64,000 bases of DNA, from positions 186,001 to 250,000 of IMG/VR virus record IMGVR_UViG_3300031951_000003. The stretch is one strand, 5' to 3'. The position numbers were made by a program, and so were the translations under genes. A model generated the notes under the pieces. The model saw nothing but the letters and a program-made list of their open reading frames with translations, searched no databases and was not told the DNA's origin. Shown one piece after another: positions 1-64,000 of this stretch (positions within the stretch are counted from its first letter, which is position 1; the number at the start of each line of letters is the position of its first letter).

Positions 1-845
1 TTTCCCATATCACTTGGCTGCCAAGCTCTTATTTTTCCACCTTCCAAAACACCAAAGAAAGGACCATTGGTTGCTCTTTCTCCTTTTGATGTTAATCCCG
101 TTGCCCCATAAAAGAAAGCTTCTCCTGTGTGTGATGAACCAGGATAATAAATTCCAACAACATCTCCCAAATCTAAGTCGCTAAAAGAAGACTGAGATGG
201 AACAGCTTGTGAAATTAAGGACTTAATTCTACCGAATTGACCTGATGAATTAATTTGATTTTCACTTAAGCCTTTCGAATTTTGGTTGATTTGTGAAAAA
301 ATGTCAGCCATTTCATTGAGATTACCTCCTTTGAATATTTTACTAAACCCATCTCCTTTGTTTGGAAATGAATTAGACAATCTGTATGCATGCCACGCAT
401 TACCCTGTCTTACACCCGTCTGACTTGCAACATATTGAGAGCATCCTATTGGACCTTTTTTTGCAACATTTTCCTTTCCTTTACAAACATCGTTCAAAGT
501 ATCTTTAACGGTGGGGTATAATACATATCTACCACAACGTTTGGTCAACCCACTATCACTAGGAACAGTTCCTTCTTGATTTCCCTCAAAATATGGTATT
601 CCTAATTTTTTTGACGTATAAGGACCTAATACCCCCTTACCGTTACCTCCATTTTTTAATTGGAAATCCTTTATTGCAATTTTTGTCAATTTTCCTATAA
701 TCCCATCAACTCCATCCCTATTTGGACCAGATTTCCCTAAGTTGTATCCTAATTCCTTAAGTTTTGTTTGAGCGGCTTTAACGAAATCAGTGTAAGATTC
801 GTATTGTTCGAGAATGACTCTCATTTTATTTCTTAAATTTTTCAT
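1..845 (-). CDS. Peptidoglycan-binding domain protein with putative Cys-amidase/CHAP-like region (3'-truncated at window edge; not in ORF track)
   Basis: Manual translation from ATG 845: MKNLRNKMRVILEQ...VKAAQTKLKELGYNLGKSGPNRDGVDGIIGKLTKIAIKDFQ (PG_binding_1-like), later GCSQYV...GNAWH; open to the window edge; ATAAATA at 852-858. Confidence 0.7.
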   Translation of the reverse strand, partial: MKNLRNKMRVILEQYESYTDFVKAAQTKLKELGYNLGKSGPNRDGVDGIIGKLTKIAIKDFQLKNGGNGKGVLGPYTSKKLGIPYFEGNQEGTVPSDSGLTKRCGRYVLYPTVKDTLNDVCKGKENVAKKGPIGCSQYVASQTGVRQGNAWHAYRLSNSFPNKGDGFSKIFKGGNLNEMADIFSQINQNSKGLSENQINSSGQFGRIKSLISQAVPSQSSFSDLDLGDVVGIYYPGSSHTGEAFFYGATGLTSKGERATNGPFFGVLEGGKIRAWQPSDMG

Positions 846-890
846 ACTTTAATAAATATGTTTTTATTTCTATTCTACCATCAGTTTTAT

Positions 891-1835
891 TTAAAACTTC
901 AAACAACCAAAACTATTCATGTATCTTACTACTTTTTCCAAGTAACCAATACTTGTTTGTTGACCCGAACCTTTGTTTGGAAAATAATTGGCAATTGGTT
1001 TGTTTTGTAAAACCATAATTTTCAGTTCAGGTTTAGATTGTGGAAAGGGTTGATATAACGTTTTGTCACACGGTGCAGCATAATTCGGGTCTTTTGTTTC
1101 ACACCATCTAGTGATTAGACCTGGCATGTTGTGTGCAACTATTGCTAAATCCATTGCGTTGTTACCTGTCCCATCAATTCCCTTGATACCCTTAGTTCTA
1201 ACTGCAATCGGATTAACGGATGGACCTGTTCCATTACCTACTTTTAAGGCTCTTTTGTAATCATCATTGATTCTGTGTAATGTCCCTATTCCTTGTTTCA
1301 AAGAACTGAAAGAATCTGAATAGGAACCAACTTTTTTATCTAAACCATAATCATTCCAAGTTTTTTCGGTAAATTGTGCTGAACCCAAACTCATTTGTTT
1401 CTGAGGTTTACCTGAAATTTTATTCACCAAATTTAACCCACCCACAGCGGATTTTGGGAGAAATCCAAACCCTATCGAATGTAAAAATTCTGCCGCGTCA
1501 TCACTCCATTCACTATAAGTACGGAATAAAGTTTCCCTTCCAATAATTCCGATTGCGGCTTTGGCCATGAAAAGCAGTGTATTAGCATCAACCCCAAGTT
1601 CACTCATCAATTTTTGTTTGTTTTGAACTACGTATTCTGCAAATGGTCTTACGTCCTCGGGAATACACGGGTATTTCTTCTCTAAACTGATATTTTCATT
1701 TTGTTTACTGACTCTTGCGTTTTCACGTGAATTATCTAGCCCAAATGAAGTTATTCCTGGTCCTGTTTGTTCTTTAAGAATTCGTAAGATAATATTCTCT
1801 AAATCCGTCTCAGTTAATTTGATACTTTTTTTCAT
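891..1835 (-). CDS. Leader-B protein (MKKSIKLTETDL...LKEQ), possibly lysozyme-like fold
   Basis: Start reassigned to ATG 1835 below TATTTAT (1842-1848); payload unassigned. Confidence 0.6.
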   Translation of the reverse strand: MKKSIKLTETDLENIILRILKEQTGPGITSFGLDNSRENARVSKQNENISLEKKYPCIPEDVRPFAEYVVQNKQKLMSELGVDANTLLFMAKAAIGIIGRETLFRTYSEWSDDAAEFLHSIGFGFLPKSAVGGLNLVNKISGKPQKQMSLGSAQFTEKTWNDYGLDKKVGSYSDSFSSLKQGIGTLHRINDDYKRALKVGNGTGPSVNPIAVRTKGIKGIDGTGNNAMDLAIVAHNMPGLITRWCETKDPNYAAPCDKTLYQPFPQSKPELKIMVLQNKPIANYFPNKGSGQQTSIGYLEKVVRYMNSFGCLKF

Positions 1836-1967
1836 TATGAAATAAATATCCACCAAAAATGACTTTTAGTGATGAGGGAAATAATTATTATTCTTTCAGA
1901 ATAATAATAAGAATTAATAAAAATAAAAAAAAAAGAAAAAAAACTAGTAATACTAGTTCTAGGGATT

Positions 1968-2249
1968 TTAGCAAACCGCCACACAAGAATCGAAACCTAA
2001 AATATCCTCTATAATTTTTGTTACTTCATTACAAGGGTCGTCCAAGAAACCAATGTGAGAGTCGGGTTCATCTCTCCGATTGTCTTTGATGGTTAGAAAA
2101 ACAGCATGAGAATCGGGAATCCATTTATTTGATTTGTCATCATATTTTTGGGTGGGGACGATTTGTATTTCTTTGATTAAAATATCCCCTCCGAAGGAGG
2201 TGTTCAACGAAGACTCAACAAGTCGTTTTATTTTTCCAATCTTGTCCAT
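1968..2249 (-). CDS. Hypothetical protein
   Basis: ORF track, co-oriented and overlapping the upstream gene. Confidence 0.55.
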   Translation of the reverse strand: MDKIGKIKRLVESSLNTSFGGDILIKEIQIVPTQKYDDKSNKWIPDSHAVFLTIKDNRRDEPDSHIGFLDDPCNEVTKIIEDILGFDSCVAVC

Positions 2250-2614
2250 GTCATGTCAGAATTTAAAACCACAGAATAAAGATGTTTTTTATTCCATTCG
2301 TTTGGACCAATAAGTGACAAAGTCTTGGACCCATCAGGATTCTCATATAAGTGATATATCTCCCCAATAATCGGTTCAAATCTATAGTTTGACTCGTAGA
2401 CCTCTTGTTGGATAATCATCGAATTTTGGAGGTCCTGTGCTTCTTTAATGAGCTCTTCATATCGTCTCTTAACCACTCGGTCGACCTTATTGAGACCGTG
2501 TTTTTTAAAGGATGTTAAGTCTTGGGGTTCAATCTTTGGGGCACCTACATGGGTTGGGTAGGGAATTACCATTGGTTGTAGATTAACCTTATCGATATGA
2601 GATTGAGTTGACAT
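2228..2614 (-). CDS. DUF2452-like protein
   Basis: YPTHVGAPKIEP...FEPIIGEIYHLY...LSLIGPNEW resembles the Bacteroidota DUF2452 family (recalled, not searched). Confidence 0.6.
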   Translation of the reverse strand: MSTQSHIDKVNLQPMVIPYPTHVGAPKIEPQDLTSFKKHGLNKVDRVVKRRYEELIKEAQDLQNSMIIQQEVYESNYRFEPIIGEIYHLYENPDGSKTLSLIGPNEWNKKHLYSVVLNSDMTWTRLEK

Positions 2615-2668
2615 AAAAAAAAAGTCCCTTTATGGGACAATTTTATAAAATATATTTTGTAAAAACAA

Positions 2669-3166
2669 TTACTGACCTTTAATCATTCCGATTCCGTGTT
2701 TTAAAAATTCTTTCGCTCTTGGTGAGAGATGTTGCATTGCATATACTTTTTCAATATCCTTAACTAATTCTTCACCGTGTTCGTTCTCCTTGTAGAGTTC
2801 TATGATTTTGTCCATGGCCTTACAACACTCTTTCTTTGTTTCATCAAAATAATTGTAGGGTTTGAATCCTTTAAGATGAGTCATTATTTGGTGTGCTAAA
2901 TGTTCTCCACCATCCGTAACCTTCGGATGAAGTCTCAAGGTTTTGAGCAATTCTAACTTATCAACTAATCCCCTAACACCGTTCTTTCTTAATCTTACTC
3001 CCTCAATATAATCATCATCTTCATCATCGCCCATAATTTCTTCTAACGATTTAGTGTTACCAGCGTGACAAAACTTTCTATCATCTTTTTTCTCGTCTTC
3101 AGAAATATTATAAAATTTCCTGATTTCTTCTTTTTCAGATTCGGTTAAATAAAATCTTTTACTCAT
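2669..3166 (-). CDS. Leader-E protein (MSKRFYLTESEKEEIRKFY)
   Basis: Leader motif; ATAAATA at 3171-3177. Confidence 0.6.
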   Translation of the reverse strand: MSKRFYLTESEKEEIRKFYNISEDEKKDDRKFCHAGNTKSLEEIMGDDEDDDYIEGVRLRKNGVRGLVDKLELLKTLRLHPKVTDGGEHLAHQIMTHLKGFKPYNYFDETKKECCKAMDKIIELYKENEHGEELVKDIEKVYAMQHLSPRAKEFLKHGIGMIKGQ

Positions 3167-3200
3167 GTCTATAAATATAAGTTTCTTTCAAAATCTCCGA

Positions 3201-3908
3201 CTAATCAATCACACCGTGTAAAAATTGTATTTTCTCATCATTAGATAAAGTATCCTTCGTAAATGAAAATGGGTCGTAATCGAATTTGTAAAAATATGGT
3301 TTGTAAAAGTGGTAAACTAACTTCGCACTTTTTGTATCATACAAATCATTGAAGATAAAATACCTTTTATTTAAAAAAGGGTTGTCATTTAACAATTCTT
3401 GCATTTTTTGTCTATCAATTTCATTTTTTGACTTGATGAATGGTAGTTTGAGCAAATCTTGATATAAATTTTCAGCTCTTAGAGTGTAATCAACCGTTTC
3501 TTCATTGTTGAATTTCCACTTATTAAAGAACAGCTGGTCACTTCCATATTTTGGGGTCATGAAAACGTAAAATCCATGGTTCAGGAGAGACTTCTGAATC
3601 CAATTATTGAAATTTTTCCTTACGTTAGTTTTTTTCTTGGTTAGCGCTTCTGAATTATACGAGTTAACAAAGAATGAAAAGAACATATCATAGGGATTTC
3701 TACAACTTATGATTTTTTTTAAATTTTGAAATTTTTCAGGAATGAAATTTGAAAATGAATGCTCATAATACTTAAAATCCAAGTATTCCTCTTTGTCTTT
3801 TTGAGAATATCTGAAAAAATTGTAGTCTTCGAAAATTTTTTTGGTGATTCTAGTTGCACATCTTTCGTGTGCTAACCATACAACCTGATGCTCGGGTGAA
3901 ATATTCAT
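3201..3908 (-). CDS. Sulfotransferase family 2-like protein (degenerate 5'-PSB loop)
   Basis: HERCATR, CRNPYDMFFSFF, DYTLRAENLYQD; paralogue of 8486, 40384 and 41004. Confidence 0.6.
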   Translation of the reverse strand: MNISPEHQVVWLAHERCATRITKKIFEDYNFFRYSQKDKEEYLDFKYYEHSFSNFIPEKFQNLKKIISCRNPYDMFFSFFVNSYNSEALTKKKTNVRKNFNNWIQKSLLNHGFYVFMTPKYGSDQLFFNKWKFNNEETVDYTLRAENLYQDLLKLPFIKSKNEIDRQKMQELLNDNPFLNKRYFIFNDLYDTKSAKLVYHFYKPYFYKFDYDPFSFTKDTLSNDEKIQFLHGVID

Positions 3909-4180
3909 TATTTTATGAAATTATTCAAATTATTCAAAGTATAAACAGAATCATAAGGGTCGTAACAATAATCCCATAAGGATTTGTTTTTGATGAAAGG
4001 GTGTGGTTGACCCTTTGACCATTTTTTTCCTAATTCATAATCATTTCTACACCAAGTTAGTTTTCTATTTGGTGTTTCTACAAAAAATGAACGAATTTTT
4101 TGAATTAATCTGAAAAAAGACATGTAAAACGAATTATCTATATAAGTTTTTTGTATTATTAAATATTTTTTTTGCCTCAA
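3908..4180 (-). CDS. Hypothetical protein
   Basis: ORF track, tight packing with neighbours. Confidence 0.45.
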   Translation of the reverse strand: MRQKKYLIIQKTYIDNSFYMSFFRLIQKIRSFFVETPNRKLTWCRNDYELGKKWSKGQPHPFIKNKSLWDYCYDPYDSVYTLNNLNNFIK

Positions 4181-4325
4181 CCTCCAATAATCTTATTTTT
4201 TGTTCGTCTGAAGGGGAAACCTCAAAGTTTTGAGCTTTGATTTGTCTAATCTGTTCTTGAATTCTTTCATATTGAAACAAATATTGGTTATAAAGTTGAG
4301 CTTTTTGGTCGTTACTTAAATTCAT
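4134..4325 (-). CDS. Small coiled-coil hypothetical protein
   Basis: ORF track; helical Q/E/K-rich composition. Confidence 0.55.
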   Translation of the reverse strand: MNLSNDQKAQLYNQYLFQYERIQEQIRQIKAQNFEVSPSDEQKIRLLEVEAKKIFNNTKNLYR

Positions 4326-4369
4326 AGTTCATTTTTTTTTAAAGGTAGTTTTTTTTCACTCTAAGTAAA

Positions 4370-4657
4370 TTAACTACTGGTTTTTGTTTCATCGTATACC
4401 TGGTTGACCTTATCCAATATTTTGAAAAAATTGTTTTTTGTTGAAGACTTGGTCTTTTTTCCACCTTTGAACAAGGAATTGAGTTCTTTGAGTTTATCTA
4501 TTGAATCCTCAATTGAATCTTCAACACTCGAGTTACCGTTGTCAGTATTGTAATTTACTGGTTGAACATATATGTCTAAATCCATAGCAGCACTGTTGGA
4601 ACCAGTCTCAAATAAACGGTTGTATTGTTCTTTGGTGATGAGTATTTTTTTCATCAA
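4370..4657 (-). CDS. Leader-A-like protein (MKKILITKEQYNRLFE)
   Basis: Leader motif. Confidence 0.6.
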   Translation of the reverse strand: MMKKILITKEQYNRLFETGSNSAAMDLDIYVQPVNYNTDNGNSSVEDSIEDSIDKLKELNSLFKGGKKTKSSTKNNFFKILDKVNQVYDETKTSS

Positions 4658-4659
4658 TA

Positions 4660-5025
4660 TTAGATGACTCTCAATATTGTGTTAATTACAGTATCTGAAT
4701 TTAATTCAGACCAATCAAGAAGTTTTTCTTCTCCGTCCGATGAGACAACGATATGATTAGCATAATCAATATCCCCATATAGTTCAACTCCTGTAACATT
4801 TGCTAAATTCAAATAAACACCGTCATTAGCTCTGAAGATTACTTTGAAGTCTCCTACAAGGTTTGAGCATTCAACATCTGAAAAAACGTTGAATGATTTG
4901 TCTGTTGACACATTCAGAATTTCGAGAGTGATGTCTTCAGTTTCACCTGAAGGATTATGGATGAAGTCCTCACCAACTTGCTTGATGAATTTATCTGATT
5001 CGTTTCTTGAAAAAATTGTTGCCAT
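4660..5025 (-). CDS. Hypothetical protein
   Basis: ATAAATA at 5043-5049 upstream. Confidence 0.55.
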   Translation of the reverse strand: MATIFSRNESDKFIKQVGEDFIHNPSGETEDITLEILNVSTDKSFNVFSDVECSNLVGDFKVIFRANDGVYLNLANVTGVELYGDIDYANHIVVSSDGEEKLLDWSELNSDTVINTILRVI

Positions 5026-5049
5026 TTTAAAATGTTTTCTTTATAAATA

Positions 5050-5262
5050 TCATTGTTTTACTTTGGAGTTATTATCCTTGGACTTAGAGTCCATCCATTC
5101 GAACCAAAAAGCCATAAAAACTATGAAATTTAATCCAAATGACATGAATATTTCTATCAAATCATCATATACGTTCATAGTCAAATGAACATGACCTACC
5201 ATCCAAAAAGGAATGGATAGTTTGGATGCAACATATTTTATGAAAAATCTCAGAAAAGCCAT
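5050..5262 (-). CDS. Small membrane protein
   Basis: Two hydrophobic segments. Confidence 0.5.
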   Translation of the reverse strand: MAFLRFFIKYVASKLSIPFWMVGHVHLTMNVYDDLIEIFMSFGLNFIVFMAFWFEWMDSKSKDNNSKVKQ

Positions 5263-5298
5263 TAATAATAACTATTGTATTTATTATATAGAATAATC

Positions 5299-6369
5299 AT
5301 GCAAAGAACAGAAATAAAGAAGGTTTTAAGGGAAGCACTCGGGGTTCCTCACAACATTGTTGAGGTGAGTAAAAATGCCTACCAAAGAATCTTGAATTGG
5401 GTTAAGAGATTAGATTCAAAAGATTTTGAATATGGTCAAGGTGTCTCAATGAATTTCAGAGTTGATTATCAAATTGCAGACTTCAGGTTTACAACACTAA
5501 AAGTGAAACTCGGGGTTGATGAGCACCCAAAAATCAAAACACCCGAAATAATGTCTATGGCAATCCGTAGTCAATCAAGAAAAACCGAGGATATGAGACT
5601 TGAACCAATCAAGAATAAAACCGTGGATTTAGTAATCGTGATGTTGGTTCCGACTGATTTCAATTACGAAGAATTACCAGTATATTTTGAAAAAAATAAA
5701 AACGAGATTATTGAAAATCTTTCACACGAGTTCAAACATGCCTACGACCACTTCAAAAAACTTTATGACAACCCCATTCAGAGGGCAGAATATCAATCAT
5801 CTATAAATTTAGGTTTCAATTTTGAACCCTTAGATATTTTTGTTCATGATATATATTTTTCCTCCGCAAATGAAAATTTGGTCAGACCTAGTGAAATATC
5901 TGCAGCAATACAAACAGGTCAAATTTCGCAGAAAGACTTCTTAGAGTTTTTGAGAAGTAATGATACCTACAAGAATTTGAAAAGAATTAAAGACTTTAAT
6001 ATTCAGGACTTTGAAAATAGAATACTGAAAGATGAGAAAGGTCTGAACAAATTACTAAGGAAAGTTGGTGAAAAACCCAAGTTGATGACACCTGAGGAAA
6101 AGTTAGAAAGTATATACAAACTTCTTTATTCTGTAATTTCCCAAAAGAAAATAATAAGTTTTGCAGAAATGATTAAGACTAATTTTTTAGAGGAACTTTT
6201 GGGTTTTCAAGATGAAAAAAAGAAAGTTTTTGATAAGTTTGTATCGAGAGTTTCGAGATTCGAAAATCCCAAAGACTTTGTAAAGTATTATGAGAAATTC
6301 TTCAATTATATTGGAGACAAAATGATTCGTAAAATATCCAAACTTTACGCCATCACTCAGAAAAAATAA
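5299..6369 (+). CDS. Leader-F protein with HEXXH zinc-metallopeptidase motif
   Basis: MQRTEIKKVLREAL leader; SHEFKHAYD; sense TATTTAT at about 5278-5284, start moved to 5299. Confidence 0.6.
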   Translation: MQRTEIKKVLREALGVPHNIVEVSKNAYQRILNWVKRLDSKDFEYGQGVSMNFRVDYQIADFRFTTLKVKLGVDEHPKIKTPEIMSMAIRSQSRKTEDMRLEPIKNKTVDLVIVMLVPTDFNYEELPVYFEKNKNEIIENLSHEFKHAYDHFKKLYDNPIQRAEYQSSINLGFNFEPLDIFVHDIYFSSANENLVRPSEISAAIQTGQISQKDFLEFLRSNDTYKNLKRIKDFNIQDFENRILKDEKGLNKLLRKVGEKPKLMTPEEKLESIYKLLYSVISQKKIISFAEMIKTNFLEELLGFQDEKKKVFDKFVSRVSRFENPKDFVKYYEKFFNYIGDKMIRKISKLYAITQKK

Positions 6370-6814
6370 AATTTTCGACAACGACAAATTTATTATTTTT
6401 CTGAAGGTTTAAGAACCTTTTTACGACATCATAACTGAAACCGAATCTATTACCCAAATTCCAAGTTCCCTTTTTTTTCTCGTTGGATTCGAGAATAATT
6501 TCAACAATATAAGAAAGGTTTGAGGTTCTTCTCATTGAACTGTGAATTCTGATACCGAATTTTATTTCAAACCATTCCTTCAATATTTTCGATAGAATTT
6601 TCATGTCGATAGAAAAAAGGTTAGAATATAACGTAAAAAATTTTTGATTGAATTCTAAAGAACCCGCCGAGGTAACATTGAAAAACCAATCCTGATTATC
6701 GGGGTCAACAATCCATAAATTCATTCCATTCGGAACTACTACTTTATTACCTAAGTCTTGTTCAAGTTTTTTGAGAATTATTCTCTTAAGTTTAACGTTG
6801 ACATCCGACATCAA
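6353..6814 (-). CDS. Hypothetical protein of the W-F paralogue family
   Basis: ILKEWFEIKFGIRI matches the motif in 12591, 12923, 25337, 54405 and 54715. Confidence 0.5.
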   Translation of the reverse strand: MMSDVNVKLKRIILKKLEQDLGNKVVVPNGMNLWIVDPDNQDWFFNVTSAGSLEFNQKFFTLYSNLFSIDMKILSKILKEWFEIKFGIRIHSSMRRTSNLSYIVEIILESNEKKKGTWNLGNRFGFSYDVVKRFLNLQKNNKFVVVENFIFSE

Positions 6815-6839
6815 ATTAAATGTAATAAATTTTTGTAGA

Positions 6840-7556
6840 TTAAGTCAAATCAGTTGAAATCTTTTTACTCAATGTTGCATAAATCGGGGATGCAATATTT
6901 TTTACTTGATTTGCAATCTGCCCAACTAACGCCTCATATTTACCACCTGTAGCGTATCTAAGACCCCTCTTGTTTACAAAATTTTTAATCAAATCAGCAC
7001 CTGAGGTTGTATCTGTCAAATAACTTCTTGCAATCAAATCAAAATATGCTTGAATTCCTGATTGAACTGTGTTATGAAAAATGTTTTTACCGCTATTAAC
7101 GTTCCCTACATTGAATGGATTTTTTGTTCGGATTGGTCTTGAGGATGGATTTTTATCGAACCCTCCTTCTGCCGCTAATTGAGAAAGTGCCAATTCCACG
7201 GGAACGTATCTTCCGTATTTGGTTTGAGCATTTTTTGCTCCGTCGGCTAACATTGAACCTGTTATTCCCAAAAGGTTGTGTTTCCTTGTTGAAATAAATT
7301 TATCTGCAATACTTTTATAAGTTTCATATTCTGCAGGATTATTTAAATTCATCACAGGGAATTCACCTGTAGGCACGTTCAAATTTGTTTTGGTGTCTAT
7401 ATTTGATGAAGGGGAAGATGACGTATCAGTTTGATTTGGTTTTGTTGTCGAGAGAAACGTATCTAAAATCCCTTTACTGTCTTTTGAACCTATCAATGAT
7501 TTAAGAATCAAGTCTGTAAGGTCTTGCTCCGATATTAAAAATTTCTTTTTTCCCAT
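6840..7556 (-). CDS. Leader-A protein with glucosaminidase/lysozyme-like (GH73-like) domain
   Basis: LALSQLAAEGGF...NPFNVGN...SGIQAYFDLI...YAT; leader KKFLISEQDL. Confidence 0.6.
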   Translation of the reverse strand: MGKKKFLISEQDLTDLILKSLIGSKDSKGILDTFLSTTKPNQTDTSSSPSSNIDTKTNLNVPTGEFPVMNLNNPAEYETYKSIADKFISTRKHNLLGITGSMLADGAKNAQTKYGRYVPVELALSQLAAEGGFDKNPSSRPIRTKNPFNVGNVNSGKNIFHNTVQSGIQAYFDLIARSYLTDTTSGADLIKNFVNKRGLRYATGGKYEALVGQIANQVKNIASPIYATLSKKISTDLT

Positions 7557-7571
7557 GTTTATAAATATAAT

Positions 7572-7594
7572 AAAAAACCCTCTTTTCAGAGGGT
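7572..7594 (-). terminator. Intrinsic terminator
   Basis: ACCCTCT-tttc-AGAGGGT stem with A6 on the + strand (U-tract on the minus transcript). Confidence 0.75.
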
Positions 7595-7599
7595 AATTT

Positions 7600-8010
7600 T
7601 TAATCGATTACTTCAGTTAGAAAATATCTTAGATTATATCCCTCTGAGACATTTATAATTGAAATGACAGCGGTTTTCGTTTCCTTGTGGACTAAAACAT
7701 CTACCTTAACCATTTGGTCTTCTCTCAAATCTTTTGCAGTGTATCTGTATCCCGAAAGACTTTTAGTATTCATCTCTTCCTTGGTGTTTTCATATACTTT
7801 GAAAATCGAAGGTTTTTTTGCTTGAAAAGAAATAAATTGGGGTTCCACAACAACTGTTATACTTACATCTGAATTTTTGGAATATAAGACCCATTCCTTA
7901 TTTGTATTATCATATGTATACATCTCGGTGAGAGTTGCTTTGTAATAGGTTTGTGCAGTCAAAATGAAGGTAGACAAAACCAAAATTAGTGTTATGAAAA
8001 ATTTTCTCAT
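7600..8010 (-). CDS. Secreted protein with signal peptide
   Basis: MRKFFITLILVLSTFILTAQ, Bacteroidota-style Sec signal ending A-Q. Confidence 0.65.
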   Translation of the reverse strand: MRKFFITLILVLSTFILTAQTYYKATLTEMYTYDNTNKEWVLYSKNSDVSITVVVEPQFISFQAKKPSIFKVYENTKEEMNTKSLSGYRYTAKDLREDQMVKVDVLVHKETKTAVISIINVSEGYNLRYFLTEVID

Positions 8011-8012
8011 TA

Positions 8013-8444
8013 TTAGATTATTGAAATTGAATTTATTTTGTCTCCTGGTTGGATTTGGTCGACAATATCGAGTCCCTCAACAACTTTTCCGAAACAAGTG
8101 TGGTTTCTATCAAGATGTTGGGTATTTTGTCTATTATGACATATGAAGAATTGAGAACCTCCTGTGTTTCTACCTGCATGTGCCATAGATAAAACACCTT
8201 TGTCATGAAATTGATTTGGAGCCGAGACTTCACAGTGGATTGAATATCCAGGTCCACCAGTTCCATCCCCTTTCGGACATCCTCCTTGGATAACAAATCC
8301 TGGAATAACTCTATGAAAATTTAGACCATCATAAAACTTCTTTTCGATTAAATCTATAAAGTTTTTTACGGTAATTGGTGTTGCGTCATCATACAATCTG
8401 GCAACCATGTCCCCTTTTTGGGTTGAAATTTTTACTTTTGTCAT
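8013..8444 (-). CDS. ppiA: Cyclophilin-type peptidyl-prolyl cis-trans isomerase
   Basis: FYDGLNFHRVIPGFVIQGG, LSMAHAGRNTGGSQFFI, LDRNHTCFGKV. Confidence 0.95.
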   Translation of the reverse strand: MTKVKISTQKGDMVARLYDDATPITVKNFIDLIEKKFYDGLNFHRVIPGFVIQGGCPKGDGTGGPGYSIHCEVSAPNQFHDKGVLSMAHAGRNTGGSQFFICHNRQNTQHLDRNHTCFGKVVEGLDIVDQIQPGDKINSISII

Positions 8445-8485
8445 AATATATAAAATTTAAAAAATTGTTTGGAGATTGACAAGTT

Positions 8486-9118
8486 TTACTTCAAAATAGG
8501 TTTATAATCTAACTCATCAAAGTATTTTTGAAACCTCTGATAAACATCACTAACCATATCCGTTGTAAAAAAATCTTCAATGTTATAATTTTCAATTTTG
8601 GTTGGATTTTTCTTTTTTCTACAAAGCTCTTCTAAAAATCCTGATTTAGCAAATTTACTTTCGGATATAAACGAAATCTTCATGTAGTCGGAAAACAAGT
8701 GTTCGAGCCTTATAAAGTAATCAGGTTTTCTCTCTGTAAAATCCATTCCCGAAAACCATAAACTTTCTGTATCGTCGATGTTCGTGATATAAAATTTATA
8801 AAACTCACTTTTTGTAATCAATTTTTCTCTTTGTCTATAGGTGTAAAGAAAAGATGAAAAAATTCGATTTAAGGGATTACGAGCAGTACAAATCAATTTA
8901 TAATTCTGATGATTTTCAAAAAGATTTAAATTGTGGTGATGAACAGGAAATTCTGAATAATCGTGATTTATTTTCCTATCGTAATTTGATAAATAAGATA
9001 CAAAATTCAAACAGGAAAAAATTACATTTGCATGGACTGAGCCTGTTTTTGCTGGAGACCAAAAGAAATATCCATGTTCTTCAGAAATGTTAATCCAATA
9101 TTTTTTATCGTTTAGCAA
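8486..9118 (-). CDS. Sulfotransferase family 2-like protein
   Basis: SPAKTGS (5'-PSB), TARNPLNRIFSSF (3'-PB), DYFIRLEHL. Confidence 0.7.
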   Translation of the reverse strand: MLNDKKYWINISEEHGYFFWSPAKTGSVHANVIFSCLNFVSYLSNYDRKINHDYSEFPVHHHNLNLFENHQNYKLICTARNPLNRIFSSFLYTYRQREKLITKSEFYKFYITNIDDTESLWFSGMDFTERKPDYFIRLEHLFSDYMKISFISESKFAKSGFLEELCRKKKNPTKIENYNIEDFFTTDMVSDVYQRFQKYFDELDYKPILK

Positions 9119-9123
9119 TTGAT

Positions 9124-9468
9124 TTACTTTGGGAAAATATAGGCTCTTTTTTTCAAAATTGAAATATCTGGTTTATTAAATTCATGATTACTTTCCCATT
9201 CGAGAATGAACAATTGATTCATAAAAAAATCAAATTTCACTTTATCAATTGATAGATATTGCAATGCATTGAATAAATCTTCACTCACACAATTATTGAA
9301 TTCTCTTATTAAAACTGTGGACATTTTGTTTGAAAGGAATATGTCTTTACGAGTGGAGAGCAATTGAATTTTTCCCAAGACATTACCGTCTGTGGATAGA
9401 GAGATAATTGTAGGTCCTATTGTAATTGGACCAATTGAAAAAAACTTTTCAAAATTTTGTCCTATCAT
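9124..9468 (-). CDS. Hypothetical protein
   Basis: ORF track. Confidence 0.45.
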   Translation of the reverse strand: MIGQNFEKFFSIGPITIGPTIISLSTDGNVLGKIQLLSTRKDIFLSNKMSTVLIREFNNCVSEDLFNALQYLSIDKVKFDFFMNQLFILEWESNHEFNKPDISILKKRAYIFPK

Positions 9469-9490
9469 ACAATAAAAATAAAAAATAAAT

Positions 9491-10486
9491 TTATTTTTTC
9501 AAATGATTAAATTCGTATTCTATAAGGGAAGATTGAGGTAACTCCTTATTATATGTATACCTTGGACCTATGAAAGACCTTAACTGACCATTCAATTTTG
9601 TTTTTACGACTTTCTCCACATCTTGAATTGTTACATCTCCCATTTCCCCTTTAAGATAATTTTTTGTGGTCTTCTGACCTTTTCCACCAACCAAATCCAA
9701 TACATCGTATATGTCAACAATTACTTTTAACTTATCGGATGAATCATCAATTGAATTGATTTTGAATTTTGCGATAAAAGGGGTATTTTGCATTTCTTCA
9801 TCCCACGCCCACGAATATTGTTTGGCTGAGGACATTCTTTTATTCTGAAATTCTGATTCCTTAGATTTGAGTGATTTTTTTTTGTTTCGAATAATATCAT
9901 CATGGGTCCCATCTCTTTGCAACGTTTTCATTTCTTCTTTTGTAAGTAAAAAAACTTTTCCATCCAAATTTTCATTCCATGCAACTGGATTCGAATTACT
10001 CATTTGTCTACCTGTTGAAGACGAATAATGTTCAGCAACCTCATACCATCTATCATTTTTGTAAATATAAATCGGATACCACCCATATGATTTTACAATA
10101 TAATAAGGAGTTCTGTTGTCATCGAAAGACCAAAAACCCTCAAGATTCGTACCTTTGAAGGGGAGTTGGGCTATGGTATATGAATTGGCTTTTGTGTTTG
10201 AAGTCCACTTTCCTTTCATTTTTCTTGGGTCAACAAAATTTTCTTTCGTAAGATTTTTATAATCGCCGTCTTTTCTGTAATTAAGAAGATAAAGTTCGAG
10301 GAGGTATAATTCATGTCCTTCCGGTAGACCCATGTATTGAGAAACATTTTTGATTACATCCAAAAGTTTAGCACGTGTCTTGTGTTTTTTCTTTTCCTCG
10401 TTGAGAAACTTAAATAATTTTATAACTTTTGGTTCGAGAACTTTATCAAATTGTTCAAAAAGTCTATTTGAAATTTTATACTTCAT
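9491..10486 (-). CDS. Leader-A-like protein (MKYKISNRLFEQ)
   Basis: Leader; ATAAATA at 10492-10498. Confidence 0.6.
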   Translation of the reverse strand: MKYKISNRLFEQFDKVLEPKVIKLFKFLNEEKKKHKTRAKLLDVIKNVSQYMGLPEGHELYLLELYLLNYRKDGDYKNLTKENFVDPRKMKGKWTSNTKANSYTIAQLPFKGTNLEGFWSFDDNRTPYYIVKSYGWYPIYIYKNDRWYEVAEHYSSSTGRQMSNSNPVAWNENLDGKVFLLTKEEMKTLQRDGTHDDIIRNKKKSLKSKESEFQNKRMSSAKQYSWAWDEEMQNTPFIAKFKINSIDDSSDKLKVIVDIYDVLDLVGGKGQKTTKNYLKGEMGDVTIQDVEKVVKTKLNGQLRSFIGPRYTYNKELPQSSLIEYEFNHLKK

Positions 10487-10550
10487 AGAATATAAATACC
10501 ATAATCCCCCACAAATAAATTATGGTTAAATAACCGAAAGGGGTTTAAGA

Positions 10551-11003
10551 TTAATTCGGAAACTTACAGTTGAATGTTTCACCAACCTTAATTGCCAATT
10601 CTTTAGAATATAGCTTAGTTTTTTCGTAATCGAAGGAAGAATCTTTTTTTAAAATTCTATTACAATCGGTATAAACTTTGAAAGAACCCAAATCAAGTTC
10701 AATGAGTTTGTTTGTAGTTTGAACGGCACTTCTTACCGGATAATTACCTGCGAATTTTTTTTCATCTGTATCATAAAAAAATTTAATATTAACAGGTTCT
10801 AATTTAGGTTGTGACGGTGAGGATGTGGTGGATTGAGTTGCCGTAGTTGCAGATGAACCACCCAACTTTATTTGTTGACCATATTCATATCTTGGGCTAG
10901 TTGTGGATTGTGTTGTTGATTTGATTTGGTCACCATATGTTGTGGTTGTTCCTTGTTCGGAAATCAATTTTTTATATTGTGCCTCAGTAATTATGTATTT
11001 CAT
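10551..11003 (-). CDS. Leader-A protein with Thr/Ser-rich linker
   Basis: MKYIITEAQYKKLISEQ. Confidence 0.65.
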   Translation of the reverse strand: MKYIITEAQYKKLISEQGTTTTYGDQIKSTTQSTTSPRYEYGQQIKLGGSSATTATQSTTSSPSQPKLEPVNIKFFYDTDEKKFAGNYPVRSAVQTTNKLIELDLGSFKVYTDCNRILKKDSSFDYEKTKLYSKELAIKVGETFNCKFPN

Positions 11004-11007
11004 ATTT

Positions 11008-11874
11008 TTAGTATTCTACTCTAATTTTTTTATAACCTGAATCATTCAACAACTTGGTGACTTGTTGTTTGAAATCACTTTTACTGGCATTCCAAGGTGC
11101 TGTTGATTTGAACACAATTTTCAAACTACTCATAGTTTCTTTAGGTTCAAACTTCATCGAGTGAACATATTTACCGTAAGGAAGTGAACGAATTTTTGTT
11201 TTAATTTCTTTATTCAGAACGGTTTTGACCCAAGAATCCAAGTTTTTGTATTCTGTTCCCAATCTATCAATATCTAAATGACCATGGTTTGGATTTCCGA
11301 ATTCCACACCCAAAAAACTCTCGGCAAATTTTGTAAACTCTCTCTCGAGGTTGCTAGGATAAACACTTCGAGTCTCTTCACTTTTAACCATTTCAGGAAA
11401 ATCTAAGACCACTTTGAAGTTAACTTTATAAGGAGAATTTTCTATTAATTCGATGTTTGCCCATGGAGGTAGATTCAATTCATCAATGAAATACTTGATG
11501 GGTCTTTTGAATCTTTCGGTAAATTTTTCATATTTTCTTTTCGATGGTAATTTGTATAAACCCTTTTTTACGATTGATTGAACAATACGAGGTATACTCC
11601 ATCTACTTATTTCAAAATTGTCATTGGAAAACATGGGGTCATCACCAATTAGTTCTTGGATAAATTTCTTTCCATATTTTTCTAATAGATATGATATTGG
11701 TGCATCTTTTTCTGAGTCAGGAAGATTTGTGTTTACCCAATTTCTGAACATTATGAAAAGAGCATCATAATAATCTAAATCGTCCACATAATTGAAATCG
11801 ACGGTATTGTTTTCTTCCATAATTGAATGAATCAAAGATACAAGTTCTGACTCAGATAACCTTAACTTCTTCAT
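11008..11874 (-). CDS. Leader-B protein
   Basis: MKKLRLSESELVSLIHSIMEE; ATAAATA at 11880-11886. Confidence 0.6.
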   Translation of the reverse strand: MKKLRLSESELVSLIHSIMEENNTVDFNYVDDLDYYDALFIMFRNWVNTNLPDSEKDAPISYLLEKYGKKFIQELIGDDPMFSNDNFEISRWSIPRIVQSIVKKGLYKLPSKRKYEKFTERFKRPIKYFIDELNLPPWANIELIENSPYKVNFKVVLDFPEMVKSEETRSVYPSNLEREFTKFAESFLGVEFGNPNHGHLDIDRLGTEYKNLDSWVKTVLNKEIKTKIRSLPYGKYVHSMKFEPKETMSSLKIVFKSTAPWNASKSDFKQQVTKLLNDSGYKKIRVEY

Positions 11875-11887
11875 ATTAAATAAATAC

Positions 11888-12178
11888 TCATAAAATCATC
11901 CATCTTATAGACCTCGTGAATAATTCAGGAAACCCGAAAGAGGAAATAACCTGTCTTATGTTGTCTTCATGTTTATTTAAAAGTGAATCCATGTCCCCAT
12001 CATATTGTTTTTTTACTTTACCTGGAACTCCTAACATAATTGTAACCATACTTGGTCTACCACCCATGGTTAAATGGTCAACTATAAAATCAAAATCTAT
12101 AATTTCACCATCTGTGATAGTTTGAATCATTTTTGCGATTTTTTCTCTTTGTTTCAATATGTCATCGAAAGTATTCAC
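11888..12178 (-). CDS. Hypothetical protein
   Basis: ORF track, coupled to neighbours. Confidence 0.5.
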   Translation of the reverse strand: MNTFDDILKQREKIAKMIQTITDGEIIDFDFIVDHLTMGGRPSMVTIMLGVPGKVKKQYDGDMDSLLNKHEDNIRQVISSFGFPELFTRSIRWMIL

Positions 12179-12579
12179 TAAATTTCTTTGGCTTTTGCAT
12201 TTAAGGTTCCACCGGCATCAAAACTACTAAATTTCAATCCGGCATATTTCATCAACTCGGTCATTTTTGCCCTTAGTTCGTGGAAATAAAGTTCACCGTA
12301 TGCTTTCTTTGTCATTTCTGCACTTATGTTTCCGCCATCCCATCCTAAATCAATTAATGGTTGGTTATCAATCGTCAGAGAACAATCATAGTCTATAAAA
12401 TTTTCAACCATGGAATATGGTCCTATACTCCTAACTTGTTTAACTTCAACTACCTTATGAGTTTCAAATTCAAGAACATATGGATATGACGTGGGCATCA
12501 GTGAATCCCATATCTTTTTCAATGGCTTTGTATAGTCTGCAACTATTTCTTCCTGTTTATATTCACTATTCCAACCCAT
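12178..12579 (-). CDS. Hypothetical protein
   Basis: ORF track. Confidence 0.5.
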   Translation of the reverse strand: MGWNSEYKQEEIVADYTKPLKKIWDSLMPTSYPYVLEFETHKVVEVKQVRSIGPYSMVENFIDYDCSLTIDNQPLIDLGWDGGNISAEMTKKAYGELYFHELRAKMTELMKYAGLKFSSFDAGGTLNAKAKEI

Positions 12580-12590
12580 TTTGTTTTTTT

Positions 12591-12923
12591 TTAAAAAGTA
12601 ACGCTTTCTGCATCTTGTTTAAATTCATCATTAAACCAATCGATAATGAATGTCATTCCCTCACTTCCGAAATAATCCTCCAACGTTATAAATAAATCTT
12701 GGTCCAATACCAATTCTTTTTTCCAAACATAATAACGGGCAAAAGTTTCAGGTTGACCATTGTGATATGATTTTTTGTCCTTGTTATAATATCTGATGTA
12801 TGTATCATCCCCATCACTATAGGTGGCAACCTTAGCATTTTCGTCACTAAAATTTGGTCTAACTAAATTAATCATAGTTTTAATTAGTCTTACCAATCTA
12901 TCTTTTGATATTGTATAATCCAT
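12591..12923 (-). CDS. Leader-A, W-F family protein
   Basis: MDYTISKDRL; C-terminal IIDWFNDEF. Confidence 0.6.
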   Translation of the reverse strand: MDYTISKDRLVRLIKTMINLVRPNFSDENAKVATYSDGDDTYIRYYNKDKKSYHNGQPETFARYYVWKKELVLDQDLFITLEDYFGSEGMTFIIDWFNDEFKQDAESVTF

Positions 12924-13297
12924 TAAAAATCAATTTTTTTTACAGGTAATTCGAATCTTTCTTTGAACCATATCTTGAATGGTGCTCTCCAAGTATCTCC
13001 GAAATATCCATCTAGTATCCTTTCATATTGGGTTTCAAGTGAAACTGTTGGACATATGTCACGTGCATTACTTCCTTGTGTGAAATACTCACAGAAATAA
13101 TATCTAAAACATATGTCATCACCCGCATCAAAATCACCTCGATAATATTCTATTAAAGTATCAGATTCAAATTCTTCACCCGTCTCATCATCATATTCAT
13201 ACGGATGATGCCAATTGATGTCCTCGAGTGGAAACAATTCATCTAAGTAATTGATGATTGTTTGTTTGAGTCTTGATTCAGAAATAGTGTATTTCAT
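12923..13297 (-). CDS. Leader-A, W-F family protein
   Basis: MKYTISESRL; C-terminal FKIWFKERF; ATAAATA at 13303-13309. Confidence 0.65.
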   Translation of the reverse strand: MKYTISESRLKQTIINYLDELFPLEDINWHHPYEYDDETGEEFESDTLIEYYRGDFDAGDDICFRYYFCEYFTQGSNARDICPTVSLETQYERILDGYFGDTWRAPFKIWFKERFELPVKKIDF

Positions 13298-13325
13298 AAT
13301 TTATAAATATCCATTAAAAAAAACT

Positions 13326-13350
13326 AAAATCCCCACCTTGTGAGTGGGGA
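13326..13350 (-). terminator. Intrinsic terminator (duplicated at 13764)
   Basis: TCCCCAC-cttgtga-GTGGGGA with A-tract. Confidence 0.75.
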
Positions 13351-13372
13351 CCTAATTTATCTTAATTAATCA

Positions 13373-13729
13373 TTAATTATATTGACCTCTTTCATCCCAC
13401 ATATTCAAACACTCATAACCTTGTTCCTCAAAATTGTTTTCAGTGTCTATTAAGTTCACATTCTTTAATTCATCAAATGAACATAAATCAATACCATCAA
13501 AATCAGCGAAATCACAATCCCTCAGGGATAAGTATGTCAAAGTGCTTGGTAAGTTTGTTAATATTTTTCTAACTTGTTTTGAACTTGCACCCACCATCAA
13601 AACAAGCCCATTTTTTTTATCGAACTGATAATGTGGCTCATCTAATCTATACTCATCTTGTTCTTTAATTACCTTTTTTACTAATCTTATCATGTCAGAT
13701 TCTGTTAATCTTACTATTTTCTTCGACAT
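13373..13729 (-). CDS. Leader-B protein with short LRR-like segment
   Basis: MSKKIVRLTESDMIRLVKKVIKEQ; LPSTLTYLSLRDC. Confidence 0.6.
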   Translation of the reverse strand: MSKKIVRLTESDMIRLVKKVIKEQDEYRLDEPHYQFDKKNGLVLMVGASSKQVRKILTNLPSTLTYLSLRDCDFADFDGIDLCSFDELKNVNLIDTENNFEEQGYECLNMWDERGQYN

Positions 13730-13763
13730 ATTATTATTTTGATAATAAATATCTCAAATAAAT

Positions 13764-13790
13764 AAAAATCCCCACCTTGTGAGTGGGGAT
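13764..13790 (-). terminator. Intrinsic terminator, identical core to 13326
   Basis: aaaaatccccaccttgtgagtggggat. Confidence 0.75.
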
Positions 13791-13798
13791 TAGTTAGT

Positions 13799-14050
13799 TT
13801 ACTCTTCAGTAACGTCAGGTTTGCCCTTGTTAATCCATTTGTCGATTGAACCGATTCCGAAAGAACCGAGAACCAACCATAAAAATGCATTGAAGATGAA
13901 TTCATTGATAACAAGGTCTTTTCCTAAAGAACCAGTTACGATGTCTGCAATCGCAAACCCTGTCATCATTACAAAAGCTAAAAATCCAACGACACTTTTT
14001 TCATTGATTGAGTTGTTGTCGTTAAACAACTGTGAGAAAAATTTTTTCAT
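13799..14050 (-). CDS. Two-TM membrane protein (holin-like topology)
   Basis: Two hydrophobic helices and a charged C-terminus. Confidence 0.5.
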   Translation of the reverse strand: MKKFFSQLFNDNNSINEKSVVGFLAFVMMTGFAIADIVTGSLGKDLVINEFIFNAFLWLVLGSFGIGSIDKWINKGKPDVTEE

Positions 14051-14160
14051 ATTTTGGTAATTTACTTACCAATAAATATTTTTGTATTGACGAAGGACAA
14101 TCATTTAAATAAAAAATCCCCTCAAGATTTATGAAGGGATTACAATTACAATTTCTTATT

Positions 14161-14478
14161 CTAAAAATATTTTTTTGCTTCAGTTCTTGCCAAATTGTCA
14201 AAATAGTTATCAACATCTTTATTATTACCCAAATAAGCTAATATACCATTTTTTATAGGCACAACCTCATTTCCCTCATCGTAAGTAATTTTACCATTTT
14301 TAATAGTATAACAGTGATATTGTAAATAATTGGTCTTACCCTTTAATTTAACTTCAACTTTCATACAAACCACTTGATTGCCTTGCCTGTTCATATATCG
14401 TCTTTCCAGTTCAATATTGACAGTTGCACCAATTCGATTTAAAAATTTAATTATTGATATGACAAAATCTCTATCCAT
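14161..14478 (-). CDS. Hypothetical protein
   Basis: ATAAATA just upstream. Confidence 0.5.
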   Translation of the reverse strand: MDRDFVISIIKFLNRIGATVNIELERRYMNRQGNQVVCMKVEVKLKGKTNYLQYHCYTIKNGKITYDEGNEVVPIKNGILAYLGNNKDVDNYFDNLARTEAKKYF

Positions 14479-14491
14479 GAAAAAATAAATA

Positions 14492-14842
14492 TTAATTGTA
14501 GTCCTCTTCTGGACAGGTCATACGATAAATTTCGAATAGATATTCACCAAACCAATCTTTAACAACATCAGTAACATAACTATAAACATCATCATAATCA
14601 TCCCCTAAGGAATCGACAAAATCTTCATCTTTGGTCAGGAAATCATCTATCGCTATTCTAATTACATTATCTGCATAATCGAACTCATCTCCGAAATCAT
14701 CACACAATGTTGGAAAATCTAATTCTGCATTACGAATGAAGGGTTCGATATTATCTTTAGATAATCGTCTCCTTAATCTTATTTGATAGTCTTCGATTAA
14801 AAAATTGTATTGGGTTTCGGATATGATAAATTTTTTGGACAT
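14492..14842 (-). CDS. Leader-A acidic protein
   Basis: MSKKFIISETQY; D/E-rich payload. Confidence 0.6.
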   Translation of the reverse strand: MSKKFIISETQYNFLIEDYQIRLRRRLSKDNIEPFIRNAELDFPTLCDDFGDEFDYADNVIRIAIDDFLTKDEDFVDSLGDDYDDVYSYVTDVVKDWFGEYLFEIYRMTCPEEDYN

Positions 14843-14859
14843 TAATTATAAATATTCAA

Positions 14860-15681
14860 CTAAAAATTAATACCCGCTCCGAACTGTCCGTATTTTACCA
14901 CGGGGTCATAATCTAATTTCAGAGTGAAGTTTTTAAAATCCTTCATACCACCAAATTTGAATGTGACAAAGTTGTCTTTCGATTTGGGAAAAGTTATTTC
15001 CCCAACATCATCTTTTCCTCTATAGAGTATTCTTTCATTTGCAAGTCCAACCATAGCATGAACTCCAAATCTATTAATCCTCTTTCCTGCTCCGATATAA
15101 AAACTATTTTGTTTGACTAAATCTGAGATGAGAGGGAAATCTACTAAATTAATGGTCCCATACGGAAAATATGTTGAACGGTCTCTTCGATATGTTGTGT
15201 TGAAATCAAAAACGAAATAACCTTTATTACCTATTGTAAAAAACGCACCCATCTGATTATTTGTGGTATGGTGAAGACCAAAACTCATGATTGGTTTTTT
15301 TCCTCTAATTGTGTCACGCCTTCCGTCGTTGTAGTAATAAATTCTTGCTGGTTGTCTATAACCCCAATCATTAAAATACCACATAGGTGAAAAACTATTC
15401 CACCCAAATGTCGGTGCTCCCCACATATTCCATCTATTCCATCCCCATCCATCAAACCATGGGTCACGAACCACAACAGGCTGGTTAGACCTTGGTTTAT
15501 TGAATTCAGTTGGAGTAGAGTTTCTCCAATTACTTGTTGTATTCGATGATGTTGTCGAAGTTCTCGAAGTTGACTGTGTACTTGATTGTGATGGCGGAGA
15601 TGTTCTCCAAGATGATGTTTGAGAGAATACGAACAATGGCATCAATAATACCATTTCAAAAATCAGAATAAGCTTTCTCAT
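14860..15681 (-). CDS. Secreted protein, probable outer-membrane beta-barrel with low-complexity N-terminus
   Basis: Signal ending VFSQ; Ser/Thr- and Trp/Gly-rich linker; amphipathic strands; C-terminal GAGINF. Confidence 0.6.
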   Translation of the reverse strand: MRKLILIFEMVLLMPLFVFSQTSSWRTSPPSQSSTQSTSRTSTTSSNTTSNWRNSTPTEFNKPRSNQPVVVRDPWFDGWGWNRWNMWGAPTFGWNSFSPMWYFNDWGYRQPARIYYYNDGRRDTIRGKKPIMSFGLHHTTNNQMGAFFTIGNKGYFVFDFNTTYRRDRSTYFPYGTINLVDFPLISDLVKQNSFYIGAGKRINRFGVHAMVGLANERILYRGKDDVGEITFPKSKDNFVTFKFGGMKDFKNFTLKLDYDPVVKYGQFGAGINF

Positions 15682-15731
15682 AGTAAATTGATTTTATATC
15701 TATAAATATAATATAAAAAAATCAATTTTGA

Positions 15732-16196
15732 TTAATTACATGAATTCATAAAATCTTTAGCCTGTGAAATCAAAGATTTTACTTTGACAGAATAAGTGCC
15801 AGCCTTACATTGTGGTTTAGGACAATAAACTCTATCTAATAATTTATAATAATCTTCCTCACCACCTATACTTTCAATTTTTCTAAAATCCTGCCATAAC
15901 TTGTAATCTTCAACAGATTGTTTCCAATTGTCATATCTTGCGTGACCCCTATATTCACCAGTAGCCGTCTTCGGTCTAATTTTGGCGTATTTCATACCAA
16001 AACAATTATTATTGGCTTTGAATATTTCACTTTCGAAATGACCTGTTTCTAATATTGCTTGGGCAATTGCTATTTCAGGAAACCTGATTCCTGAATTCTT
16101 CACATAACATGCAAATTCTGATGGAGAAAAGTTCTCCACTTCTGAATCAACACCCATGATTTCTTTAATTCTTGTTATGTCCTCGTAAAGATTCAT
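15732..16196 (-). CDS. Leader-C protein with GH73/FlgJ-type glucosaminidase domain
   Basis: MNLYEDITRIKEIMG; IAIAQAILETGHF...NNCFGMK...YDNWKQSVEDY. Confidence 0.75.
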   Translation of the reverse strand: MNLYEDITRIKEIMGVDSEVENFSPSEFACYVKNSGIRFPEIAIAQAILETGHFESEIFKANNNCFGMKYAKIRPKTATGEYRGHARYDNWKQSVEDYKLWQDFRKIESIGGEEDYYKLLDRVYCPKPQCKAGTYSVKVKSLISQAKDFMNSCN

Positions 16197-16207
16197 AAAA
16201 ATAAATA

Positions 16208-16534
16208 TTAGTCTAAACTACTGTTGATAACATTCCCGTCAGTTCCCACTACAACGAATCCGACCCTGTAATTTCGTGGGATATCAAAATAAGGAAGATA
16301 CTTCATCGTATGATAATCAACCAAATAATGGGGGTCTAATTCCCTCTGGTACATATTATCTTTTGTCATCTCTGAATCATTTACATAAATCCTTAATATC
16401 AATCTATTGATATCCCCAATCTCATAAACTTCAATATGGTCAATCATTGGATAGATACTCATAATGACAGATGAGTTCAATAACTTTGTTATTGGTTTGT
16501 TAATGTATTTTTCCAAAAATTGTTTATCCACCAT
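16208..16534 (-). CDS. Hypothetical protein
   Basis: ATAAATA upstream; IYPMIDHIEV resembles 31446. Confidence 0.55.
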   Translation of the reverse strand: MVDKQFLEKYINKPITKLLNSSVIMSIYPMIDHIEVYEIGDINRLILRIYVNDSEMTKDNMYQRELDPHYLVDYHTMKYLPYFDIPRNYRVGFVVVGTDGNVINSSLD

Positions 16535-16557
16535 ATAGAATAAATAGAAATAAAAAT

Positions 16558-16585
16558 AAAAAACCCCTCCTTGTGAGAGGGGTTT
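16558..16585 (-). terminator. Intrinsic terminator
   Basis: aaacccctccttgtgagaggggttt. Confidence 0.7.
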
Positions 16586-16588
16586 GTG

Positions 16589-16996
16589 TTAAAATCTTTT
16601 TTTTGTTCGAAGTTTTATTGGACCATCTTTTTGATATCTGTTCCAATAATCTCTTCCTGGTTTAGAAACATCCGAACCAATCCTGTCTTCTTGTCCGAAA
16701 CTCCATTTATTTCTCGGTACATCCCTTTGGGTAATGTTCTTATACATTTCAAAGTCATCTGGTCCAAACTCAATTTCTTCATCATAATCAAATTCTTCAG
16801 GGTCAACAGGTCTATCGTCTTCATCAAACCAACTGTCTCTGTGACCTAAAATACCCCTGTTTTCAGGTTTCATTTTCATGAAGTGTCTTTTAGGCATTTC
16901 AGTTCCCATATCCAACGAATCAAGTTCATGTTCTTTTAAAACTCTTTTAACCAATCTTATCAAATCAGATTCGGTCAATCTTACTATTTTTGACAT
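16589..16996 (-). CDS. Leader-B protein
   Basis: Start moved to 16996: MSKIVRLTESDLIRLVKRVLKE. Confidence 0.65.
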   Translation of the reverse strand: MSKIVRLTESDLIRLVKRVLKEHELDSLDMGTEMPKRHFMKMKPENRGILGHRDSWFDEDDRPVDPEEFDYDEEIEFGPDDFEMYKNITQRDVPRNKWSFGQEDRIGSDVSKPGRDYWNRYQKDGPIKLRTKKRF

Positions 16997-17078
16997 ATAA
17001 ATTATTTTATTATAAATACTATTTGAAATAAAAAAAAATCCCCTCACTTAGGAGGGGGGTTCTTAAAATTATGTTTGA

Positions 17079-17474
17079 CTACTTCCAACTATCCAAATTT
17101 AATGTCCTAATTTGAGAAATTATTTGGTCATTTATTTTGTTGTAAGAATTGAAATGATAAATTGAGTTATCAATTAAATTCATGAGAGCTTGTTTTCTTG
17201 GTTGTGGCATGTTCAGACCAGATACCTTATTTTTAAGGGATGCCAACTCAGTCATAACTTTGACATTCGGCTCATCTAATTTTTTTAATTTCTTAATCAG
17301 TCTATCGAGTCTTGACAAGTTCTGAAAATAATCCATTCCATATCCTCTTTTAACACCCTTAACACCTCTATAAAAATCACCCAATGCGTCGAACGGACCT
17401 TCGTTTGTTTCTTGTTCTTGTAAAACTTTCTTTACAATTCTATTTAAATCTGATTCAGTTAGTTTTTTTGCCAT
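17079..17474 (-). CDS. Leader-B helical protein
   Basis: MAKKLTESDLNRIVKKVLQEQ. Confidence 0.65.
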   Translation of the reverse strand: MAKKLTESDLNRIVKKVLQEQETNEGPFDALGDFYRGVKGVKRGYGMDYFQNLSRLDRLIKKLKKLDEPNVKVMTELASLKNKVSGLNMPQPRKQALMNLIDNSIYHFNSYNKINDQIISQIRTLNLDSWK

Positions 17475-17487
17475 GTAGATAAATATA

Positions 17488-17787
17488 TCAGACTTTTGAC
17501 TTTGTCATGTCATCGACAAACTCGGGAAATTTTTTTCTAATACATTCATCCAATTGTTTAGCTTCCTCTTTGAAAGATTTACTTGAGGGAAGAAATCGTG
17601 AAATGAAATTAACGATAAGTCTAATGAAACCTCTATTTTTCTTCCCGTCCATATTGGTCAAAGATGCCATCTTTTTTAGATTCAAATCTCTGATGCAATC
17701 GTTTATAACATCTTCCATGTTATGGTATTTCTGCATCATATCTACTGAAGGTGTGGTGATGAGACTATTGGATTCTTTATTTTTCAT
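17488..17787 (-). CDS. Hypothetical protein
   Basis: ORF track. Confidence 0.5.
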   Translation of the reverse strand: MKNKESNSLITTPSVDMMQKYHNMEDVINDCIRDLNLKKMASLTNMDGKKNRGFIRLIVNFISRFLPSSKSFKEEAKQLDECIRKKFPEFVDDMTKSKV

Positions 17788-17792
17788 ACGTT

Positions 17793-18383
17793 TTAAATTA
17801 CTTCATAATCAATGTTACCGTAATTGTCATAGTCATCATTTTCATCATGAGTTGAACCATCGAGGTCTTCTTGAACTTTTCTATATGCTTCACAAGATGA
17901 CCTAGCCATCACAGTATGAGTCCAAGTTTGAACACATGTTCTTGAAGCTTGAATTGTATATTCTTCTTCTTCGTTATCCTCCCAACCTTCTTCATCCTCA
18001 CAGTCGTCAGTGATAATTTCTTTTGTTTCCTCAGGAACTCTTTTGAAGTTATCAATTGCCTCTGTTAGTTTGTTTCTAAATTCAATGAGTTCTTTTAGAG
18101 AATAAAACTTGAATGAATAACTTGAAGCTTTGGAACCGTCCATTCCAATTTCAATATATTCTTTTGAACCTTCCTCTGCCCCATCGTAGTGATAGACAGT
18201 AAGGTTTGCCCCATTGTCATATTCAAGTGTTCCATTATCCACGAATAGATAGTTTAGGTCCCACTCATCAGGATTGGATTCAACCATTTCTTTATACTCG
18301 GTCTCGAGTTCTCTAATTTGATTCAGAGCTTTTGAGAATTTTTTCTCAAAGGAGGTTTTCCATTTTTTTGAATATTCTGCCAT
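17793..18383 (-). CDS. Acidic hypothetical protein
   Basis: D/E-rich, no leader. Confidence 0.55.
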   Translation of the reverse strand: MAEYSKKWKTSFEKKFSKALNQIRELETEYKEMVESNPDEWDLNYLFVDNGTLEYDNGANLTVYHYDGAEEGSKEYIEIGMDGSKASSYSFKFYSLKELIEFRNKLTEAIDNFKRVPEETKEIITDDCEDEEGWEDNEEEEYTIQASRTCVQTWTHTVMARSSCEAYRKVQEDLDGSTHDENDDYDNYGNIDYEVI

Positions 18384-18385
18384 AA

Positions 18386-18700
18386 TTAAAAAATTAAATC
18401 GTTTGATTTTAGTTCATCCCACTCTTCATTATCAAGAATCTCTACCTCGTCTTCTTGATTATCGGATTCATATCTTAAAATATTTTTCTTCTCACATAAT
18501 TCTCTATAATCTTGACCATAATAAGTATTAACGAACCATTCACGGATTACTTCATCCCAGTCTCCACCACCGTGACCTTCTAAAATATCATCGATTGTTT
18601 CGAAACCATAATCTTTGTAAAATTCCAAAAGTTGTTCTTCGGTTGGCTCTACAGCAAATGATGTATTAACATGGACTAACGCTTTGGGTATTGTGCTCAT
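18386..18700 (-). CDS. Acidic hypothetical protein
   Basis: Preceded by a sigma-A-like variant TTTG-N19-TATTATTG. Confidence 0.55.
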   Translation of the reverse strand: MSTIPKALVHVNTSFAVEPTEEQLLEFYKDYGFETIDDILEGHGGGDWDEVIREWFVNTYYGQDYRELCEKKNILRYESDNQEDEVEILDNEEWDELKSNDLIF

Positions 18701-18746
18701 AGTGTTTTTATTTTCAATAATATTATAAAATTTAGAATTTTCAAAT

Positions 18747-19103
18747 CTACTCGTAAGATTTTACGGATGGAAGGCTAGAATATTCACAATAAAGCTCTTC
18801 TCGTTTCTTTATGAGCTCTTTTTTTACCTCATCAGGAAAATACACTCCATCAGATTCCATGTCCGCAATAGTCCTATAAACGGTTTCATACACGTCTAAT
18901 TTTTTATCGGCCTGTTCTTTCGTTAACGGAGGGGAGTCAAAAAGTTTACCCATAAACTTTGTTAGGTTTGCTCTTGGTCCTGACTCTTGTGATGGGGTTA
19001 TCCCCATTTCTGCTCTATTAAGTTCTTTGATTGTAAGACCAATGAAAATTGCAAATAAAGTAGTTACAATAGTCGAAAGAATTACAATGTCTAAGTTTTC
19101 CAT
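18747..19103 (-). CDS. Single-TM membrane protein
   Basis: N-terminal hydrophobic helix. Confidence 0.55.
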   Translation of the reverse strand: MENLDIVILSTIVTTLFAIFIGLTIKELNRAEMGITPSQESGPRANLTKFMGKLFDSPPLTKEQADKKLDVYETVYRTIADMESDGVYFPDEVKKELIKKREELYCEYSSLPSVKSYE

Positions 19104-19104
19104 T

Positions 19105-19278
19105 TTATTTTCTTTTTGAATTGATGAAATTTAATAATCCCAACATAGTTGGAGGCCATAGTCCGATGAAAATTGCTTTAAGTTGGTCTCCGTTAGTGAG
19201 ATAGATATACTCAGAGACAAAAATACACACAACACACAGAATTAGGATTCCGAGTTCAGAGACTGAAAATTTATTCAT
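19105..19278 (-). CDS. Small two-TM protein (57 aa, below track cutoff)
   Basis: Manual translation MNKFSVSELGILILCVVCIFVSEY...LWPPTMLGLLNFINSKRK. Confidence 0.55.
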   Translation of the reverse strand: MNKFSVSELGILILCVVCIFVSEYIYLTNGDQLKAIFIGLWPPTMLGLLNFINSKRK

Positions 19279-19385
19279 TATTTATAGTTTTTAATTGAAT
19301 TGTTAACATCTTCGATTGTTATGATGACCAAGTAGGTAACAATCAAGATTACAAAAAGTTTTGTAAGTCCTATACCAATCATATA

Positions 19386-19559
19386 TTATTTTTTTTCTTG
19401 TAAAGCCTCAACTAAAACCCAACCGAAAAACATAATTCCGATGGGAAGATTCAAAGATACACCAAAAGAAACAGATAATCCAATCCCGATGATTATTTTT
19501 ATGAATCGAAGACCATCACTGATAATCCGTTTTGCCCAAAAGTTATAAAAGTTATTCAT
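19386..19559 (-). CDS. Small membrane protein (57 aa, below track cutoff)
   Basis: Manual translation MNNFYNFWAKRII...IMFFGWVLVEALQEKK. Confidence 0.5.
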   Translation of the reverse strand: MNNFYNFWAKRIISDGLRFIKIIIGIGLSVSFGVSLNLPIGIMFFGWVLVEALQEKK

Positions 19560-19651
19560 ATATTTTCTTTTAATTATAAAAAATATATTTTAGAATAACA
19601 AATAAAAAACCCCTCACAATGGAAGGGTTCAATTTTTTTTTTATTGAATAC

Positions 19652-20680
19652 TTAAACGTTATAAGTTGTATTTTGATTGTTCGGCGGATTGTTTTTTGCG
19701 TATGCATTAAATCTATTTAAAACATTTTGAATAGTTTGACCTGAATTCATAATACTCATCATTATCCAGAACGCGTTTACATCACCTGTATTAACTATTT
19801 TTACGAAGTCTTCCACCGTGATATCTTGACCAGGTTTTACCCCTATTATGTTTCTTATCCCATATAATCTTGATAAGATTTCAGTATCTTCATAGATATA
19901 TTCTTTTTTATTATTTCTCAACAATCGTAGGTAACTGTTTATTAGGTCGACAGGTTTTTTTATCCCCTGCGCTCTTAAATCATACGCGTATTTATACCAT
20001 TTATCTTTCTCGGCTTTAGTTAATTCTGACTTACGGGCTTCAGTTTCTGAACCGAAAAGGGACCCCAAACTTGTCCATATAGATTCTTTTTTGTTTCTAT
20101 CAATTTTCAAATCAACATCTATTTTTTGTTTAGGGTGGAATGGTTTCACATTATAAAGAATGTGTTGAATTTCATGAATTAAAATTCCGAGAGGGTCTTC
20201 GGTGTTGTTTGCACAATTAATATAAATAATCCCTTCAAAAGGGCTATAACCCATCACTGTATTTGGTCTAACGTGGGCAATTGAATCACTTCTCGGGTCT
20301 GAATAATATTGAAATCGCAAATCAGACAAAGCCTCGTTATAATCTTTGAATATCTCAGAGGCTTCGTTTGTAGAAATTTTCCAATTTTTTGCAAATTTAT
20401 TTAAAGTGACAGGACTTCTCAACCAATCTTTCCACCAATTTACCGCCTGACTTAATGTTGTTGTATTGTAACTCTTCATACAGTTGTCTCTTTCTTTTGC
20501 AAAATCCGCACGTCCTGCAATATTATTGTTTACATAAGTAGAACTTGCTGGTAAACGGGGTTGACCAAATTTCAAAGGTGGTATAGATGGGGTTGGTTTT
20601 TTTTGTTCGTCCAAATTATTGGATATTGCACCACCCATGAGTTCTTTAACTCGTGATATATTTTCATTCAAATTCATCAA
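19652..20680 (-). CDS. Leader-C protein with HEXXH metallopeptidase motif
   Basis: MNLNENISRVKELMG; ILIHEIQHILY; later EILSRL. Confidence 0.65.
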   Translation of the reverse strand: MMNLNENISRVKELMGGAISNNLDEQKKPTPSIPPLKFGQPRLPASSTYVNNNIAGRADFAKERDNCMKSYNTTTLSQAVNWWKDWLRSPVTLNKFAKNWKISTNEASEIFKDYNEALSDLRFQYYSDPRSDSIAHVRPNTVMGYSPFEGIIYINCANNTEDPLGILIHEIQHILYNVKPFHPKQKIDVDLKIDRNKKESIWTSLGSLFGSETEARKSELTKAEKDKWYKYAYDLRAQGIKKPVDLINSYLRLLRNNKKEYIYEDTEILSRLYGIRNIIGVKPGQDITVEDFVKIVNTGDVNAFWIMMSIMNSGQTIQNVLNRFNAYAKNNPPNNQNTTYNV

Positions 20681-20720
20681 TTATAAATATTACAACAATA
20701 AATTATGGCGGAATGAGATG

Positions 20721-21713
20721 TTATATCAAACGTTCGAATGAATTTTTTACCCTTTGTTTAAAAGAAGGGTTTTCCATATCAGGTGGAATTTGAAGTTCAC
20801 CGGAACCTATCGTAATTATACTTTTACCATCAGAGGGTAACCAAATACTTTTTTGGTGGGGCTTTATAAATTTTTCAATTTCAAAAATATCAGGTTCCTT
20901 GAAATTAATACAACCCTTACTCATTTTCCTTCTTTTACAACTCTGAGGGGAAAGGTCCGCGGTTGTTAAAGCATCTATTCTTGGTCTTTTTTTCGTTCCA
21001 TGAAATGCAGTTACAGTTTCGTTACCATCAAAGGTTTCAAATGACATGTATTTCTCTCCATAAGTTGCAATGTCTGATTGTCTCGCAATCTCATCTTCCA
21101 AAGTATCTTTGATTCCTGCAGTTCTTCTGAATATTCCAGCAGGGGTACTTTGTTCAGGCCATCTATCCTCTGTAGGAGCAAAACATTGCTCCATTCTCTT
21201 AACAAACCCTTCCATCCCTTCTTTTTTCAAATTTGCAACACTGTCCTTAAATTTATTCCAAACCTGTTTATAAAAATCTTGAACAACAAACTTGTCGCTT
21301 TGGTCCTCTTTACCTGTTAAAACCAAAAATGTTCTAACAAGTTCATATCCAGGATTGAATAGATAAATTCTGGCTTGAGAATCATCCAATATGGTAAATT
21401 TCTCATTTCCCATTATTTTATTTTTTCTGAGATAATCAACTTGGTCTTGAACTTGTTTGGATGCACTTGGTATTTTGTTAGTGAATAGTCGTTCAACCTT
21501 AGACTTTTCGGCAAACGCTTTACTAACAACAGACGGGTCTATCTTTTGGGGATACTTTCCGTCTTTTATTCGAGGGAAAACCCTCGAGGCTTCTACTGAA
21601 CCCATAGGTGATGACACGGGTCCACCTTGATTGAACAAACCTTCTTTTGTATAAAAAGGGGAAGTTTGTTCCAATAAAAAATTGTATTGTGATTCTGTGA
21701 TTAGATATTTCAT
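20721..21713 (-). CDS. Leader-A protein with L,D-transpeptidase (YkuD)-like domain
   Basis: MKYLITESQY; TPAGIF; AFHGT...MSKGCINF (H...C dyad). Confidence 0.6.
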   Translation of the reverse strand: MKYLITESQYNFLLEQTSPFYTKEGLFNQGGPVSSPMGSVEASRVFPRIKDGKYPQKIDPSVVSKAFAEKSKVERLFTNKIPSASKQVQDQVDYLRKNKIMGNEKFTILDDSQARIYLFNPGYELVRTFLVLTGKEDQSDKFVVQDFYKQVWNKFKDSVANLKKEGMEGFVKRMEQCFAPTEDRWPEQSTPAGIFRRTAGIKDTLEDEIARQSDIATYGEKYMSFETFDGNETVTAFHGTKKRPRIDALTTADLSPQSCKRRKMSKGCINFKEPDIFEIEKFIKPHQKSIWLPSDGKSIITIGSGELQIPPDMENPSFKQRVKNSFERLI

Positions 21714-21753
21714 CAACAATAAATATCACGACCCCATTGTCTGAGATTTAATT

Positions 21754-22368
21754 TTAAACTTTTGATATTGTTTGATTAAATTGGTCTGAATTAATTTGTT
21801 GAGAAATATAATTAGAAAGAAGTTGCTTGTATTTTTGTTCACCGAATTTTTGAATGTATCTATCTTTGTATTTGGTTATTGATGGTTCCACGGATTTTAA
21901 TAAACCTTCGATAGTTTTTAGTTCTGCTTGGATGACATTTTTATTTGTTGCAACCTTTTTCACCACTTGGACCTCAACTGGAGTTAATCTTGTTTTGGAA
22001 AGTAATTTTTCTGCCAACGCAACCGACCCTCTAACACCAACCTGATTTAGTTCAGGTATGAGACCCAAAAGTTTACCCGATAAAGGGATTAAAGAAAATA
22101 GAGTAATAATGGTTGCAGCTTTCTTATTTCCTTCTTGGAAATGTCTTGCAGCATCTCCAAGCCCAACCATAGATGATATAAATGGTCCAATAACAGGAAT
22201 TAGAACAGAAACAATACCCAAAAAAACATTCATGTCATGACTCGTCAAAGCTTTGTCCCAACCTTTTACAACGCTTTTTTGTTGACCTTGGGGAACATAA
22301 TTTCCCCAACCCGTCATGCTCTGTTCTGAAATTAATTTTAATTGTCTTTCAGTTATGATGTACTTCAT
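21754..22368 (-). CDS. Leader-A protein with hydrophobic helical hairpins (pre-toxin-like)
   Basis: MKYIITERQLKLISEQ; LIPVIGPFISSMVGLGDAA...EGNKKAA...LFSLIP. Confidence 0.6.
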   Translation of the reverse strand: MKYIITERQLKLISEQSMTGWGNYVPQGQQKSVVKGWDKALTSHDMNVFLGIVSVLIPVIGPFISSMVGLGDAARHFQEGNKKAATIITLFSLIPLSGKLLGLIPELNQVGVRGSVALAEKLLSKTRLTPVEVQVVKKVATNKNVIQAELKTIEGLLKSVEPSITKYKDRYIQKFGEQKYKQLLSNYISQQINSDQFNQTISKV

Positions 22369-22405
22369 AACAAATAAATATCACGACCCAATTATATGAG
22401 ATGGT

Positions 22406-22951
22406 CTATTTAAGGACATACACCCAAGCGTTTTGCTTGTAATTACCGAATTTTTTGAGTGCTGCGGTTGTTCTGTGCCAACCTTCCAATAAGTCATACT
22501 TTCCGTCCTTTGTTTCAACCACGATAATTGGTTCAGAAGACAAACCACCCTTTTCCAAATTAGATTGTTGAAAATCGTGTCTTTCGGTGTCTTTGGTAAT
22601 GTCAGTTCTTCTGAAACCTTCAATCTTTTTTCTCAAATCTTTCTGAACAAACTCTGTGAATGATTCCAACGACAAATCCAATATTTTATTTTCCCAATGA
22701 CCTTTACCGTGCCCTTCAACAAAACTAACGAGATAACTTCTCACAAGGTCTTTATATTCTTCAGGACTTTCATCTTTTATGTCTTTTGTGTTTCTATACA
22801 ACCAATCTCTTAAAACATATTCAGGCCAATCAATTCCCGTAATTTCTTTACTCTTATTTCTAAGATAATTCATATAACCTTCACGAGTTTCAACAATAAT
22901 CCCCATCAATTCTTTTACTCGTGATATATTTTCGTTCAAGTTCATCATCAA
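22406..22951 (-). CDS. Leader-C protein with ParB/Srx-like domain
   Basis: EPIIVVETKDGKYDLLEGWHRTTAA. Confidence 0.65.
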   Translation of the reverse strand: MMMNLNENISRVKELMGIIVETREGYMNYLRNKSKEITGIDWPEYVLRDWLYRNTKDIKDESPEEYKDLVRSYLVSFVEGHGKGHWENKILDLSLESFTEFVQKDLRKKIEGFRRTDITKDTERHDFQQSNLEKGGLSSEPIIVVETKDGKYDLLEGWHRTTAALKKFGNYKQNAWVYVLK

Positions 22952-22985
22952 TAAATATCACGACCCACTTGTCTGAGATGGTCAA

Positions 22986-23552
22986 CTAATTGAAAAGTCT
23001 TTGGATATTATCAACGTATGGAGAATTATTTGGCTCATTGACCCAAACATACGCTTTTAATGGCTTGTTTTTCATTTTTGCCAAGAAAACTCTATGAGCG
23101 CCGTCAACAACTTCATAACCCTTATCATTTTTTCTTAACGTTATTGGTGGGAGTTTACCAAAATTGACTTTCCTCGGGTCTGACGGGTTTTCTCTGAAAT
23201 ATTTATCTGATTTACCTGAAACATAGTCATCAAATTTTTGTTGTCTATCAATAACAAATTCATCTTCTAAATTAATTTCATTTGGGTCAACAAGTATCGG
23301 TCCCGTTAAAACCCAATCTTTGATTTCGTAAATTGTTCTTCTCCATTCTGCAAACGGTAACCCCATTTCATCATTATATTGATAGTCGATTATTTCCTTT
23401 TGTTCAGGAAACATTTTCAAAAGCAAATTATAAATCTCCTCAGATTTTTCTCGGGTAACAATTTTATTGACAAAGTCCCAATCAAATTCTTCAGATACCA
23501 AACCCATCAATTCTTTTACTCGTGATATATTCTCGTTCAGATTCATCAACAA
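22986..23552 (-). CDS. Leader-C protein with ParB/Srx-like domain
   Basis: PPITLRKNDKGYEVVDGAHRVFLA. Confidence 0.7.
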   Translation of the reverse strand: MLMNLNENISRVKELMGLVSEEFDWDFVNKIVTREKSEEIYNLLLKMFPEQKEIIDYQYNDEMGLPFAEWRRTIYEIKDWVLTGPILVDPNEINLEDEFVIDRQQKFDDYVSGKSDKYFRENPSDPRKVNFGKLPPITLRKNDKGYEVVDGAHRVFLAKMKNKPLKAYVWVNEPNNSPYVDNIQRLFN

Positions 23553-23573
23553 TAAATATCACGACCAATTTGT

Positions 23574-24470
23574 TTAAGATGGTGTCTGAACAATGTCTTT
23601 GAACTTGTCCAAATACACAGTTCTTTCAGAATCAACATTTATTAGTTGTGTGTTAGGTGATAAATAATTATCCTTCACTTTAATATAATACTGACCGTCA
23701 TCTACTATACCGAGTTTTGAAATAAACTCATCAATAAACTTTTTGTTCGAGGTCGACTTCGACAACAAACCTTCCAACCCTTTCTTGGTCAAAATTGTGG
23801 AAGGGTCTCCTGTCTTTTCTGATGGTCTTTCTTTCGTGGCTTCATACTTTCCCAAATATTGTTCCAAAACCATTTCAATATCTCGGCTGTCGTATTTAAA
23901 GTTGGGGTCTGTTTTTGCTATTTCATTTCTCTTAGAAACATTTTCCACCAATAGATAAATTGGGGTATGTAATAGAATTTCTTTGAAGGTTACATTCGGT
24001 AAATATTTTTGCAATTGGTTGTCGACAGTATCCACAAATATCTTTTTCCAAGGCCCTGTTTTGATTTCTTGAGCGACATACCATAATCTTGCGTCAGTTC
24101 CCTTAAGATATTCCTTTTCGAATGGATTTTCAGGAACAGTATCACCATTTTCACGATAAATACCCGAAACAATTCCAGCATCTTCTCTTTCTTTTGCCCA
24201 CTGTCTTATATTTGGATGGTCCAATTTAAGTCTTCTTTCCTCACCTTCTCTCCCTTCTTCACCCGTCCCACTAAAATCATCAGAAGCAATCACAACCCAT
24301 TGATTTGGGTCCTTGGATTCATAATAAGGAACAGCATTCATTTGTTTCAACAAATAAGATTTACCCGCAGAAGAAGTTCCATCCAATAAGACTACCGATT
24401 TATCATCAGCTTGTTCAACCAGCAATCCCATCACTTCCTTAATTCTTTTTATATTTTCGTGTAAATTCAT
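23574..24470 (-). CDS. Leader-C protein with P-loop kinase domain (chloramphenicol phosphotransferase-like)
   Basis: VVLLDGTSSAGKS Walker A; IFVDTV. Confidence 0.65.
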   Translation of the reverse strand: MNLHENIKRIKEVMGLLVEQADDKSVVLLDGTSSAGKSYLLKQMNAVPYYESKDPNQWVVIASDDFSGTGEEGREGEERRLKLDHPNIRQWAKEREDAGIVSGIYRENGDTVPENPFEKEYLKGTDARLWYVAQEIKTGPWKKIFVDTVDNQLQKYLPNVTFKEILLHTPIYLLVENVSKRNEIAKTDPNFKYDSRDIEMVLEQYLGKYEATKERPSEKTGDPSTILTKKGLEGLLSKSTSNKKFIDEFISKLGIVDDGQYYIKVKDNYLSPNTQLINVDSERTVYLDKFKDIVQTPS

Positions 24471-24538
24471 AACAATAAATATACCGACCCATTTGTTTAG
24501 ATGGTGATAATGAGGTGGTCACAATGAAGGGACAAGGA

Positions 24539-24610
24539 CCGAACCGACGAAGTCGGTCGGGGACCGTCGGCCGAAAAAACGGGGGAAAATACCGACGGAG
24601 TCGGTTTCCG
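24539..24610 (+). other. GC-rich tandem hairpins with C-GNA-G triloops
   Basis: ACCGAC-GAA-GTCGGT at 24543-24557 and ACCGAC-GGA-GTCGGT at 24591-24605, both extendable through bulges. Confidence 0.75.
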
Positions 24611-24646
24611 TTTGCGAATATCTGGTTAAAATAAGAAAAAAAGATA

Positions 24647-24943
24647 CTACATCTTAAATGCATCATGACAAAGGAGCTCATCCTCAAAATAAATGTCCAA
24701 GCTGCAAACACCACCCCCACCAAAGTACTGAGAAAGTTCGGTCATTCTTGTCATAAGTCTTCTCATAAGATGATGACAAGAAATCATTCCTGTTTGCTTG
24801 TCAGCAGGTTTCAAATAAACTTTAACAGTTATTATACCCAATGCCCAATTTTTACCGACCCAAATGTTTTCAATTTCGGGGAATTCATCAATTAAGATGG
24901 AATCAAATAATTTCTGATATGAAGATGGGGGAACTTTCATCAA
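24647..24943 (-). CDS. Hypothetical protein
   Basis: ATAAATA upstream; DEFPEIENIWV. Confidence 0.55.
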   Translation of the reverse strand: MMKVPPSSYQKLFDSILIDEFPEIENIWVGKNWALGIITVKVYLKPADKQTGMISCHHLMRRLMTRMTELSQYFGGGGVCSLDIYFEDELLCHDAFKM

Positions 24944-24967
24944 TAATAAATACTACACGCACATGTC

Positions 24968-25195
24968 TTATATTTCGTGAACATCACGATTACTCATATT
25001 TTGCAAATCTCTAAATAATTTGTCATACTGCTCCCTCCCCAACCTAACATACATGGCTTTCATAACATCAGACATTTTTCCAAGCTTTATAACTTCCTGT
25101 TCATACTTGTCCATAAATCCCTCGGGGAGACTATATGATTTATTAATCTTCGGTTCCATGTATTTTATTTTTTCCTCCCAATAACTCTCTTTCAA
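24968..25195 (-). CDS. Hypothetical protein
   Basis: ORF track. Confidence 0.45.
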   Translation of the reverse strand: MKESYWEEKIKYMEPKINKSYSLPEGFMDKYEQEVIKLGKMSDVMKAMYVRLGREQYDKLFRDLQNMSNRDVHEI

Positions 25196-25340
25196 GTTTT
25201 AAATTTTGTTCCTTCACCAATTTATCAATTATTCCTTGAACACCTTGTTTTGAGACCTTAGTAGATTTCATTACTCTTTTCATAAGCTCAATATCAATTT
25301 CGTTGGATATTTTCCTCGTCAATAATTCCTCTATTGTCAT
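25143..25340 (-). CDS. Hypothetical protein
   Basis: ORF track. Confidence 0.45.
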   Translation of the reverse strand: MTIEELLTRKISNEIDIELMKRVMKSTKVSKQGVQGIIDKLVKEQNLKLERELLGGKNKIHGTED

Positions 25341-25675
25341 TTTATAATTAATTTTAATAAGTCAGATAAAACCTTTATATTATTCCTTTCTCCAAACCAA
25401 TCTCTAACATATTTCCATGACTCCGTGTTTTCAACAGGAAAATATCCTTCGATTTTTTTACATAAAGAATCAGACCTATAAACTTTAACTTGGTCACTTT
25501 TGACTTGAAACCATAATATCAAAACACCACTATCCGACTTTATCTCATAGGTGTCGGTCCACGTCCTAAGTGGACTATACATAATCTCACAAGTAGTCCC
25601 TCCCCCAACATAATCATCCAAAAATTTATAAATCTTTTCTTTCATATCTCGAATGTATCTGATTATTTGACCCAA
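25337..25675 (-). CDS. W-F family protein without leader
   Basis: IYKFLDDY...YVRDWFGERNNIK. Confidence 0.5.
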   Translation of the reverse strand: MGQIIRYIRDMKEKIYKFLDDYVGGGTTCEIMYSPLRTWTDTYEIKSDSGVLILWFQVKSDQVKVYRSDSLCKKIEGYFPVENTESWKYVRDWFGERNNIKVLSDLLKLIIK

Positions 25676-26103
25676 GTTCGAGCCTATTTGAAATTGATTC
25701 CATTATTTGTGTATATTCAAATTGAAGTTCCTCCTCGTGGTCCTCATAATACTCCTCACCCTTGGCGGAATATCTTCCACCAATAATTTTAAGAGCATAA
25801 GCATGGGGGAATCTACCCTTGTTGTGAATTGTTAATTGCATTTACCCTATGAATATGTTTATTCCCTCCCATTTTACCCCTTTCAATGTCTCGTCTCATG
25901 TTTTTCAAAGTGGTATAATATTTTCCGTTGATGGATTTATTATACCTTGCCTCAAGAACCTCGACCTTCGAATACTCCTCGTATCTTGTCTTCGCATCTC
26001 TCATTACTTTTCAATTTTCATTTTCCATATAATATAAACAATTCCCCCAACAACCACAAGACATGCAATCCCAATCAACATATAAAATATTTCACTATCC
26101 ATA

Positions 26104-26301
26104 TCATTCTATTTTATGAATTTTTTTATCTCCCCCTAAATTCAGTGCCCTACATTCAATGAGGTCCAACCTTTTTTTATATTCCTTCCAAAGAAGTTCA
26201 TTGAAGTCTTTTCTGAAATCATAACTTTCTTGTTTGAGACCTAACTCCTCCAATCTCTGAAGCTCATAAAGATAAGGAAAGATATTTCTTGGAAATTTCA
26301 T
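26104..26301 (-). CDS. Hypothetical protein
   Basis: ORF track. Confidence 0.4.
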   Translation of the reverse strand: MKFPRNIFPYLYELQRLEELGLKQESYDFRKDFNELLWKEYKKRLDLIECRALNLGGDKKIHKIE

Positions 26302-26573
26302 TTATCATCTTTTTTATCAAACAAATACTCATGAAGTATTGTCCCCCCAAATATGAGAATAGCAACCCCAAAGAAAATTATCAATGAATAATCCATATAC
26401 TATTTTTTTGCAAACATAGACCTTTTACAAAAAATTTCCAAAAATTTTTTTTTGACTATAAAGGGGTAAATAAAAAAAGAGGGGTCTTGTCTATGGAACG
26501 TAGTGGAATACTTGTTTTAGAAACATATTTCCAATTTTACAAAATAGAAGGTTTCCATTTTACATATTATAAA

Positions 26574-26599
26574 GGAATTGGAAATATAATTCCAATTCC
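26574..26599. promoter_or_regulatory. Perfect inverted repeat (10-bp arms), possible operator
   Basis: GGAATTGGAA-atataa-TTCCAATTCC in non-coding DNA. Confidence 0.5.
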
Positions 26600-26656
26600 C
26601 ACAAATAAAAAACCCCTCTGTATGAAGTAGGGGTTTAATAAGTATAATTGTTTTTA

Positions 26657-27307
26657 CTATGCCAACATTGTTTGAACATCTTTGATTTGTGTATTGAAGT
26701 CATCAATATAAGGTTTCAACTCTTTTGATTTATTTGATAAAGCTGCGAGTTTGCTTGAGACAATAGCGAGAGCATCTGCGGCTTTTGATTTGAATATTTT
26801 TACAAGAGCAATCATGAAGGAATATTTCCAAGGTTCTTTTGCTAAGTTGAAACCTGCAGATTTTATTATACCCATGTTTTTCATAATCACACGAAGTTCA
26901 AACGGTGTCTTTTTTAATAAAGATTTTACTTCCACTCTCGCAGCAATGTTTGAGGCATTACCTCCAACAGGAATTAGTGACGAAGCAAATGTAACAACCG
27001 CCAATAAAGACATTTCAATTTTTTCTTCAGTTGTCTTTGCAAAGAAATACCTAACAACATATGTGAGAGCATGTGTAACATCAATACCAATTGATATTAG
27101 ATTACCAATTCCTGGTACAGCATCAACCAAACCTGAAACAATATCAGCATAATCATCAGCATCCAAATTTGGACCCAACTTACCCAATTTATTCTGAGCT
27201 GCGACTTGATTATCAACCTTCTTTAATTCACGTCTTTCGTAATCTGTTGAATAACCTTGTTCCATCATGATGGTCTTCAATTGAGATTCTGTGATAATGT
27301 ATTTCAT
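26657..27307 (-). CDS. Leader-A protein with hydrophobic helical hairpins
   Basis: MKYIITESQLKTIMMEQ; DAVPGIGNLISIGID...FASSLIPVGG; related to 21754. Confidence 0.65.
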   Translation of the reverse strand: MKYIITESQLKTIMMEQGYSTDYERRELKKVDNQVAAQNKLGKLGPNLDADDYADIVSGLVDAVPGIGNLISIGIDVTHALTYVVRYFFAKTTEEKIEMSLLAVVTFASSLIPVGGNASNIAARVEVKSLLKKTPFELRVIMKNMGIIKSAGFNLAKEPWKYSFMIALVKIFKSKAADALAIVSSKLAALSNKSKELKPYIDDFNTQIKDVQTMLA

Positions 27308-27384
27308 ATTACAATAAATACTTTGGGAAATAAAAAACCCCCTTCGTGAATGAAGAGGGTCTTGTTATAGAAATTATTTTTTTT

Positions 27385-27858
27385 TTAAATCCCAATACAA
27401 CTTAACAATGCTTTTACATCTTTCGCTGGGTCAGAACCTAAACCACCTTGGTCTTCAGGTAATCCTGTTAAAAAGATTACAATTAGTGAAGATAATGCCA
27501 ACACACCTCCAGCAACCAATCCAACAGGGTTTGCAATTAACATAGCAACGATTCCAAGAGCATAAGCTCCAGCACTTGTAGTTAAAAACATTAAACTTGT
27601 GAGTTGTTTTGATGTGATACATTTTTTGATTTTTTCCTGTATTTTAGGGTCAGGTTTTGCACCACTTTCAAATTTTTGTATTGCCGCATCAATCATTGAT
27701 TGTGCTTCAGCTGATTCGGTCAAATATGGTTTTACATCACCTTGTTTAGTTTCAACCAATTGTTTGAACTTCTCGTTGTAAACTCTCATTCCACCTTTAT
27801 GTTGTTCACGGATGGCGTTTTTTTCTTCTTCAGAAATATTGTTTAAAATGTGTTTCAT
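27385..27858 (-). CDS. Leader-E protein with C-terminal TM hairpin
   Basis: MKHILNNISEEEKNAIREQH; two long hydrophobic helices. Confidence 0.65.
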   Translation of the reverse strand: MKHILNNISEEEKNAIREQHKGGMRVYNEKFKQLVETKQGDVKPYLTESAEAQSMIDAAIQKFESGAKPDPKIQEKIKKCITSKQLTSLMFLTTSAGAYALGIVAMLIANPVGLVAGGVLALSSLIVIFLTGLPEDQGGLGSDPAKDVKALLSCIGI

Positions 27859-27942
27859 AATTTTAATTTTATTATAAATATATTCGGAAATAAAAAACCC
27901 CCTTCGTAATTGAAGAGGGTCTTGTTATTTTGAAATGTTTTA

Positions 27943-28449
27943 TTAGAGCGGACCATATTTTCTCATTCTTCTTGATGCTTGTCTACATTCCTTACTCGTT
28001 CTTGTGTTGCCACCAATCAATTTGATTAGTTTAACAACCAACATTAAAATGATAATACCTGCAAACACCTGAATGAAAACAACAGGGATTGCCATTGCAC
28101 CAATTGTTACAATCTCTCCCACTTGTTCACTTTGAGTTTTTCTTTTGAAAATTGATTTAACCTTTTTGATTAACTCCTTAACATCTTTGGCTGAAGTCAG
28201 ACCATCGATTTGTTCTTTGATTTTCTGAAGCATTGTCTTTTGTTTCTCATCCGCAGTTGGAGGAGTTTCAAGTGGACAATCGTTCAACGCAAATTCAATA
28301 TCTTCAGTCGATACGGGTTCTTCCCCAACTGTTGATAGTTCATTATTAATCACGTCAAGAACTTGAGATTCATCTTCTTTCAATAATCTCTTTTCCAATC
28401 TGATGTTGGCTTCTTGTATGTGTCTGATTTTACTATAACTTCTATTCAT
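27943..28449 (-). CDS. Leader-D protein with C-terminal TM helix
   Basis: MNRSYSKIRHIQEANIRLEKRLLKE. Confidence 0.65.
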   Translation of the reverse strand: MNRSYSKIRHIQEANIRLEKRLLKEDESQVLDVINNELSTVGEEPVSTEDIEFALNDCPLETPPTADEKQKTMLQKIKEQIDGLTSAKDVKELIKKVKSIFKRKTQSEQVGEIVTIGAMAIPVVFIQVFAGIIILMLVVKLIKLIGGNTRTSKECRQASRRMRKYGPL

Positions 28450-28550
28450 AATTTGATTTTATAATAAATACAAAATTTTCCCAAAAATTTTTAAATGAAA
28501 AAACCCCCTTCGAAATTGAAGAGGGTCTTGTTCTATAATTCACAATGATG

Positions 28551-28850
28551 TTATTCATCAAACATTGATTCCAATTCTTTAACAACCTCCTTTGCATAAT
28601 CAATAATCTCATCGGCTTGTTCATCAGTCAAATCGTCGTCTTGATAAGCCTCATGCATTATTTTATAAATTTCATTAATACATCTTTCAACCTCATCCAA
28701 ATCCTCCTCCTCATCCATTGCGTGATTTGCAACCATATCAATTACTTTAAAATAATCTTCAGTAGGGTCATCCTCTCTTCTTTGTTCCTTTACTATCTTA
28801 TTAACCAATCTTGTTAAGTCAGATTCTGTGAGTTTTACTATCTTTTTCAT
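28551..28850 (-). CDS. Leader-B protein with highly acidic payload
   Basis: Start moved to 28850: MKKIVKLTESDLTRLVNKIVKEQ; DEEEDLDEVE, DDDLTDEQADE. Confidence 0.65.
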   Translation of the reverse strand: MKKIVKLTESDLTRLVNKIVKEQRREDDPTEDYFKVIDMVANHAMDEEEDLDEVERCINEIYKIMHEAYQDDDLTDEQADEIIDYAKEVVKELESMFDE

Positions 28851-28940
28851 ATGAAATAAATATCCCAAAAATTTTAAAATGAAAAAACCCCCTTCGTAAT
28901 TGAAGAGGGTTTTGTTCTATAAATTAAGATTATTAGTATC

Positions 28941-29381
28941 TTACAAACTTTGTATCAATTTGAATACTTGACCCCTATTCATATTTTCAGTTTTAATTAA
29001 TTTGGGTTTCTCGTCCCCAACCCTTGTATAATATTCAACTTTGTATGGTCCATTAATGTCTTTTAGTCCACTAAAATATATTTTTTTGAATTCATAATTA
29101 GGGTGATTATTTTTACTCAATTGTATAAAATCCCCTTCATCATCCGAAAAATTTTCAACTTTGTTGTTTCCTTTTGCCATACTAATAAGGTTCTCGGTAT
29201 AGATATTTAGTTTCTGTTTTTTTACATTATTATATCCCTTTTCTCTAAGTATATTTTTAATTTTATTTAAAAAACCACCATATATATCATTTTCACCATC
29301 AGTCTTTGTATTTTGTTCTTTAATAACTTTATTAACCAAACGAATCAAATCGTTTTCTGTTAATCTTATAATCTTTGACAT
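28941..29381 (-). CDS. Leader-B protein, paralogue of 30815
   Basis: MSKIIRLTENDL; shared GPY/FxVEY(Y/F)...KxIKTE C-terminal motif. Confidence 0.65.
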   Translation of the reverse strand: MSKIIRLTENDLIRLVNKVIKEQNTKTDGENDIYGGFLNKIKNILREKGYNNVKKQKLNIYTENLISMAKGNNKVENFSDDEGDFIQLSKNNHPNYEFKKIYFSGLKDINGPYKVEYYTRVGDEKPKLIKTENMNRGQVFKLIQSL

Positions 29382-29491
29382 AGAATTTATTTTCCAATAA
29401 ATATACCAAAAAAGGAGAATTTTTTCCCAAAAATTTTAAAATAAAAAACCCCCTTCTTTTCAGAAGAGGGTCTTGTTTTAAAAAAATATAA

Positions 29492-30007
29492 TTAAATTAA
29501 AGAGAGCTTAATTTTTACACCATTACCCGCGTCAATAGTTGCACTTTTTCCTTGATTACCAGCCAAAGATTGTAATCCCGCATTTAGTTTGTCTTGAGGT
29601 ACTCTAAATTTCATCCATCCATCGGAGGTCAGAGCGTCGGTAGGAATTAATTCTTTCATGATTTTTTTCATAGCATTACCTGATGGTTGAGCTTCTCCCA
29701 GTAATGTTCCTTGTCTGTCTCTTCTAACATTTCTCAAAATTACATTAAAAGGCACGTTAGGTAAAAATGAACCTGGGTCATACACCCCTTTTACACTGTA
29801 TTTGTAAGTTGTGTTTGGAATGTTCTGTCCTTTGTTGTCTCTTTGTGAAAGATAAATTGTACCAGTTCCGTCGCTTGAAGCATTAACCAAAGCTGGAGTT
29901 GCAAGAACAGTTAACAAAGGAACTTGAGCCATAGGTGCTTGTTCTTTTATAACTCTCTTAACCAAATTCAACAAGTCGGATTCAGTTAATTTTATAATTT
30001 TCGACAT
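29492..30007 (-). CDS. Leader-B beta-rich protein
   Basis: MSKIIKLTESDLLNLVKRVIKEQ. Confidence 0.65.
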   Translation of the reverse strand: MSKIIKLTESDLLNLVKRVIKEQAPMAQVPLLTVLATPALVNASSDGTGTIYLSQRDNKGQNIPNTTYKYSVKGVYDPGSFLPNVPFNVILRNVRRDRQGTLLGEAQPSGNAMKKIMKELIPTDALTSDGWMKFRVPQDKLNAGLQSLAGNQGKSATIDAGNGVKIKLSLI

Positions 30008-30110
30008 ATAACTTATTTTACTATAAATAGACCCAAAAAGGACAATTTTTTCCCAAAAAATTTTTTTAAGAAAAAACCCCCTTCGTAATTGAAGAGGGTC
30101 TTATTTCAGA

Positions 30111-30407
30111 TTAACTTTGACCGAATCGTCTGTAGTATCTTATTTCATAATATCTTTTATCCTTACAATCTATTCTTGTTCTAGAACCATACTCATATGA
30201 GGGAATACAAAAACCTGATTTAATATTTTTTATTAGTTCTTCAGTTGATTTAACCGCATTAGGGTCTGATTTTATTGTTTGAGGAGTTGATTGTTCAGAA
30301 AGATTGTGCATACCAAATCTACTTTCAGGTTGTTCCTTCAATAATCTTTTTTCCAACATTAAATTTGATTCCTGAATATGTCTTATTTTACTGAAACTTC
30401 TATTCAT
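30111..30407 (-). CDS. Leader-D protein
   Basis: Start moved to 30407: MNRSFSKIRHIQESNLMLEKRLLKEQ. Confidence 0.65.
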   Translation of the reverse strand: MNRSFSKIRHIQESNLMLEKRLLKEQPESRFGMHNLSEQSTPQTIKSDPNAVKSTEELIKNIKSGFCIPSYEYGSRTRIDCKDKRYYEIRYYRRFGQS

Positions 30408-30462
30408 AAAATATGTTTCCAATAAATACTCCCAAAAATTTTTTTCTCAGTTGAAGGATAAA

Positions 30463-30714
30463 TTAAATCAAATGGTCGTGTTTTAGAAAAAGAATATAAC
30501 CTTCAATATCTCTCAATACTTGGTTTACATTCCTACCCGACAAATGATAAAACCCATGTTTACTTTTTTTGATTGTTATAAGTTCCCCATTTGAAAAATA
30601 TATTCTTTTCGGTGACCTTCTAACAACCGAGACCTTATTACTCCCATTCATATAATGGTCCCCAACATTACAATCCAAAATAAACTGATGTGATTTTATC
30701 CATAAATTTTCCAT
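30463..30714 (-). CDS. Hypothetical protein under a host-type promoter
   Basis: No leader; sigma-A promoter at 30719-30750. Confidence 0.55.
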   Translation of the reverse strand: MENLWIKSHQFILDCNVGDHYMNGSNKVSVVRRSPKRIYFSNGELITIKKSKHGFYHLSGRNVNQVLRDIEGYILFLKHDHLI

Positions 30715-30718
30715 AACA

Positions 30719-30750
30719 CAAAAATAAGAAATGTTCTTTTTTTTCCCAAA
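30719..30750 (-). promoter_or_regulatory. Bacteroidota sigma-A promoter
   Basis: Minus strand TTTG-N20-TATTTTTG. Confidence 0.7.
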
Positions 30751-30814
30751 AATTTCAAATTAAAAAACCCCCTTCGTTTCGGAAGAGGGTCATGTTTATA
30801 GTTAAATTTCTTTA

Positions 30815-31198
30815 TTACCCAAAGTTTTGGAGAAGTTGCCCAATTTTATATCCATCCAATTTTTCTGTTTTGATTTTTTTTCCACCTTTAAAATATTCTA
30901 CAACGAAAGGTCCGAACATACTATAGTTATTCAAATAAATTATTGTAGATTCTGGACTTGTCCCCGTGTCACTTAAAATCAATTTTTTTTGACCTCCTTC
31001 ATCATAAAAATCAACCGTGTAAGGTCTCTTGTACATTGATAAAAGTGAATAATTGCTTTTAATAAGTTTGAATCCTTTCTTTAAAAAATCTTTTTTTACC
31101 ATTTGTAAAAAAGATTCTAAAGTCTCTGATTGTTCTTGAATTACTCTTTTCGCCAAACGAACCAAATCTTGTTCTGTAAGTTTTATAACTTTTGACAT
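30815..31198 (-). CDS. Leader-B protein
   Basis: Start moved to 31198: MSKVIKLTEQDLVRLAKRVIQEQ. Confidence 0.65.
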   Translation of the reverse strand: MSKVIKLTEQDLVRLAKRVIQEQSETLESFLQMVKKDFLKKGFKLIKSNYSLLSMYKRPYTVDFYDEGGQKKLILSDTGTSPESTIIYLNNYSMFGPFVVEYFKGGKKIKTEKLDGYKIGQLLQNFG

Positions 31199-31308
31199 AT
31201 AAATAATTTTATTATAAATATACCGAAAAAGGACAATTTTTCCCAAAAATTTTTTTTGCGTTATTCAAGGTATTATCCCCCCCAAAACTGACATTTTGAC
31301 CTACATAA

Positions 31309-31369
31309 GGGGGGATACGGGGGGAGGGGGGCCCCCATAGGGGGGTATGCCCCCATGCCGAAGGGGGGT
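31309..31369 (+). other. G-tract cluster, potential G-quadruplex/hairpin
   Basis: Five G6 runs at about 31309, 31319, 31326, 31340 and 31363, interleaved with C5 runs. Confidence 0.6.
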
Positions 31370-31371
31370 GT

Positions 31372-31430
31372 TGTGGATAAATAGTTATTCCCACCCCCTA
31401 TACATTTATCAACAGATAGGATGTGGAAAA
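31372..31430. promoter_or_regulatory. DnaA-box-like cluster 1
   Basis: TGTGGATAA (perfect, 31372-31380), TTATCAACA (31406-31414), TGTGGAAAA (31422-31430). Confidence 0.55.
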
Positions 31431-31445
31431 GTTAATTTGGTTTTG

Positions 31446-31940
31446 TCAGAATGTCCGATTTCGTTCAGTGAATACTGCGTCAGATGGTATCTCTTTTATC
31501 TCGGGGATAATCCATGACCCCACCACGAAGCTTCTACCTTTACGTATCTTAAGGTCTTCGGGGATTGCGTTAGATGTGGATACAGATTTCATTGTCTTCT
31601 CCACGTCGGCTTGTATATCTTGTGTCTGTTCTCTATCCACATTAAACATTGTGGCGAGGTATGAGGTTTCATAAGTGTTTGGGAGGTGATGACCAAGTCT
31701 TTTATCCAAATAATATCTTAGGTATGATACCATTGGCCACCCCGTTTGTTTTTGTAGGATGAAGGGGTCCACGAACACGTCGAGGAAGATGAGGTTATAT
31801 TGGTTTATCTCCTCATCACTTGGGACCCTGATATCTATAATCCATGGGTATTCCCTTTTAAGAATCCTTTTGATTAACTTATACTCATAGGAGCTTTCCA
31901 CTTCATCTTTGGTTACATAGTTATGTTGTTCGACAGGCAT
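31446..31940 (-). CDS. Hypothetical protein
   Basis: ILKREYPWIIDIRV; ATAAATA upstream. Confidence 0.55.
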   Translation of the reverse strand: MPVEQHNYVTKDEVESSYEYKLIKRILKREYPWIIDIRVPSDEEINQYNLIFLDVFVDPFILQKQTGWPMVSYLRYYLDKRLGHHLPNTYETSYLATMFNVDREQTQDIQADVEKTMKSVSTSNAIPEDLKIRKGRSFVVGSWIIPEIKEIPSDAVFTERNRTF

Positions 31941-32097
31941 TAAAAAAAATAAATTTGGTTATATCATAAATACTTCGGACCTTTGTTATGTCTGAAGCGG
32001 GAGTGTATGGACGGGCTGGGGAATAACCCTTGGAGCTGAATCAGAGGTAGCTTGCTTATACCCCATGGATAAGATTTCTTTTGGTGGAATGAAATAA

Positions 32098-32514
32098 TTG
32101 TCGTATCTTTGCCTTATGTTATATCTTAAAACCCCGACCATCACGATGACCACCCCATATATTAGGGACGTGGTTGGTGAGACCATTATGTGGTGTGAGA
32201 AGAACATGGGAAAAAAAAGGAAGAGGACCAAACTTAAGTTTAGGGTTCTGACTCAGACCCATGGGGAAAATTGTTATGGGATGTATGACCCCAAAAAGAA
32301 TACCATCATCGTCCACAGAAATATGTGTCAGTCGGTGAGAGATGTGGTGAAGGTTGTCATTCATGAGTATACCCATTTTCTTCAGGACCTTCGTGGATAT
32401 TCGAAGGTATTAAGGGAAGTTGGATATAGAAGACACCCACAAGAAGTTGAGGCGAGGGGGAATGAAAAATTGTTTTCGAAATGTTGGACCGATATAAAAA
32501 ATAACTTATGTTAA
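32098..32514 (+). CDS. HEXXH zinc metallopeptidase-like protein
   Basis: VVIHEYTHFLQ...HPQEVEA. Confidence 0.7.
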   Translation: MSYLCLMLYLKTPTITMTTPYIRDVVGETIMWCEKNMGKKRKRTKLKFRVLTQTHGENCYGMYDPKKNTIIVHRNMCQSVRDVVKVVIHEYTHFLQDLRGYSKVLREVGYRRHPQEVEARGNEKLFSKCWTDIKNNLC

Positions 32515-32719
32515 GAATTATTTATTTTCTTATTCTTGGGTTTCTGTTTGTTTGGGGTTGGAATCATATCCCGAACTTTATGGCTTACCTTTTCGTGGGA
32601 GCCCTTGTTGCATTTTTCATCAAACAAACAAAAGATTAAATGAGACGATTTTTAAAAGCCCTTCTTGTTGGCTACATTATCCTTGGTGTGTGGGATATTC
32701 TCTTTGGAAAAAAGAAACC

Positions 32720-33001
32720 TTAGAGCCCCGCCCCTCTTATTAACTCCCTACACTTCTCTATTATCTGAGTTGGGGTAATGGACTCGTCTTTCGTATAGAG
32801 TCCCTCCACTTTTGCATCCACGCATGCCCATGCGTTTAGTCCGATAGGTTTTCTTACAAACCCCGTCTTTGCCTTCTCGAAATATAAAATCCCTAAGTGT
32901 TCCCTCAGGTCCCCGAGCTTGAAACTTACCTCCACCGATATTCGGTCAGGGGTAATCAGTGTGATATCAAATGACAGTTTGTCCATGGTCCCATTAAACA
33001 T
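32720..33001 (-). CDS. Hypothetical protein
   Basis: ORF track. Confidence 0.5.
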   Translation of the reverse strand: MFNGTMDKLSFDITLITPDRISVEVSFKLGDLREHLGILYFEKAKTGFVRKPIGLNAWACVDAKVEGLYTKDESITPTQIIEKCRELIRGAGL

Positions 33002-33028
33002 AGTTTAGGAACATATAAAAATAAAGAA

Positions 33029-33210
33029 TGTGGAAAACTTCTTTTGGTCCTGACGCTATGTCAGTGTGGAAAACTTTTCTTTCGTTGGGGGTAAATGTGG
33101 ATAACTTTTTTTGATTTTGTCATAATGTCAGGGGAGCGTTGCATAGGGGATAATCCCCTCGACCCATTTTCCCCCACTTTTCCCCACCACTCATTCCCAC
33201 ATTTTCCCAC
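33029..33210. promoter_or_regulatory. DnaA-box-like cluster 2 with pyrimidine-rich TTCCC(C)AC repeats
   Basis: TGTGGAAAA at 33029 and 33065, TGTGGATAA (perfect) at 33096-33104, AGGGGA-taa-TCCCCT at 33145-33159. Confidence 0.55.
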
Positions 33211-33513
33211 CACTTATGGTCATGTAGATAGTGTAAAGACCACTTTTTCCCCTCTCACGGTATCAGGAAGACCAGTTTTTTAATATGTATGTTTCTTAGC
33301 AAAAAAAGGAAGATTAAGTATGAGACGGGGGGAGTGAACGTAGTGAACCTTTAATGTGTATTAATTAACCTTCAACGAGAGGGACATTTTGTCTCCCTGT
33401 AGCGATGGACAAGTAGTATATGGTGGTAAAATGTGGAGGTAAAAAGTTATAGATATGATTATAGTTTATCACGATAGTGTTGTATATTGTAATCATGTTT
33501 ATAACTTATCATA

Positions 33514-33589
33514 TATCGTTTCGTTATACGATATGTCATTATATCGTGTGAATATACGATTGTCTATAATATCGTTTCATTAGACGATT
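33514..33589. repeat. Three tandem palindromes TATCGT-N8-ACGATW at 28-bp period
   Basis: Copies at 33514-33533, 33542-33561 and 33570-33589. Confidence 0.85.
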
Positions 33590-33690
33590 ATGTAATCACC
33601 ATCTCATCTGTCCCCTCACTGAGTGGGGGGAACTTATGGGTGGGGGAAAAGTCAAGTTCATATACTGTGTAGTCTTACTTTTTTATGTAA

Positions 33691-33712
33691 AAGTAAAGTT
33701 ATAACTTTACTT
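33691..33712. promoter_or_regulatory. 22-bp perfect palindrome, probable operator
   Basis: AAGTAAAGTTATAACTTTACTT, 21 bp upstream of ATG 33734. Confidence 0.6.
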
Positions 33713-33733
33713 AAATGGGTGATACTTATTACT

Positions 33734-34192
33734 ATGATATACTTTATAGAAAATTTAGAAACCAAACACATTAAAATTGGTTTCACTACAGATATTAAAA
33801 ATAGACTAAGTAACTTACAGACATCTTCACCATATGAGTTAAAAGTGTTAGCGGTTTGTGAAGGAAATGATAAAACCGAAAAAGAATTACATATTAAATT
33901 TAACGATTACCATACCAGAGGAGAGTGGTTTAATCCTAATAAAGAATTGATTGACTATATCAGTCAGTTCCCCCCATATAAGTCAGATAACAAACAACAC
34001 GGTAATTTAGCTAGTCTAAGAAAACAGAAGAAGATGAGTATGGAAGAAGTTGGTAAAAAAATGAAGATAAGTAAACAAGCTGTTTCAGATATCGAAAAGA
34101 GATACGAATATGGTAATATAACAATCAAAAACCTTAGGTCATATCTTGATGCTATTGGTTATGATGTTACTATAGTTTTCTCGCCGAAATAA
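33734..34192 (+). CDS. T5orf172 (GIY-YIG-like) domain fused to XRE-family HTH
   Basis: MIYFIE...IKIGFT...RLSNLQTSSPYEL...EKELH..F.....RGEWF; LASLRKQKKMSMEEVGKKMKISKQAVSDIE. Confidence 0.8.
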   Translation: MIYFIENLETKHIKIGFTTDIKNRLSNLQTSSPYELKVLAVCEGNDKTEKELHIKFNDYHTRGEWFNPNKELIDYISQFPPYKSDNKQHGNLASLRKQKKMSMEEVGKKMKISKQAVSDIEKRYEYGNITIKNLRSYLDAIGYDVTIVFSPK

Positions 34193-34285
34193 GATTATAC
34201 AACAAGTGAGTGAATGAAGGACACTCCCGAACCTTTAGGTGAGGGATGTATTGTGTCCGTAGTGAATGAACTTGTTGTATAATCT
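34192..34285. repeat. Structured element copy 1 (nested hairpin)
   Basis: 16-bp perfect outer stem AGATTATACAACAAGT/ACTTGTTGTATAATCT; inner GGACAC/GTGTCC, TCCC/GGGA and ACC-ttta-GGT. Confidence 0.8.
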
Positions 34286-35036
34286 AAACTTGATAAACTT
34301 CATATGAGATAGGGATAGATAGTGATTGTTTGATGTTATCAATCATGCCCGTTCTTTGTTTAACATTTCCCCATGTAATGAAGAAAAGACCATTTTCTAA
34401 CTGAATGAAGCTATTTCTGTTCATTTTTTTTGGGTCTGAAGTCATAGACGAAGGGAGTTCATCTTTTGTCTTTTTGAAGTAATTGGGTAACTTGGTAAGT
34501 AAAACTTCAGGTGAGAAATTGGTTGAGAGATACTGACCAAGAAGAACATATCTATCAATAGTTGTATCCGCGACAAATTCAGTATTATCAATAAAGATTT
34601 TGATTGAAGACCTGACTTTTTTGATATTTTCTAAAATCTCAATTTTTTGAGTTTGAGTGGTCCCTGAATCTGAGACAATTGATTCAGTTAAATCAAGTTC
34701 AAGTGTTTCGGGAAAATAATTGGTAAGTTTAGTAATTTTTTTGTGTAATAAATCCTCATCATCACAATCAAACCATTCAGTGGTAATACTTTTTCTATCG
34801 TTATATTCTTTAGTAACTCTATATTCTTCGAAACATGCGTGGAGGGCCTTTTCTAAGGAACTCATGTGATTAGTTTGGAATATACGTATAAACACAACGT
34901 CCACAGGCATGTGTGTAGAATTTAACGCGGTTTCTCGGGATTTATAATCTATGGACCGACCTAACTTATAATAATTCGTTATAAAATTACCAAGATGGTC
35001 AACCATTCTTCCAATGTAACAATAACCTTGACTCAT
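34284..35036 (-). CDS. T5orf172 (GIY-YIG-like) nuclease with C-terminal putative DNA-binding domain
   Basis: GYCYIG...YYKLGRS...RETALNST...LEKALH...TEWF. Confidence 0.75.
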   Translation of the reverse strand: MSQGYCYIGRMVDHLGNFITNYYKLGRSIDYKSRETALNSTHMPVDVVFIRIFQTNHMSSLEKALHACFEEYRVTKEYNDRKSITTEWFDCDDEDLLHKKITKLTNYFPETLELDLTESIVSDSGTTQTQKIEILENIKKVRSSIKIFIDNTEFVADTTIDRYVLLGQYLSTNFSPEVLLTKLPNYFKKTKDELPSSMTSDPKKMNRNSFIQLENGLFFITWGNVKQRTGMIDNIKQSLSIPISYEVYQV

Positions 35037-35175
35037 AAATTATTTTATGAGCTAAAATAAAAAATATTTTTCTTCTTACAAAAAATTATTTTACCCCCTC
35101 ACTTATGCGGGGGGTTTATTAGGTGGGGGGTTATCTTTAATCTTGTATGAATCAACAAGGATTACTTAACAGTTC

Positions 35176-35276
35176 GATTATACAATTAAAGAGTGAAGTG
35201 AATGAGGACACTTCCGAACCGAAGGTGAGGAATGTATTTGTGTCCGATATGAACTGAACGAATTAATTGGATAATC
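35176..35276. repeat. Structured element copy 2
   Basis: GATTATACAATTAA/TTAATTGGATAATC outer stem (1 mismatch); GGACAC/GTGTCC, TTCC/GGAA and ACC-gaa-GGT. Confidence 0.8.
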
Positions 35277-35292
35277 TTTTTTTACTATATTT

Positions 35293-35547
35293 ATGGATAT
35301 GGGAGAAGCACTTCAGAAGATATTAGAACAATTGATTGTAAAGAAGTATAATTCACTTATTGGAGTGGATGTTTCTAACTTTTATATGAATGAGGATTGG
35401 TATAGAATTACTTATTATTTTAATCCACCACTTGAGCATAAAGATGCTATTGAGATTATGGAAGAGACCGCGACTTTATATAAAATGCTTGGTCCGAGTG
35501 GTAAGGGAGACATAATCGTTGATTTTAAAAAAGTTGAGGATAAATGA
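35293..35547 (+). CDS. Hypothetical protein
   Basis: Sense TATTTAT at the start (true ATG possibly 35299). Confidence 0.55.
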   Translation: MDMGEALQKILEQLIVKKYNSLIGVDVSNFYMNEDWYRITYYFNPPLEHKDAIEIMEETATLYKMLGPSGKGDIIVDFKKVEDK

Positions 35548-35861
35548 CCGTCGAACAAGAAGTAAATAGGATTGTTAAATTTGTTAAGGAATTATATTCC
35601 CCCTATGATGTTTATGTTCAGGGCAGTAAAATGGGTAAGTATAGTATCATATTTTACTTCGAGGAAATCGACGACAGGTATATTGTTAATCCGCAGCATA
35701 AGGACCAAAAACAACATAAAGCCAACATGTTTAAACGCGAAATTAGAGACCAAATATATAACTTCTTCGGAATCAAAACCACGGGACTGCAACCAAATGA
35801 TTATTTTTCCCCACACGAAGAACACCCTATAACAATCGTTGTAACCTATGTAAATAAATAA
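35544..35861 (+). CDS. Hypothetical protein resembling the payload of 55357
   Basis: IIFYF...MFKREIRDQIYNFFGI. Confidence 0.55.
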   Translation: MTVEQEVNRIVKFVKELYSPYDVYVQGSKMGKYSIIFYFEEIDDRYIVNPQHKDQKQHKANMFKREIRDQIYNFFGIKTTGLQPNDYFSPHEEHPITIVVTYVNK

Positions 35862-35863
35862 TC

Positions 35864-36247
35864 ATGAGATATATTATAACACAAACACAACTTCATTCTT
35901 TGATATACAGATACTTGAATGAAATGTTCTCTAACAAAGACTTTAGAAAAGAAATTAATCCATATGTAAAAGACGGTAATACATGGAGGATTAATATGTT
36001 TGATAATGATGGTAATGAACTCATGAACTATTTTTGGTTTGGGCCAGGTAATTCTTGGGACGACGACGAAGATACTCCTCCACACAATGGTGTTGGTAGT
36101 CTTCACATCCACCACAGAATTGTTGATGCACTGAAAAAGACATTCTCCATTAGAGAAAGCAAGGTTCTTGATATCGTTGCTGATTGGGTTAGTGAGACTT
36201 TGGGTGGTGATATTGATGAGATTGACATTTACCCCACCAAAAACTAA
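35864..36247 (+). CDS. Leader-A, W-F family-like protein
   Basis: MRYIITQTQLHSLIYRYLNE; IVADWVSETL. Confidence 0.6.
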   Translation: MRYIITQTQLHSLIYRYLNEMFSNKDFRKEINPYVKDGNTWRINMFDNDGNELMNYFWFGPGNSWDDDEDTPPHNGVGSLHIHHRIVDALKKTFSIRESKVLDIVADWVSETLGGDIDEIDIYPTKN

Positions 36248-36582
36248 TATTCTAACTTCTTATTAAAATCTAATACCGTAGAGACTTCTCCTGTCCATCC
36301 ATCGGCAAGATAACCGTTTTTCAAATTCTTGATTGCATATATTGCTTCCGATTCTGTTTTGAATACAATTGCTGTGGTGTGACAATCACCCCATCCACAA
36401 ACCATTTCTTTGATTGTATACCATCTTTCCCAAAAGAATAAAAACTTCTTCTTAACTTGTATGGTATATTGTTCTTTTTGGACATCACACCTTTCATAAT
36501 AAGTGTGTTTTACGGTTCTAAATAATGGAATGTTTTTCATATGTTCAAATCTAATATTGAATATGAAAAAGAAAACCCCCAC
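36244..36582 (-). CDS. Hypothetical protein
   Basis: ORF track; true start probably internal MKNIPLF. Confidence 0.5.
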   Translation of the reverse strand: MGVFFFIFNIRFEHMKNIPLFRTVKHTYYERCDVQKEQYTIQVKKKFLFFWERWYTIKEMVCGWGDCHTTAIVFKTESEAIYAIKNLKNGYLADGWTGEVSTVLDFNKKLEY

Positions 36583-36601
36583 ATTTCTGTGAGGGTTAAT
36601 T

Positions 36602-36976
36602 TTATTGATGTTCGAAAGTAAGAGTTATATCACCCCCATCTTCGAATTCATTCCACGCTAATAGTGTTTCCCCGCCGTTTGATGTTTGGGTCCACGACTT
36701 GCCATTTGCAGTTGCTGTCATTTTAAGTGTTTGAACTCCATCAGCCATCCATCCTCTATCGACATAGACTCCCGCCTCAGGACCAAATGAAAGATTCCCT
36801 TGCATATACCATACGTTTGGTTCCACCCAAAACAATAATGATTTGGTATTATGAACTTCCTGAGATGACCATTGTGTCTCTGAGTTTGCTCCGATGGTTG
36901 TATTACCAAGACCCACACCGTCTATGGTTAAATTATATTCGGTGTTGTTTTGAATTGTTACATTTGCTTGCCACAT
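36602..36976 (-). CDS. Beta-rich hypothetical protein
   Basis: ORF track; flanked by a terminator. Confidence 0.55.
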   Translation of the reverse strand: MWQANVTIQNNTEYNLTIDGVGLGNTTIGANSETQWSSQEVHNTKSLLFWVEPNVWYMQGNLSFGPEAGVYVDRGWMADGVQTLKMTATANGKSWTQTSNGGETLLAWNEFEDGGDITLTFEHQ

Positions 36977-37084
36977 ATTATTTAAAGTTTTTTAGAACCT
37001 CATGGTTCTTGTTTATTCTTTTCATCGTTTTAATCCCTGAGCGTTTGCTTCTCATAGGTCTCGGTTTTTTCTTTTTCTGTGCCA

Positions 37085-37759
37085 TTATTTTTTTATTTTT
37101 ACACAGTTTGGGTATCTTTTCCCAAACATCGTTTTCATACCCTTTTGGGTGTATCCTTTCCAGCATCTCTCTTTCAGTTCTCCTTCTGTTTGTTCCATCT
37201 TTTGACCCGACTTAGGTCTTATGACAATTATTTGTCCGACGTATAAGTTTTGTGGATTGATTGGCGTTTCGTAAAAGTCAAACCAACATCTTCTGAAGTC
37301 AGTTTTACTGACAACCCTCATTTCTTCTAAGTAAGGGTCAAGTATGAATAAGTTATCATCATTATACCCTATAACAACTGAAGAGTGACCTTCAGGTGGG
37401 TCACCACAAAACCAATCAACAATTACAGGGACGTTAGCATCAACCAACTTAATAACTTCATCAATTGTAGAATTATTTTTAAGATAAACATCAAATCCGA
37501 GTGCCTCTGCAGCACATGCCATATCTTCACTTTTACACCCCAATTCATAGGTATGGTCACAAATCTCCGCAATATCTTTTTCACTCATGTTTTTTCCGTA
37601 GTAACCAAATACCATCCTGAGTGATGCGGGTCCACAGGTGCTATCATCTGATTGCAAAAAATGAGGAACCTCCAATAACTTTGTTGGTTGTTGATTAACT
37701 TGTTCAACAATTTCAGTTATAATTTGGACTAATTTTTCTTCAGTTAATCTTATCTTCAT
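37085..37759 (-). CDS. Leader-B protein with C39-like cysteine peptidase and a CWKGY...YPNCVK tail
   Basis: QSDDSTCGPASLRMV; GHSSVVIGY; ILDP. Confidence 0.75.
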   Translation of the reverse strand: MKIRLTEEKLVQIITEIVEQVNQQPTKLLEVPHFLQSDDSTCGPASLRMVFGYYGKNMSEKDIAEICDHTYELGCKSEDMACAAEALGFDVYLKNNSTIDEVIKLVDANVPVIVDWFCGDPPEGHSSVVIGYNDDNLFILDPYLEEMRVVSKTDFRRCWFDFYETPINPQNLYVGQIIVIRPKSGQKMEQTEGELKERCWKGYTQKGMKTMFGKRYPNCVKIKK

Positions 37760-37769
37760 TCCTTTTTAT

Positions 37770-39107
37770 TTATAACATACCATCAATACTCGAACCAATA
37801 GATTGATAAATAGGATGATTCGAATGTGGCTCAATTTTACCTATCGGTGGTTCAATCAAGGTTGCCCCCTGTTGTTTAAATTGTTTATAGTAATTTCTCA
37901 CTTCTTTTTCTGTTATGTTTTTCAATCCACCCCATCCCCAAGAACCTTGAACGACGTAAAAGTTAGCGTTTGGAAACTTTGATTTCAGAACGCTAAACAA
38001 TCTGGGTATATCATCCTTGGTAAATTTACCAAATCCCCCATTAGTCCCAATTACTATAATTACATTGGAAACGTCATTACTCTTGGGATATTGTGAAACT
38101 GCGTCTGTCAACCATGAAACAGTTTTTCCACCTTCCCAAAGACCATCAATTCCACCTGATTTGGTCAACCTCGACGCTTTAGTTGTATTCATATCAACAT
38201 ATGGGACTTGTGAATCCCCAATAATGATATTTTTACCTTGAGAAATAGTATTCTTACCTTTAGTTATCGTCTTTTTGTTATTGGCTAAGTCTATGGCTTG
38301 TTCTAAATCCTTCACACCGAATTTTTGTGCTTGTGGTAAAAACCCTGTCATGACAAAAAGTTTTGGATTAGACATTAGCATTCGGTTCCAACCATTGTAG
38401 TTAGTTGTATAATCCCATATTTTTTTAGTGTCACCCCAACCGTTTTGGTAAAGGTAACCTCCAACATTTCCACCTGTTCTATCGGCACCGTGAGCACAGT
38501 GTATGAGAACATTACCTTGGCTAAGTAATGAATTAACTTTATCTTGGTCTTTAGTAGATGAAAGTTTAAAGAATTTAACCCCTTTTGATTCTGCTAAATT
38601 CTTTTCTGATTGTATTGTTGTCATCGGGTGTGTCGAGTAATGTCTTGAATCACGACCGTCTCCGTTGAATCTGATGATAGTTTTTATTCGGTATTTGTCG
38701 ATAAGCTCTGACAAATAATCTTTACCATTAAGTGTTACAGGTATCTGTGCAGAACGGTAATTATTTTTCCCATCAGGAATCAAGTGAAAATTGAACTCTT
38801 TACTGAGTGTCTCATCTTTTACATCACCAATATATTTCTGCGCAATTTGTTCTCTTCGATTGTTGAAAACCTCTGGTTTCATTCCAGCTTTAAATGCCTC
38901 GTGTGCCGCCTTTGTGAATGGACCATACTTCCCGTCAACACCATCCTTGTTCGGACCAAACTTTCCAATGTAATATTTCTTTGATGTTAAGAAATTTTGT
39001 AAATCCTTAATTTTAGGGTCAACGTCATAGGATATTTCGAAACTTTCGTCTTCGACCGCTTCCCCCATGAGAACTCTGATTCTTCGTATGTTTTCTTGCA
39101 GATTCAT
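37770..39107 (-). CDS. Leader-C multidomain protein: PG-binding + tyrosine/dual-specificity phosphatase + SGNH-like hydrolase
   Basis: Start moved to 39107 MNLQENIRRIRVLMG; DLQNFL...DGVDGKYGPFT; NYRSAQ; LIHCAHGADRTG; IIGDSQ...IGTNG...HP. Confidence 0.7.
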   Translation of the reverse strand: MNLQENIRRIRVLMGEAVEDESFEISYDVDPKIKDLQNFLTSKKYYIGKFGPNKDGVDGKYGPFTKAAHEAFKAGMKPEVFNNRREQIAQKYIGDVKDETLSKEFNFHLIPDGKNNYRSAQIPVTLNGKDYLSELIDKYRIKTIIRFNGDGRDSRHYSTHPMTTIQSEKNLAESKGVKFFKLSSTKDQDKVNSLLSQGNVLIHCAHGADRTGGNVGGYLYQNGWGDTKKIWDYTTNYNGWNRMLMSNPKLFVMTGFLPQAQKFGVKDLEQAIDLANNKKTITKGKNTISQGKNIIIGDSQVPYVDMNTTKASRLTKSGGIDGLWEGGKTVSWLTDAVSQYPKSNDVSNVIIVIGTNGGFGKFTKDDIPRLFSVLKSKFPNANFYVVQGSWGWGGLKNITEKEVRNYYKQFKQQGATLIEPPIGKIEPHSNHPIYQSIGSSIDGML

Positions 39108-39171
39108 CCAAAAATAAATATCTGAGGTCCAAACAATTGTTTTGAATATTTCTTTGTTATATTTATTAATA

Positions 39172-39447
39172 ATGGAAAACAAACATGATAAAATTGTTTC
39201 GGTTCTCGAAAACTTCCTCAATCAATGGGATGTTGAAGGGATATGTGGTTTCTTCATTGATAAGGAACTTGATGAGCACGATAATATTTGGGTATACATT
39301 ATTCTGAACATCGACTTTGTCCAATCAATTCAAACAAAACCTGAATTTGTTGCAAAGAGAATGAGAAACGGTGTCAAAGAATCTATAAAAAATTTTACGG
39401 GAATTGATGTGATGGTCGGTTCTACGGCAAAAAAGTGTGACGAATAA
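39172..39447 (+). CDS. Hypothetical protein
   Basis: Start moved to 39172 below sense TATTTAT. Confidence 0.55.
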   Translation: MENKHDKIVSVLENFLNQWDVEGICGFFIDKELDEHDNIWVYIILNIDFVQSIQTKPEFVAKRMRNGVKESIKNFTGIDVMVGSTAKKCDE

Positions 39448-39455
39448 GTATTGAT

Positions 39456-40205
39456 ATGTTAATTTACGAAAAAAAAGATATAGAAATAAATGAACTTCAC
39501 AGGTCTAGAGGCCATTTCGAAACTCAACCATTAGAGGATTTTTTAAAGATGATGAGTGAGAAATTGAAGTTCAAAGAATTTTCCAAATTAGCAAAAAAAT
39601 ATTACATTGATAAATTGGGTTATCAGCCTACAAAAATCACCGATTACAAACTCCTCGACTTATACAATTACTTCGGATTAAGGCAACAAACCAAGCCAAG
39701 AGAACTTACTCGATACGACTCATTAACGGGTTTCGCTTACTACTTAGCAAAAAAAATATTCAATCTCAAATCAGCAGGATTAGGTTTGAGTTATTTTATC
39801 AATAAAAACGGGAGTGAGAAAGAGTTTTATTTTTTTGACCCAATGTTTCAAATTTTTGTAGGTAAAATTTCGACAGATGAGGCGAATATGAAAGGTAATT
39901 CATTAACTGTTCAAACATCTGCAGCCGAGAGAAAATTAATCGGGATGGGTTATGGTCTTAAAATGTATCTTTCGATACTTGAGAACTGTGATTACCTTAT
40001 GAGTAGTTCGGTGTTGTTCACAGGTTCATTCAGAATATGGTCGAAAGTTTTACCAAAATATTCGAATGTTTGGTATAAGGATAGTTCAAGTGATACTGGT
40101 AAATCCAAAAACGATTTTGTAAAAATAAATCCTGAGGAGGAATTCAAAAAATCAGGTGGAGATATCGATTACTTTGTTGCATCGATTTATCACAAAAAAA
40201 TCTAA
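39456..40205 (+). CDS. Hypothetical protein, possible GNAT-like C-terminus
   Basis: RKLIGMGYGLKMY...SSVLFTGSFRIW resembles the acetyl-CoA binding loop. Confidence 0.4.
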   Translation: MLIYEKKDIEINELHRSRGHFETQPLEDFLKMMSEKLKFKEFSKLAKKYYIDKLGYQPTKITDYKLLDLYNYFGLRQQTKPRELTRYDSLTGFAYYLAKKIFNLKSAGLGLSYFINKNGSEKEFYFFDPMFQIFVGKISTDEANMKGNSLTVQTSAAERKLIGMGYGLKMYLSILENCDYLMSSSVLFTGSFRIWSKVLPKYSNVWYKDSSSDTGKSKNDFVKINPEEEFKKSGGDIDYFVASIYHKKI

Positions 40206-40387
40206 TCTTTTTTCTCCTTATTCGTAATTTTGAAATTACAAACCCGCTTTCCATTGATTGTTGGCATACCAAATTCATCAACACCGATTGTCTTGACCGT
40301 GGTTCTTCTATTTCTAAATCTACCCGTGTAAATTATATCACCAACCTTAATCGGAATAAAAATTCCTGTTTGTTTCTTATCACTCAT
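40202..40387 (-). CDS. Small hypothetical protein
   Basis: ORF track; last gene of the umuD-umuC run. Confidence 0.5.
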   Translation of the reverse strand: MSDKKQTGIFIPIKVGDIIYTGRFRNRRTTVKTIGVDEFGMPTINGKRVCNFKITNKEKKD

Positions 40388-41001
40388 ATTTTTGGTTCAT
40401 AACCCAATTTATCAAAATACCAACGATTTTTTTCGTATAAGTATTCAATCATATCATCTGTATAACATTCTTTTAAATCCAACTCCCTGTGGGACTCATT
40501 TTTGAGTTTTCCACAAAGCTCTTTCAATAAACCTGATTTGGAAAGATTACTATCTGATATGAATGGAATTTTTACGTAATCTTCATATAAACTCTCGGTT
40601 CTGACATAAAAATCAGGAACTCTAGGAACTTCGACAGTCCCTGAAAGAAAATAATCAAATGATGTGCTCCTGATGTAATTCGAAAAAAATTCCTTGAATC
40701 CTTTTGGACTGATTTCCTTAACTTGGTTTTGGAATTTGTAGGCTGAGACCAATCTTGTGAGTGGGTTTCTAGCCGTGCAAATGAGAGAGTAGTTTTCGTG
40801 ACCGTCAAACAAATCCGTGTTGTGGAAATGACCTGGAAAATTGGATTTCCTCTTAACTTCAGACCTATCTGAACTGCACTCCATGAAAGTGAAAGGTAGA
40901 CAACTGAATACTGTTACCGCATGGTGTGAACCTGTTTTGGGTGGTGTCCAAAGAAATGATTTCATTTCCTCAGATATATTTAACAATTTAGTTGTTCTCA
41001 T
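40384..41001 (-). CDS. Sulfotransferase family 2-like protein
   Basis: PPKTGS, TARNPLTRLVSAY, DFYVRTESL. Confidence 0.75.
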   Translation of the reverse strand: MRTTKLLNISEEMKSFLWTPPKTGSHHAVTVFSCLPFTFMECSSDRSEVKRKSNFPGHFHNTDLFDGHENYSLICTARNPLTRLVSAYKFQNQVKEISPKGFKEFFSNYIRSTSFDYFLSGTVEVPRVPDFYVRTESLYEDYVKIPFISDSNLSKSGLLKELCGKLKNESHRELDLKECYTDDMIEYLYEKNRWYFDKLGYEPKI

Positions 41002-41003
41002 TG

Positions 41004-41588
41004 TCAGAATGGATAATCATAGTTTAACATACTACAGTAGTCTTGAGAACAGGAAAAAATAATATCTTTGATTTCCTGAGTGAAATATTTGTCAACGTCA
41101 TTTATGACATCGGTATCATTATCTTTAATAGAACATAAATTTCTAATTTGAACTAATTTATCGAAATCGGAATTTGCTATGAAAGGTATTTTATTGTAAT
41201 CATCATAAAGATTTTCGATTCTGATAAAATAATCCGGAGTCCTTTCCTTAAATGGCCAAATTATACATCTCAATGTTGTTTTAGGAAAGTTCATATAAAA
41301 ATAGTTCTGAAAACTTTCAGGACTCCAAATATTCGGATTTTTGTGATTAAATTTATAAAAAGATAAAATTCTTGAAAATGGATTTCGAGCCGTAGATAAA
41401 AAAATATAATCTTTGTGTCCGCTTGGATAATCGAAGGAATGGTTATTGTTTAACGGGATTACTTTCAAACCATCAGGCGTTTTTTTGTAAGTTGAAAATC
41501 CGTAGTTTTTCAAAACTTTTACACAATGAACCGAACCTGTTCTAGCTTGTAACCAAACAAATGATTTATTAATTTCTGATATGTTCAT
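41004..41588 (-). CDS. Sulfotransferase family 2-like protein
   Basis: [28 protein letters not shown]. Confidence 0.7.
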
Positions 41589-42793
41589 ACGAAAACTTTG
41601 GGTATTTCATCCCAAGATGTGGTATACTTTTGGGACATGAAATCTTGTCTCATCTCCCACTCTTTTTTTTTGTTTATGGGTGCCTGAACTAACTGTATTG
41701 AAGTTGTAAATAAAGTGGGTTGTTCTATATTCTCGGGCATAAGTTCATTAAATATAATTCCACATTTTTTATAATTCTTACTTGAGTTATAAATTTTCTT
41801 TAAGTGTGGATATACCTGGCTCCATATTTCATCCACATCTCTTGTTTGTTTTTGAAATGTAATCTGTTTACTCGAGTAATGTTTTTCACCTTTATGAACA
41901 TTTCCACTTAAAAATATGGTTGCTCGGTTTGGTGATATTTCATTATCAATAAGTTTTTTCACCCCGTTTTTAATATATGTATACATGGCCTCAGATAATT
42001 GATTAAAATCATTTACGTCTTGTCCGAATGACCTTGTTGATGCTATGTTCTTTTTTAACTTTGGTAATGGTTTTACAGGATGACAATACATACCAAGAAG
42101 TTCACACTTTGTTCTAAGTCCATTTACATTCATCATTTTTCTGACAATACTATCAGACATCATAACAAATTGACCAACACTCTCAACTCCTAAGTTTTTT
42201 AATTTTTTATTCCACTGTCTACCAATACCCCAAACCTCATCTACAGATATTGTGTAAAGTGATTCCCTAAAATCATGCAAACTCCAATATGAACAAACAC
42301 CATCGTATGATTGTTGTTGTTTGGCTATATGTGATGTAAGTTTGGCTAATGTCTTATTTGGACCGACACCTATTGAAACAGGAACTCCTGTAAGTCTTTT
42401 AACCTCATTACGAATAAGATGTAATCTATCTAAAAGTTCATCATCGGGTATATTAGAAAAATCCACAAAACACTCATCAATAGAATAGACCTCAACTTCT
42501 TTAGCATACTTCTTTATGGTTGTCATGACTCTGTCTGACATATCTCCATACAAGTTATAGTTTGATGAATAAACACAGAATCTATGTTCTTCCATGAAGT
42601 CTTTTTTCATAAAGAAAGGTTCACCCATTTTGATTCCAAGGGCTTTGGCTTCTTGAGAGCGGGCAATAACACAACCATCGTTGTTAGATAAAACAACTGT
42701 AGGTCTCCCAATGGAGATTGGATTGAAAACTCTTTCACAACTAACGTAAAAATTGTTACAATCTACAATACCGATTTTTTTATTGGACTGCAT
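41585..42793 (-). CDS. umuC: Y-family DNA polymerase V catalytic subunit
   Basis: [42 protein letters not shown]-terminal [16 protein letters not shown]. Confidence 0.93.
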
Positions 42794-43160
42794 TTTTATC
42801 TATTTTAGGTTTTCCGTGTGGTTTTGGTTTTCCATTCTCATCTAAATTAACAAAAACAATTTTGTCAATTTTGATTACAGATTGTTTTGTCATTTTGTTT
42901 CTAACATCACACGCAATTGTAATTGAGGTATTTCCAACATTAATCAGTTCCATACCAAATTCCACTATATCACCTACCACTGCGGTTGAAACAAAATTTA
43001 TTTCACTCATCGCTTTGGTTACAATGTTTCTTTCTCCTAATTGACAGACAGCAAATATTGCAGCCTCTTCGTCAATCCACTTTAAAACTTGTCCTCCAAA
43101 TAATGTTCCCCTAGCATTCAAATCACTCGGTTTAATTAACTTTCTTGTTCTATATTTCAT
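42780..43160 (-). CDS. Hotdog-fold acyl-CoA thioesterase
   Basis: [24 protein letters not shown]. Confidence 0.88.
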
Positions 43161-43726
43161 TTTTTTAAATCTCCTCTTACATCTGATTTTACTTTATCGA
43201 GATAGACCAATCTCTCATTTTGACTCACGAATGGAACACTCCAAAACTGACGTGTCTTTGTTCTGAACCAACCAAAAACAAATGAATAAACCCCCATTAC
43301 TAATCTTAGTTTAACTGAGTTTAGATATAAAGTAAGGACGGGTAATGATGGTGCACCATGAGTCAAATAAGTTCGAACCTTTTTATCCTTCAACAAAGGT
43401 TTTGGATATCCGTATTTTTTTGTGACTGGTATGAACTTGTATGCAAACCCTGGTGTGAATATTTGGTCAAAGAACGCCTCTAACATTGGTGTTGTCCTAA
43501 ACCACCAAACAGGAGATATGAAATATATTCTATCTGTCCATGTAATTAAGTCTTTATATTCCCTAACTTTATCTTTACCAAAATCAAATGTCTTGTTTTC
43601 CGCATAGAGGTCTACAATATAGAAATCTTCTTTATTAGATTCTAAGGTATCTGCAATTGTTTTTTGTATTCCGTTGTAACAAAAACTCTGTTTGTCAGGA
43701 TGTGCAATGATAATTAAATTCTTCAT
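43157..43726 (-). CDS. Flavodoxin-fold NAD(P)H-dependent oxidoreductase
   Basis: IIIAHPDKQSF; SPVWWFRTTPMLEAFFDQIFTPGFAY. Confidence 0.88.
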   Translation of the reverse strand: MKNLIIIAHPDKQSFCYNGIQKTIADTLESNKEDFYIVDLYAENKTFDFGKDKVREYKDLITWTDRIYFISPVWWFRTTPMLEAFFDQIFTPGFAYKFIPVTKKYGYPKPLLKDKKVRTYLTHGAPSLPVLTLYLNSVKLRLVMGVYSFVFGWFRTKTRQFWSVPFVSQNERLVYLDKVKSDVRGDLKK

Positions 43727-43727
43727 C

Positions 43728-44045
43728 TTATAACTTGTTTAAAATCCAAGAGACTCTCCCCCAAACATTCTCTTGTCCTTCGTATTTTCTAATTTTAAAA
43801 TGGTCTTTCTCTGTGAGGACAACTAACTCACCTTCTGTAGGGTCAATAGAACGGTCTATGACGAGGATATTTCCTGTCTTGACTCCAAGTGTGTTTGGAC
43901 CCATATAACGGAAATAAAAGGTCGTATACGTGTTCTGAATGATTAAATCATTGAGGTCTAAACGTTTGTCTACATAAGATTCGGCGGGAGATGCAAATCC
44001 TGTTGTTCTTGACTTAATATTTAACTCTTTCGCAGTTGTATTCAC
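43728..44045 (-). CDS. umuD: UmuD-like S24 protein lacking catalytic residues
   Basis: GFASPAESYVDKRLDLNDLII...LVIDRS; GDSM replaced by GPNT and VKK by IRK; GTG start. Confidence 0.8.
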   Translation of the reverse strand: MNTTAKELNIKSRTTGFASPAESYVDKRLDLNDLIIQNTYTTFYFRYMGPNTLGVKTGNILVIDRSIDPTEGELVVLTEKDHFKIRKYEGQENVWGRVSWILNKL

Positions 44046-44049
44046 GATA

Positions 44050-44080
44050 CAAAAATAGTAAAATATTTTGTATCTTCAAA
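44050..44080 (-). promoter_or_regulatory. Bacteroidota sigma-A promoter of the umuD operon
   Basis: TTTG-N19-TATTTTTG. Confidence 0.7.
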
Positions 44081-44091
44081 TATATTGTCTA

Positions 44092-44709
44092 TTAAAATAT
44101 CTCTCCTATGAGAACTTGTGGTTTGATTCCCATCGCAGCTGCAGTGCAAAGTCTTGTGTTACCAGCAACTAAATGGAATCTGTCACCAAATTTGAGTATT
44201 AGTGGTCTTTTGTAGTCACCACTTTGAAGGGCTTTTTTCAACTCTCGTGGGTCTTGTTTGTTATACTTTTTTGCAAGAGCCATTACTTTTTTCATCTCAC
44301 CTTTTTTGATTTGATTACATTCCGTATTTTCAAGATTGTTCCAAACCTCGTCGGGTATTTTAACTTCGATGGCGTTGTCTAATGCACGATAAACATCTTC
44401 GACAGATATATCGATATTTTCGTCTCTATTCAAATCTTGAACTACTCTTTCTATTTCGTCCATTTCTGACTTCAAGTATCTTTTCCTTCTCTCCATAAAA
44501 TAGTTGACCTCATTTCTTAGGTCATCAAAATCTGAAATGCCAGCATCATAGACGTAATCTTCTAAGTCTTTGAATTTGTTAAATTTCAAATGTTTGAGGA
44601 GCTCAGGATGTTTTTTCACGTCATCAAGAAATTCCTGAACACCTGAAGAATCAGGTGATAACTCATTTATGAGTCTTTTAATTCTTAATATTTGTTCACG
44701 TAAAATCAC
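44092..44709 (-). CDS. Leader-C-like protein with ParB/Srx-like domain
   Basis: MILREQILRIKRLINE; RPLIL...HLVAGNTRLCTA. Confidence 0.6.
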   Translation of the reverse strand: MILREQILRIKRLINELSPDSSGVQEFLDDVKKHPELLKHLKFNKFKDLEDYVYDAGISDFDDLRNEVNYFMERRKRYLKSEMDEIERVVQDLNRDENIDISVEDVYRALDNAIEVKIPDEVWNNLENTECNQIKKGEMKKVMALAKKYNKQDPRELKKALQSGDYKRPLILKFGDRFHLVAGNTRLCTAAAMGIKPQVLIGEIF

Positions 44710-45107
44710 TCTCCGAATATTTTTTTTATATGTTGAGGAAATTGTTTTTGAAACTTTTTCAAAAAGACGGATGATAGAACACTCGCCATATTTTCTTCAG
44801 GACCTCCAATATCTTGTATAGGTTCATCCTCAGGAACACCCATTGACTGATGTTGATATTCGTGAACCCATTCATGGGCTAACGTCCTTAAAATATCAAT
44901 TAAAAGTCTACCTTTACAAAGAACAAAAATCTCACTTTCGGGCATTCTAACACCTGTTGTCATATTTTCATTTCTCTCATTTTCAAAATGAATATGAACG
45001 TCTTTTTTTAATTTCAATTCATCTTGTAATAACTGACAAAAATCCTTAATTACATCAATTGAATCCGATAAATTTGATTTTGATATGTTTTTGAGACAAA
45101 CTTTCAT
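44706..45107 (-). CDS. HEXXH metallopeptidase-like protein
   Basis: RTLAHEWVHEYQH...EENMA; start moved to MKVCLK below TATTTAT. Confidence 0.65.
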   Translation of the reverse strand: MKVCLKNISKSNLSDSIDVIKDFCQLLQDELKLKKDVHIHFENERNENMTTGVRMPESEIFVLCKGRLLIDILRTLAHEWVHEYQHQSMGVPEDEPIQDIGGPEENMASVLSSVFLKKFQKQFPQHIKKIFGE

Positions 45108-45329
45108 GTAAATAAATATCCATGAAAGGGAAAGGTCAGGGAGAAAGTTCAAAAATCAAAAAGTTATATGAATTTTGATTGGATGAGGGTTGGTCTGTTT
45201 TTGAATACTTGAGATTTGAATCTTGATTAAACAAAATCTTCATCGGATATCACATACTATAATTGTTGCTGGTTGACATGAAGCCAACTATCTCTCTGAT
45301 TTTATCACAATCCCACCCGACCTTATAAC

Positions 45330-45758
45330 TTATATCTGAGTTGTTGCGTTGTGAGCATCTAACTCATCCTGTAACATTTCGATTTGGTCCTCGATATTTT
45401 TTATCATATTATCCCTTGAGATAATATTGATGACACTTGTCTTATATTCAGTCTCATCGCTGTATCGGTTTTTACTTTTACCCTCTTCACAACTTAGAGC
45501 GGCTAGTTTTTGAGCCTGAGACTTGAGTTCGGACATCAAAAAAATCTTACCATATATTGGTTGGTTGGCAAGGTGTATTTTTTCTTTTAGACTTACCAAC
45601 TCTGAAGACAATTTGAAATATTCCATAAGCGCATCGTTAACATCATACGGTCTGTTCTGACCATCGGTAACAGTATTGTATGTATACACTTTTTGAAACG
45701 CGTCTCCGATTTTTTTTACAAGTTTGTTCTTGTATTTCAATGCTTGTTTAATATTCAT
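45330..45758 (-). CDS. Coiled-coil protein (DIP1984/DUF6847-like)
   Basis: MNIKQALKYKNKL...IEMLQDELDAHNATT (family recalled, not searched). Confidence 0.55.
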   Translation of the reverse strand: MNIKQALKYKNKLVKKIGDAFQKVYTYNTVTDGQNRPYDVNDALMEYFKLSSELVSLKEKIHLANQPIYGKIFLMSELKSQAQKLAALSCEEGKSKNRYSDETEYKTSVINIISRDNMIKNIEDQIEMLQDELDAHNATTQI

Positions 45759-45799
45759 AAATTTGTATTTAGTTCAGAAGTATAGTGTATAAAGACATC

Positions 45800-46906
45800 T
45801 TAGTCAAGTTGCTTAACCAAATTTAACGCTTGTGCAATTATTTGGTGCATGTCGTAATAAACGTATGTTGCTAATCTACCACCAAAATAATAATTTGGTA
45901 AATCATTCGTCAATTCTTTATACTTTTCGTAAATTAGGGTATTTCTATCGTCTCTTATTGGATAGTAAGGTTCATTCTCACCATTATAATCTGCAGGGAA
46001 TTCATAACTAATAATTGTTCCTTTTTGATTTTGTGGGTCAAACCACTTATGTTCTAATATTCTTGTGTATGGTGTTTCTCGGTCAGTATAGTTAACCACG
46101 GGAACCCCTTGAAAATTATCTTTTTCCAAACGTTTTGTTTCCCATTCCAAACTTCTATATTCTAAATTTCCATAAAGGTAGTCAAAAAATCTATCTATGG
46201 GACCTGTGTAGATTACCTTTTGAGCTAGCGAATCATGATATAACTTCGATTCGAAGTAGTCTACCCCTAATTCAACATCACATTTCTGTAACATCTTTTC
46301 AAATATTTGAGTATAACCTCCAATTGGCATCCCTGTATATTTGTCATTGAAGTAATTACTATCCCAAGTAAACCTTAAAGGTAATCTTTTGATAATTGAC
46401 GGGGGTAGTTCCTGACAGTTTTTGTTCCATTGTTTTTCAGTATATCCCTTGATGAGTTTCTGATAAATTTCATCACCCACCATTGACATTGCCTGTTCTT
46501 CGAGATTGGTTATCTTTCCCTTATATTTAATCTCCTCAATAATTTGTTTCGCTCTTTCAGGTTCGTTGACTTTCCAAAGTTGATTGAATGTCCACATGTT
46601 GAATGGTAATGTAAACATTTCGCCCTTGTAGTTCGCAATTACATTATGTGTGTATTGTCTAAACTCGGCAAATTGATTCACGTAATCCCAAATATGTTTG
46701 TCGTTGGTATGGAAAATATGTGCACCATATTTGTGAACGTGAATACCGTCCACGTTTTCAGTATAACAGTTTCCACCTATTACAGGTCTTTTATCAATTA
46801 CCAAACATTTTTTTCCTTTCTTAGTTAGTTCGTAAGCACAAACGGAACCGAATGGTCCCGCCCCTACTATCAAATAATCATATTTTGGAAAATTCAATAA
46901 AATCAT
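45800..46906 (-). CDS. glf: UDP-galactopyranose mutase
   Basis: YDYLIVGAG, HKYGAHIFHT, YRSL, EPYYP, GRLATYVYYDMHQ. Confidence 0.95.
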   Translation of the reverse strand: MILLNFPKYDYLIVGAGPFGSVCAYELTKKGKKCLVIDKRPVIGGNCYTENVDGIHVHKYGAHIFHTNDKHIWDYVNQFAEFRQYTHNVIANYKGEMFTLPFNMWTFNQLWKVNEPERAKQIIEEIKYKGKITNLEEQAMSMVGDEIYQKLIKGYTEKQWNKNCQELPPSIIKRLPLRFTWDSNYFNDKYTGMPIGGYTQIFEKMLQKCDVELGVDYFESKLYHDSLAQKVIYTGPIDRFFDYLYGNLEYRSLEWETKRLEKDNFQGVPVVNYTDRETPYTRILEHKWFDPQNQKGTIISYEFPADYNGENEPYYPIRDDRNTLIYEKYKELTNDLPNYYFGGRLATYVYYDMHQIIAQALNLVKQLD

Positions 46907-48057
46907 TTGAAATCAAAATTGAAACTTTCAGAATCAATAACATGTTCCTCAGTTTTTCTTGTCAATCTCTCTTTGTATTCAACAAGAAAATTCCCTGTGT
47001 TGGTATAAGCCCTACTTTCAATTAAAAAGGATTTGACAGGGAAAGGGTTTTTTCTTTCAGGTTCCATCATCTTGTCGATTACCTGAATTGCTTCTTGAGT
47101 TTTACCTAATGAATCATAATGGAATGCAAGATAAAGTAAGTTTTCATTTCTATCTTTACTAAACTCGCTCGCTAACTTGAAAACCTCCTCGGCTTTCGCA
47201 TGTTCACCCAAGAAATCATAAGACCATCCCATAACAATCAAACCAAAGTAAGCCATCTCATCTTCATATTTTGGTTTTTTCTCAACACCCCAAACATGTG
47301 TCAATTCCATGAATCTTTCATAATACCACAAAGACCTTCTAGCATATTCTTCTGAGTGTTTTCTTCCGAAAGGTAATTCGCTCGAGTTCCCATAACAATC
47401 AGCATAACTCTTAGCAATATACCAAAGGTGATAGTAATCTTCATGAACCTTGTTTCCTACAACTTTATCAATTTCCAGTTCGAGTGCATCTCTTAAAAAC
47501 TTTCTTGGTGCCGCCCAAGTATCACCATCTTGTGAAACGATGTGTCTGAGCCCATAGGGCATGTTAATTCTTTGAAAATCTTCACCAATTTCAGGAAGAT
47601 GAATTGTTTCGTGTCTTTTGTCGTGTGCAAAAAACCAAGGTAATTTAGCATTCCAAAACCAAGTTCTGAAATAATTTGTATCGCCGGCTTGTGCTGCAAT
47701 ATTGTAACTTTGTATTTGTGTGTTTTCTAAAATTGACCAATCGAAATCTGAATCAACATGAAGGGTCTCATCCGCATCCATCCTCAAAACCCAGTCACAA
47801 CCATGTTCTGATGAAAGACATTTTTGTAGGGTATGGTCTCTATTCCAACCAGGAAAATTCCAATCGATTTTATAAGTGAAACCTGGAATGTTTTTGGTTT
47901 GAAAAAAAACATTAATTTTGGACTCTGTGTCATCGTTTCCATTACATTGGATTACATAGTAATCAATATAAGGTGCCACTGATTCTAACATTCTCATGAT
48001 GGTTTTGGATTCATTTCCAACCATCGAGTTCAATACAATTTTTGCTTTCTTATTCAT
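46903..48057 (-). CDS. GT2-like glycosyltransferase with TPR-like C-terminus
   Basis: NESKTIMRML; WVLRMDADE (DxD); RHETIH; helical repeats. Confidence 0.75.
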   Translation of the reverse strand: MNKKAKIVLNSMVGNESKTIMRMLESVAPYIDYYVIQCNGNDDTESKINVFFQTKNIPGFTYKIDWNFPGWNRDHTLQKCLSSEHGCDWVLRMDADETLHVDSDFDWSILENTQIQSYNIAAQAGDTNYFRTWFWNAKLPWFFAHDKRHETIHLPEIGEDFQRINMPYGLRHIVSQDGDTWAAPRKFLRDALELEIDKVVGNKVHEDYYHLWYIAKSYADCYGNSSELPFGRKHSEEYARRSLWYYERFMELTHVWGVEKKPKYEDEMAYFGLIVMGWSYDFLGEHAKAEEVFKLASEFSKDRNENLLYLAFHYDSLGKTQEAIQVIDKMMEPERKNPFPVKSFLIESRAYTNTGNFLVEYKERLTRKTEEHVIDSESFNFDFK

Positions 48058-49297
48058 AAGTGTAGTTCATTACTCCTTCTTCGTCGAAGTATTTTTTTAT
48101 TGGAACGTGGTTTTGAAATTTGTGGGAGTGTCCTCTCTCTTCATTCCAATACCAATCATCGAAACCAAGCTCTTTGATTCTATCATGAATCCTTTTGTCG
48201 TAGTGGTCTCTGATTAATCTCGCCCTTCTGTTTATATCATAAGCATTGTTATCAACAGTGCTATTACGATTGTTGTATTGTAAGTATAACATTCTTTTCA
48301 CGTGAATAAACCTTGTATGTAAGAATGTTCTGACAATCATTTCAAAGTCATCGGCTACCGGGGTTAGTTTGTTGTGACCACCGAGTTCATGATAGAGCTT
48401 TCTTTCCCACATTCTTATGTGGTCGGGCATTGAGATGTTGAAACGGATTGTCAATGGATTGATATCTGGATACCAATGTGCCAGATACTTTTGTCCATCA
48501 GCATAAACCCACGAGTGTCCTGCATAACCGAAGTCAAAAAAGTTATCAGGTCTAGCATACCAATTACCTGACCAATCATGGTCATAAGACTTCATTTCAC
48601 CATCATCGTATAACTCACATACATCAGTATACAAGAAACCAGCATCAGGGTATTTTTCGATTGCGTCATTACAAACCTCCAAACAATCACTTATGAGTGC
48701 ATCATCGTGGTCCAATTCACAAAGCCAATCTCCATCACACAACATAGCCGCCCTGTTTTTAGCTAACCCTACATTACCCCCTGAAGTGGGATATATTTTG
48801 TGTATCTTTACTCTGTAATCAATGTTCGAAAATTCCTTCAACAAGTTCCAAGTCTCGTCATCTGGCGAATCATCAACAACAACCCATTCCCAATTTGTGA
48901 ATGTTTGATTCTTCAAACTTTCATAAGTTCTCCTTATTCTCTCTCCTGTTTTATATGTTGGTGTAAAAATTGAGAATCTCGGTCTTTGATAGTCAGTATT
49001 TTTGAATACCGTTTGACAAACAACTATGTTTGCTAAAACGTTATCCTGAGGTAAGAATTCGTAATGAACATGTTTTTGTTTTAAGAAATAATGAGGAACT
49101 TCGATTTCATCTATAAAGGACAGGATAACATCAGGTTGATATTTCGTATAATCCCCCGCCACATCATTGGTATAGGGTAATGCATAAATGGTGACTTCAT
49201 CATAAAGTCTTTCCTCGAAGTAAATATCAGATTCTAAAATGAATTTCCCTGTGGAAACCCAACCGTAAACTATCGCACTAGGTTTTTTTGTCTTCAT
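48050..49297 (-). CDS. GT2 glycosyltransferase
   Basis: FSIFTPTYK, WEWVVVDDS, ELDHDD, ADDFEM. Confidence 0.88.
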   Translation of the reverse strand: MKTKKPSAIVYGWVSTGKFILESDIYFEERLYDEVTIYALPYTNDVAGDYTKYQPDVILSFIDEIEVPHYFLKQKHVHYEFLPQDNVLANIVVCQTVFKNTDYQRPRFSIFTPTYKTGERIRRTYESLKNQTFTNWEWVVVDDSPDDETWNLLKEFSNIDYRVKIHKIYPTSGGNVGLAKNRAAMLCDGDWLCELDHDDALISDCLEVCNDAIEKYPDAGFLYTDVCELYDDGEMKSYDHDWSGNWYARPDNFFDFGYAGHSWVYADGQKYLAHWYPDINPLTIRFNISMPDHIRMWERKLYHELGGHNKLTPVADDFEMIVRTFLHTRFIHVKRMLYLQYNNRNSTVDNNAYDINRRARLIRDHYDKRIHDRIKELGFDDWYWNEERGHSHKFQNHVPIKKYFDEEGVMNYTYE

Positions 49298-49598
49298 CTA
49301 AGTGGTGAATTGTTTCTTTGGATGGTCTATTCTTTTTATCTGAAGCTTTTTTCATCATTTTTTCAAACTGTCTTGCTTGGTCTTTGACCATTTCAGAATC
49401 AATTTTGTAAATTCGACCATCCGTTCCATCTAAATTTAATCTTACACCTTCGGTTGTAAAGATGGAAATTGATTCATATCTACATAAATTATCGAAGTCC
49501 CATACCGTTGTGGAATGAAGTCCTTGAACCTCTCCTTTGTTGATTCCACCATATTTTGTGAAGTGAATGAATTTATCACCTTTTTTAAACATCTCCAT
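49278..49598 (-). CDS. Hypothetical protein
   Basis: ORF track. Confidence 0.5.
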   Translation of the reverse strand: MEMFKKGDKFIHFTKYGGINKGEVQGLHSTTVWDFDNLCRYESISIFTTEGVRLNLDGTDGRIYKIDSEMVKDQARQFEKMMKKASDKKNRPSKETIHHLDEDKKT

Positions 49599-49917
49599 CT
49601 GAATCCCAATCTGTTAATACGAATTCTAATCTAACTGCCTCGATATGTCCATACCTATTTACCCAAGCATTTCCCTTGAGTCCACCACTCGAAGAAAAGT
49701 AAGTTGCTTTCGAACATTTCCCTTTTTTTGCCAATTCCATAGCATCTCTCAGCCTACCGACAGCAGATGATTTCAACATTTCGATTGTGGGTGTATTTGA
49801 ATCAAAAGCCCAAGTCCATCGAAGAGTCTTCATAGCGATTTCACATTTACGGAAATCGAAATTGTCGAGAATCTCGGCAATCATTTTGTTTTCTTGCTCA
49901 ATGATTTTGTTACTCAT
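49585..49917 (-). CDS. Hypothetical protein
   Basis: ORF track. Confidence 0.55.
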   Translation of the reverse strand: MSNKIIEQENKMIAEILDNFDFRKCEIAMKTLRWTWAFDSNTPTIEMLKSSAVGRLRDAMELAKKGKCSKATYFSSSGGLKGNAWVNRYGHIEAVRLEFVLTDWDSDGDV

Positions 49918-49954
49918 GAGAAGAATAATAAAAAATAAAATTTATAAAGGAAAA

Positions 49955-50626
49955 TTACGGTTTTATGTATACCTTGGTGCCTGAAGGAATTGAGTTCAAC
50001 ATCCATTGAATTGCATTGTTTGAAACTCTAATACAACCGTTGGAACGAGGAGTTCCTAAGTTTTTCTCTTTGTTTGTTCCGTGGAAATATATGTTCCTTG
50101 AAAATGCGTTTTTGTTACATGGCTCTAACCCATCGAGTTCCAAAATACCTGTGAGAACCTCAGCCACGTGTCTTTGTCCCTTCTCATCCACTCTCATCGA
50201 GTCTTTGTCAGGACCCAAAATTTTACCTGTTGGAGTTTTAGCCACAATCACCTCATATGGTTTTGCCTCAACTTTTCCTTTTACTTGTAACAAACCTGTT
50301 GGTGTTTCCTTATTATCAGGACGATTGTTAAAACCATTCGCACCAGTTGATACAATAACAGTTTTGATTGCGGTTTTACCGTCTTGTGTGTAATACATTC
50401 TTTGTTCAGGTCCCCAAACTATCAGAAGTTTTTCTCCCTGTTTTATCATTCCCTTTTCAACCAATTCAGAATAAAGTTCTTTCCAATCTTCAGCTTCAAT
50501 TATTTCAGGACTACAATCGGTAACCTTTGGTTTCTCTTCTTCATCATCAAACCAAGTGCTCGGTTTATACCAAGCCTTTTGTTCTTGTAACTTCGCCAAC
50601 TGTGATTTGGTTATGATATACTTCAT
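49955..50626 (-). CDS. Leader-A protein with L,D-transpeptidase (YkuD) domain
   Basis: MKYIITKSQL; VSTG...TPTG; IYFHGT...GTPRSNGCIRV. Confidence 0.85.
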   Translation of the reverse strand: MKYIITKSQLAKLQEQKAWYKPSTWFDDEEEKPKVTDCSPEIIEAEDWKELYSELVEKGMIKQGEKLLIVWGPEQRMYYTQDGKTAIKTVIVSTGANGFNNRPDNKETPTGLLQVKGKVEAKPYEVIVAKTPTGKILGPDKDSMRVDEKGQRHVAEVLTGILELDGLEPCNKNAFSRNIYFHGTNKEKNLGTPRSNGCIRVSNNAIQWMLNSIPSGTKVYIKP

Positions 50627-50647
50627 AAAAATAAATACCTTTATTAA

Positions 50648-50676
50648 CAAAAAAACCCCTCACTAAGGAGGGGTTT
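50648..50676 (-). terminator. Intrinsic terminator
   Basis: aaaaaacccctcactaaggaggggttt. Confidence 0.7.
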
Positions 50677-50693
50677 GAATTTTACGTTTCGTT

Positions 50694-51032
50694 TTAGAAA
50701 AGTCTAAGGAGATAACTTATAACTGCAGCTAAGCCAACAAGAGCTGGCATTTCTGTTTTGTTTCCACCCATCAAAGATAAGTGTAAAACAACAGCCGCAC
50801 TCATGAAACAACAAATAATAAAAGCACCGATAACAGATGTCATTGGAACTGAAAGGAGGATTGCTCCAATAAGTTCACCTACGCCTGTAATAACTCTATA
50901 CTTTTCGAGTTTCATGTAAGCAAAATTTCCAACCATTTCTTGGGTTCCAACGATTTTTTCAATTGCTCCTTTACCTAAAAAAAGAGAGGTGACAACTGAA
51001 AGAACCCACCCGATAATTGCGATAATACTCAT
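50694..51032 (-). CDS. DoxX-family membrane protein
   Basis: Four TM helices; GVGELIGAILL; MSAAVVLHL. Confidence 0.75.
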   Translation of the reverse strand: MSIIAIIGWVLSVVTSLFLGKGAIEKIVGTQEMVGNFAYMKLEKYRVITGVGELIGAILLSVPMTSVIGAFIICCFMSAAVVLHLSLMGGNKTEMPALVGLAAVISYLLRLF

Positions 51033-51092
51033 AATGATTAATTTATTATGGGATTATAACCTGAAACCCTGAACAAGTAAAGTATTCCGATA

Positions 51093-51308
51093 TTATGAAT
51101 TCATTTGTGAAAGGAACTCATGGATTATTTCTTGACACTCATCTTCATTACCAGCTTCATCGTCCCACATAATTTCAGATGAGTCCGCAGTCCAATCATC
51201 CCACTCATCCCAAGTGGCAACGATTGTGAATTTTCTTTCATCATCAGTTTCTCCATTAAACCAAACAGTTTTGGAAGTTGTTTTCGGTGAGTCAAAATCT
51301 ATTTTCAT
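51093..51308 (-). CDS. Small acidic protein
   Basis: TATATTTG -7-like element upstream. Confidence 0.55.
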   Translation of the reverse strand: MKIDFDSPKTTSKTVWFNGETDDERKFTIVATWDEWDDWTADSSEIMWDDEAGNEDECQEIIHEFLSQMNS

Positions 51309-51454
51309 ATTATTTATATTTTCACAAATATAGGAAAATTTTGTGACAAAAAAAACCCCTCTAATGAGGGGCTCTTTTACTTTTTACACCATCCGAAACA
51401 TACTTTACCAAAAGTTATTTTCGTGATGAAATTACAGATTTGTTTCATGATTTA

Positions 51455-51775
51455 TTAAACTTTTCTTCTGTGTGGTTTACCATGATGTCTTTGACATTTG
51501 GAACACACAGGTTGTGGTTTATGTTGAGCCATTCTAATTCTTTGAGCCGCTCTCATTTGTTGCATTCTTTTGAATTGTTCTTCAGACATTGTTATAATGA
51601 CTTTACCGTCTTTCTTTTCAATCTGAGGTCTTTCCATTTCCCATCTTTGTCGATGGTCTATAAAGTCTCTAAATTGATTAGGAAGAGGTCTTTGGCCTTG
51701 TGGTCTCATAGGCGGTTGAGCTGCTAGTGTAAGTGTGGCAAATACACCGAGCAGAATTAATGTGATTTTTTTCAT
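51455..51775 (-). CDS. Secreted low-complexity protein
   Basis: Signal peptide ending LAAQ; Q/R/P-rich. Confidence 0.55.
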   Translation of the reverse strand: MKKITLILLGVFATLTLAAQPPMRPQGQRPLPNQFRDFIDHRQRWEMERPQIEKKDGKVIITMSEEQFKRMQQMRAAQRIRMAQHKPQPVCSKCQRHHGKPHRRKV

Positions 51776-53337
51776 GTTATTGCTTTAAATTTTTCTGTAC
51801 TTAAATAAGTATTTTCCCAATAAGGTGGATTAATTTTTTTTGGACTTACTTTTTTCAAAAACTCACCATTGATATCATAAACGTTTACTTTGTCTGATGG
51901 CGTCCCTAATGAGAAATCAGCCTCGAAAATATACATGTTTCCATCTTTCGATTTGACCACGTCAGTCCAAAGACCACTTCGGTAACCCCCTCGAAAACTA
52001 CCTTGGGAGCGAATAGCTCCATTTGGAAAATAATAAGTCCATTTACCTAAGTAAGACTTAGTAGCTCCGATTTTACCCATGGCTTCAACTTTTCCTGTTC
52101 TTCCGAAAAAAATAGTTTTACCATATGGGTAAGAATCCCGTTCGTCTCTCATGTTGGAAACATATCTAATTTTACCTGTACCAGTATAGCCCGTTTGAGT
52201 CATATCTGAATAATTCATATTCTTATAAACTCCGTCCCAATCACCCATCATCCATATACCTATTCGTTTTCCGTTATTATTATATGTGCCTTTTCTGTAA
52301 ATTTTTCCGTTTTTGAAATTCTCTTCATATTCACCTACTAAACCTCCACTTAAAGTGGTTCCCTTTTTCTCAATTTTTCCGTCGGAATAGTATTGAACAA
52401 AAGGCCCTTCTTCTTCACCATTTTTATAAGTCTTAATTCCCGCAAGTTGTCCTCCACCGTAAAAGTATTTCCACACACCCTGCTTTCTACCATTGTCGTC
52501 TTCGAAACCTTTATCTTTAACGGGGATTTCAAATTGGCTTGGAAAATTTTCAGCTTCGATACTATATTTTGGAACCCTATCACCAACAAATTTGAAAAAA
52601 TCTATTTGTTTTATCTTATGCGTTTCATAGTCATTTTTGTCCATAAACTGACCTGACTCATGATGTAATTGATAAGGAGACCTCCTATCATCCAAATTAA
52701 AAAGTAAAAAATAACTTGAACCCTTTGGGTCAGTCAGATAATTTTTGAAGTAACTATATTGACCTATGGTACATATATCAATTTTAGCACCTTTGTCTCT
52801 TCCTTTGCATCTTCCTAGAATGTCTCTATATAACTTCCAAACATCTTTGTTTACACCAAAAACTTCGAATACCTGATACTTGTAGTCGCCATTGTCATAT
52901 ATCCCCAAGTATTTTATTCCACCTGAGGATTCCAACTTCTCGATATCATTTTGTGAAACAAAGTTATCTTTACCCTGTATTTCATCATAGACAATATTTC
53001 CTTCTCTAAGTTTAACAATCTCTTGCAAAAATTTCTTAACATCTTCGGCGGTCCTATACAGGTGAATGTCCTTGTATTCAAACTTTTTCTTATTTTTCTC
53101 GTATAGGTCGAAGTATTCTTTATACTTGTATACATCCTCGGCTTTGATAATACCAGTTCCCACCTTCTTTGTGAGCCAACTCAATAAATAAAATTTGTTA
53201 CCCGTAACTTCAACTATTTTATTGAAGTCATCTTCTGAAATGGGCTTTCCCTCACCTACATATTTGTTTTTGAGATTGAGAACATTTTGGTCAACTTGTT
53301 CTTTTAATACTTTCCAAATGAGGGAGCGTAGTTCCAT
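51772..53337 (-). CDS. Leader-F protein with C-terminal MORN-variant repeats
   Basis: MELRSLIWKVLKEQ; repeated G.W.YY/F..G....G.Y..G. Confidence 0.7.
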   Translation of the reverse strand: MELRSLIWKVLKEQVDQNVLNLKNKYVGEGKPISEDDFNKIVEVTGNKFYLLSWLTKKVGTGIIKAEDVYKYKEYFDLYEKNKKKFEYKDIHLYRTAEDVKKFLQEIVKLREGNIVYDEIQGKDNFVSQNDIEKLESSGGIKYLGIYDNGDYKYQVFEVFGVNKDVWKLYRDILGRCKGRDKGAKIDICTIGQYSYFKNYLTDPKGSSYFLLFNLDDRRSPYQLHHESGQFMDKNDYETHKIKQIDFFKFVGDRVPKYSIEAENFPSQFEIPVKDKGFEDDNGRKQGVWKYFYGGGQLAGIKTYKNGEEEGPFVQYYSDGKIEKKGTTLSGGLVGEYEENFKNGKIYRKGTYNNNGKRIGIWMMGDWDGVYKNMNYSDMTQTGYTGTGKIRYVSNMRDERDSYPYGKTIFFGRTGKVEAMGKIGATKSYLGKWTYYFPNGAIRSQGSFRGGYRSGLWTDVVKSKDGNMYIFEADFSLGTPSDKVNVYDINGEFLKKVSPKKINPPYWENTYLSTEKFKAIT

Positions 53338-53529
53338 GTTTTATAAATACTTTGGACATAAAAAAACCCCCGATTTCTCGGGGGCCTTTACTTATTTCTT
53401 GATTTTAGAAACAAGCTTTAGAATATGTGGTCCCACCACAACTCCGACAACGACACCTAATAAAAAGTGCCAATGCCATAAAAATTCTAATTGTTCCATA
53501 GTTTTTTAAAAGGTTTAATTTTGTTTAGA

Positions 53530-53976
53530 CTATAAATGATAGTTCAGACCCAAACCTACAAGGTTGGAATGCTTACCATCTTTTACAGTTCTTAGAATTG
53601 ATTGTTCTAAGCACCACTTCTTGTTTATCTTGTATCCAATGGTAGGGACATAAGTAAATTGCCCTTTTTGTCCATCGAACAAAGTAACACCCCCGTCAAG
53701 ACCAACATAAAGGTTCTTCTTAAGGTGCTTACGGTATCCAACTAAAACAGGCATTCTTACAAAAGACGCCTTGTCTTGCATGAACTGGAAAGATACATTC
53801 AAATTCTTTTTATGAAAGTTAACTTTCTGACCCCATGCTTTGGAATCCCAACCAACATTTCCTGCTAACGGAGCGTTCACAGTTGCACCAACAGAGATAT
53901 CCCATCCCTTTTTATCTTGTGCAAATGTTACTAGCGAACATACGAGAGCAAAAAATAACAAAAATTGTTTCTTCAT
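53530..53976 (-). CDS. Outer-membrane beta-barrel protein
   Basis: Signal ending TFAQ; alternating strands; C-terminal GLGLNYHL. Confidence 0.7.
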   Translation of the reverse strand: MKKQFLLFFALVCSLVTFAQDKKGWDISVGATVNAPLAGNVGWDSKAWGQKVNFHKKNLNVSFQFMQDKASFVRMPVLVGYRKHLKKNLYVGLDGGVTLFDGQKGQFTYVPTIGYKINKKWCLEQSILRTVKDGKHSNLVGLGLNYHL

Positions 53977-54090
53977 TTTCGTTTTATTTAACGGTTTATA
54001 AATAAAAAACCCATCTTCACCTACAACTAAGTTGAGATGGGATGGGATTTATATTCTCTTATAAATATCTTTGAAAATCCGAAAATCGTC

Positions 54091-54408
54091 TTACATGAAC
54101 CTTTTGACCCTGTAACCCATGTTACCCAAGTAATCCTTGAAAACCTCTTTTGTTCCTGTTTTGGATAGGTTAAACATGATTTTTACGAGTTCGAAAAGTT
54201 GGTCAGTAACGAATAAAATTTGGTCACCTTTCTCATATGCCATCTTGTTTTCCTTACCTTTTCCGAACAAGACTAGGTTGTTAGTTTCCTCAGGAGAATA
54301 GTCCTCAAGGTAACTGTCAAGAAATAAAAAAATCTTGTCATTTATTTTAGATTCTCCAACAATTCCAAGGAACTTGTTTAATCTATTTTCTGTGATGATG
54401 TATTTCAT
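54091..54408 (-). CDS. Leader-A paralogue
   Basis: MKYIITENRLNKFL. Confidence 0.65.
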   Translation of the reverse strand: MKYIITENRLNKFLGIVGESKINDKIFLFLDSYLEDYSPEETNNLVLFGKGKENKMAYEKGDQILFVTDQLFELVKIMFNLSKTGTKEVFKDYLGNMGYRVKRFM

Positions 54409-54713
54409 GGCTCTACGAATTCCACCTTAACATTGAATTTATTTTCGAACCATAGTTTAATTAAGAGTTTCATTTTTTCTTCACTCAAAGCAAACATATC
54501 GGTCATATTTTTTTGGAAGTGGCGGTTAACCCATAATCTTCCATCTGTGTGGTCAAATTCCATAATGTCCTCCCAATCGTCTTCACCATCCCCAATTTGG
54601 TGAGATACTACAATATAAGGATGAAGTCGGTTAACAACCTTCCTTTCAATCAAATTGTTAAGGTAGTCGATAATAAACTGATTCAACCTATTTTCAGAAA
54701 TAATGTATTTCAT
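54405..54713 (-). CDS. Leader-A, W-F family protein
   Basis: Start moved to 54713 MKYIISENRL; LIKLWFENKF. Confidence 0.65.
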   Translation of the reverse strand: MKYIISENRLNQFIIDYLNNLIERKVVNRLHPYIVVSHQIGDGEDDWEDIMEFDHTDGRLWVNRHFQKNMTDMFALSEEKMKLLIKLWFENKFNVKVEFVEP

Positions 54714-54714
54714 A

Positions 54715-55068
54715 TTACTCGTCTTCATTTTGGTCTTCTTCATGCATCCACTCAAAATTATCCATTGTGAGGGATTTATCATATCTCTCATTGAACCAAT
54801 TTATTATGGTTTTGATGGCGTCGAGATTAGGAATTGAAAAAAGTTTAGTTAATTGAGTAACTAATCCATCACTAAGGTAAATCACTTCAAACTCTCTGTG
54901 TGGATGCATACTTGAATATTGAATTCTGTAAAGAATTTTGCTTGTATTATACTGTCCGTCTGCAAGATTAAACTCACCATCACCAATATCCCACTCCCAC
55001 CAATCGATTGAATCAAGATAAGATAATATCAAATTTTTTAACCTATTTTCTGTTATTACGTACTTCAT
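54715..55068 (-). CDS. Leader-A, W-F family protein
   Basis: MKYVITENRL; IINWFNERY. Confidence 0.65.
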   Translation of the reverse strand: MKYVITENRLKNLILSYLDSIDWWEWDIGDGEFNLADGQYNTSKILYRIQYSSMHPHREFEVIYLSDGLVTQLTKLFSIPNLDAIKTIINWFNERYDKSLTMDNFEWMHEEDQNEDE

Positions 55069-55357
55069 GGTTAATATTTCTTATTGTTGCGGTGGCTGAA
55101 TGAACGGGAACTCCAACCATATCCTCAACGAACTGTGCAAGTTGGTGTTTAAAAAAATGAAAATCAGGACCCATAGTTCTTTCGGTAACATAAAATATTG
55201 GATGAAGAATATAATAGGTTCCACCCATCATTGCTTTACCTTCTTCAATCGCAACCTCAGTTTTCATAACAGAGTTGTTTGTGAAAGTCTCAGCAACCTG
55301 TTTGATAATTTCTTTTATCCTATCGTTTTGTTGTTCTGTAATAATATATCTTTTCAT
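55043..55357 (-). CDS. Leader-A protein
   Basis: MKRYIITEQQ. Confidence 0.6.
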   Translation of the reverse strand: MKRYIITEQQNDRIKEIIKQVAETFTNNSVMKTEVAIEEGKAMMGGTYYILHPIFYVTERTMGPDFHFFKHQLAQFVEDMVGVPVHSATATIRNINHEVRNNRK

Positions 55358-55785
55358 CATACTTTTGTCCAGGTCATTTCAAAAACCTCATATTCGAGTG
55401 GTGTTCCATAATAGGCAATATCCAAATTGAAATAAGATTTGAGGTCCTTATATACTTCCCTCTTGGCAAGTAAAGACCAATTCCTATCCTTCTTTTGTTT
55501 GCTGAAGTCAAAGTAAAATTTGATGTTTGGTCTTTGAATGGAGAAACCTTCATTTCCATAATGAGTTCCTTTCTCCCCAATCTCAATCTTCACCAACTCA
55601 TCCCCAAACTTAACTTTAAAAAATTCTATAATCTTTGGAAGTATACGTTCGATACGAACTTTGTAGTCCTTAATAAATTGAATTCTCTCCTCTTTTGAAA
55701 GTTCATGAAACTTCTCCACCCAATCAGGTGTGTCTGATGTCAAAACAATTGCCTCCCTTAATATTTTTTTGATGAGTTCTCTCAT
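55357..55785 (-). CDS. Leader-F protein
   Basis: MRELIKKILREA; ATAAATA at about 55790. Confidence 0.6.
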   Translation of the reverse strand: MRELIKKILREAIVLTSDTPDWVEKFHELSKEERIQFIKDYKVRIERILPKIIEFFKVKFGDELVKIEIGEKGTHYGNEGFSIQRPNIKFYFDFSKQKKDRNWSLLAKREVYKDLKSYFNLDIAYYGTPLEYEVFEMTWTKV

Positions 55786-56037
55786 GATTATAAATACAAA
55801 ACAAAATAAAAAACCCCTCCTGATTGGAGAGGTTTGAAATTAATTGGATGGTTTGTCTGATTCGATTTTATTAACAACGTCTTTGAGGTGTCTTAGTAAA
55901 AGCTCGTGGTCATAATCGTTTTTCTCACCATAAACTTTCAATTGCCCTGAGACGTAGTCTAAAGAAAAAATCGCATCTTTTACTTCTTGTTTTGTCATAG
56001 TTTAAAATTATAAAAAATTATTTCAAATAAACCAAAT

Positions 56038-56065
56038 AAAAAAACCCCTCCTTATTGGAGGGGTT
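56038..56065 (-). terminator. Intrinsic terminator
   Basis: aaaaaacccctccttattggaggggtt; similar copy at 55807-55835. Confidence 0.75.
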
Positions 56066-56069
56066 CTTA

Positions 56070-56819
56070 TTACATTGCTCGAAGGATTGCTTCAGTCTCA
56101 CCATCCCACTTTTTGATTTGGGATTTAGGAACCCAAAAAGTCAATTCACCAATTTCTTCCACCCGACGAAGATAATCTTGACGGAATCTTTCTGCTTCTG
56201 AAGCGTCCTTGATATATTCCACACCCATATGACCCGCACAAATCTTACCGAGACCAGTCAACATAGAGAACTCATCTGTGAGAGTCTTCATGCAACATGT
56301 ACAAACCTTACCACGCTTGATAGTCAACTTACCTGTGAACTGTACCGCCTTTGGTGACACCGCCTTCACACGAGTGATGTCGATAAGGATGGGGTTAAAC
56401 TGAAGACCGTAGGTCTCTTTGAGTTCCATACCCTTTTTACGACCAAGTTTAATGGTCTCACCTTCGGTAGGCCAGTTCATACGAATGGTCTTCTCCTTAT
56501 CTTCTTCCTTCTGAATCTGAGCCACAGCGGCTGAGATTTGCTTTGAGGTAAGTGTACCCCACTTCTGAAATTTGGAGGCGATGTCCTTTACGAAAGGGTT
56601 CTCGCCCTTGTAGTCAACGATACGCTTCACATCCTCAGGAAGCTCTTCCTTGTTGATAACCTTAACTTCAGAGTTAAGAGCCTTCTCGGTGGCTTCGAGT
56701 TGCTTTGGGGTTAAACCTCCCCACTTCTTGAGAGCGTCTTTCATGTTGAGGATGAAACGGTTTTGACCTTGGTAGTTACGAACTTTGTCTTGAACTGAAA
56801 CTTGGGTTGTGGTAGTCAT
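56070..56819 (-). CDS. Early protein with C-terminal DUF6011-like Cys motif
   Basis: CTCCMKTLTDEFSMLTGLGKIC; two LT.KQ repeats; start moved to 56819. Confidence 0.6.
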   Translation of the reverse strand: MTTTTQVSVQDKVRNYQGQNRFILNMKDALKKWGGLTPKQLEATEKALNSEVKVINKEELPEDVKRIVDYKGENPFVKDIASKFQKWGTLTSKQISAAVAQIQKEEDKEKTIRMNWPTEGETIKLGRKKGMELKETYGLQFNPILIDITRVKAVSPKAVQFTGKLTIKRGKVCTCCMKTLTDEFSMLTGLGKICAGHMGVEYIKDASEAERFRQDYLRRVEEIGELTFWVPKSQIKKWDGETEAILRAM

Positions 56820-56840
56820 GGTGGATGTGTTTTGTGAATA

Positions 56841-56871
56841 CAAAGATAATCATTTCACACAATTCACCAAA
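56841..56871 (-). promoter_or_regulatory. Bacteroidota sigma-A promoter
   Basis: TTTG-N19-TATCTTTG. Confidence 0.8.
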
Positions 56872-56872
56872 A

Positions 56873-57859
56873 TTATTTTTTTAAAAAACCAAGTTCATAT
56901 ACTAATGGTCTCATTCTATCTTCCAAGTTCTTATATAACTGACGAAACTCTTTGAACTCTTCTTGGAAATATTCTTTCCACACAAGTTTAAGTTGAGCAT
57001 ACCCTGCATCCCAAGAGTTGAGATGATTTTCATCGTTTGCCATAACTTGACGAAGTTCCATAGACCTTTCAACAAGTTCTGTTGCTTTATCTAATACTGC
57101 TTTTGCATCAGGAGAAAGTTTGTCGTAGATTCTTTCTTCACCAAATAGAATTTTGTGAACATAACGGTCTGAAGATGTCCTTGCGTCGTTGTAAAGTTCA
57201 TCATATCCGTTTTGGTCCGCAAGTTCTTTCATCTTGTCTAAGGACATCCAAAAGAATTCGTTTTTTATATCCCATAATTGGTCTTTGTATTCAACTTGAC
57301 GAAGAGAAGATTGATTTGATTTAGACTCGAATAAAGAATAAACAACAGAATCATACTTGAATTGATTGAACAATTCATGTTGTTCATTTGGAGCGAGATA
57401 TTCGTCCTTTTCGTTTTTCCAATCTGCAGTAATCATTCTTCGAACTGAAAATAATAATAAAGACTCTATAAAATTTTTTTGAGTAACTGAAAATCCATGA
57501 CCAACACTACAGGTGCTTGTAAACAAAGCGACATCTTCCATGCTCTTTCCTACATTGTTGGCGGTAGAAAGTAAATAACCAAAACTATTAGGTAATAGTG
57601 AACCATACCCTTTTTGTTTCACTTTCAGAGATGAAGAAAGTTGAGGAGCATCTTTCGCCCCTTTTATTTGACCTTTCGCATAATCTTTTAGTGACTTGAG
57701 TTGGTCTGTATTATAAACAAATTTGGTTGATTTATTTTCTATTTGAAAATCTTTATTTAATTCAAGTAAATCGTATGTAAACATTTTGTTTTTTTTGTAA
57801 AGATAGGACTTATTTTTTATTTGAGAAAATTGAAAATGAAAGTGCCCAAGAAGACACAT
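56873..57859 (-). CDS. C-terminal part (specificity region) of a split type IIG-like restriction-modification enzyme
   Basis: Frame open across the stop of 57810..59294; first in-frame ATG at 57784; SLFESKSNQSSLR...WDIKNEFFW. Confidence 0.6.
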   Translation of the reverse strand: MCLLGHFHFQFSQIKNKSYLYKKNKMFTYDLLELNKDFQIENKSTKFVYNTDQLKSLKDYAKGQIKGAKDAPQLSSSLKVKQKGYGSLLPNSFGYLLSTANNVGKSMEDVALFTSTCSVGHGFSVTQKNFIESLLLFSVRRMITADWKNEKDEYLAPNEQHELFNQFKYDSVVYSLFESKSNQSSLRQVEYKDQLWDIKNEFFWMSLDKMKELADQNGYDELYNDARTSSDRYVHKILFGEERIYDKLSPDAKAVLDKATELVERSMELRQVMANDENHLNSWDAGYAQLKLVWKEYFQEEFKEFRQLYKNLEDRMRPLVYELGFLKK

Positions 57860-59294
57860 CCGCGAAGTTGGATGAATCCATTATGTAACCTCCTGAAAAT
57901 GAATATTCACCAAAAAAAAGTTTTCTAAATGTTTCGGAAGATGGTCCTGAAATCCATGTTAATGGAGAGAATATTGCAATATTCGTTTTGAACTCTTTTT
58001 GAATTCTATATATGAATTGAAGGTAGAGTTGTTGAGCCGAATTTCCCATTTTTTCTTTAACCATGATTTCATTTATCTTAGTTTTACTTGCACCCGCCCT
58101 ATCATGTCCCTCTTCTTTATAAGATGTTTTTTTCGAACCCGTGGTGTAGGGTGGATTCATCAATACAATAATCTCCTTACCTCCCTCAATCGCATTTCTC
58201 AAACCAATAGGGAGTTTCTCATAATCATCATTCAAGAAGTCATATTGAAACTTAACCGCTTCAGGGTTATATCCCATTTGATTTGCAGTATCAATATCTG
58301 CCTGAATTAAAGTTGAACAATAAAGTTCTTTGAACTTATAATCACGGGTAAGATTCCCCGTCCCCCAAGCAGGGTCCCAAACAATATATTTTTCTTTCCA
58401 ATCTTCACCGAACACTGATGTGATATATTCGTGGGCTTTGTCTACCCAAATTGAAGGTGTGAAGAACTCACCTTGTTTACGACGAACAGTATCTTCAACA
58501 ATGCGGTCAACAACAGCGGCTAACTTATGTTTCTGAGATGGCGTATAAGAAGACGAAAAGTGTCCGAAGAATGATTCGAAGGCTTCACGAGATACTACAG
58601 GAACCTCACCTAACGCCTTTGAAACAACTGTCTTTCTTTTCTTGACAGGGTGAAGATAGTTGTCGTCCTTGTTCACCAAAATTTGAACAAATAGATTCGC
58701 TCTTTCATTGGTAGTGAACTTATTTTTTACAAGAACTTTTTCATCAAAATAACGGAATACCTCTGTAATGTTTTTGTCCGTAACGAGAACTTTTCTTTGA
58801 ACATTATCAGTGAGGTCTTTAACCTTTTGAATACACTCAGGAAAATGATGAGAATCATAGACGAATGGTTTGATTGATTCGTCCTTCATCATGGTTAATA
58901 CTAAATCAGTAATTGAATGAGCAGATGAGGGTGGAACACTCCAATCCAAATCCATTTCTAAATACTTAATGATATCATTGACATGTAATGTTAAGCACTC
59001 GTTTCTATCCCCGATGAAAATTGTAGATGGAGGAACAATTCCTTTATCGTAGAAACGCTTTACATAGAAAACAGATTGAGCAAGAACTTTTACAAGTTCA
59101 GATTTGTTTGACAAATTCAAATCATCTTTGAACTCCATAAGAGTTCTGACCTTGTGAGATTTGGAAACTCCGAATCCATCGCATCCAAAAGGAGATGTGA
59201 TTTCCATATCCTTGAATTTCTTTTTGAATTCGTGTCGGTAGGAATTTTCAACATCTTTTTCATTGAGGGCTATTGCCAAACTTTTGGACATCAT
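57810..59294 (-). CDS. N-terminal part of a type IIG-like enzyme: PD-(D/E)xK nuclease + N6-adenine methyltransferase
   Basis: CDGF...LMEFK...LAQSVFY; GEFFTP; VWDPAWGTGNL; NPPY. Confidence 0.82.
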   Translation of the reverse strand: MMSKSLAIALNEKDVENSYRHEFKKKFKDMEITSPFGCDGFGVSKSHKVRTLMEFKDDLNLSNKSELVKVLAQSVFYVKRFYDKGIVPPSTIFIGDRNECLTLHVNDIIKYLEMDLDWSVPPSSAHSITDLVLTMMKDESIKPFVYDSHHFPECIQKVKDLTDNVQRKVLVTDKNITEVFRYFDEKVLVKNKFTTNERANLFVQILVNKDDNYLHPVKKRKTVVSKALGEVPVVSREAFESFFGHFSSSYTPSQKHKLAAVVDRIVEDTVRRKQGEFFTPSIWVDKAHEYITSVFGEDWKEKYIVWDPAWGTGNLTRDYKFKELYCSTLIQADIDTANQMGYNPEAVKFQYDFLNDDYEKLPIGLRNAIEGGKEIIVLMNPPYTTGSKKTSYKEEGHDRAGASKTKINEIMVKEKMGNSAQQLYLQFIYRIQKEFKTNIAIFSPLTWISGPSSETFRKLFFGEYSFSGGYIMDSSNFADVSSWALSFSIFSNKK

Positions 59295-59311
59295 ATCTAT
59301 AAATATTTGTG

Positions 59312-59343
59312 CAAATATAAGACACAAACCCTATTATGCCAAA
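59312..59343 (-). promoter_or_regulatory. Bacteroidota sigma-A promoter (followed by a TATTTAT motif)
   Basis: TTTG-N20-TATATTTG, then TATTTATAGATATG. Confidence 0.7.
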
Positions 59344-60599
59344 AGTTTTTTTCCTGCTCTTTCTCTATGAAACTTTATTGCAAACCTGTGAACCTCTTCT
59401 TGAATAACTCCGAGAACGGACCAATCCATTGGATGTTGTTTACCATCAGTTGTATGAACGGTCTGTGACCTGTGTTTTTGGTCTTTCGAAATTGATATCA
59501 AATCAATCCTGTTGGTAAGTCCAAGAGACTCAAATACCTTCTTTGCAACGTTTAATTGACCAATTCCCCCATCAATTAGAACAAGGTCAGGTAGTTGACC
59601 CTTTTCATCCAAGAGTCTCTTAAAACGTCTGTAAACCACTTCCTCGAATGACAGACAATCATTACCATTGTTTGACTCCTCACGAATGATATACTTACGG
59701 TATTCACTCTTGAGAGGTTTGTTATTCACATATCTTACAGAGGCCGCAACATTTGAGTCACCCTGATTGTGTGAGTTGTCAAACGCCTCGATAATCAAAG
59801 GAAGATTTTTAAGACCCAAAACCTTTTTTATACCAAAGGCAATCTTGTTATATTTCCTTACACGGATGGGTTCGAGTTTCTCTTCAAGTTTTTTGATTTG
59901 ATTAACCCTGTTGAGGTAGTTGTCCGCCTTTTCGAACTCCAAGTTCTTGGCAAACTCATGCATTTTTCCTGTGAGAAACACCTTTAACATCTTATAATCA
60001 AGTTCGAATATCTTTCGAACAATTAATTGATACTTCAGATATTCAAGGTTCGATTCCAAGGCAATGCAGGGTGCGTTACAACGACCAATATGATACTCAA
60101 GACATGGTTTGAATTTACCTGCCCCGATGTTTTCTTGATTCAAAGTATAGGAACAAGTTCTAAGTGGAAGGATGTCGTTGATAAGTTCCATAACTTCATA
60201 CGCCCTTTGACCTGAGGTGAAGTTGATTCCACAGGTGTCCTCACCTTTCCCATGAGTTATTTGAAGTTTGGAGTATGGTCCACCAGTCAAAGACAAATGC
60301 CAAGTTCTTGACTTATCATCTTTACCTTTGATGTTGAACTTGGGTTTGTAAATTTTGATGAGTTCTTCCTCCATGATGAGAGCCTCAGCCTCAGATGAAG
60401 CAATCTGATACTCAACGTCACGTATTTGTTCAACAAGGGTCCTTGTCTTCTTGTCATCGTGTTTCTTATTGAAATAAGACGCAACACGTTTGGGAAGGAA
60501 CTTGGACATCCCCACATATATTACCTGGTCTTTGCCATCTTTGTAGATGTAACAACCAGGGTATTTGGGAGCTGATTTTATTTTTTCTTTGATGTCCAT
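59334..60599 (-). CDS. uvrC: UvrC-like excinuclease lacking the C-terminal HhH domain
   Basis: PGCYIYKD...IYVG; CLEYHIGRCNAPC; IEAFDNSH; PDLVLIDGG; EVHRFAI; start moved to MDIKEK. Confidence 0.88.
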   Translation of the reverse strand: MDIKEKIKSAPKYPGCYIYKDGKDQVIYVGMSKFLPKRVASYFNKKHDDKKTRTLVEQIRDVEYQIASSEAEALIMEEELIKIYKPKFNIKGKDDKSRTWHLSLTGGPYSKLQITHGKGEDTCGINFTSGQRAYEVMELINDILPLRTCSYTLNQENIGAGKFKPCLEYHIGRCNAPCIALESNLEYLKYQLIVRKIFELDYKMLKVFLTGKMHEFAKNLEFEKADNYLNRVNQIKKLEEKLEPIRVRKYNKIAFGIKKVLGLKNLPLIIEAFDNSHNQGDSNVAASVRYVNNKPLKSEYRKYIIREESNNGNDCLSFEEVVYRRFKRLLDEKGQLPDLVLIDGGIGQLNVAKKVFESLGLTNRIDLISISKDQKHRSQTVHTTDGKQHPMDWSVLGVIQEEVHRFAIKFHRERAGKKLLA

Positions 60600-60808
60600 T
60601 CTTTTCTGTGTTTGTAAAACCAATAGGAGTGAATGATGATAACGCACGAATTTACAACAATTGTCGGACCTGCCGAAATTCCGAATCCATAAACTAACCA
60701 AAAAATTGCGCCAACCGTGTTGACCGCTCTAAGACGGAAAACGTCCTCAATTAGGAATGAACCTAAAATGAGGACGCTCCCGATATATCCATATATTTCC
60801 CACATCAT
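60578..60808 (-). CDS. Small inner-membrane protein (YgjV-like)
   Basis: Three TM segments; RLRAVNTVGAIFWLVYG. Confidence 0.6.
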   Translation of the reverse strand: MMWEIYGYIGSVLILGSFLIEDVFRLRAVNTVGAIFWLVYGFGISAGPTIVVNSCVIIIHSYWFYKHRKEWTSKKK

Positions 60809-61260
60809 TTCGCGAATGCTTTATCTGCCCAAGTCTTTGCTCCAACCAATGTCCACAAGTTCATATCACACATGTCAGGGAAACAAGTTCTCATGGTTCC
60901 AACGGTGATTACCTTTAAGAAACCAAGGTCGATTGAATACCACTTACCACCTTTTGTAGTGTAAACGTTCATCCACTGACCGTATTCGTTCTTAACTTGA
61001 ATGTTGACCAAAGAATTCTTGCCATATCCACGGATTACATCAACAGTTCCTTTGGTGTCGTGGATGTTGATAAACCCAGCTTTGCATTTGCCTGCGATGC
61101 GGAATTCATATTCTTTGTTGATATCTTTCAGGTGGTTTGAAACTGAAACGTCGAGAGATTTACCTTTAACGAAAGTTCTGAATGAACCGTAAAAAACGTC
61201 AGAAGAATAGGCGTTGTTGGTGTTGATGTTTACTGCGGGAAGGGTAGTGGTTTGTGTCAT
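60805..61260 (-). CDS. Hypothetical early protein
   Basis: Start moved to 61260; sigma-A promoter upstream. Confidence 0.6.
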   Translation of the reverse strand: MTQTTTLPAVNINTNNAYSSDVFYGSFRTFVKGKSLDVSVSNHLKDINKEYEFRIAGKCKAGFINIHDTKGTVDVIRGYGKNSLVNIQVKNEYGQWMNVYTTKGGKWYSIDLGFLKVITVGTMRTCFPDMCDMNLWTLVGAKTWADKAFAK

Positions 61261-61279
61261 ATTGTTGTGTTTTGTTACA

Positions 61280-61311
61280 CAAAGATAGGGAACCACAATT
61301 TACCAGCCAAA
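61280..61311 (-). promoter_or_regulatory. Bacteroidota sigma-A promoter
   Basis: TTTG-N20-TATCTTTG. Confidence 0.8.
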
Positions 61312-61317
61312 TATATT

Positions 61318-61740
61318 TTAAACTTTATCACAAATGTGTGGTTGGAAACAAGCTTGTCCCCCACCTTCCACATATCCAATTCTTTCATTTATATTTGTTG
61401 AACGAAGGTATGGTGATTCTTGTCCACAGATTACACATCTGTCTTTCTCATCCATCTTTGGGTCTCCTTGGAGAACACATCCCAAATGGTCATATCCTAC
61501 AAGATAATCATATTCAACTTCAGAAGTATCTTTACCACAGATTGAACAAGTCCAAGGTCGAATGATTTTCTTTACACTTCCATCAGGAGCAATTTCCATC
61601 ATGAAATGTTCATCATCTTGAGGAGGACCCTCAAGGTTTCTTCTTTCTTGCCAGTATTTGTTTCTTGCAAGACCACCAAGTTCGAAGTCGTTAGGTGTGT
61701 TTAGGATTTCTTCTGCTGTTAGTGTTACAGTGATTCCCAT
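61318..61740 (-). CDS. Hypothetical protein with two CxxC motifs
   Basis: CSICG, CVICG. Confidence 0.55.
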   Translation of the reverse strand: MGITVTLTAEEILNTPNDFELGGLARNKYWQERRNLEGPPQDDEHFMMEIAPDGSVKKIIRPWTCSICGKDTSEVEYDYLVGYDHLGCVLQGDPKMDEKDRCVICGQESPYLRSTNINERIGYVEGGGQACFQPHICDKV

Positions 61741-61800
61741 ATGATTTGTTTTTTAAAAACTAAAGGAAAATATTCAAAAGACAAATCTATTTATATTAAT

Positions 61801-62214
61801 ATGGAAAAATTTTCTAAAGAATGGAAATATAGATACAAAGAAACGCTTACGGAAAAGTTCAAGTATCTTTTCCTAAGTGAAATGCACAAACACTTTGAGT
61901 TGATAAACCTCCAAGTGACAGACATTTCATATAATGGTGATGTAATGGAGGGAATGGATGTTGATGTCGAAATTGATTATCAGGGCGCTTGTGACGGAGA
62001 CGCACACAGTGTTGGACATATGTTATCAATAATCTCAAACCAAGTGCATGAATTTTTTTTCAAACACCAAATCGACCCAGTAACCTTTAAGTTTAAAGGA
62101 GGTGATGTTGATGGTTTAATTATTAATGACCCTATGATATTAGAATTCCATTACAAATTAGATGAACTACATAAAGTTCTTTTATACATAACGATGAACT
62201 ATGACCAACAGTAA
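61801..62214 (+). CDS. Hypothetical protein
   Basis: Start moved to 61801 below sense TATTTAT. Confidence 0.55.
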   Translation: MEKFSKEWKYRYKETLTEKFKYLFLSEMHKHFELINLQVTDISYNGDVMEGMDVDVEIDYQGACDGDAHSVGHMLSIISNQVHEFFFKHQIDPVTFKFKGGDVDGLIINDPMILEFHYKLDELHKVLLYITMNYDQQ

Positions 62215-63058
62215 GATTTATAGATTAGCCAAAAGGATGTTTAGTGACTTTACTAAACCACCTCAGACTCCAAATGATGTTTACAACACATTGACGGGAG
62301 AAAAAAACTATTGGGATTACTTTAAGTATATGGGTCCTGACAACTTCATTAAATTATGTATTGCCACTTGGGGTGTTTCACAAAACATACCCCAAGAACA
62401 AATAGAAGAATGGTATGATAAAGTCTTTTTTGCAACAGTCTTTTCAACGGAAGACGAAACCTACTACGATGAATGTGGTATGTGTGATGGAGGAGGACAT
62501 GTACGATGTGATAACTGTAATGGAATAGGTGATTTGGAATGTGATGAGTGTGAGGGTGACCTTGAAGTCACTTGTCATTTTTGTGATGGTGATGGTAAAA
62601 TAGATGGAGATGACGGACCTGAGGACTGTGATGAGTGCGAAGGTAAAGGACAAAGGGAGTGTGACGAATGTAATGGAACAGGTAAGGTTACATGTCACAT
62701 ATGTGGTGGTGATGGGGATGTATATTGTGATGATTGTAATGGTGATGGAAATCTCGAAACCGATGAAAAACTATTTGACATTCAATTTATAGTTTGTTGG
62801 AATAGAAACCTTTACGACTTATTCGAAATCAAAGAGGAAGAATTTGAAGAAGTTATACCAACAGATAGATTCTATAATAGTAAATCTATAATTATACTCG
62901 GAGAAGTGACACAAGAACACGCTGAACTTTCTGATGAAGTAACCCCAGACCAAATATATTGTTTGGGACTTTATAATCAACTTCCAAATGTTAGATTTGA
63001 ACCGAGAAAACCTAAATTCTTCACAACACCAAGTTGGGACATAAGCCATCTCCAATAA
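62201..63058 (+). CDS. Protein with eight DnaJ-type CxxCxGxG zinc-finger repeats, no J-domain
   Basis: CGMC, CDNC, CDEC, CHFC, CDEC, CDEC, CHIC, CDDC. Confidence 0.75.
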   Translation: MTNSKIYRLAKRMFSDFTKPPQTPNDVYNTLTGEKNYWDYFKYMGPDNFIKLCIATWGVSQNIPQEQIEEWYDKVFFATVFSTEDETYYDECGMCDGGGHVRCDNCNGIGDLECDECEGDLEVTCHFCDGDGKIDGDDGPEDCDECEGKGQRECDECNGTGKVTCHICGGDGDVYCDDCNGDGNLETDEKLFDIQFIVCWNRNLYDLFEIKEEEFEEVIPTDRFYNSKSIIILGEVTQEHAELSDEVTPDQIYCLGLYNQLPNVRFEPRKPKFFTTPSWDISHLQ

Positions 63059-63068
63059 TTTATATAGA

Positions 63069-63548
63069 ATGGATGTAAAATATTTTTTAAAGGTATTAGA
63101 AAAAGAGGGTTATCCAAATCCTGACATTCAATCTATTGCCAAGATGGTTGGATACAACTTAGATTATTTTCTCCTTGGTATAAGAGACAGAGTTGGTGAG
63201 GAAGGTGTAATCGATTTTTGTGAAAAAGCAATAAATAAATTGCAAGGTGAAGATGGAGTCAGGGTTGACTTGGGTGGAGACGAATATTGTTACATAAAAA
63301 TATTTCCACAATACTACGACGAGAGGGAATCGGAAAATGATGTGATTGCTAAAAGTAGTTGGGGCGATTCAAACATATTGAGTTCAGACCCAGAAACAGG
63401 TGATGAGAGCTACTTTACAATTCAAGTAGTAATCGACAATACAGACATGGGTGGTTGGAGTGACTTGGACGAGTTATTGGACCACATCAAAGAACAAGCC
63501 TACAACATAGTATTCCAAAACTGTGGTTTCGGTGTTTGGTGGGAATAA
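63069..63548 (+). CDS. Acidic hypothetical protein
   Basis: ORF track. Confidence 0.55.
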   Translation: MDVKYFLKVLEKEGYPNPDIQSIAKMVGYNLDYFLLGIRDRVGEEGVIDFCEKAINKLQGEDGVRVDLGGDEYCYIKIFPQYYDERESENDVIAKSSWGDSNILSSDPETGDESYFTIQVVIDNTDMGGWSDLDELLDHIKEQAYNIVFQNCGFGVWWE

Positions 63549-63575
63549 AAAAAAAAGGGGAGACCGAAGTCTCCC
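63547..63575 (-). terminator. Terminator with UUCG loop between convergent genes
   Basis: Minus strand GGGAGAC-TTCG-GTCTCCC followed by a T10 tract. Confidence 0.8.
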
Positions 63576-63617
63576 AATAGGGGCTGAACGGTTTTGCCAG
63601 CCACTCCACCACCAAGT

Positions 63618-63917
63618 TTAACGAACTTGGAAACCTTTTGGAAATAATGTGTTGGCTAAAGAGGTAAGAGCCTCAGAACTTAAATATCCAACAACATCAT
63701 CGTTAGCTTCAGGTAAGTAATATTTTGTCACGAAATCACCAGTCTCACTGTCCATAATTGCAATTTCGAAATCATCTTTGAAATCACCATACAACCCTTG
63801 AGCACCCCCAACAATTGAGAGTCCAATTTTTCCATCAGTCATATATGTCTGACGTGCACCCTCAACCATATTTCTATGGGGTTTGGAGTGTTCTATAATA
63901 TTTTCAATCGTTATCAT
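63618..63917 (-). CDS. Hypothetical protein
   Basis: LSIVGG...LYG...FEIA...DVVGYL. Confidence 0.55.
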   Translation of the reverse strand: MITIENIIEHSKPHRNMVEGARQTYMTDGKIGLSIVGGAQGLYGDFKDDFEIAIMDSETGDFVTKYYLPEANDDVVGYLSSEALTSLANTLFPKGFQVR

Positions 63918-64000
63918 AATCCTTTGAGTAATTGTCTTAATTTGATTTCTAAAAGTTCTAATGTGTTCTTATCCTTTGCGGTTTTATTTGGTTTTTTCCT

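What the first reader, a model, noticed from the sequence alone, without database searches (positions are those of the whole stretch)
33514..33589. Three palindromes TATCGT-N8-ACGATW at an exact 28-bp period
Seen: half-sites are conserved while the 8-nt spacers and 8-nt linkers vary, with starts at 33514, 33542 and 33570. This pattern points to selection on protein-contact bases rather than recent duplication. The array lies in AT-rich non-coding DNA between DnaA cluster 2 and the nuclease-HTH gene. Inference: an iteron-like initiator array or a cooperative operator for a dimeric protein.
Basis: seen in the sequence. Interest (0 to 1): 0.65.

Follow-up and report, generated by a model that had tools for sequence, protein, structure and literature searches.

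The report
Orphan host-operator array on jumbo phage
Three evenly spaced palindromes in a 321-kb freshwater jumbo phage match the binding-site array that Bacteroidota bacteria keep in front of one little-studied regulator gene, so the phage probably carries a site for a host protein that it does not encode itself.

Summary
TATCGT-N8-ACGAT starts at 33514, 33542 and 33570, exactly 28 bp apart. These are the only three copies in the 321,139-bp phage genome.

The same paired palindrome at the same period occurs in 65 other viral contigs and in 58 bacterial genomes, almost all Bacteroidota. In the bacteria it is a single-locus array of 2-8 sites. It typically ends about 10 nt before the start codon of a SatD-like protein (cyclase/GGDEF-type fold plus C-terminal HTH), which is followed by a DUF3307 membrane protein.

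SatD-like genes found by protein search in other Bacteroidota have upstream arrays of the same geometry but lineage-specific half-sites. That is the pattern of an autoregulatory operator.

No phage genome searched encodes a SatD-like or DUF3307 protein. Related phages carry the array at four different loci, and two complete relatives have none.

Best reading (about 0.55): an orphan copy of the host SatD-like operator that binds the host regulator. Titration versus local control is open.

The origin-iteron reading and the neighbouring T5orf172-HTH gene as binder are poorly supported. That gene is an insertion missing from the one divergent syntenic relative, which keeps the array.

All binding is inferred; nothing was measured.

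The parts
33514..33533 (.). Site R1: TATCGT-N8-ACGATA, a perfect 6+6 palindrome
33542..33561 (.). Site R2: TATCGT-N8-ACGATT. Its spacer gtgaatat is kept as gtgaatac in relative L064.
33570..33589 (.). Site R3: TATCGT-N8-ACGATT. Its spacer ttcattag is kept as ttcatttg in L064.
33467..33476 (.). Lone TATCACGATA (ACGATA half-site), 57 bp left of R1's right half. Possibly the relic of a further unit.
   Evidence: inference
33444..33507 (.). AT-rich inverted repeat (25-nt arms, 80% complementary) directly left of the array. It is absent or rearranged in L064.
33610..33652 (+). GC hairpin module, copy 1 (CCCCTCACT...GGGGGG then GGTGGGGG). It marks the left edge of the inserted gene pair.
33691..33712 (.). 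Perfect 22-bp palindrome 22 nt before the 33734 start codon, unique in the genome. Likelier own operator of the T5orf172-HTH protein.
   Evidence: the role is inference
33734..34192 (+). MUG113/T5orf172 (GIY-YIG-like) plus HTH_3 gene. An insertion relative to L064.
34284..35036 (-). Second T5orf172/MUG113 gene, part of the same insertion.
35090..35130 (+). GC hairpin module, copy 2. It marks the right edge of the insertion; L064 has a single module.
33027..33107 (+). Three TGTGGAWAACTT repeats (DnaA-box-like). Five of the nine TGTGGAWAA in the genome lie at window 31372-33104.
33100..33440 (.). Non-coding block with few differences from L064 by eye, which looks better conserved than the flanking proteins (57-78% aa). 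No Rfam match.

Best explanation
The three palindromes are a phage-borne, gene-less ('orphan') copy of an operator array found in Bacteroidota. In the bacteria that array forms the promoter region of a two-gene operon: a SatD-like regulator (nucleotidyl-cyclase/GGDEF-type palm domain plus C-terminal HTH) followed by a DUF3307 membrane protein. Each 20-bp site would bind one dimer of the host's SatD-like protein, and the fixed 28-bp spacing would let neighbouring dimers bind together. The phage has no such protein, so its array would act on the host's copy. Either it soaks the regulator up as the phage DNA multiplies, changing expression of the host operon, or it places nearby phage transcription under that host regulator. 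What is shown: the identity of motif and geometry, the link to the SatD-like gene in bacteria, the co-variation of half-site with protein lineage, and the absence of the protein from the phages. What is inferred: that binding occurs at all, and what it does in the phage.
For: (1) The paired site at a 28-bp period occurs in 58 bacterial genomes, nearly all Bacteroidota. It forms arrays of 2-8 sites, and 115 of 124 intervals are 28 bp. In 52 of 58 loci it abuts a SatD-like gene, typically 10 nt before the ATG. It occupies one locus per genome in 5 whole genomes. (2) The protein matches Pfam SatD (E about 1e-6, 26-29 bits against a cut-off of 29) and, in 2 of the 4 scanned, Sigma70_r4 (one over its cut-off). 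Its model has pLDDT 92.5, with the N-domain matching GGDEF, class III cyclase and Cas10 palm structures. A homodimer model scores 0.38 against a best control of 0.00; that mark was reached by 21 of 30 solved pairs and 0 of 23 single chains; the runs agree in 100% of contacts and partner pLDDT is at least 88. A DUF3307 gene follows it. (3) A protein-first search found one SatD-like gene in 25 of 151 Bacteroidota sampled. Most of the closer matches have upstream arrays of the same geometry (about 6-bp half-sites, usually N8, roughly 28-bp period) with other half-sites: TATCGG, TATAGC, TATAAG, ATTCGA, ATTACC, TATCTG, TATATGC. The residue after the conserved Q of the HTH tracks the half-site type. 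(4) Viral and bacterial sites share the spacer profile T-ATCGT-yTAwwTAr-ACGAT-A. (5) No SatD-like or DUF3307 protein is found in the phage genomes searched or, by pattern scan, in IMG/VR. (6) A Bacteroidota host is plausible: there is no Shine-Dalgarno enrichment before phage genes (5.4% against 5.7% in the control window), and the phage is a freshwater one. (7) Of 69 viral hits with a free linker, 65 have the 28-bp period. A second specificity type (TATCGG) occurs as orphan pairs in 23 further viral contigs, while a composition-matched control type (TATAGC) gives 0.
Against: No binding was measured, and the host is not identified. The SatD Pfam score is just under the curated cut-off. The window's linkers lack the strand-specific TTTG that bacterial linkers carry (35 of 85 against 4 of 85 antisense), and no TAnnTTTG promoter motif lies in this intergenic region. 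So the phage copy holds only the half-sites. R2 and R3 end in ACGATT, where 95% of bacterial sites have A. A protein-anchored look at another phage locus (locus D) shows the pair is often decayed: of 57 distinct sequences, 25 have two sites, 18 one and 14 none. There the last unit is nearly always followed by a T-run, like a terminator. Two complete relatives carry no ATCG-type pair, so any benefit is dispensable. At this locus there is only one divergent relative. An unrecognised phage protein with the same specificity cannot be excluded.
Confidence: 0.55

Rival explanations
1. RNA-level element: the palindromes are transcribed hairpins acting as terminators, 3'-end protectors or pre-tRNA processing signals. 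On this view the likeness to the bacterial array reflects shared ancestry rather than shared protein binding.
For: In related phages the pair sits 0-2 nt after stop codons or between tRNA genes, so it is transcribed. The last unit is followed by T6-T10 at loci B and D. At locus D some relatives have a canonical GC-rich terminator in the same place. Arms change in a compensatory way, and some states pair as G-U. The 101-nt array folds at z = -2.7.
Against: None of the window's three units is followed by a T-run, and the terminator scan finds none here. The stems are invariant while the loops vary, which is the opposite of a purely structural hairpin. The design is used only once per genome. The predicted fold pairs R1 with R2 rather than forming three separate hairpins. 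Bacterial units with a constant asymmetric mismatch (TATAGG/CCGATA) fit protein binding better than RNA pairing.
Confidence: 0.15
2. Operator, or homing/recognition site, for a phage-encoded protein such as the adjacent T5orf172-HTH.
For: An HTH_3 domain gene starts 145 bp to the right. In a second context a GIY-YIG/T5orf172 gene also sits directly after the array (L033, L037, L045). So homing-endonuclease-like genes recur beside arrays.
Against: L064 keeps the array but lacks both T5orf172 genes at this locus. Most array-bearing contigs have no such gene beside the array. The gene has its own unique 22-bp palindrome just upstream. The motif is shared with bacterial loci, where the adjacent protein is SatD-like.
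Confidence: 0.12
3. Replication-origin iterons for an initiator, working together with the nearby DnaA-box-like cluster.
For: The array is unique in the genome, made of palindromic units and AT-rich. Five of the nine TGTGGAWAA in the genome lie within 2.2 kb to the left. The neighbouring non-coding block is strongly conserved.
Against: The array lies at four unrelated loci in related phages, one of them between convergent genes and one abutting a tRNA gene. It is absent from two complete relatives. There is no GC-skew turn or global strand switch here. No initiator gene was recognised among the flanking ORFs scanned. The same array in bacteria is a promoter-proximal element of one operon.
Confidence: 0.07
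4. A neutral relic: a piece of host promoter DNA picked up by recombination and drifting without function.
For: Arrays are lost or decayed in many relatives. The promoter-like TTTG parts are gone from the window copy.
Against: The half-sites of R2 and R3 are intact in both the window and L064, while 4 of 8 linker bases and 2 of 16 spacer bases differ. Intact pairs occur in 65 plus 23 viral contigs at several loci, always without flanking host genes. The period is kept at 28 bp in 65 of 69.
Confidence: 0.1

Closest known systems
Upstream array of the SatD-like / DUF3307 operon of Bacteroidota (found here; no description located in the paper library)
   Same: Half-site T-ATCGT...ACGAT-A, 8-nt A/T-rich spacer with the same base preferences, 28-bp period, 2-8 units, and one locus per genome.
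   Different: The phage copy has no SatD-like or DUF3307 gene beside it or anywhere in the genome. It also lacks the strand-specific TTTG in the linkers and the ACGATATTTGnnnnATG junction.
Host transcription-factor sites carried by phages, such as Spo0A boxes in Bacillus phage phi29 and LexA boxes in CTXphi, GIL01 and coliphage 186 (from my own knowledge, not tested here)
   Same: A phage genome carries the recognition sequence of a host regulator that it does not encode, which ties the phage to the host's state.
   Different: In those cases the sites overlap defined phage promoters. Here the array moves between loci, in one case lies between convergent genes, and the regulator's function is unknown.
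Lambda-type origin iterons bound by O protein (from my own knowledge)
   Same: Three or four regularly spaced units with internal dyad symmetry, next to AT-rich DNA and unique in the genome.
   Different: Lambda's iterons lie inside the initiator gene and are fixed in place. Here no initiator is adjacent, the place varies, and complete relatives lack the array.
Panoptes (mCpol palm-domain cyclase plus membrane effector; papers listed, abstracts only)
   Same: A two-gene unit pairing a small Cas10/GGDEF-like palm protein with a membrane protein. The SatD-like model matches GGDEF, class III cyclase and Cas10 structures.
   Different: Neither Pfam nor the PADLOC defence library listed an mCpol or Panoptes family for the SatD-like proteins. 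The SatD-like protein carries an HTH. Whether it makes a nucleotide signal or defends against phage is unknown.

Membership tests
SatD-like regulator operator array (Bacteroidota) | Half-site pair T-ATCGT / ACGAT-A (or a lineage variant) in inverted orientation | tested here: met
   R1-R3 match exactly in the 5-bp cores. R1 also matches in both flanking bases; R2 and R3 have T instead of A after ACGAT.
SatD-like regulator operator array (Bacteroidota) | 8-nt A/T-rich spacer between the half-sites | tested here: met
   All three units have N8. The spacer profiles of viral and bacterial sites agree.
SatD-like regulator operator array (Bacteroidota) | Two or more units at a 28-bp period | tested here: met
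   The window intervals are 28 and 28. In bacteria 115 of 124 intervals are 28 bp, and 65 of 69 viral hits have this period.
SatD-like regulator operator array (Bacteroidota) | Directly upstream of a SatD-like gene followed by DUF3307 | tested here: not met
   No SatD-like or DUF3307 gene is found in this phage or its relatives. Hence the label 'orphan' copy, not a regular member.
SatD-like regulator operator array (Bacteroidota) | Bound by the SatD-like protein | not testable with these tools
   Inferred from adjacency, co-variation and the dimer model. EMSA or DAP-seq is needed.
Replication-origin iterons | Same place in related genomes, and present in all of them | tested here: not met
   Four different loci. 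No ATCG-type pair in complete relatives G161 and G162.
Replication-origin iterons | Initiator gene adjacent or overlapping | tested here: not met
   The neighbours are T5orf172 genes and ORFs with no family hit. No replication-initiator family appeared among the ORFs scanned.
Replication-origin iterons | Replication starts here | not testable with these tools
   GC skew is uninformative. The raw-read run held none of this phage's reads.
Intrinsic terminator | Stable stem followed by a T-run | tested here: not met
   No T-run follows R1, R2 or R3, and the scan lists none at 33514-33589. The feature is met at loci B and D of relatives.
Operator of the adjacent T5orf172-HTH protein | The site and the gene occur together in relatives | tested here: not met
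   L064 has the array without the gene at this locus. Most array-bearing contigs have other neighbours.

The most novel reading that the evidence does not exclude
Phages of Bacteroidota carry decoy operator arrays. As the phage genome multiplies, the arrays would pull the host's SatD-like palm-domain/HTH regulator off its single chromosomal target, switching a so far uncharacterised two-gene module (cyclase-fold regulator plus DUF3307 membrane protein). That module may itself be a stress or anti-phage system. Three observations would then be traces of an arms race over recognition specificity. First, half-site types vary across bacterial lineages. Second, TATCGT-, TATCGG- and hybrid units occur at one and the same phage locus. 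Third, arrays are repeatedly gained, moved and lost.
Probability: 0.2. Interest if true: 0.85.

Novelty: new variant of a known kind. Interest (0 to 1): 0.62.

Why it matters
The finding gives a concrete, testable DNA target for the SatD-like / DUF3307 gene pair, which is widespread in Bacteroidota. I found no functional description of that pair in two library searches.

It also shows that many phages of this phylum, from ordinary-sized to 320 kb, carry that target without the protein. If the host regulator binds, this is a simple way for a phage to read or disturb a host circuit.

It would also serve as a host-range marker: the array's half-site type should match the host's regulator type. 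The fixed geometry with changeable half-sites is a natural series for studying how an HTH changes specificity.

Tried and rejected
- Phage GenBank collection: no similar DNA.
- Rfam: nothing above noise on 32500-34300.
- Sigma-70 scan: a near-consensus leftward promoter (TAGACA-17-TATAAT) has R2 in its spacer. I set it aside because the likely host phylum uses TTTG/TAnnTTTG promoters, and none is present here.
- GC skew across the genome: no turn near the array.
- tRNA link: the window has no tRNA, and the phage's own tRNA-Met has no hairpin pair upstream.
- Reads: an RNA-library contig covers only 32557-32902, and a raw DNA run held none of this phage's reads. So there is no information on transcript or molecule ends.
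- PADLOC: no defence-family hit for the SatD-like or DUF3307 proteins.
- Literature: two searches for SatD/DUF3307 found nothing relevant; the first was swamped by 'satDNA'.
- 'One array in every genome of the clade': rejected.
- A possible TTATAT-type pair in relative G161 at the homologous region is 40 bp apart and AT-only, so I judged it to be chance.
- CRISPR-like, type III antitoxin-repeat, recombinase res/lox-like and pac-site readings: considered from memory and dropped once the bacterial promoter context was found. They were not tested further.

Full report
**1. The observation**

The sequence shows three units:
- R1, 33514-33533: TATCGT-ttcgttat-ACGATA
- R2, 33542-33561: TATCGT-gtgaatat-ACGATT
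- R3, 33570-33589: TATCGT-ttcattag-ACGATT

They are separated by 8-nt linkers, so the starts are exactly 28 bp apart. In the window the pattern with up to one mismatch finds only these sites. That is 6 strand-wise matches against 0.76 expected, and no shuffle reached 6.

The window is bases 186001-250000 of a 321,139-bp virus record with terminal repeats. In that whole genome the pattern occurs only here. Other spacer lengths give nothing, and the only sites with 0 or 1 mismatch of 12 are these three. No other tandem pair of perfect 6-N8-6 palindromes exists in the genome.

**2. Setting in the window**

The array lies in a 732-bp non-coding stretch. Minus-strand genes end at 33001, and a plus-strand gene runs 33734-34192. 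That gene is MUG113/T5orf172 (GIY-YIG-like) plus HTH_3, and the next gene, 34284-35036 on the minus strand, is also T5orf172.

To the left of the array lie:
- three TGTGGAWAACTT repeats. Five of the nine TGTGGAWAA in the genome cluster at window 31372-33104;
- a C-rich repeat block;
- an AT-rich inverted repeat at 33444-33507.

To the right lie a GC hairpin module (33610-33652) and a perfect 22-bp palindrome (33691-33712), which sits just before the 33734 start. There is no Rfam match, no tRNA in the window, and no GC-skew turn.

**3. Relatives among viruses**

An exact scan of IMG/VR for two units at the 28-bp period found 65 contigs of 4-321 kb. With the linker left free (1-31 nt) there were 69 hits: 65 at 28 bp, three at 29 bp and one at 42 bp.

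The hits fall into separate settings:
- A: directly before a phage tRNA-Met(CAT) gene (30 contigs, with 0-4 nt to the tRNA);
- B: one nucleotide after the stop codon of a small gene and about 45 nt before the next gene;
- C: the window's own setting. Four of the pattern hits share the window's sequence around the array; the protein-anchored search found five records identical to the window over 8.4 kb, plus one divergent relative, L064;
- D: directly after a 202-aa gene.

Flanking genes of A, B and D map to quite different parts of this phage's genome: 135-141 kb, 156-158 and 255 kb, and 300-311 kb. So related jumbo phages carry the array at different loci.

Six records examined had the paired array at a single locus; two of them also have one isolated extra site. 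But two complete relatives of 322 and 304 kb have no ATCG-type pair at all.

**4. The syntenic relative L064**

L064 is colinear with the window. The non-coding block 33100-33440 shows few differences from the window, which looks more conserved than the flanking proteins at 57-78%.

The array region itself is rearranged, yet it keeps:
- R2 and R3 with intact half-sites and nearly the same spacers;
- an orphan right half of R1;
- a further unit with a 29-nt spacer.

L064 lacks both T5orf172 genes. In the window those genes sit between two copies of the GC hairpin module (33610-33652 and 35090-35130), whereas L064 has one copy. The nuclease-HTH gene is therefore an insertion next to a pre-existing array, and not its partner.

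**5. The same array in bacteria**

The same exact pattern was scanned over one genome per prokaryote species and hit 58 genomes. Nearly all are Bacteroidota (Mesonia, Algoriphagus, Dysgonomonadaceae, Lentimicrobiaceae, Sphingobacteriaceae and others), plus one Chlorobiota, one Kiritimatiellia and one gammaproteobacterial MAG.

There the units form arrays of 2-8, and 115 of 124 intervals are 28 bp. In 52 of 58 loci the array abuts a gene for a protein of about 205-214 aa that starts MIAVITGDI..., most often 10 nt before its ATG. Several of the remaining loci are cut at contig ends.

The paired site occupies a single locus in each of five whole genomes. About the protein:
- It matches Pfam SatD at E about 1e-6, with 26-29 bits, just under the cut-off of 29. 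Two of the four proteins scanned also match Sigma70_r4, one above its cut-off.
- The next gene, overlapping or within a few nucleotides of its stop codon, is DUF3307 at 98 bits.
- Its AlphaFold model (pLDDT 92.5) has an N-terminal domain matching GGDEF, class III adenylyl cyclase and Cas10 palm structures, followed by C-terminal helices.
- A homodimer model scores 0.38 against a best control of 0.00. That mark was reached by 21 of 30 solved pairs and 0 of 23 single chains. The runs agree in 100% of contacts and partner pLDDT is at least 88. The interface is helices 135-147 and 192-202.

On the gene's sense strand the linkers read A-TTTT-G/A-AAT-T. TTTG occurs in 35 of 85 linkers, against 4 of 85 for its complement. 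The last unit typically reads ACGATATTTGnnnnATG.

From general knowledge of Bacteroidota promoters (-33 TTTG and -7 TAnnTTTG), this looks like promoter elements interleaved with the sites. That would also explain the 28-bp period. This last step is inference.

**6. Protein-first test**

A profile of 14 SatD-like proteins (A2) found one copy in 25 of 151 Bacteroidota sampled. Most of the closer matches have upstream arrays of similar geometry but different half-sites: TATCGG/CCGATA, TATAGG/CCGATA, TATAGC/GCTATA, TATAAG/CTTATA, ATTCGA/TCGAAT, ATTACC/GTAAT, TATCTG/CAGATA and TATATGC/GCATATA. The most distant homologues show none.

In the HTH, the residue after a conserved Q follows the half-site type: QN[ST] or QS[TV] with TATCGT, QSS with TATCGG, QSN with TATCTG and TATATGC, and QAA with ATTACC (few sequences per type).

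The combination of a fixed geometry, a single target per genome and co-varying specificity is what an autoregulatory operator and its own regulator look like.

**7. The phage has the site but not the protein**

- tblastn with ten SatD-like proteins found nothing significant in the phage genome and nothing at E up to 0.01 in the 69 viral loci.
- The Pfam SatD model finds nothing at E up to 10 in this genome.
- The A2 profile finds nothing in this genome or in four of its relatives.
- DUF3307 is absent from five phage genomes searched.
- A pattern-plus-tblastn scan of all IMG/VR found no relative.

Viral and bacterial sites share the spacer preferences T-ATCGT-yTAwwTAr-ACGAT-A. A second specificity type (TATCGG) occurs as gene-less pairs in 23 further viral contigs of 5-62 kb. 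A third type of like composition (TATAGC) gives none, which serves as a control for chance.

A Bacteroidota host fits two further facts. There is no Shine-Dalgarno enrichment before phage genes (5.4% against 5.7% in a control window). And the phage occurs in freshwater and lake metagenomes of 15 studies.

**8. What the array does in the phage**

The settings differ. One lies before a tRNA, two lie between genes on the same strand, and locus D is mostly between convergent genes. A role as the operator of one particular phage promoter is therefore unlikely.

Two roles remain. One is titration of the host regulator by replicating phage DNA. The other is local control or a roadblock wherever the array happens to sit. 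I cannot tell them apart.

The protein-anchored view of locus D gives a caution. Of 57 distinct sequences, 25 have two sites, 18 one and 14 none. The last unit nearly always carries a T-run, and some relatives have an ordinary GC-rich terminator in its place. So at some loci the last hairpin probably also works as a terminator, and the first unit often decays. In the window, none of the three units has a T-run.

**9. Verdict**

The 'iteron' reading is weak.

The finding is a new variant of a known kind, namely host regulator sites carried by phages. I found no description of either the regulator's operator or its presence on phages in the paper library. The loose likeness of SatD-like plus DUF3307 to palm-cyclase plus membrane-effector defence pairs is a lead only; PADLOC has no match.

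Reads gave no help on transcripts or molecule ends.

Noticed in passing
window 31372-31430 and 33027-33107: Cluster of DnaA-box-like TGTGGAWAA motifs: five of the nine in the 321-kb genome lie here. It is partly kept in L064 and in G161's homologous region. This could be a DnaA-binding region or an origin.
   Followed up: partly
window 33100-33440: Non-coding block that differs little from L064, which looks better conserved than the flanking proteins. It contains C-rich TTTTCCCCAC-type repeats with inverted partners at 33421-33447 and 33640-33650. No Rfam match. In several DNA runs the assemblies break up here and short conserved pieces have high depth.
   Followed up: partly
window 33610-33652 and 35090-35130: Two copies of a GC hairpin module bracket the two T5orf172/MUG113 genes. 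Relative L064 has one module and no genes. This is the footprint of a homing-endonuclease-like insertion.
   Followed up: yes
window 33691-33712: Perfect 22-bp palindrome (AAGTAAAGTTA/TAACTTTACTT), unique in the genome, 22 nt before the start of the T5orf172-HTH gene. A candidate autoregulatory site of that protein.
   Followed up: no
L005-L068 (30 contigs) and L166: In 30 viral contigs the TATCGT pair ends 0-4 nt before a phage tRNA-Met(CAT) gene. An independent TATCGG-type pair does the same in L166. None of the 58 bacterial arrays is near a tRNA. Unexplained.
   Followed up: partly
L033, L037, L045 (about 35 nt after the array): A small GIY-YIG/T5orf172 gene is inserted directly after the array in some locus-B genomes, just as in the window. 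Homing-endonuclease-like genes recur next to arrays.
   Followed up: partly
L132-L156 and L074-L131 (bacterial loci): The SatD-like proteins of Bacteroidota have a GGDEF/class III cyclase/Cas10-like palm domain with conserved GD(I/V) and RGD(S/F)FQ motifs, plus an HTH. They are always followed by DUF3307. Operator half-sites differ by lineage, and one HTH residue tracks them.
   Followed up: partly
genome G000 (whole): The phage carries 24 tRNA genes and a tmRNA-like gene at 125-161 kb. It shows no Shine-Dalgarno signal before its genes, and it has two GC-rich islands (about 0.47-0.51 GC) at 1-5 kb and 270-275 kb.
   Followed up: no
window 41585-42793, 45800-49297, 59334-60701: Host-like accessory genes: a Y-family polymerase (IMS), UDP-galactopyranose mutase with a family 2 glycosyltransferase, and a UvrC-like GIY-YIG/RNase H nuclease.
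   Followed up: no
L180-L259 (locus D of relatives): Behind one conserved 202-aa gene, relatives carry TATCGT, TATCGG, hybrid, TATTGG, TATATG or TATCAC arms, or a plain GC-rich terminator. This is rapid turnover of the element at a fixed place.
   Followed up: partly

What the first reader, a model, noticed from the sequence alone, without database searches (positions are those of the whole stretch)
34192..35276. Covarying ~95-nt nested-hairpin element duplicated around a GIY-YIG-like gene
Seen: two direct copies flank 34284..35036. They share ends GATTATACAA...TTG(T/G)ATAATC, an invariant GGACAC/GTGTCC stem and purine-rich GAGTGAA/GTGAA-type internal loops. Compensatory changes are present: CAAGT/ACTTG versus TTAA/TTAA in the outer stem, TCCC/GGGA versus TTCC/GGAA in the inner stem, and loop TTTA versus GAA. 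Copy 1 fills the whole gap between two convergent stop codons. Related GA-rich fragments occur near 33330-33405. Inference: structure is under selection, so this is either an unrecognised ncRNA or RNA-processing element, or the ssDNA end of a small mobile unit mobilised by the nuclease (REP/MITE-like).
Basis: partly seen in the sequence, partly recalled or inferred. Interest (0 to 1): 0.72.

Follow-up and report, generated by a model that had tools for sequence, protein, structure and literature searches.

The report
Origin-linked G·A-rich hairpin in jumbo phages
The two repeats are real copies of a conserved, strand-specific ~90-base hairpin that a group of freshwater jumbo phages keeps, one or two per genome, beside a region that looks like a replication origin; it is not moved by the neighbouring nuclease genes, and whether it acts as DNA or RNA is still open.

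Summary
Copies at 34193-34284 and 35176-35276 (+) fold into long hairpins well beyond shuffles, and no Rfam family matches.

Pattern scans and two covariance models found 20 members in related freshwater phage contigs. Sixteen of 32 pairs change on both sides and 91% of cells stay paired. All 20 fold better on the + strand. Short helices alternate with conserved tandem G·A pairs.

The mobile-element reading fails. Each genome has only 1-2 copies. Most relatives have no T5orf172 gene nearby, and homologues of the 250-aa nuclease lack the hairpin.

In 13 of 13 contexts the hairpin lies 0-1 kb to the right of a conserved ~650-nt non-coding region, in one orientation. That region holds DnaA-box clusters, an AT-rich palindrome and three palindromic iterons. 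Homology between relatives breaks exactly at the hairpin's edges.

Best reading (about 0.4): a single-stranded DNA signal next to an origin, like ssi or A-site hairpins. It also serves as a crossover point for gene cassettes, including the two nuclease genes here. The main rival is a structured RNA (about 0.3). Interest is moderate.

The parts
34193..34284 (+). Hairpin copy 1 ('type A', 92 nt). From outside in: terminal stem, tandem G·A pairs alternating with 2-bp helices, 6-bp GGACAC/GTGTCC stem, 6-nt 3' bulge, 4-bp stem, tandem G·A, 3-bp stem, loop TTTA.
   Evidence: Best hit of both covariance models (117 and 110 bits). It is 95-99% identical to copies in seven metagenome contigs with different flanks.
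35176..35276 (+). Hairpin copy 2 ('type B', 101 nt). Same plan with one extra G·A plus 3-bp module in the lower stem. The apex is C-GAA-G. It is followed by a run of seven T (35277-35283).
   Evidence: 76.8 bits. Type B relatives are L041 and L031:8016-8114.
33734..34192 (+). T5orf172/MUG113 plus HTH_3 gene. The start is probably the ATG at 33734; the ORF as listed opens at a GTG at 33623. It lies between the D4 hairpin and copy 1, a position that other relatives leave empty or fill with unrelated genes.
   Evidence: MUG113 1.5e-15, HTH_3 1.6e-9.
34284..35036 (-). T5orf172/MUG113 gene (250 aa), a GIY-YIG-superfamily homing-endonuclease-like gene, lying between the two hairpin copies.
   Evidence: MUG113 2.9e-11. 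Its homologues at 49-75% identity sit in other contexts without the hairpin.
33002..33650 (.). Conserved non-coding region (NCR), always to the left of the hairpin. It holds DnaA boxes at 33029-33037, 33065-33073 and 33096-33104 (minus strand; the last is a perfect TTATCCACA). It also holds C-rich blocks, an AT-rich palindrome at 33438-33510, and three palindromic iterons (TATCGT-N8-ACGATA) at 33513-33588. Inferred to be a replication origin or master control region.
   Evidence: 72-83% nucleotide identity in 11 relatives; alignment; DnaA-box counts; repeats. No RNA covariation was found.
33612..33646 (+). 'D4' G+C-rich hairpin followed by a G-run (GGTGGGGG). In relatives with the simplest layout it lies 0-63 nt before the hairpin, directly abutting it in L119.
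35095..35130 (+). 'D4-prime', a second copy of the G+C hairpin plus G-run, 45 nt before copy 2. The pair D4-prime plus copy 2 resembles the layout seen in relatives.
   Evidence: (family D4).
31372..31710 (.). Second cluster of DnaA-box-like 9-mers (six within about 340 bp, one perfect), 1.3 kb to the left of the NCR.
   Evidence: The relative G001 has three perfect boxes at the corresponding place.
35288..35294 (+). TATTTAT, the phage's gene-start motif (promoter-like), between copy 2 and the next gene. That gene's start is then probably the ATG at 35299.
   Evidence: The motif peaks at -11 to -13 and at -19 to -23 from start codons, and 131 of its 193 genomic copies lie in the 8% of the genome that is non-coding.
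33366..33420 (+). Stretch of the NCR with weak similarity to the 3' half of copy 1. It may be an old relic copy; it is not detected by the models.
   Evidence: (1 of 500 shuffles).

Best explanation
SHOWN. The element is a conserved cis-acting hairpin of about 90 nt, formed by the + strand only. It is built of short Watson-Crick helices interleaved with sheared-type tandem G·A pairs, each in a pyrimidine-GA-purine context. It occurs once, rarely twice, per genome in a clade of freshwater jumbo phages. It always lies just to the right of a conserved non-coding region that carries DnaA-box clusters, an AT-rich palindrome and three iterons, and always in the same orientation to it.

INFERRED.
1. 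That non-coding region is a replication origin that uses host DnaA.
2. When replication opens the DNA rightwards, the + strand is the displaced, lagging-strand template and snaps into this hairpin.
3. G·A stacking and C-GNA-G or C-GNNA-G mini-hairpin apexes keep it folded against SSB.
4. Its invariant terminal stem shows a DnaA-box-like duplex, which marks a site for helicase loading or priming. This would work like single-strand initiation signals: the A-site of the ABC primosome, IncQ ssiA, or primosome assembly sites.

SHOWN, secondary consequence. The hairpin is a 90-bp island of near-identity in a hypervariable region, and it is the point where gene cassettes are exchanged between phages. 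In this phage the two T5orf172 homing-endonuclease-like genes sit in cassettes bounded by hairpin copies. The second, divergent copy (type B beside type A) probably arrived by such an exchange rather than by transposition; that last point is inferred.
For: Structure:
- 91% of cells are paired. 16 of 32 pairs change on both sides, in 55 cells against 16.6 +/- 3.0 in shuffles (0 of 500 reach it). Slid controls give 0-4 such cells.
- GGACAC/GTGTCC becomes GGACCA/TGGTCC or GGGAC/GTCCC.

Strand specificity:
- 20 of 20 members fold better on the + strand.
- Reverse-strand model scores are at most 26 bits against 70-110 on the + strand.

Copy number:
- Two copies in the 321-kb genome.
- One confident copy in each of five related IMG/VR records, including a complete 326-kb genome.

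Linkage to the non-coding region:
- It is present to the left in the same orientation in 13 of 13 contexts that include it. It abuts the hairpin directly or within a few bases in L119 and L031.

Origin-like features:
- Two of the genome's five perfect TTATCCACA boxes lie within 1.7 kb here. Seven perfect boxes lie within about 1.1 kb in relative G001.
- The iterons are 95-97% identical in L031 and L041, while the rest of the region is about 78% identical.
- The region shows no RNA covariation, which points to a DNA-level role.

Outside transcription units:
- In six loci a minus-strand gene and a plus-strand gene point away from the element. Each has its own TATTTAT motif within about 15-40 nt of the element's ends. 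One of these variants still shows a compensatory change, A-U to G-C.

DNA-type features:
- Apexes are C-GAA-G, C-GTA-G, C-GATA-G, C-GTTA-G or C-GGTA-G in 10 of 20 members. These fit the GCGNAGC/GCGNNAGC DNA mini-hairpin. RSF1010 ssiA contains CCGAAGG, the same heptamer as the apex of copy 2 (PMC13037366).
- Read on the minus strand, the 3' arm is TTATCCACC in 10 of 20 members, one mismatch from a DnaA box.
- The A-site is an ssDNA hairpin with a DnaA box in its stem that loads DnaB (PMC6127211).
- The phage has a DnaB-like helicase and no primase detectable with five Pfam families.

Crossover role:
- Identity between relatives drops from at least 90% to about 30% exactly at the left or right edge of the element.
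Against: - No experiment or read-depth evidence shows that the non-coding region is an origin. Cumulative GC skew gives no signal there.
- The DnaA-like 9-mers in the stem are imperfect, with one mismatch in half of the members and two in the rest. Position 8 of the box varies, and a hit of this quality somewhere in 90 nt has roughly a 0.1 chance.
- The hairpin can be pushed up to about 1 kb from the non-coding region by inserted genes, and it can be duplicated.
- G·U wobble pairs are common, and they exchange with G-C and A-U as in RNA helices.
- Predicted stability is much higher with RNA parameters than with DNA parameters.
- Where the upstream gene ends at the element (six contexts), gene and element are co-oriented, as for a 3'-UTR element.
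- Type A apexes (TTTA) and two AAA apexes are not of the mini-hairpin type.
- The members are related sequences with roughly eight distinct variants, and the covariation alignments were fitted to the model.
Confidence: 0.4

Rival explanations
1. It is a structured RNA. Either it is a small non-coding RNA, or it is a UTR element read from the + strand that binds a protein or directs processing or 3'-end stabilisation, in the way the intergenic RNase III hairpins of T7 do.
For: Very stable RNA folds (-20 to -41 kcal/mol). G·U pairs exchange with G-C and A-U, and compensatory changes are clean. Unpaired purines and the 3' bulge (TGTATT and variants) are conserved, as in protein-binding RNAs. The element is co-oriented with the upstream gene in all contexts where a gene ends at it. 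Copy 2 is followed by T7.
Against: No conserved promoter lies upstream, and the left flanks are unrelated. In six loci the element sits between two divergent genes that each have their own promoter-like motif. In L027 both neighbours are on the opposite strand. Orientation tracks the non-coding region, not the genes. Apexes such as GATA, GTTA and GGTA are not GNRA. The terminal 10 bp never vary, which is unusual for an RNA helix. No Rfam match. No RNA run holding the region was listed.
Confidence: 0.3
2. It is only a recombination linker or insulator of the PeSL kind. That would be a conserved stem-loop upstream of a promoter that supplies homology for cassette shuffling, with no further function.
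For: Homology breaks exactly at its edges, and left and right modules occur in mixed combinations. A promoter-like TATTTAT motif and a start codon follow within 0-40 nt in most contexts. PeSLs are defined as a stem-loop plus an early promoter at indel junctions (PMC4122927).
Against: PeSLs occur in many copies per genome; this element occurs once or twice. Hundreds of genes here have the TATTTAT motif without the hairpin. A mere homology patch would not keep G·A pairs, a strand-specific fold and compensatory changes. Its position beside the non-coding region is fixed.
Confidence: 0.12
3. It is a double-stranded DNA binding site. Inverted DnaA-box-like ends, perhaps with internal GTGAA-type repeats, would be bound by DnaA or a phage regulator without any hairpin forming.
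For: The ends are invariant (GATTAT-N-CA on both strands) and contain TTATNCA. DnaA-box clusters lie nearby. In type A, AGTGAATGA occurs as a direct repeat in both arms.
Against: The interior changes freely as long as complementarity is kept; 7 of the 10 pairs in helices 3 and 4 covary. Duplex binding does not predict that. The internal GTGAA repeats are not conserved in type C. The asymmetry between strands would have no meaning in duplex DNA.
Confidence: 0.08
4. It is the end of a small mobile unit (REP/MITE-like, or an ssDNA transposon end) that the adjacent T5orf172 nuclease mobilises.
For: In this one genome the only two hairpins and the only two T5orf172 genes lie together within 1.7 kb. 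Direct repeats flank the 250-aa gene.
Against: There are 1-2 copies per genome, always at one syntenic locus. 11 of 13 relatives' contexts have no T5orf172 gene. Homologues of the nuclease are found without the hairpin. The two copies belong to different old lineages (types A and B), so they are not a fresh duplication. No tyrosine recombinase is present. The element is absent from 185,579 bacterial and archaeal species genomes.
Confidence: 0.03
5. It is an ordinary intrinsic transcription terminator.
For: It is a long hairpin. Copy 2 is followed by seven T, and copy 1 lies between convergent genes.
Against: 19 of 20 members have no T-run. The genome's terminators form a distinct class, CCCCTC...GAGGGG with flanking runs of A and T. 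Conserved G·A pairs and a 6-nt bulge are not needed for termination. There are only 1-2 per genome.
Confidence: 0.03

Closest known systems
A-site of the ABC primosome, an ssDNA hairpin with a DnaA box in its stem (Masai et al. 1990; Masai and Arai 1995, as cited in PMC6127211)
   Same: It is a single-strand hairpin. Its stem shows a DnaA-box-like duplex (TTATCCACC on one arm in half of the members). It lies beside a DnaA-box cluster. The proposed role is helicase loading or priming on SSB-coated DNA.
   Different: The box is imperfect and variable. The hairpin is far longer and is interrupted by about eight G·A pairs. No biochemical evidence exists. It comes from a jumbo phage, not a plasmid, and the phage has its own DnaB-like helicase.
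IncQ (RSF1010) ssiA/ssiB and the complementary-strand origin hairpins of G4, St-1 and alpha3
   Same: These are strand-specific hairpins next to an iteron-type origin. Their apexes are of the DNA mini-hairpin type. Copy 2 has CCGAAGG, as in ssiA, and a relative has C-GTTA-G, as in St-1 and alpha3 (PMC13037366).
   Different: There is no sequence similarity beyond the apex. No RepB'-type primase was detected, although the control for that search was uninformative. Only one strand carries a signal here, whereas IncQ has one on each strand. Type A apexes are TTTA.
PeSL elements of T4-type phages (Arbiol et al. 2010; Comeau et al. 2014, PMC4122927)
   Same: A stem-loop lies just upstream of a promoter-like motif and a start codon, in a hypervariable region. 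It sits precisely at the insertion, deletion and replacement junctions between related phages, and homing-endonuclease genes lie nearby.
   Different: PeSLs are short G+C stem-loops with sigma-70-type promoters, present in many copies. This element is about 90 nt, G·A-rich, strand-specific and covarying, has 1-2 copies, and is tied to one non-coding region.
Intergenic RNase III processing hairpins of T7-like phages (from general knowledge; not tested here)
   Same: They form a family of irregular intergenic hairpins with conserved internal loops, between genes on the transcribed strand.
   Different: Those occur about ten times per genome and always inside transcripts. This element is nearly single-copy and in several relatives lies between divergent promoters.
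Integron attC sites
   Same: They are imperfect, strand-specific single-strand hairpins at cassette boundaries, where structure is conserved more than sequence.
   Different: attC sites occur one per cassette, with extrahelical bases and R/L boxes, and they need an IntI tyrosine recombinase. Here there are 1-2 copies, G·A pairs instead of extrahelical bases, and no tyrosine recombinase in the genome.

Membership tests
Any Rfam 15 family | A covariance-model score at or above the family's gathering threshold | tested here: not met
   No hit in the 64-kb window at gathering thresholds. No hit overlapping either copy even at E up to 10.
Intrinsic (rho-independent) terminator | A G+C-rich stem directly followed by a run of T/U | tested here: not met
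   Only copy 2 has a T-run; 19 of 20 members have none. The genome's real terminators are a different motif.
REP / MITE-like repeat | Many dispersed copies per genome | tested here: not met
   Two copies in 321 kb. One confident copy in each of five related records. All lie at one syntenic locus.
REP / MITE-like repeat | Association with the mobilising enzyme across genomes | tested here: not met
   Most relatives lack a T5orf172 gene at the locus. Loci encoding homologues of the nuclease lack the hairpin.
PeSL (promoter-early stem-loop) | Located at indel or replacement junctions between related phages | tested here: met
   Identity drops from at least 0.9 to about 0.3 at the element's edge. 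Left and right modules occur in mixed combinations.
PeSL (promoter-early stem-loop) | Composite of a stem-loop, a sigma-70-like early promoter, a Shine-Dalgarno site and a start codon | tested here: inconclusive
   A TATTTAT motif and an ATG follow in most contexts. That motif is not a sigma-70 promoter and is not part of the conserved element. No Shine-Dalgarno enrichment was found.
PeSL (promoter-early stem-loop) | Multiple copies spread through hyperplastic regions | tested here: not met
   1-2 copies per genome.
A-site / ssi-type single-strand initiation signal | A stable hairpin formed by one specific DNA strand | tested here: met
   In silico only. 20 of 20 members are more stable on the + strand. 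DNA-parameter folds give z -5 to -6.6. Covariation is shown.
A-site / ssi-type single-strand initiation signal | A DnaA box within the hairpin stem (A-site) | tested here: inconclusive
   TTATCCACC (one mismatch) in 10 of 20 members and two mismatches in the others. Chance alone could give this about one time in ten.
A-site / ssi-type single-strand initiation signal | Location at or next to a replication origin | tested here: inconclusive
   It is adjacent to DnaA-box clusters, an AT-rich palindrome and iterons. Origin function itself is unproven, and GC skew is uninformative.
A-site / ssi-type single-strand initiation signal | Supports priming or helicase loading on SSB-coated ssDNA | not testable with these tools
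   Needs a biochemical assay of the M13 ssDNA-to-RF type.
Kink-turn RNA motif | A 3-nt bulge immediately followed by tandem G·A / A·G pairs | tested here: not met
   By inspection. The tandem G·A pairs lie in symmetric 2x2 loops. The only bulge (6-7 nt) is flanked by Watson-Crick stems.
Integron attC | A cognate tyrosine recombinase and one site per cassette | tested here: not met
   No PF00589 match in the genome. 1-2 sites per genome.
T5orf172 / MUG113 (GIY-YIG superfamily) for the two flanking genes | A Pfam domain score above the curated cut-off | tested here: met
   58 and 44 bits against a 22.3-bit cut-off (MUG113). 41 and 37 bits against a 20-bit cut-off (T5orf172).

The most novel reading that the evidence does not exclude
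This would be a previously undescribed class of origin-flanking single-strand signal. It is a long hairpin zipped by about eight sheared G·A pairs and capped by a mini-hairpin, with a DnaA-box-like terminal stem. A clade of uncultured freshwater jumbo phages would use it to hand a host-DnaA-opened origin over to helicase and primase. That would make it a natural phage counterpart of the plasmid A-site, and it would pin down the replication origin of this phage group. The evidence equally allows a new structured RNA class confined to these phages.
Probability: 0.3. Interest if true: 0.65.

Novelty: new variant of a known kind. Interest (0 to 1): 0.5.

Why it matters
Origins of replication and their accessory signals are essentially unmapped in jumbo phages. 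A conserved, covarying hairpin beside a DnaA-box and iteron region gives a concrete, testable candidate for where and how replication starts in one uncultured group.

It also shows how a small conserved non-coding island can act as the seam at which gene cassettes, homing-endonuclease genes among them, are swapped.

Structurally, a natural 90-nt helix in which tandem G·A pairs alternate with 2-3 bp helices is an unusual object, whether it turns out to be DNA or RNA. The covariance model built here can be used to find more members.

Tried and rejected
- Rfam, at gathering thresholds and permissive thresholds: nothing. tRNA/tmRNA scan: none.
- blastn-short and regular-expression scans of the whole genome for further copies: none.
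- Three core-pattern scans of IMG/VR found only near-identical copies of the same phage, plus two chance hits in high-GC contigs. An end-anchored pattern and the metagenome scan were what found the relatives.
- Search of cultured-phage records with 3.5 kb around the element: no match.
- Contexts of homologues of the 250-aa nuclease: no hairpin. In L016 the gene is instead flanked by a different duplicated intergenic sequence.
- RNA evidence: no RNA run holding the region was listed.
- DNA reads and contigs laid on the region gave one variant hairpin and a possible joint, 33615 to 35176, in a relative. What lies between was not known, and I could not read the contig.
- The idea that the terminal TTGTATAAT / GGATAAT sequences are outward promoters was dropped. 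The phage's own gene-start motif, TATTTAT, lies outside the element on both sides.
- A large structured RNA spanning the non-coding region was rejected, because the covariation term was -0.1.
- GC-skew test for an origin: uninformative; skew follows gene orientation.
- Scans of 185,579 bacterial and archaeal species genomes for the element and for the non-coding region gave zero hits and two chance hits.
- The kink-turn, sarcin-ricin, hammerhead, attC and protelomerase-site readings were considered by inspection and dropped (see the membership table). The A-U to G-C to U-A changes at the middle of the 3x3 loop argue for a plain Watson-Crick pair there.
- Internal DnaA-like 9-mers (AGTGAATGA) are present in type A but not conserved in type C, so they were not used as evidence.
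Full report
**What the window is.** The window is bases 186001-250000 of a 321,139-bp virus record with terminal repeats and 35% G+C. It recurs in lake and freshwater metagenomes. It encodes about 380 ORFs. There is no Shine-Dalgarno enrichment, but a strongly placed TATTTAT motif lies 11-13 or 19-23 nt before start codons, and 131 of its 193 copies fall in the 8% of the genome that is non-coding. Its ordinary terminators are a run of A, CCCCTC...GAGGGG and a run of T.

**The observation.** Copy 1 (34193-34284) and copy 2 (35176-35276) lie on the + strand and share 84% of aligned columns.
- Both fold into one long hairpin: -43.6 kcal/mol (z -8.4) and -32.5 kcal/mol (z -5.0) as RNA. The reverse strands fold less well. 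DNA parameters give the same ranking.
- The GGACAC...GTGTCC core occurs twice, against 0.01 expected.
- Copy 1 fills the space between the stop codon of a T5orf172+HTH gene (+) and that of a T5orf172 gene (-). These are the only two such genes in the genome.

**Anatomy.** From the outside in, the parts are as follows.
- A terminal stem whose outer 10 bp never vary and carry a conserved A·G mismatch.
- A lower rod in which 2-3 bp helices alternate with 5'-GA-3'/3'-AG-5' tandem mismatches. Every one has a pyrimidine before and a purine after the GA.
- A 5-6 bp G+C stem.
- A conserved 6-7 nt bulge on the 3' side.
- A 4-5 bp stem, another tandem G·A (or G·A, pair, A·G), then 2-3 bp and a 3-4 nt loop.

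The + strand is 57-65% purine.

**The family.** Core-pattern scans of IMG/VR returned only identical copies of the same phage.
- A relaxed core pattern in metagenome contigs returned 63 loci. Eleven of them, all low-G+C, carry true homologues.
- A covariance model built from eight type A copies found these and two divergent extra copies.
- An end-anchored pattern in IMG/VR, filtered with the model, added six more.
- A second model, R2, and a scan anchored on the non-coding region added L125.
- In all there are 20 members of three main types: A, B (with an extra lower-stem module) and C (with a longer inner stem).

**Covariation.** On the 19-member alignment, 91% of cells are standard pairs and 16 of 32 pairs change on both sides.
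- The count is 55 such cells, against 16.6 +/- 3.0 after shuffling (0 of 500 reach it) and 0-4 when partners are slid by 1-3 columns.
- Helices 3 and 4 are 99% paired, with 7 of their 10 pairs covarying.
- The middle of the 3x3 loop goes from A-U to G-C to U-A.
- Caveats: the alignment was fitted to the model, and the sequences are related, with about eight distinct variants.

**What it is not.**
- Not a known RNA family.
- Not the genome's terminator type; only copy 2 has a T-run.
- Not a dispersed repeat. There are two copies in this genome and one confident copy in each of five related records, one of them a complete 326-kb genome.
- Not tied to the nuclease. Most relatives have no T5orf172 gene at the locus, and contigs encoding 49-75% identical homologues of the 250-aa protein have no hairpin.
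- Not present in 185,579 bacterial and archaeal species genomes. No tyrosine recombinase is present.

**Context: the key result.** In every context that reaches far enough left (13 of 13), the hairpin lies 0-1 kb to the right of a ~650-nt non-coding region (window 33002-33650). That region is 72-83% identical across relatives and always in the same relative orientation. It contains four kinds of feature.
- DnaA boxes. The window has two TTTTCCACA and one perfect TTATCCACA within 75 bp, and a second cluster lies 1.3 kb to the left. Only five perfect boxes exist in the whole 321 kb. Relative G001 has seven perfect boxes in about 1.1 kb.
- C-rich blocks and an AT-rich palindrome (33438-33510).
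- Three palindromic 20-bp iterons spaced 28 bp apart. These are 95-97% identical in L031 and L041, while the rest of the region is about 78% identical.
- A G+C hairpin plus a G-run ('D4').

RNAalifold finds no covariation in this region, so a DNA-level role is likelier. I infer a replication origin or master control region. GC skew neither supports nor contradicts that.

In the simplest layouts (G001/L119, L121, L122 and the first copy in L031) the order is: non-coding region, D4, hairpin, TATTTAT, rightward genes. Different phages have different insertions between D4 and the hairpin:
- this phage has the T5orf172+HTH gene;
- six contigs have a minus-strand 113-aa gene;
- others have one to three small + strand genes.

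**Crossover seam.** Relatives that share a left flank have four unrelated right flanks, and relatives that share a right flank have different left flanks. Identity in 30-nt bins falls from at least 0.9 to about 0.3 exactly at the element's edge, while the element itself stays 95-99% identical.

Genomes with two copies carry two different types (A+B here, C+B in L031, C+A in L049), always co-oriented. So the duplication here most probably came from an exchange that brought in a cassette bounded by a hairpin. That cassette holds the 250-aa nuclease gene plus a second D4.

**DNA or RNA?**

For DNA:
- Orientation follows the non-coding region, not the neighbouring genes.
- In six loci the element sits between divergent genes that each have their own TATTTAT motif outside it. 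In L027 both neighbours are on the other strand.
- The terminal stem is invariant.
- Half the apexes are C-GNA-G or C-GNNA-G. These match the very stable DNA mini-hairpin found at the G4/St-1 complementary-strand origins and in RSF1010 ssiA, whose CCGAAGG is the apex of copy 2. They do not match GNRA.
- The 3' arm read on the minus strand is TTATCCACC in 10 of 20 members. This recalls the A-site, an ssDNA hairpin with a DnaA box that loads DnaB.
- A hairpin on the + strand to the right of an origin lies on the displaced, lagging-strand template of a rightward fork, where such signals act. This is an inference from established replication geometry.
- The phage has a DnaB-like helicase and no primase detectable with five families.

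For RNA:
- Folding energies are much stronger with RNA parameters.
- G·U pairs are frequent.
- The element is co-oriented with every gene that ends at it.
- Copy 2 is followed by T7.

No RNA run holding the region was listed, so the question stays open.

**Verdict.** The repeat is real and the structure is selected. It belongs to a new, narrowly distributed family. The nuclease-mobilised reading is wrong.

I put about 0.4 on an origin-proximal single-strand DNA signal that also serves as a recombination seam. I put about 0.3 on a structured RNA, and the rest on simpler readings. Interest is moderate: this is a well-supported new structured element with an unusual G·A architecture and a testable link to jumbo-phage replication, but it is confined to one uncultured clade and has no functional data.

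Noticed in passing
window 33002-33650 and 31372-31710: There is a conserved ~650-nt non-coding region with DnaA boxes, an AT-rich palindrome, three palindromic iterons (TATCGT-N8-ACGATA) and C-rich blocks. A second DnaA-box cluster lies 1.3 kb to the left. The two clusters bracket two or three small conserved genes, like a bipartite origin. This is a candidate replication origin of this jumbo phage.
   Followed up: partly
whole genome; for example window 35288-35294: The motif TATTTAT sits 11-13 or 19-23 nt before start codons, is about 27-fold enriched there, and has 131 of its 193 copies in non-coding DNA. There is no Shine-Dalgarno enrichment. It is probably the phage's promoter or start signal, implying very short leaders.
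   Followed up: partly
window 16564, 17040, 50656, 51356, 56045 and elsewhere in the genome: These are bidirectional intrinsic terminators of one type: a run of A, CCCCTC, loop, GAGGGG, a run of T. The D4 hairpins at 33612 and 35095 are variants without proper T-runs, followed by a conserved G-run (GGTGGGGG).
   Followed up: partly
window 35293-36250 and related loci L031, L041, L049, L070, L073, L120, L123: The region to the right of the hairpin is a hypervariable array of small paralogous genes. There are several ~85-aa proteins with a PKYPWI-like motif, ~105-aa proteins starting MKYIITE, and ~113-aa proteins starting MNL.ENI.RIK. Their number and order differ between relatives. Functions are unknown.
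   Followed up: no
window 33436-33523 (run X1): A contig in a lake metagenome skips 86 nt here and has GACAA instead. The AT-rich palindrome of the non-coding region is therefore replaced in a co-occurring relative, which matches the poorly aligned stretch.
   Followed up: no
window 33615 to 35176 (run X1): One 710-nt contig joins the left non-coding region to a type B hairpin, skipping 1560 nt (both nuclease genes and copy 1). What lies between was not known. It may be an empty-site relative.
   Followed up: no
window 33330-33350; L027, L033, L031, L122 (alignment): Inside the non-coding region, a block (GAGTGA ... GAAC) carries an inserted perfect small hairpin with a TTTA loop in four relatives. 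The stems differ between them (CTTGTCC/GGACAAG versus GTCCCC/GGGGAC). This is a second small covarying hairpin flanked by GA motifs.
   Followed up: no
L016:300-420 and L016:1160-1290: In a metagenome contig, a 75%-identical homologue of the 250-aa T5orf172 protein is flanked on both sides by a near-identical ~75-nt intergenic sequence unrelated to the hairpin. Duplicated intergenic DNA around this nuclease gene may be a general by-product of how it inserts.
   Followed up: no
window 41585-42793, 45800-49297, 59334-60701: Auxiliary genes are present: a Y-family (ImpB/UmuC-like) polymerase, a UDP-galactopyranose mutase with a family 2 glycosyltransferase, and a UvrC-like protein (GIY-YIG plus RNase H domain).
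   Followed up: no

What the first reader, a model, noticed from the sequence alone, without database searches (positions are those of the whole stretch)
43728..44045. UmuD homologue that has lost both catalytic residues
Seen, by alignment to E. coli UmuD: G-D-S60-M becomes G-P-N-T, F-T-V-K97-K becomes F-K-I-R-K, the scissile C24-G25 becomes T-G, the N-arm is only ~15 aa, and C-terminal strands are deleted. Established: Pol V activation needs RecA*-stimulated Ser-Lys autocleavage to UmuD'. Inference: either a pre-activated RecA-cleavage-independent partner giving constitutive phage mutagenesis (which would feed cassette diversification), or a dominant-negative brake on Pol V.
Basis: partly seen in the sequence, partly recalled or inferred. 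Interest (0 to 1): 0.6.

Follow-up and report, generated by a model that had tools for sequence, protein, structure and literature searches.

The report
Phage UmuD-like subunit without protease residues
A freshwater jumbo phage carries its own error-prone repair polymerase (UmuC) together with a shortened UmuD-like helper that cannot cut itself, and the polymerase also lacks its RecA-binding motif, so the pair probably works without the host's DNA-damage alarm.

Summary
Window 43728-44045 (-) encodes a 105-aa UmuD homologue. PDB UmuD' matches at E 5e-11, and the model aligns to it with Z 10.7. Ser60 has become N51, Lys97 has become R86, and the Cys24-Gly25 cleavage site has become T15-G16. About 24 internal residues are deleted, but the last strand is kept.

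This is a conserved family of uncultured phages, not a decayed copy. More than 337 protein clusters were found. None of 121 aligned members has both Ser and Lys. The Ser column is hypervariable, while the N-arm is invariant.

In every related locus with enough sequence, the gene sits directly before umuC. Only this phage lineage has two genes inserted between them. A complex model supports binding to UmuC (0.73, best control 0.01) with the architecture published for Pol V.

A new point is that the partner UmuC keeps its catalytic residues, clamp motif and UmuD'-binding tail, but has lost the RecA-binding half of DUF4113. No SOS box lies upstream.

Best reading: a non-proteolytic, cleavage-independent and probably RecA-independent accessory subunit of a phage Pol V-like translesion polymerase (confidence 0.55). 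The conserved, uncleavable 15-residue N-terminal stub keeps a "brake" role open. It is a new variant of a known kind, of moderate interest.

The parts
43728..44045 (-). umuD-like gene, 105 aa, GTG start. It has the S24/UmuD' fold without the Ser-Lys dyad.
43998..44003 (-). Codons T15-G16, the position of the UmuD Cys24-Gly25 cleavage site. In the family it reads TG in 115 members and SG in 6.
43941..44000 (-). Codons G16-I35, the N-terminal arm (GFASPAE.YV..RLDLN..I). This is the most conserved stretch of the protein and corresponds to the UmuD' arm that inserts into UmuC.
   Evidence: in the complex model residues 21, 25-29 and 34 of copy 2 touch UmuC
43893..43895 (-). Codon N51 at the Ser60 nucleophile position. 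It is hypervariable in the family (D/N/E/S/K/T).
43788..43790 (-). Codon R86 at the Lys97 general-base position. In the family it is R in 117 members, K in 3 and C in 1; it is G or D in distant members.
44050..44080 (-). Bacteroidota-type promoter-like site, TTTG-N19-TAnnTTTG, ending 4 nt before the GTG start. The -7 box at the same 4-5 nt spacing recurs in nearly all related loci.
44046..44074 (.). Perfect 9-bp inverted repeat (GATACAAAA-N11-TTTTGTATC) overlapping the promoter. It is unique in the genome and not conserved in relatives, so it is probably not an operator.
41585..42793 (-). umuC, 402 aa, a Y-family polymerase. Catalytic D11 and S104-I105-D106-E107 are invariant in the family.
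41708..41722 (-). UmuC Q358-F362 (QPTLF), a beta-clamp-type QxxLF motif. Q358, L361 and F362 are invariant.
41660..41707 (-). Short UmuC linker (residues 363-378) in the place where bacterial UmuC carries the RecA-NT-like motif. About 21 residues are missing.
   Evidence: motif defined in PMC6511836
41588..41659 (-). UmuC C-terminal tail (residues 379-402, the second half of DUF4113), the predicted binding site for the UmuD-like protein.
   Evidence: PMC11791011
43157..43726 (-). Flavodoxin-like-fold NAD(P)H oxidoreductase gene inserted between the umuD-like gene and umuC. Found in this lineage only.
42780..43160 (-). 4HBT-family thioesterase gene inserted between the umuD-like gene and umuC. 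Found in this lineage and in L014.

Best explanation
The gene encodes a non-proteolytic UmuD'-type accessory subunit of a phage-encoded, Pol V-like translesion DNA polymerase.

Proposed mechanism:
- The S24 domain is kept only as a scaffold. It takes up the C-terminal tail of the phage UmuC.
- Its invariant N-terminal arm inserts into UmuC, as modelled for E. coli UmuD'2C.
- No self-cleavage occurs or is needed. The Ser-Lys dyad, the acidic RecA*-docking patch and a beta-hairpin have been lost.
- The partner UmuC has in parallel lost its RecA-binding (RecA-NT) motif, while keeping its catalytic residues, clamp-binding motif and UmuD'-binding tail.
- The pair is transcribed from a host-type (Bacteroidota) promoter without a known SOS box.

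The phage would therefore make a lesion-bypass polymerase whose assembly does not wait for host RecA*/SOS signalling. This would help it replicate UV-damaged DNA in sunlit fresh water.

Shown: homology, fold, loss of the residues, selection, synteny, loss of the UmuC motif.
Inferred: binding (in silico only), polymerase activity, RecA independence, the biological benefit.
For: Homology and fold:
- PDB UmuD' E 5e-11; PHROG 811 E 9e-20.
- The AF2 core has pLDDT above 90. Its best structural matches are UmuD' at TM 0.66 and Z 10.7, rmsd 2.5 A, 83 aligned residues.

The dyad is lost across the family while the rest is constrained:
- Column 51 is D56/N47/E8/S7; column 86 is R117/K3/C1; no member has both Ser and Lys.
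- The arm G16-N32 is invariant, with synonymous codon variation.

Partner:
- umuC follows directly in all 33 IMG/VR loci whose downstream DNA reaches a umuC match, and in the metagenome loci L001, L004 and L006. Identity to the window tracks between the two genes.
- UmuC catalytic residues and the QxxLF motif are invariant.

Complex model of UmuC plus two copies:
- ipSAE 0.73, best control 0.01. In calibration this mark was reached by 58 of 80 solved complexes and 2 of 110 mismatched pairs.
- The runs share at least 66% of their contacts; partner pLDDT is at least 75.
- UmuC 389-402 lies on copy 1 and the arm of copy 2 lies on UmuC. This is the architecture published for Pol V (PMC11791011, PMC12926913).

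RecA links lost:
- UmuD D91/E93, needed for RecA*-stimulated cleavage (PMC9926225), are K80 and H82 here (C or H in most of the family).
- The phage-family UmuC matches only positions 22-28 to 51 of the 51-position DUF4113 profile. Bacterial UmuC matches positions 2-51. The alignment shows a gap of about 21 residues. That half of the profile is the RecA-NT motif (PMC6511836).

Regulation and precedent:
- No other S24 gene is present in the complete 321-kb genome.
- No Bacteroidetes SOS box lies upstream (motifs from PMC8565304).
- The GenBank record of phage P1 annotates HumD, which begins at the Gly25 equivalent, as functionally complementing UmuD'.
- Independent dyad-less UmuD-likes in bacteria also sit beside umuC.
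Against: - The 15 residues before G16 are retained. Residues 8-15 are conserved (I10 and T14 invariant), so the protein is not simply 'pre-cleaved'.
- In E. coli, uncleavable UmuD with a 17-residue stub is almost non-mutable, and one with a 7-residue stub is only weakly active (PMC5342242).
- The complex model does not place residues 1-20 with confidence. It is also a prediction for a family whose complex architecture may be remembered by the model.
- E. coli Pol V is nearly inactive without RecA-ATP, so a UmuC without RecA-NT might be a poor polymerase.
- Dimerisation of the shortened domain was not tested.
- There are no expression data: no RNA run holds the locus.
Confidence: 0.55

Rival explanations
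1. It acts as a permanent 'UmuD-state' manager or brake. Because the 15-residue stub cannot be removed, the protein holds the phage UmuC in a restrained, non-mutagenic state. That could mean stabilising it, limiting its access to the fork, or slowing replication, as uncleaved UmuD2C does in E. coli.
For: - The stub is conserved in length and in residues 8-15.
- Uncleavable E. coli UmuD variants with stubs of 17 or 7 residues give little mutagenesis (PMC5342242).
- In the published Pol V model the free N-terminus of UmuD' lies next to the UmuC active site (PMC11791011), so an extension could interfere.
Against: - A polymerase with invariant catalytic and clamp-binding residues across 61-100% identity would not be kept if it were permanently switched off.
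- The E. coli clamp-related TFPLF segment of the UmuD arm is absent.
- The features that let UmuD dock on RecA* are gone.
Confidence: 0.2
2. It is a pro-form activated in trans. Another protease (a host UmuD or LexA-like S24 enzyme, or a phage or host protease) would cut at or near T15-G16 and release a UmuD'-like product.
For: - UmuD cleaves intermolecularly (PMC9926225).
- UmuD 18 cleaves the arms of UmuD S60A in heterodimers (PMC5342242).
- G16 and the hydroxyl residue before it are conserved.
- A small HExxH protein with a weak IrrE/M78-like signal lies two genes upstream.
Against: - Thr, not Ala or Cys, occupies P1.
- The genome has no other S24 gene.
- In two near-complete related genomes the HExxH homologue lies far from the umuD-like gene and is part of a roughly 720-aa ORF, so there is no specific linkage.
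- The RecA*-docking residues are lost.
Confidence: 0.1
3. It targets the host rather than the phage polymerase. It would heterodimerise with host UmuD/UmuD', or bind host replisome parts, to damp or redirect host SOS mutagenesis.
For: - In E. coli, UmuD and UmuD' form heterodimers that inactivate UmuD' (my own knowledge, not checked here).
- The arm motif GFASPAE is shared with Cytophagales and Prevotella UmuD.
Against: - The gene is always coupled to the phage's own umuC and diverges in step with it.
- The complex model with the phage UmuC passes its controls.
Confidence: 0.07

Closest known systems
E. coli UmuD / UmuD' (Pol V accessory subunit, peptidase family S24)
   Same: - Homologous sequence and fold.
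- Conserved arm GF(P/A)SPA..Y...R.DLN.
- Gene placed directly before umuC.
- Predicted to take the UmuC C-terminal tail on one copy and to insert the arm of the other copy into UmuC (PMC11791011).
   Different: - No Ser60 or Lys97.
- Thr instead of Cys at P1.
- A 15-residue rather than 24-residue N-terminal segment that cannot be self-removed.
- About 24 internal residues deleted.
- The acidic RecA*-docking patch D91/E93 is replaced.
- No LexA-type box upstream.
Phage P1 HumD (and N15 gp26, phiKO2 gp23)
   Same: A phage-encoded UmuD-like protein that needs no cleavage. The record notes that HumD complements UmuD'. It is 32% identical over 74 residues.
   Different: - HumD begins exactly at the Gly25 equivalent and still has the Asp-Ser and Lys positions.
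- It is 129 aa and keeps the hairpin.
- It sits behind a LexA site and works with the host UmuC; P1 carries no umuC next to it.
Engineered uncleavable E. coli UmuD variants (S60A, K97A, UmuD 8 S60A, UmuD 18)
   Same: An intact N-terminal segment that cannot be removed. Stub lengths of 17 and 7 residues bracket the 15 residues here.
   Different: Those variants are largely non-mutable or only weakly active (PMC5342242). The phage protein is a naturally selected form that has co-evolved with its own UmuC.
YolD/YqjX small subunits of Gram-positive UmuC-like polymerases
   Same: A small, non-proteolytic accessory protein encoded next to a UmuC-like polymerase, predicted to insert an N-terminal arm (PMC6511836, PMC12926913).
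   Different: A different, non-homologous family: no PF08863 hit was found. Their polymerases keep the RecA-NT motif.

Membership tests
Peptidase S24 (LexA/UmuD) as a homologous fold | Significant sequence and structural similarity to the S24 catalytic domain | tested here: met
   PDB UmuD' E 5e-11; PHROG 811 E 9e-20; VIA Z 10.7. The Pfam score of 22.3 is just under the 23.3 cut-off.
Peptidase S24 as an active autopeptidase | Ser nucleophile and Lys general base (UmuD S60/K97) | tested here: not met
   N51 and R86 in this protein. No family member has both Ser and Lys.
Peptidase S24 as an active autopeptidase | Ala/Cys-Gly scissile bond | tested here: not met
   T15-G16 here; across the family TG in 115 members and SG in 6. 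Only the Gly is kept.
Peptidase S24 as an active autopeptidase | RecA*-stimulated self-cleavage | not testable with these tools
   Indirect evidence only: the docking residues D91/E93 are replaced by K80 and H82 (PMC9926225).
UmuD'-type Pol V accessory subunit | Encoded in an operon with umuC | tested here: met
   Directly upstream of umuC in all informative related loci. Here it is separated from umuC by two inserted genes on the same strand.
UmuD'-type Pol V accessory subunit | Conserved N-terminal arm required for Pol V function | tested here: met
   G16-N32 is invariant or nearly invariant.
UmuD'-type Pol V accessory subunit | Binds the UmuC C-terminal tail | tested here: inconclusive
   In silico only: ipSAE 0.73 against a best control of 0.01. 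UmuC 389-402 contacts copy 1.
UmuD'-type Pol V accessory subunit | Homodimer (UmuD'2) | not tested
   Two copies were given to the complex model, but contacts between the two copies are not reported.
UmuD'-type Pol V accessory subunit | Free N-terminus at the Gly25 equivalent | tested here: not met
   15 coded and conserved residues precede G16.
Pol V mutasome (UmuD'2C-RecA-ATP) | RecA-NT motif in UmuC for RecA binding | tested here: not met
   DUF4113 is matched only from profile position 22-28 onward in the phage family, against positions 2-51 in bacterial UmuC. The alignment gap is shown.
HumD-like pre-truncated UmuD' | Translation starts at the Gly25 equivalent | tested here: not met
   HumD starts MGFPSPA. 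This protein has 15 more residues.
YolD/YqjX | PF08863 domain | tested here: not met
   No hit in the Pfam scan at E up to 0.01.

The most novel reading that the evidence does not exclude
Jumbo phages of freshwater Bacteroidota carry a self-contained, two-gene Pol V that has cut every known tie to RecA. There would be no UmuD cleavage, no RecA* docking patch and no RecA-NT motif in UmuC. The conserved but uncleavable 15-residue N-terminal stub (h8-x-I10 ... T14-T15-G16) would take over regulation by a non-proteolytic route, for example by gating the UmuC active site or responding to the phage's own UvsX-like recombinase.
Probability: 0.25. Interest if true: 0.65.

Novelty: new variant of a known kind. 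Interest (0 to 1): 0.5.

Why it matters
Pol V is the textbook case of a mutagenic polymerase held in check by RecA at two steps: UmuD cleavage and RecA-ATP transfer to UmuC. This phage family looks like a natural experiment in which both steps have been removed while the polymerase, the clamp motif, the UmuD' arm and the UmuC tail stay under selection.

If the pair is active, three things follow:
- It separates the scaffold role of UmuD' from its protease ancestry.
- It gives a minimal system for structural work on Pol V.
- It shows that abundant lake phages bring their own SOS-independent lesion bypass, with consequences for phage survival under UV and for phage mutation rates.

If the pair is inactive until something removes or moves the stub, it points to a new activation route.

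Tried and rejected
- Inverted repeat at 44046-44074 as an operator. It is unique in the 321-kb genome and not conserved in the nearest relative L014 or in others. I dropped it as an operator; it overlaps a promoter-like site.
- Known Bacteroidetes SOS boxes (CTAA-N5-TTAG, GGA-N5-TCC; PMC8565304). None lies near the gene, and window counts are at chance level.
- An alternative dyad. K84 is two residues before R86 and nearly invariant among close members, but it is Thr or Ile in L040 and L038. There is no conserved Ser in the G49-L53 loop.
- The HExxH ORF at 44706-45152 as a dedicated processing protease. The only signal is a feature-based lead to IrrE/M78, and there is no Pfam hit. In two near-complete related genomes the homologue lies far from the umuD-like gene.
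- AF2 arm behaviour as a test of free versus docked arm. The arm is disordered in the phage protein, but it is equally disordered in a canonical bacterial UmuD control, so the result is uninformative.
- Expression and transcription start. No RNA run holds the locus.
- The large representative search was not run.
- McLenigan et al. 1999 on HumD (PMC94175) is not held. HumD function is cited from the GenBank record note.
- Bacterial genomes. No close relative was found in 185,579 species; the best match is 42% identical. The 'Flavobacteriaceae MAG' label on P0075 therefore most likely marks a binned phage contig; its context includes an Acb1-family gene and many small ORFs.

Full report
**Setting**

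The window is bases 186001-250000 of a single 321,139-bp virus record. It has direct terminal repeats, is rated complete, is 35% G+C, and carries 24 tRNA genes and a tmRNA. It is therefore a jumbo phage.

Near-identical DNA occurs in lake, freshwater and other ('fungus'-labelled) metagenomes from 15 studies. No RNA run holds it.

Promoter-like sites of the Bacteroidota type (TTTG-N17-21-TAnnTTTG) occur 53 times in the genome, against 18 in the reversed sequence. The arm motif GFASPAE is shared with Cytophagales and Prevotella UmuD. From these two points I infer a Bacteroidota host; this is an inference.

**The observation**

ORF 43728-44045 (-) has a GTG start and encodes 105 aa. It aligns to E. 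coli UmuD'/UmuD with E 5e-11 to 7e-11.

In that alignment:
- G-D-S60-M is G49-P50-N51-T52.
- F-T-V-K97-K is F83-K84-I85-R86-K87.
- C24-G25 is T15-G16.

PHROG 811 'UmuD-like protein' matches at 9e-20. Pfam Peptidase_S24 scores 22.3 bits, just under its 23.3 cut-off.

An AlphaFold2 model built on 60 family members has pLDDT above 90 for residues 40-100 and a disordered arm. Its best structural matches are UmuD': Foldseek TM 0.66, and VIA Z 10.7, rmsd 2.5 A, 83 residues aligned, model 20-105 to UmuD' 32-138.

The 'deleted C-terminal strands' are an internal deletion of about 24 residues (UmuD about 101-126), and the last strand is kept.

**A selected family, not a decayed copy**

The word search found 337 protein clusters, nearly all 105 aa and 67-96% identical among those listed. 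In an alignment of 121 sequences:
- The Ser60 column reads D56/N47/E8/S7.
- The Lys97 column reads R117/K3/C1.
- No sequence has both Ser and Lys.

More distant phage members have K, T or S at column 51, and G or D at column 86.

By contrast, T14, G16, F17, S19-E22, Y24, V25, R28, L29 and N32 are invariant. They are encoded by varying synonymous codons, as are I10 and T14 in the stub.

The 15-residue stub is therefore translated and constrained at positions 8-15. Positions 2-7 and the old nucleophile position are free to vary.

**The partner**

In this window the gene heads a same-strand run with touching or overlapping ends:
- the umuD-like gene;
- a flavodoxin-like-fold oxidoreductase (43157-43726);
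- a 4HBT thioesterase (42780-43160);
- umuC (41585-42793);
- two sulfotransferase-like genes.

IMG/VR returned 39 related loci. In all 33 where the downstream DNA reaches a umuC match, and in the three metagenome loci tested, umuC follows at once. The identities of the two genes to the window fall together.

The two inserted genes occur only in the window's own lineage. L009-L013 are identical to the window in all eight proteins compared; two of them come from 317-321-kb contigs. L014 has the thioesterase alone.

The UmuC family keeps D11, S104-I105-D106-E107 and Q358..L361-F362 invariant.

**Predicted complex**

UmuC plus two copies of the small protein gave ipSAE 0.73, against a best control of 0.01. 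In calibration this mark was reached by 58 of 80 solved complexes and 2 of 110 mismatched pairs. The runs agree in at least 66% of contacts, and partner pLDDT is at least 75. The model supports binding but does not show it.

Contacts in the model:
- UmuC 389-402, plus 25-26, 79-92 and 133-136, lie against residues 40-53, 60-66 and 76-85 of one copy.
- Residues 21, 25-29 and 34 of the other copy's arm touch UmuC.

This is the published in-silico architecture of Pol V. There the UmuC C-terminus adds a strand to one UmuD', and the arm of the other UmuD' enters between palm and little finger with its N-terminus near the active site (PMC11791011, PMC12926913).

Residues 1-20 are not placed with confidence.

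**Both RecA links are gone**

In the RecA*-UmuD structure, UmuD Y52, L54, F94 and F18 form the pocket for RecA loop L2. D91 and E93 face a basic patch, and charge reversal there impairs cleavage (PMC9926225). Here the aromatic positions are kept (F43, F45, F83), but D91 is K80 and E93 is H82, which is C or H in most of the family.

Independently, the UmuC of this family has lost the RecA-NT-like motif:
- Pfam DUF4113 is matched only from profile positions 22-28 to 51, at 33-39 bits. This holds in the window and in four divergent relatives.
- Four bacterial UmuC proteins match from position 2 or 6 to position 48-51, at 44-73 bits.
- The alignment shows a gap of about 21 residues exactly there.

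That part of DUF4113 was shown to be homologous to the RecA N-terminal oligomerisation motif. It carries the residues that cross-link to RecA (PMC6511836, PMC11791011).

The genome has no second S24 gene. It does encode a UvsX-like recombinase and a gp32-like SSB.

**Regulation**

The 46-nt spacer upstream holds TTTG-N19-TATTTTTG, ending 4 nt before the GTG. A TAnnTTTG-like box at 4-5 nt from the start codon recurs in nearly all related loci. Seven such promoter-start pairs at exactly 4 nt exist in the genome. This suggests leaderless or near-leaderless messages read by host-type RNA polymerase.

The two SOS boxes known for Bacteroidetes are absent (PMC8565304). The perfect inverted repeat at 44046-44074 is unique to this phage and not conserved.

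**Interpretation**

The simplest account is a non-proteolytic UmuD'-type subunit of an active phage translesion polymerase that needs neither UmuD cleavage nor the RecA-NT contact.

Supporting precedents:
- P1 HumD starts at the Gly25 equivalent and is recorded as complementing UmuD', yet it keeps its Ser and Lys.
- Independent dyad-less UmuD-likes sit beside umuC in a Desulfohalobiaceae MAG, a Parafilimonas MAG (also pre-truncated) and a Dojkabacteria MAG (also 105 aa with the same deletion).

The main difficulty is the conserved, unremovable stub. In E. coli, UmuD 8 S60A (17-residue stub) is nearly non-mutable, and UmuD 18 (7-residue stub) is only weakly active (PMC5342242). A restraining role, or activation by another protease, therefore stays open.

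I tried to test arm docking with AF2, but a canonical UmuD control behaved the same as the phage protein.

My confidences are:
- 0.55 for the cleavage-independent active subunit;
- 0.20 for a brake or manager;
- 0.10 for trans-activation;
- 0.07 for a host-directed role.

**Novelty**

UmuD-like genes in phages, and uncleaved or pre-cleaved forms, are known. I found no description in the held literature of a natural UmuD family without the dyad, paired with a UmuC without RecA-NT. Those searches are not exhaustive.

I rate it a new variant of a known kind, with interest 0.5.

Noticed in passing
window 42780-43726 (-): A flavodoxin-like-fold NAD(P)H oxidoreductase gene and a 4HBT acyl-CoA thioesterase gene are inserted between the umuD-like gene and umuC. 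The pair occurs only in this phage lineage. L014 has the thioesterase alone, and all more distant relatives have neither.
   Followed up: partly
window 44050-44080 (-); also 32080-32111 (+) and 30719-30750 (-): Bacteroidota-type promoter consensus TTTG-N17-21-TAnnTTTG ending exactly 4 nt before a start codon. There are 7 such cases in the genome, and 53 full matches against 18 in the reversed-sequence control. This suggests a class of leaderless or near-leaderless phage messages.
   Followed up: partly
window 59334-60701 (-): A 455-aa protein with a GIY-YIG domain and a UvrC RNase H endonuclease domain (E 4e-43). This is a UvrC-like excision-repair nuclease encoded by the phage and a second DNA-damage gene in the window.
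   Followed up: no
G000:C1 about 30.4-32.3 kb (L060:802-2711, outside the window): Adjacent UvsX-like recombinase (333 aa, PHROG 97) and gp32-like SSB (285 aa, acidic tail). The phage has its own recombinase, which might replace RecA for the polymerase.
   Followed up: partly
window 44706-45152 (-): A 148-aa ORF with an HExxH motif. A feature search points weakly to IrrE/Peptidase_M78-like proteins (0.95, 179 shared features). In two related jumbo genomes the homologous domain sits in a roughly 720-aa ORF far from the umuD-like gene.
   Followed up: partly
window 44092-44709 (-): A 205-aa ORF with no family hit. It is conserved with the HExxH ORF in several related phages (58-68% identity). 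It lies directly upstream of the umuD-like gene only in the nearest relatives and 1.6-5 kb upstream in the others.
   Followed up: no
L047:5980-6210 and L046:5980-6333: Two broken natural copies. In L047 the first half of the umuD-like gene runs straight into the last residues of UmuC, which is an internal deletion of both genes. L046 loses the frame after residue 73 or so.
   Followed up: no
L048, L058, L059 (bacterial MAG contigs): UmuD-like genes next to umuC that have independently lost Ser and Lys: Desulfohalobiaceae (A and R at the two positions), Parafilimonas (starts at the Gly25 equivalent; A and R) and Dojkabacteria (105 aa with the same internal deletion). L053 keeps Ser but has Arg for Lys.
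   Followed up: partly
window 40384-41588 (-) and 45800-49297 (-): Two paralogous sulfotransferase-like genes (32% identical) lie directly after umuC. Upstream lie a UDP-galactopyranose mutase, a GT2 glycosyltransferase and an unassigned 384-aa gene. Together these look like a glycan-modification cluster around the repair genes.
   Followed up: no
G000:C1 1-340 and 320795-321139: The genome ends overlap within a long imperfect repeat coding Pro/Glu/Asp/Val-rich units. The tRNA genes (24) and a tmRNA cluster at 125-161 kb.
   Followed up: no
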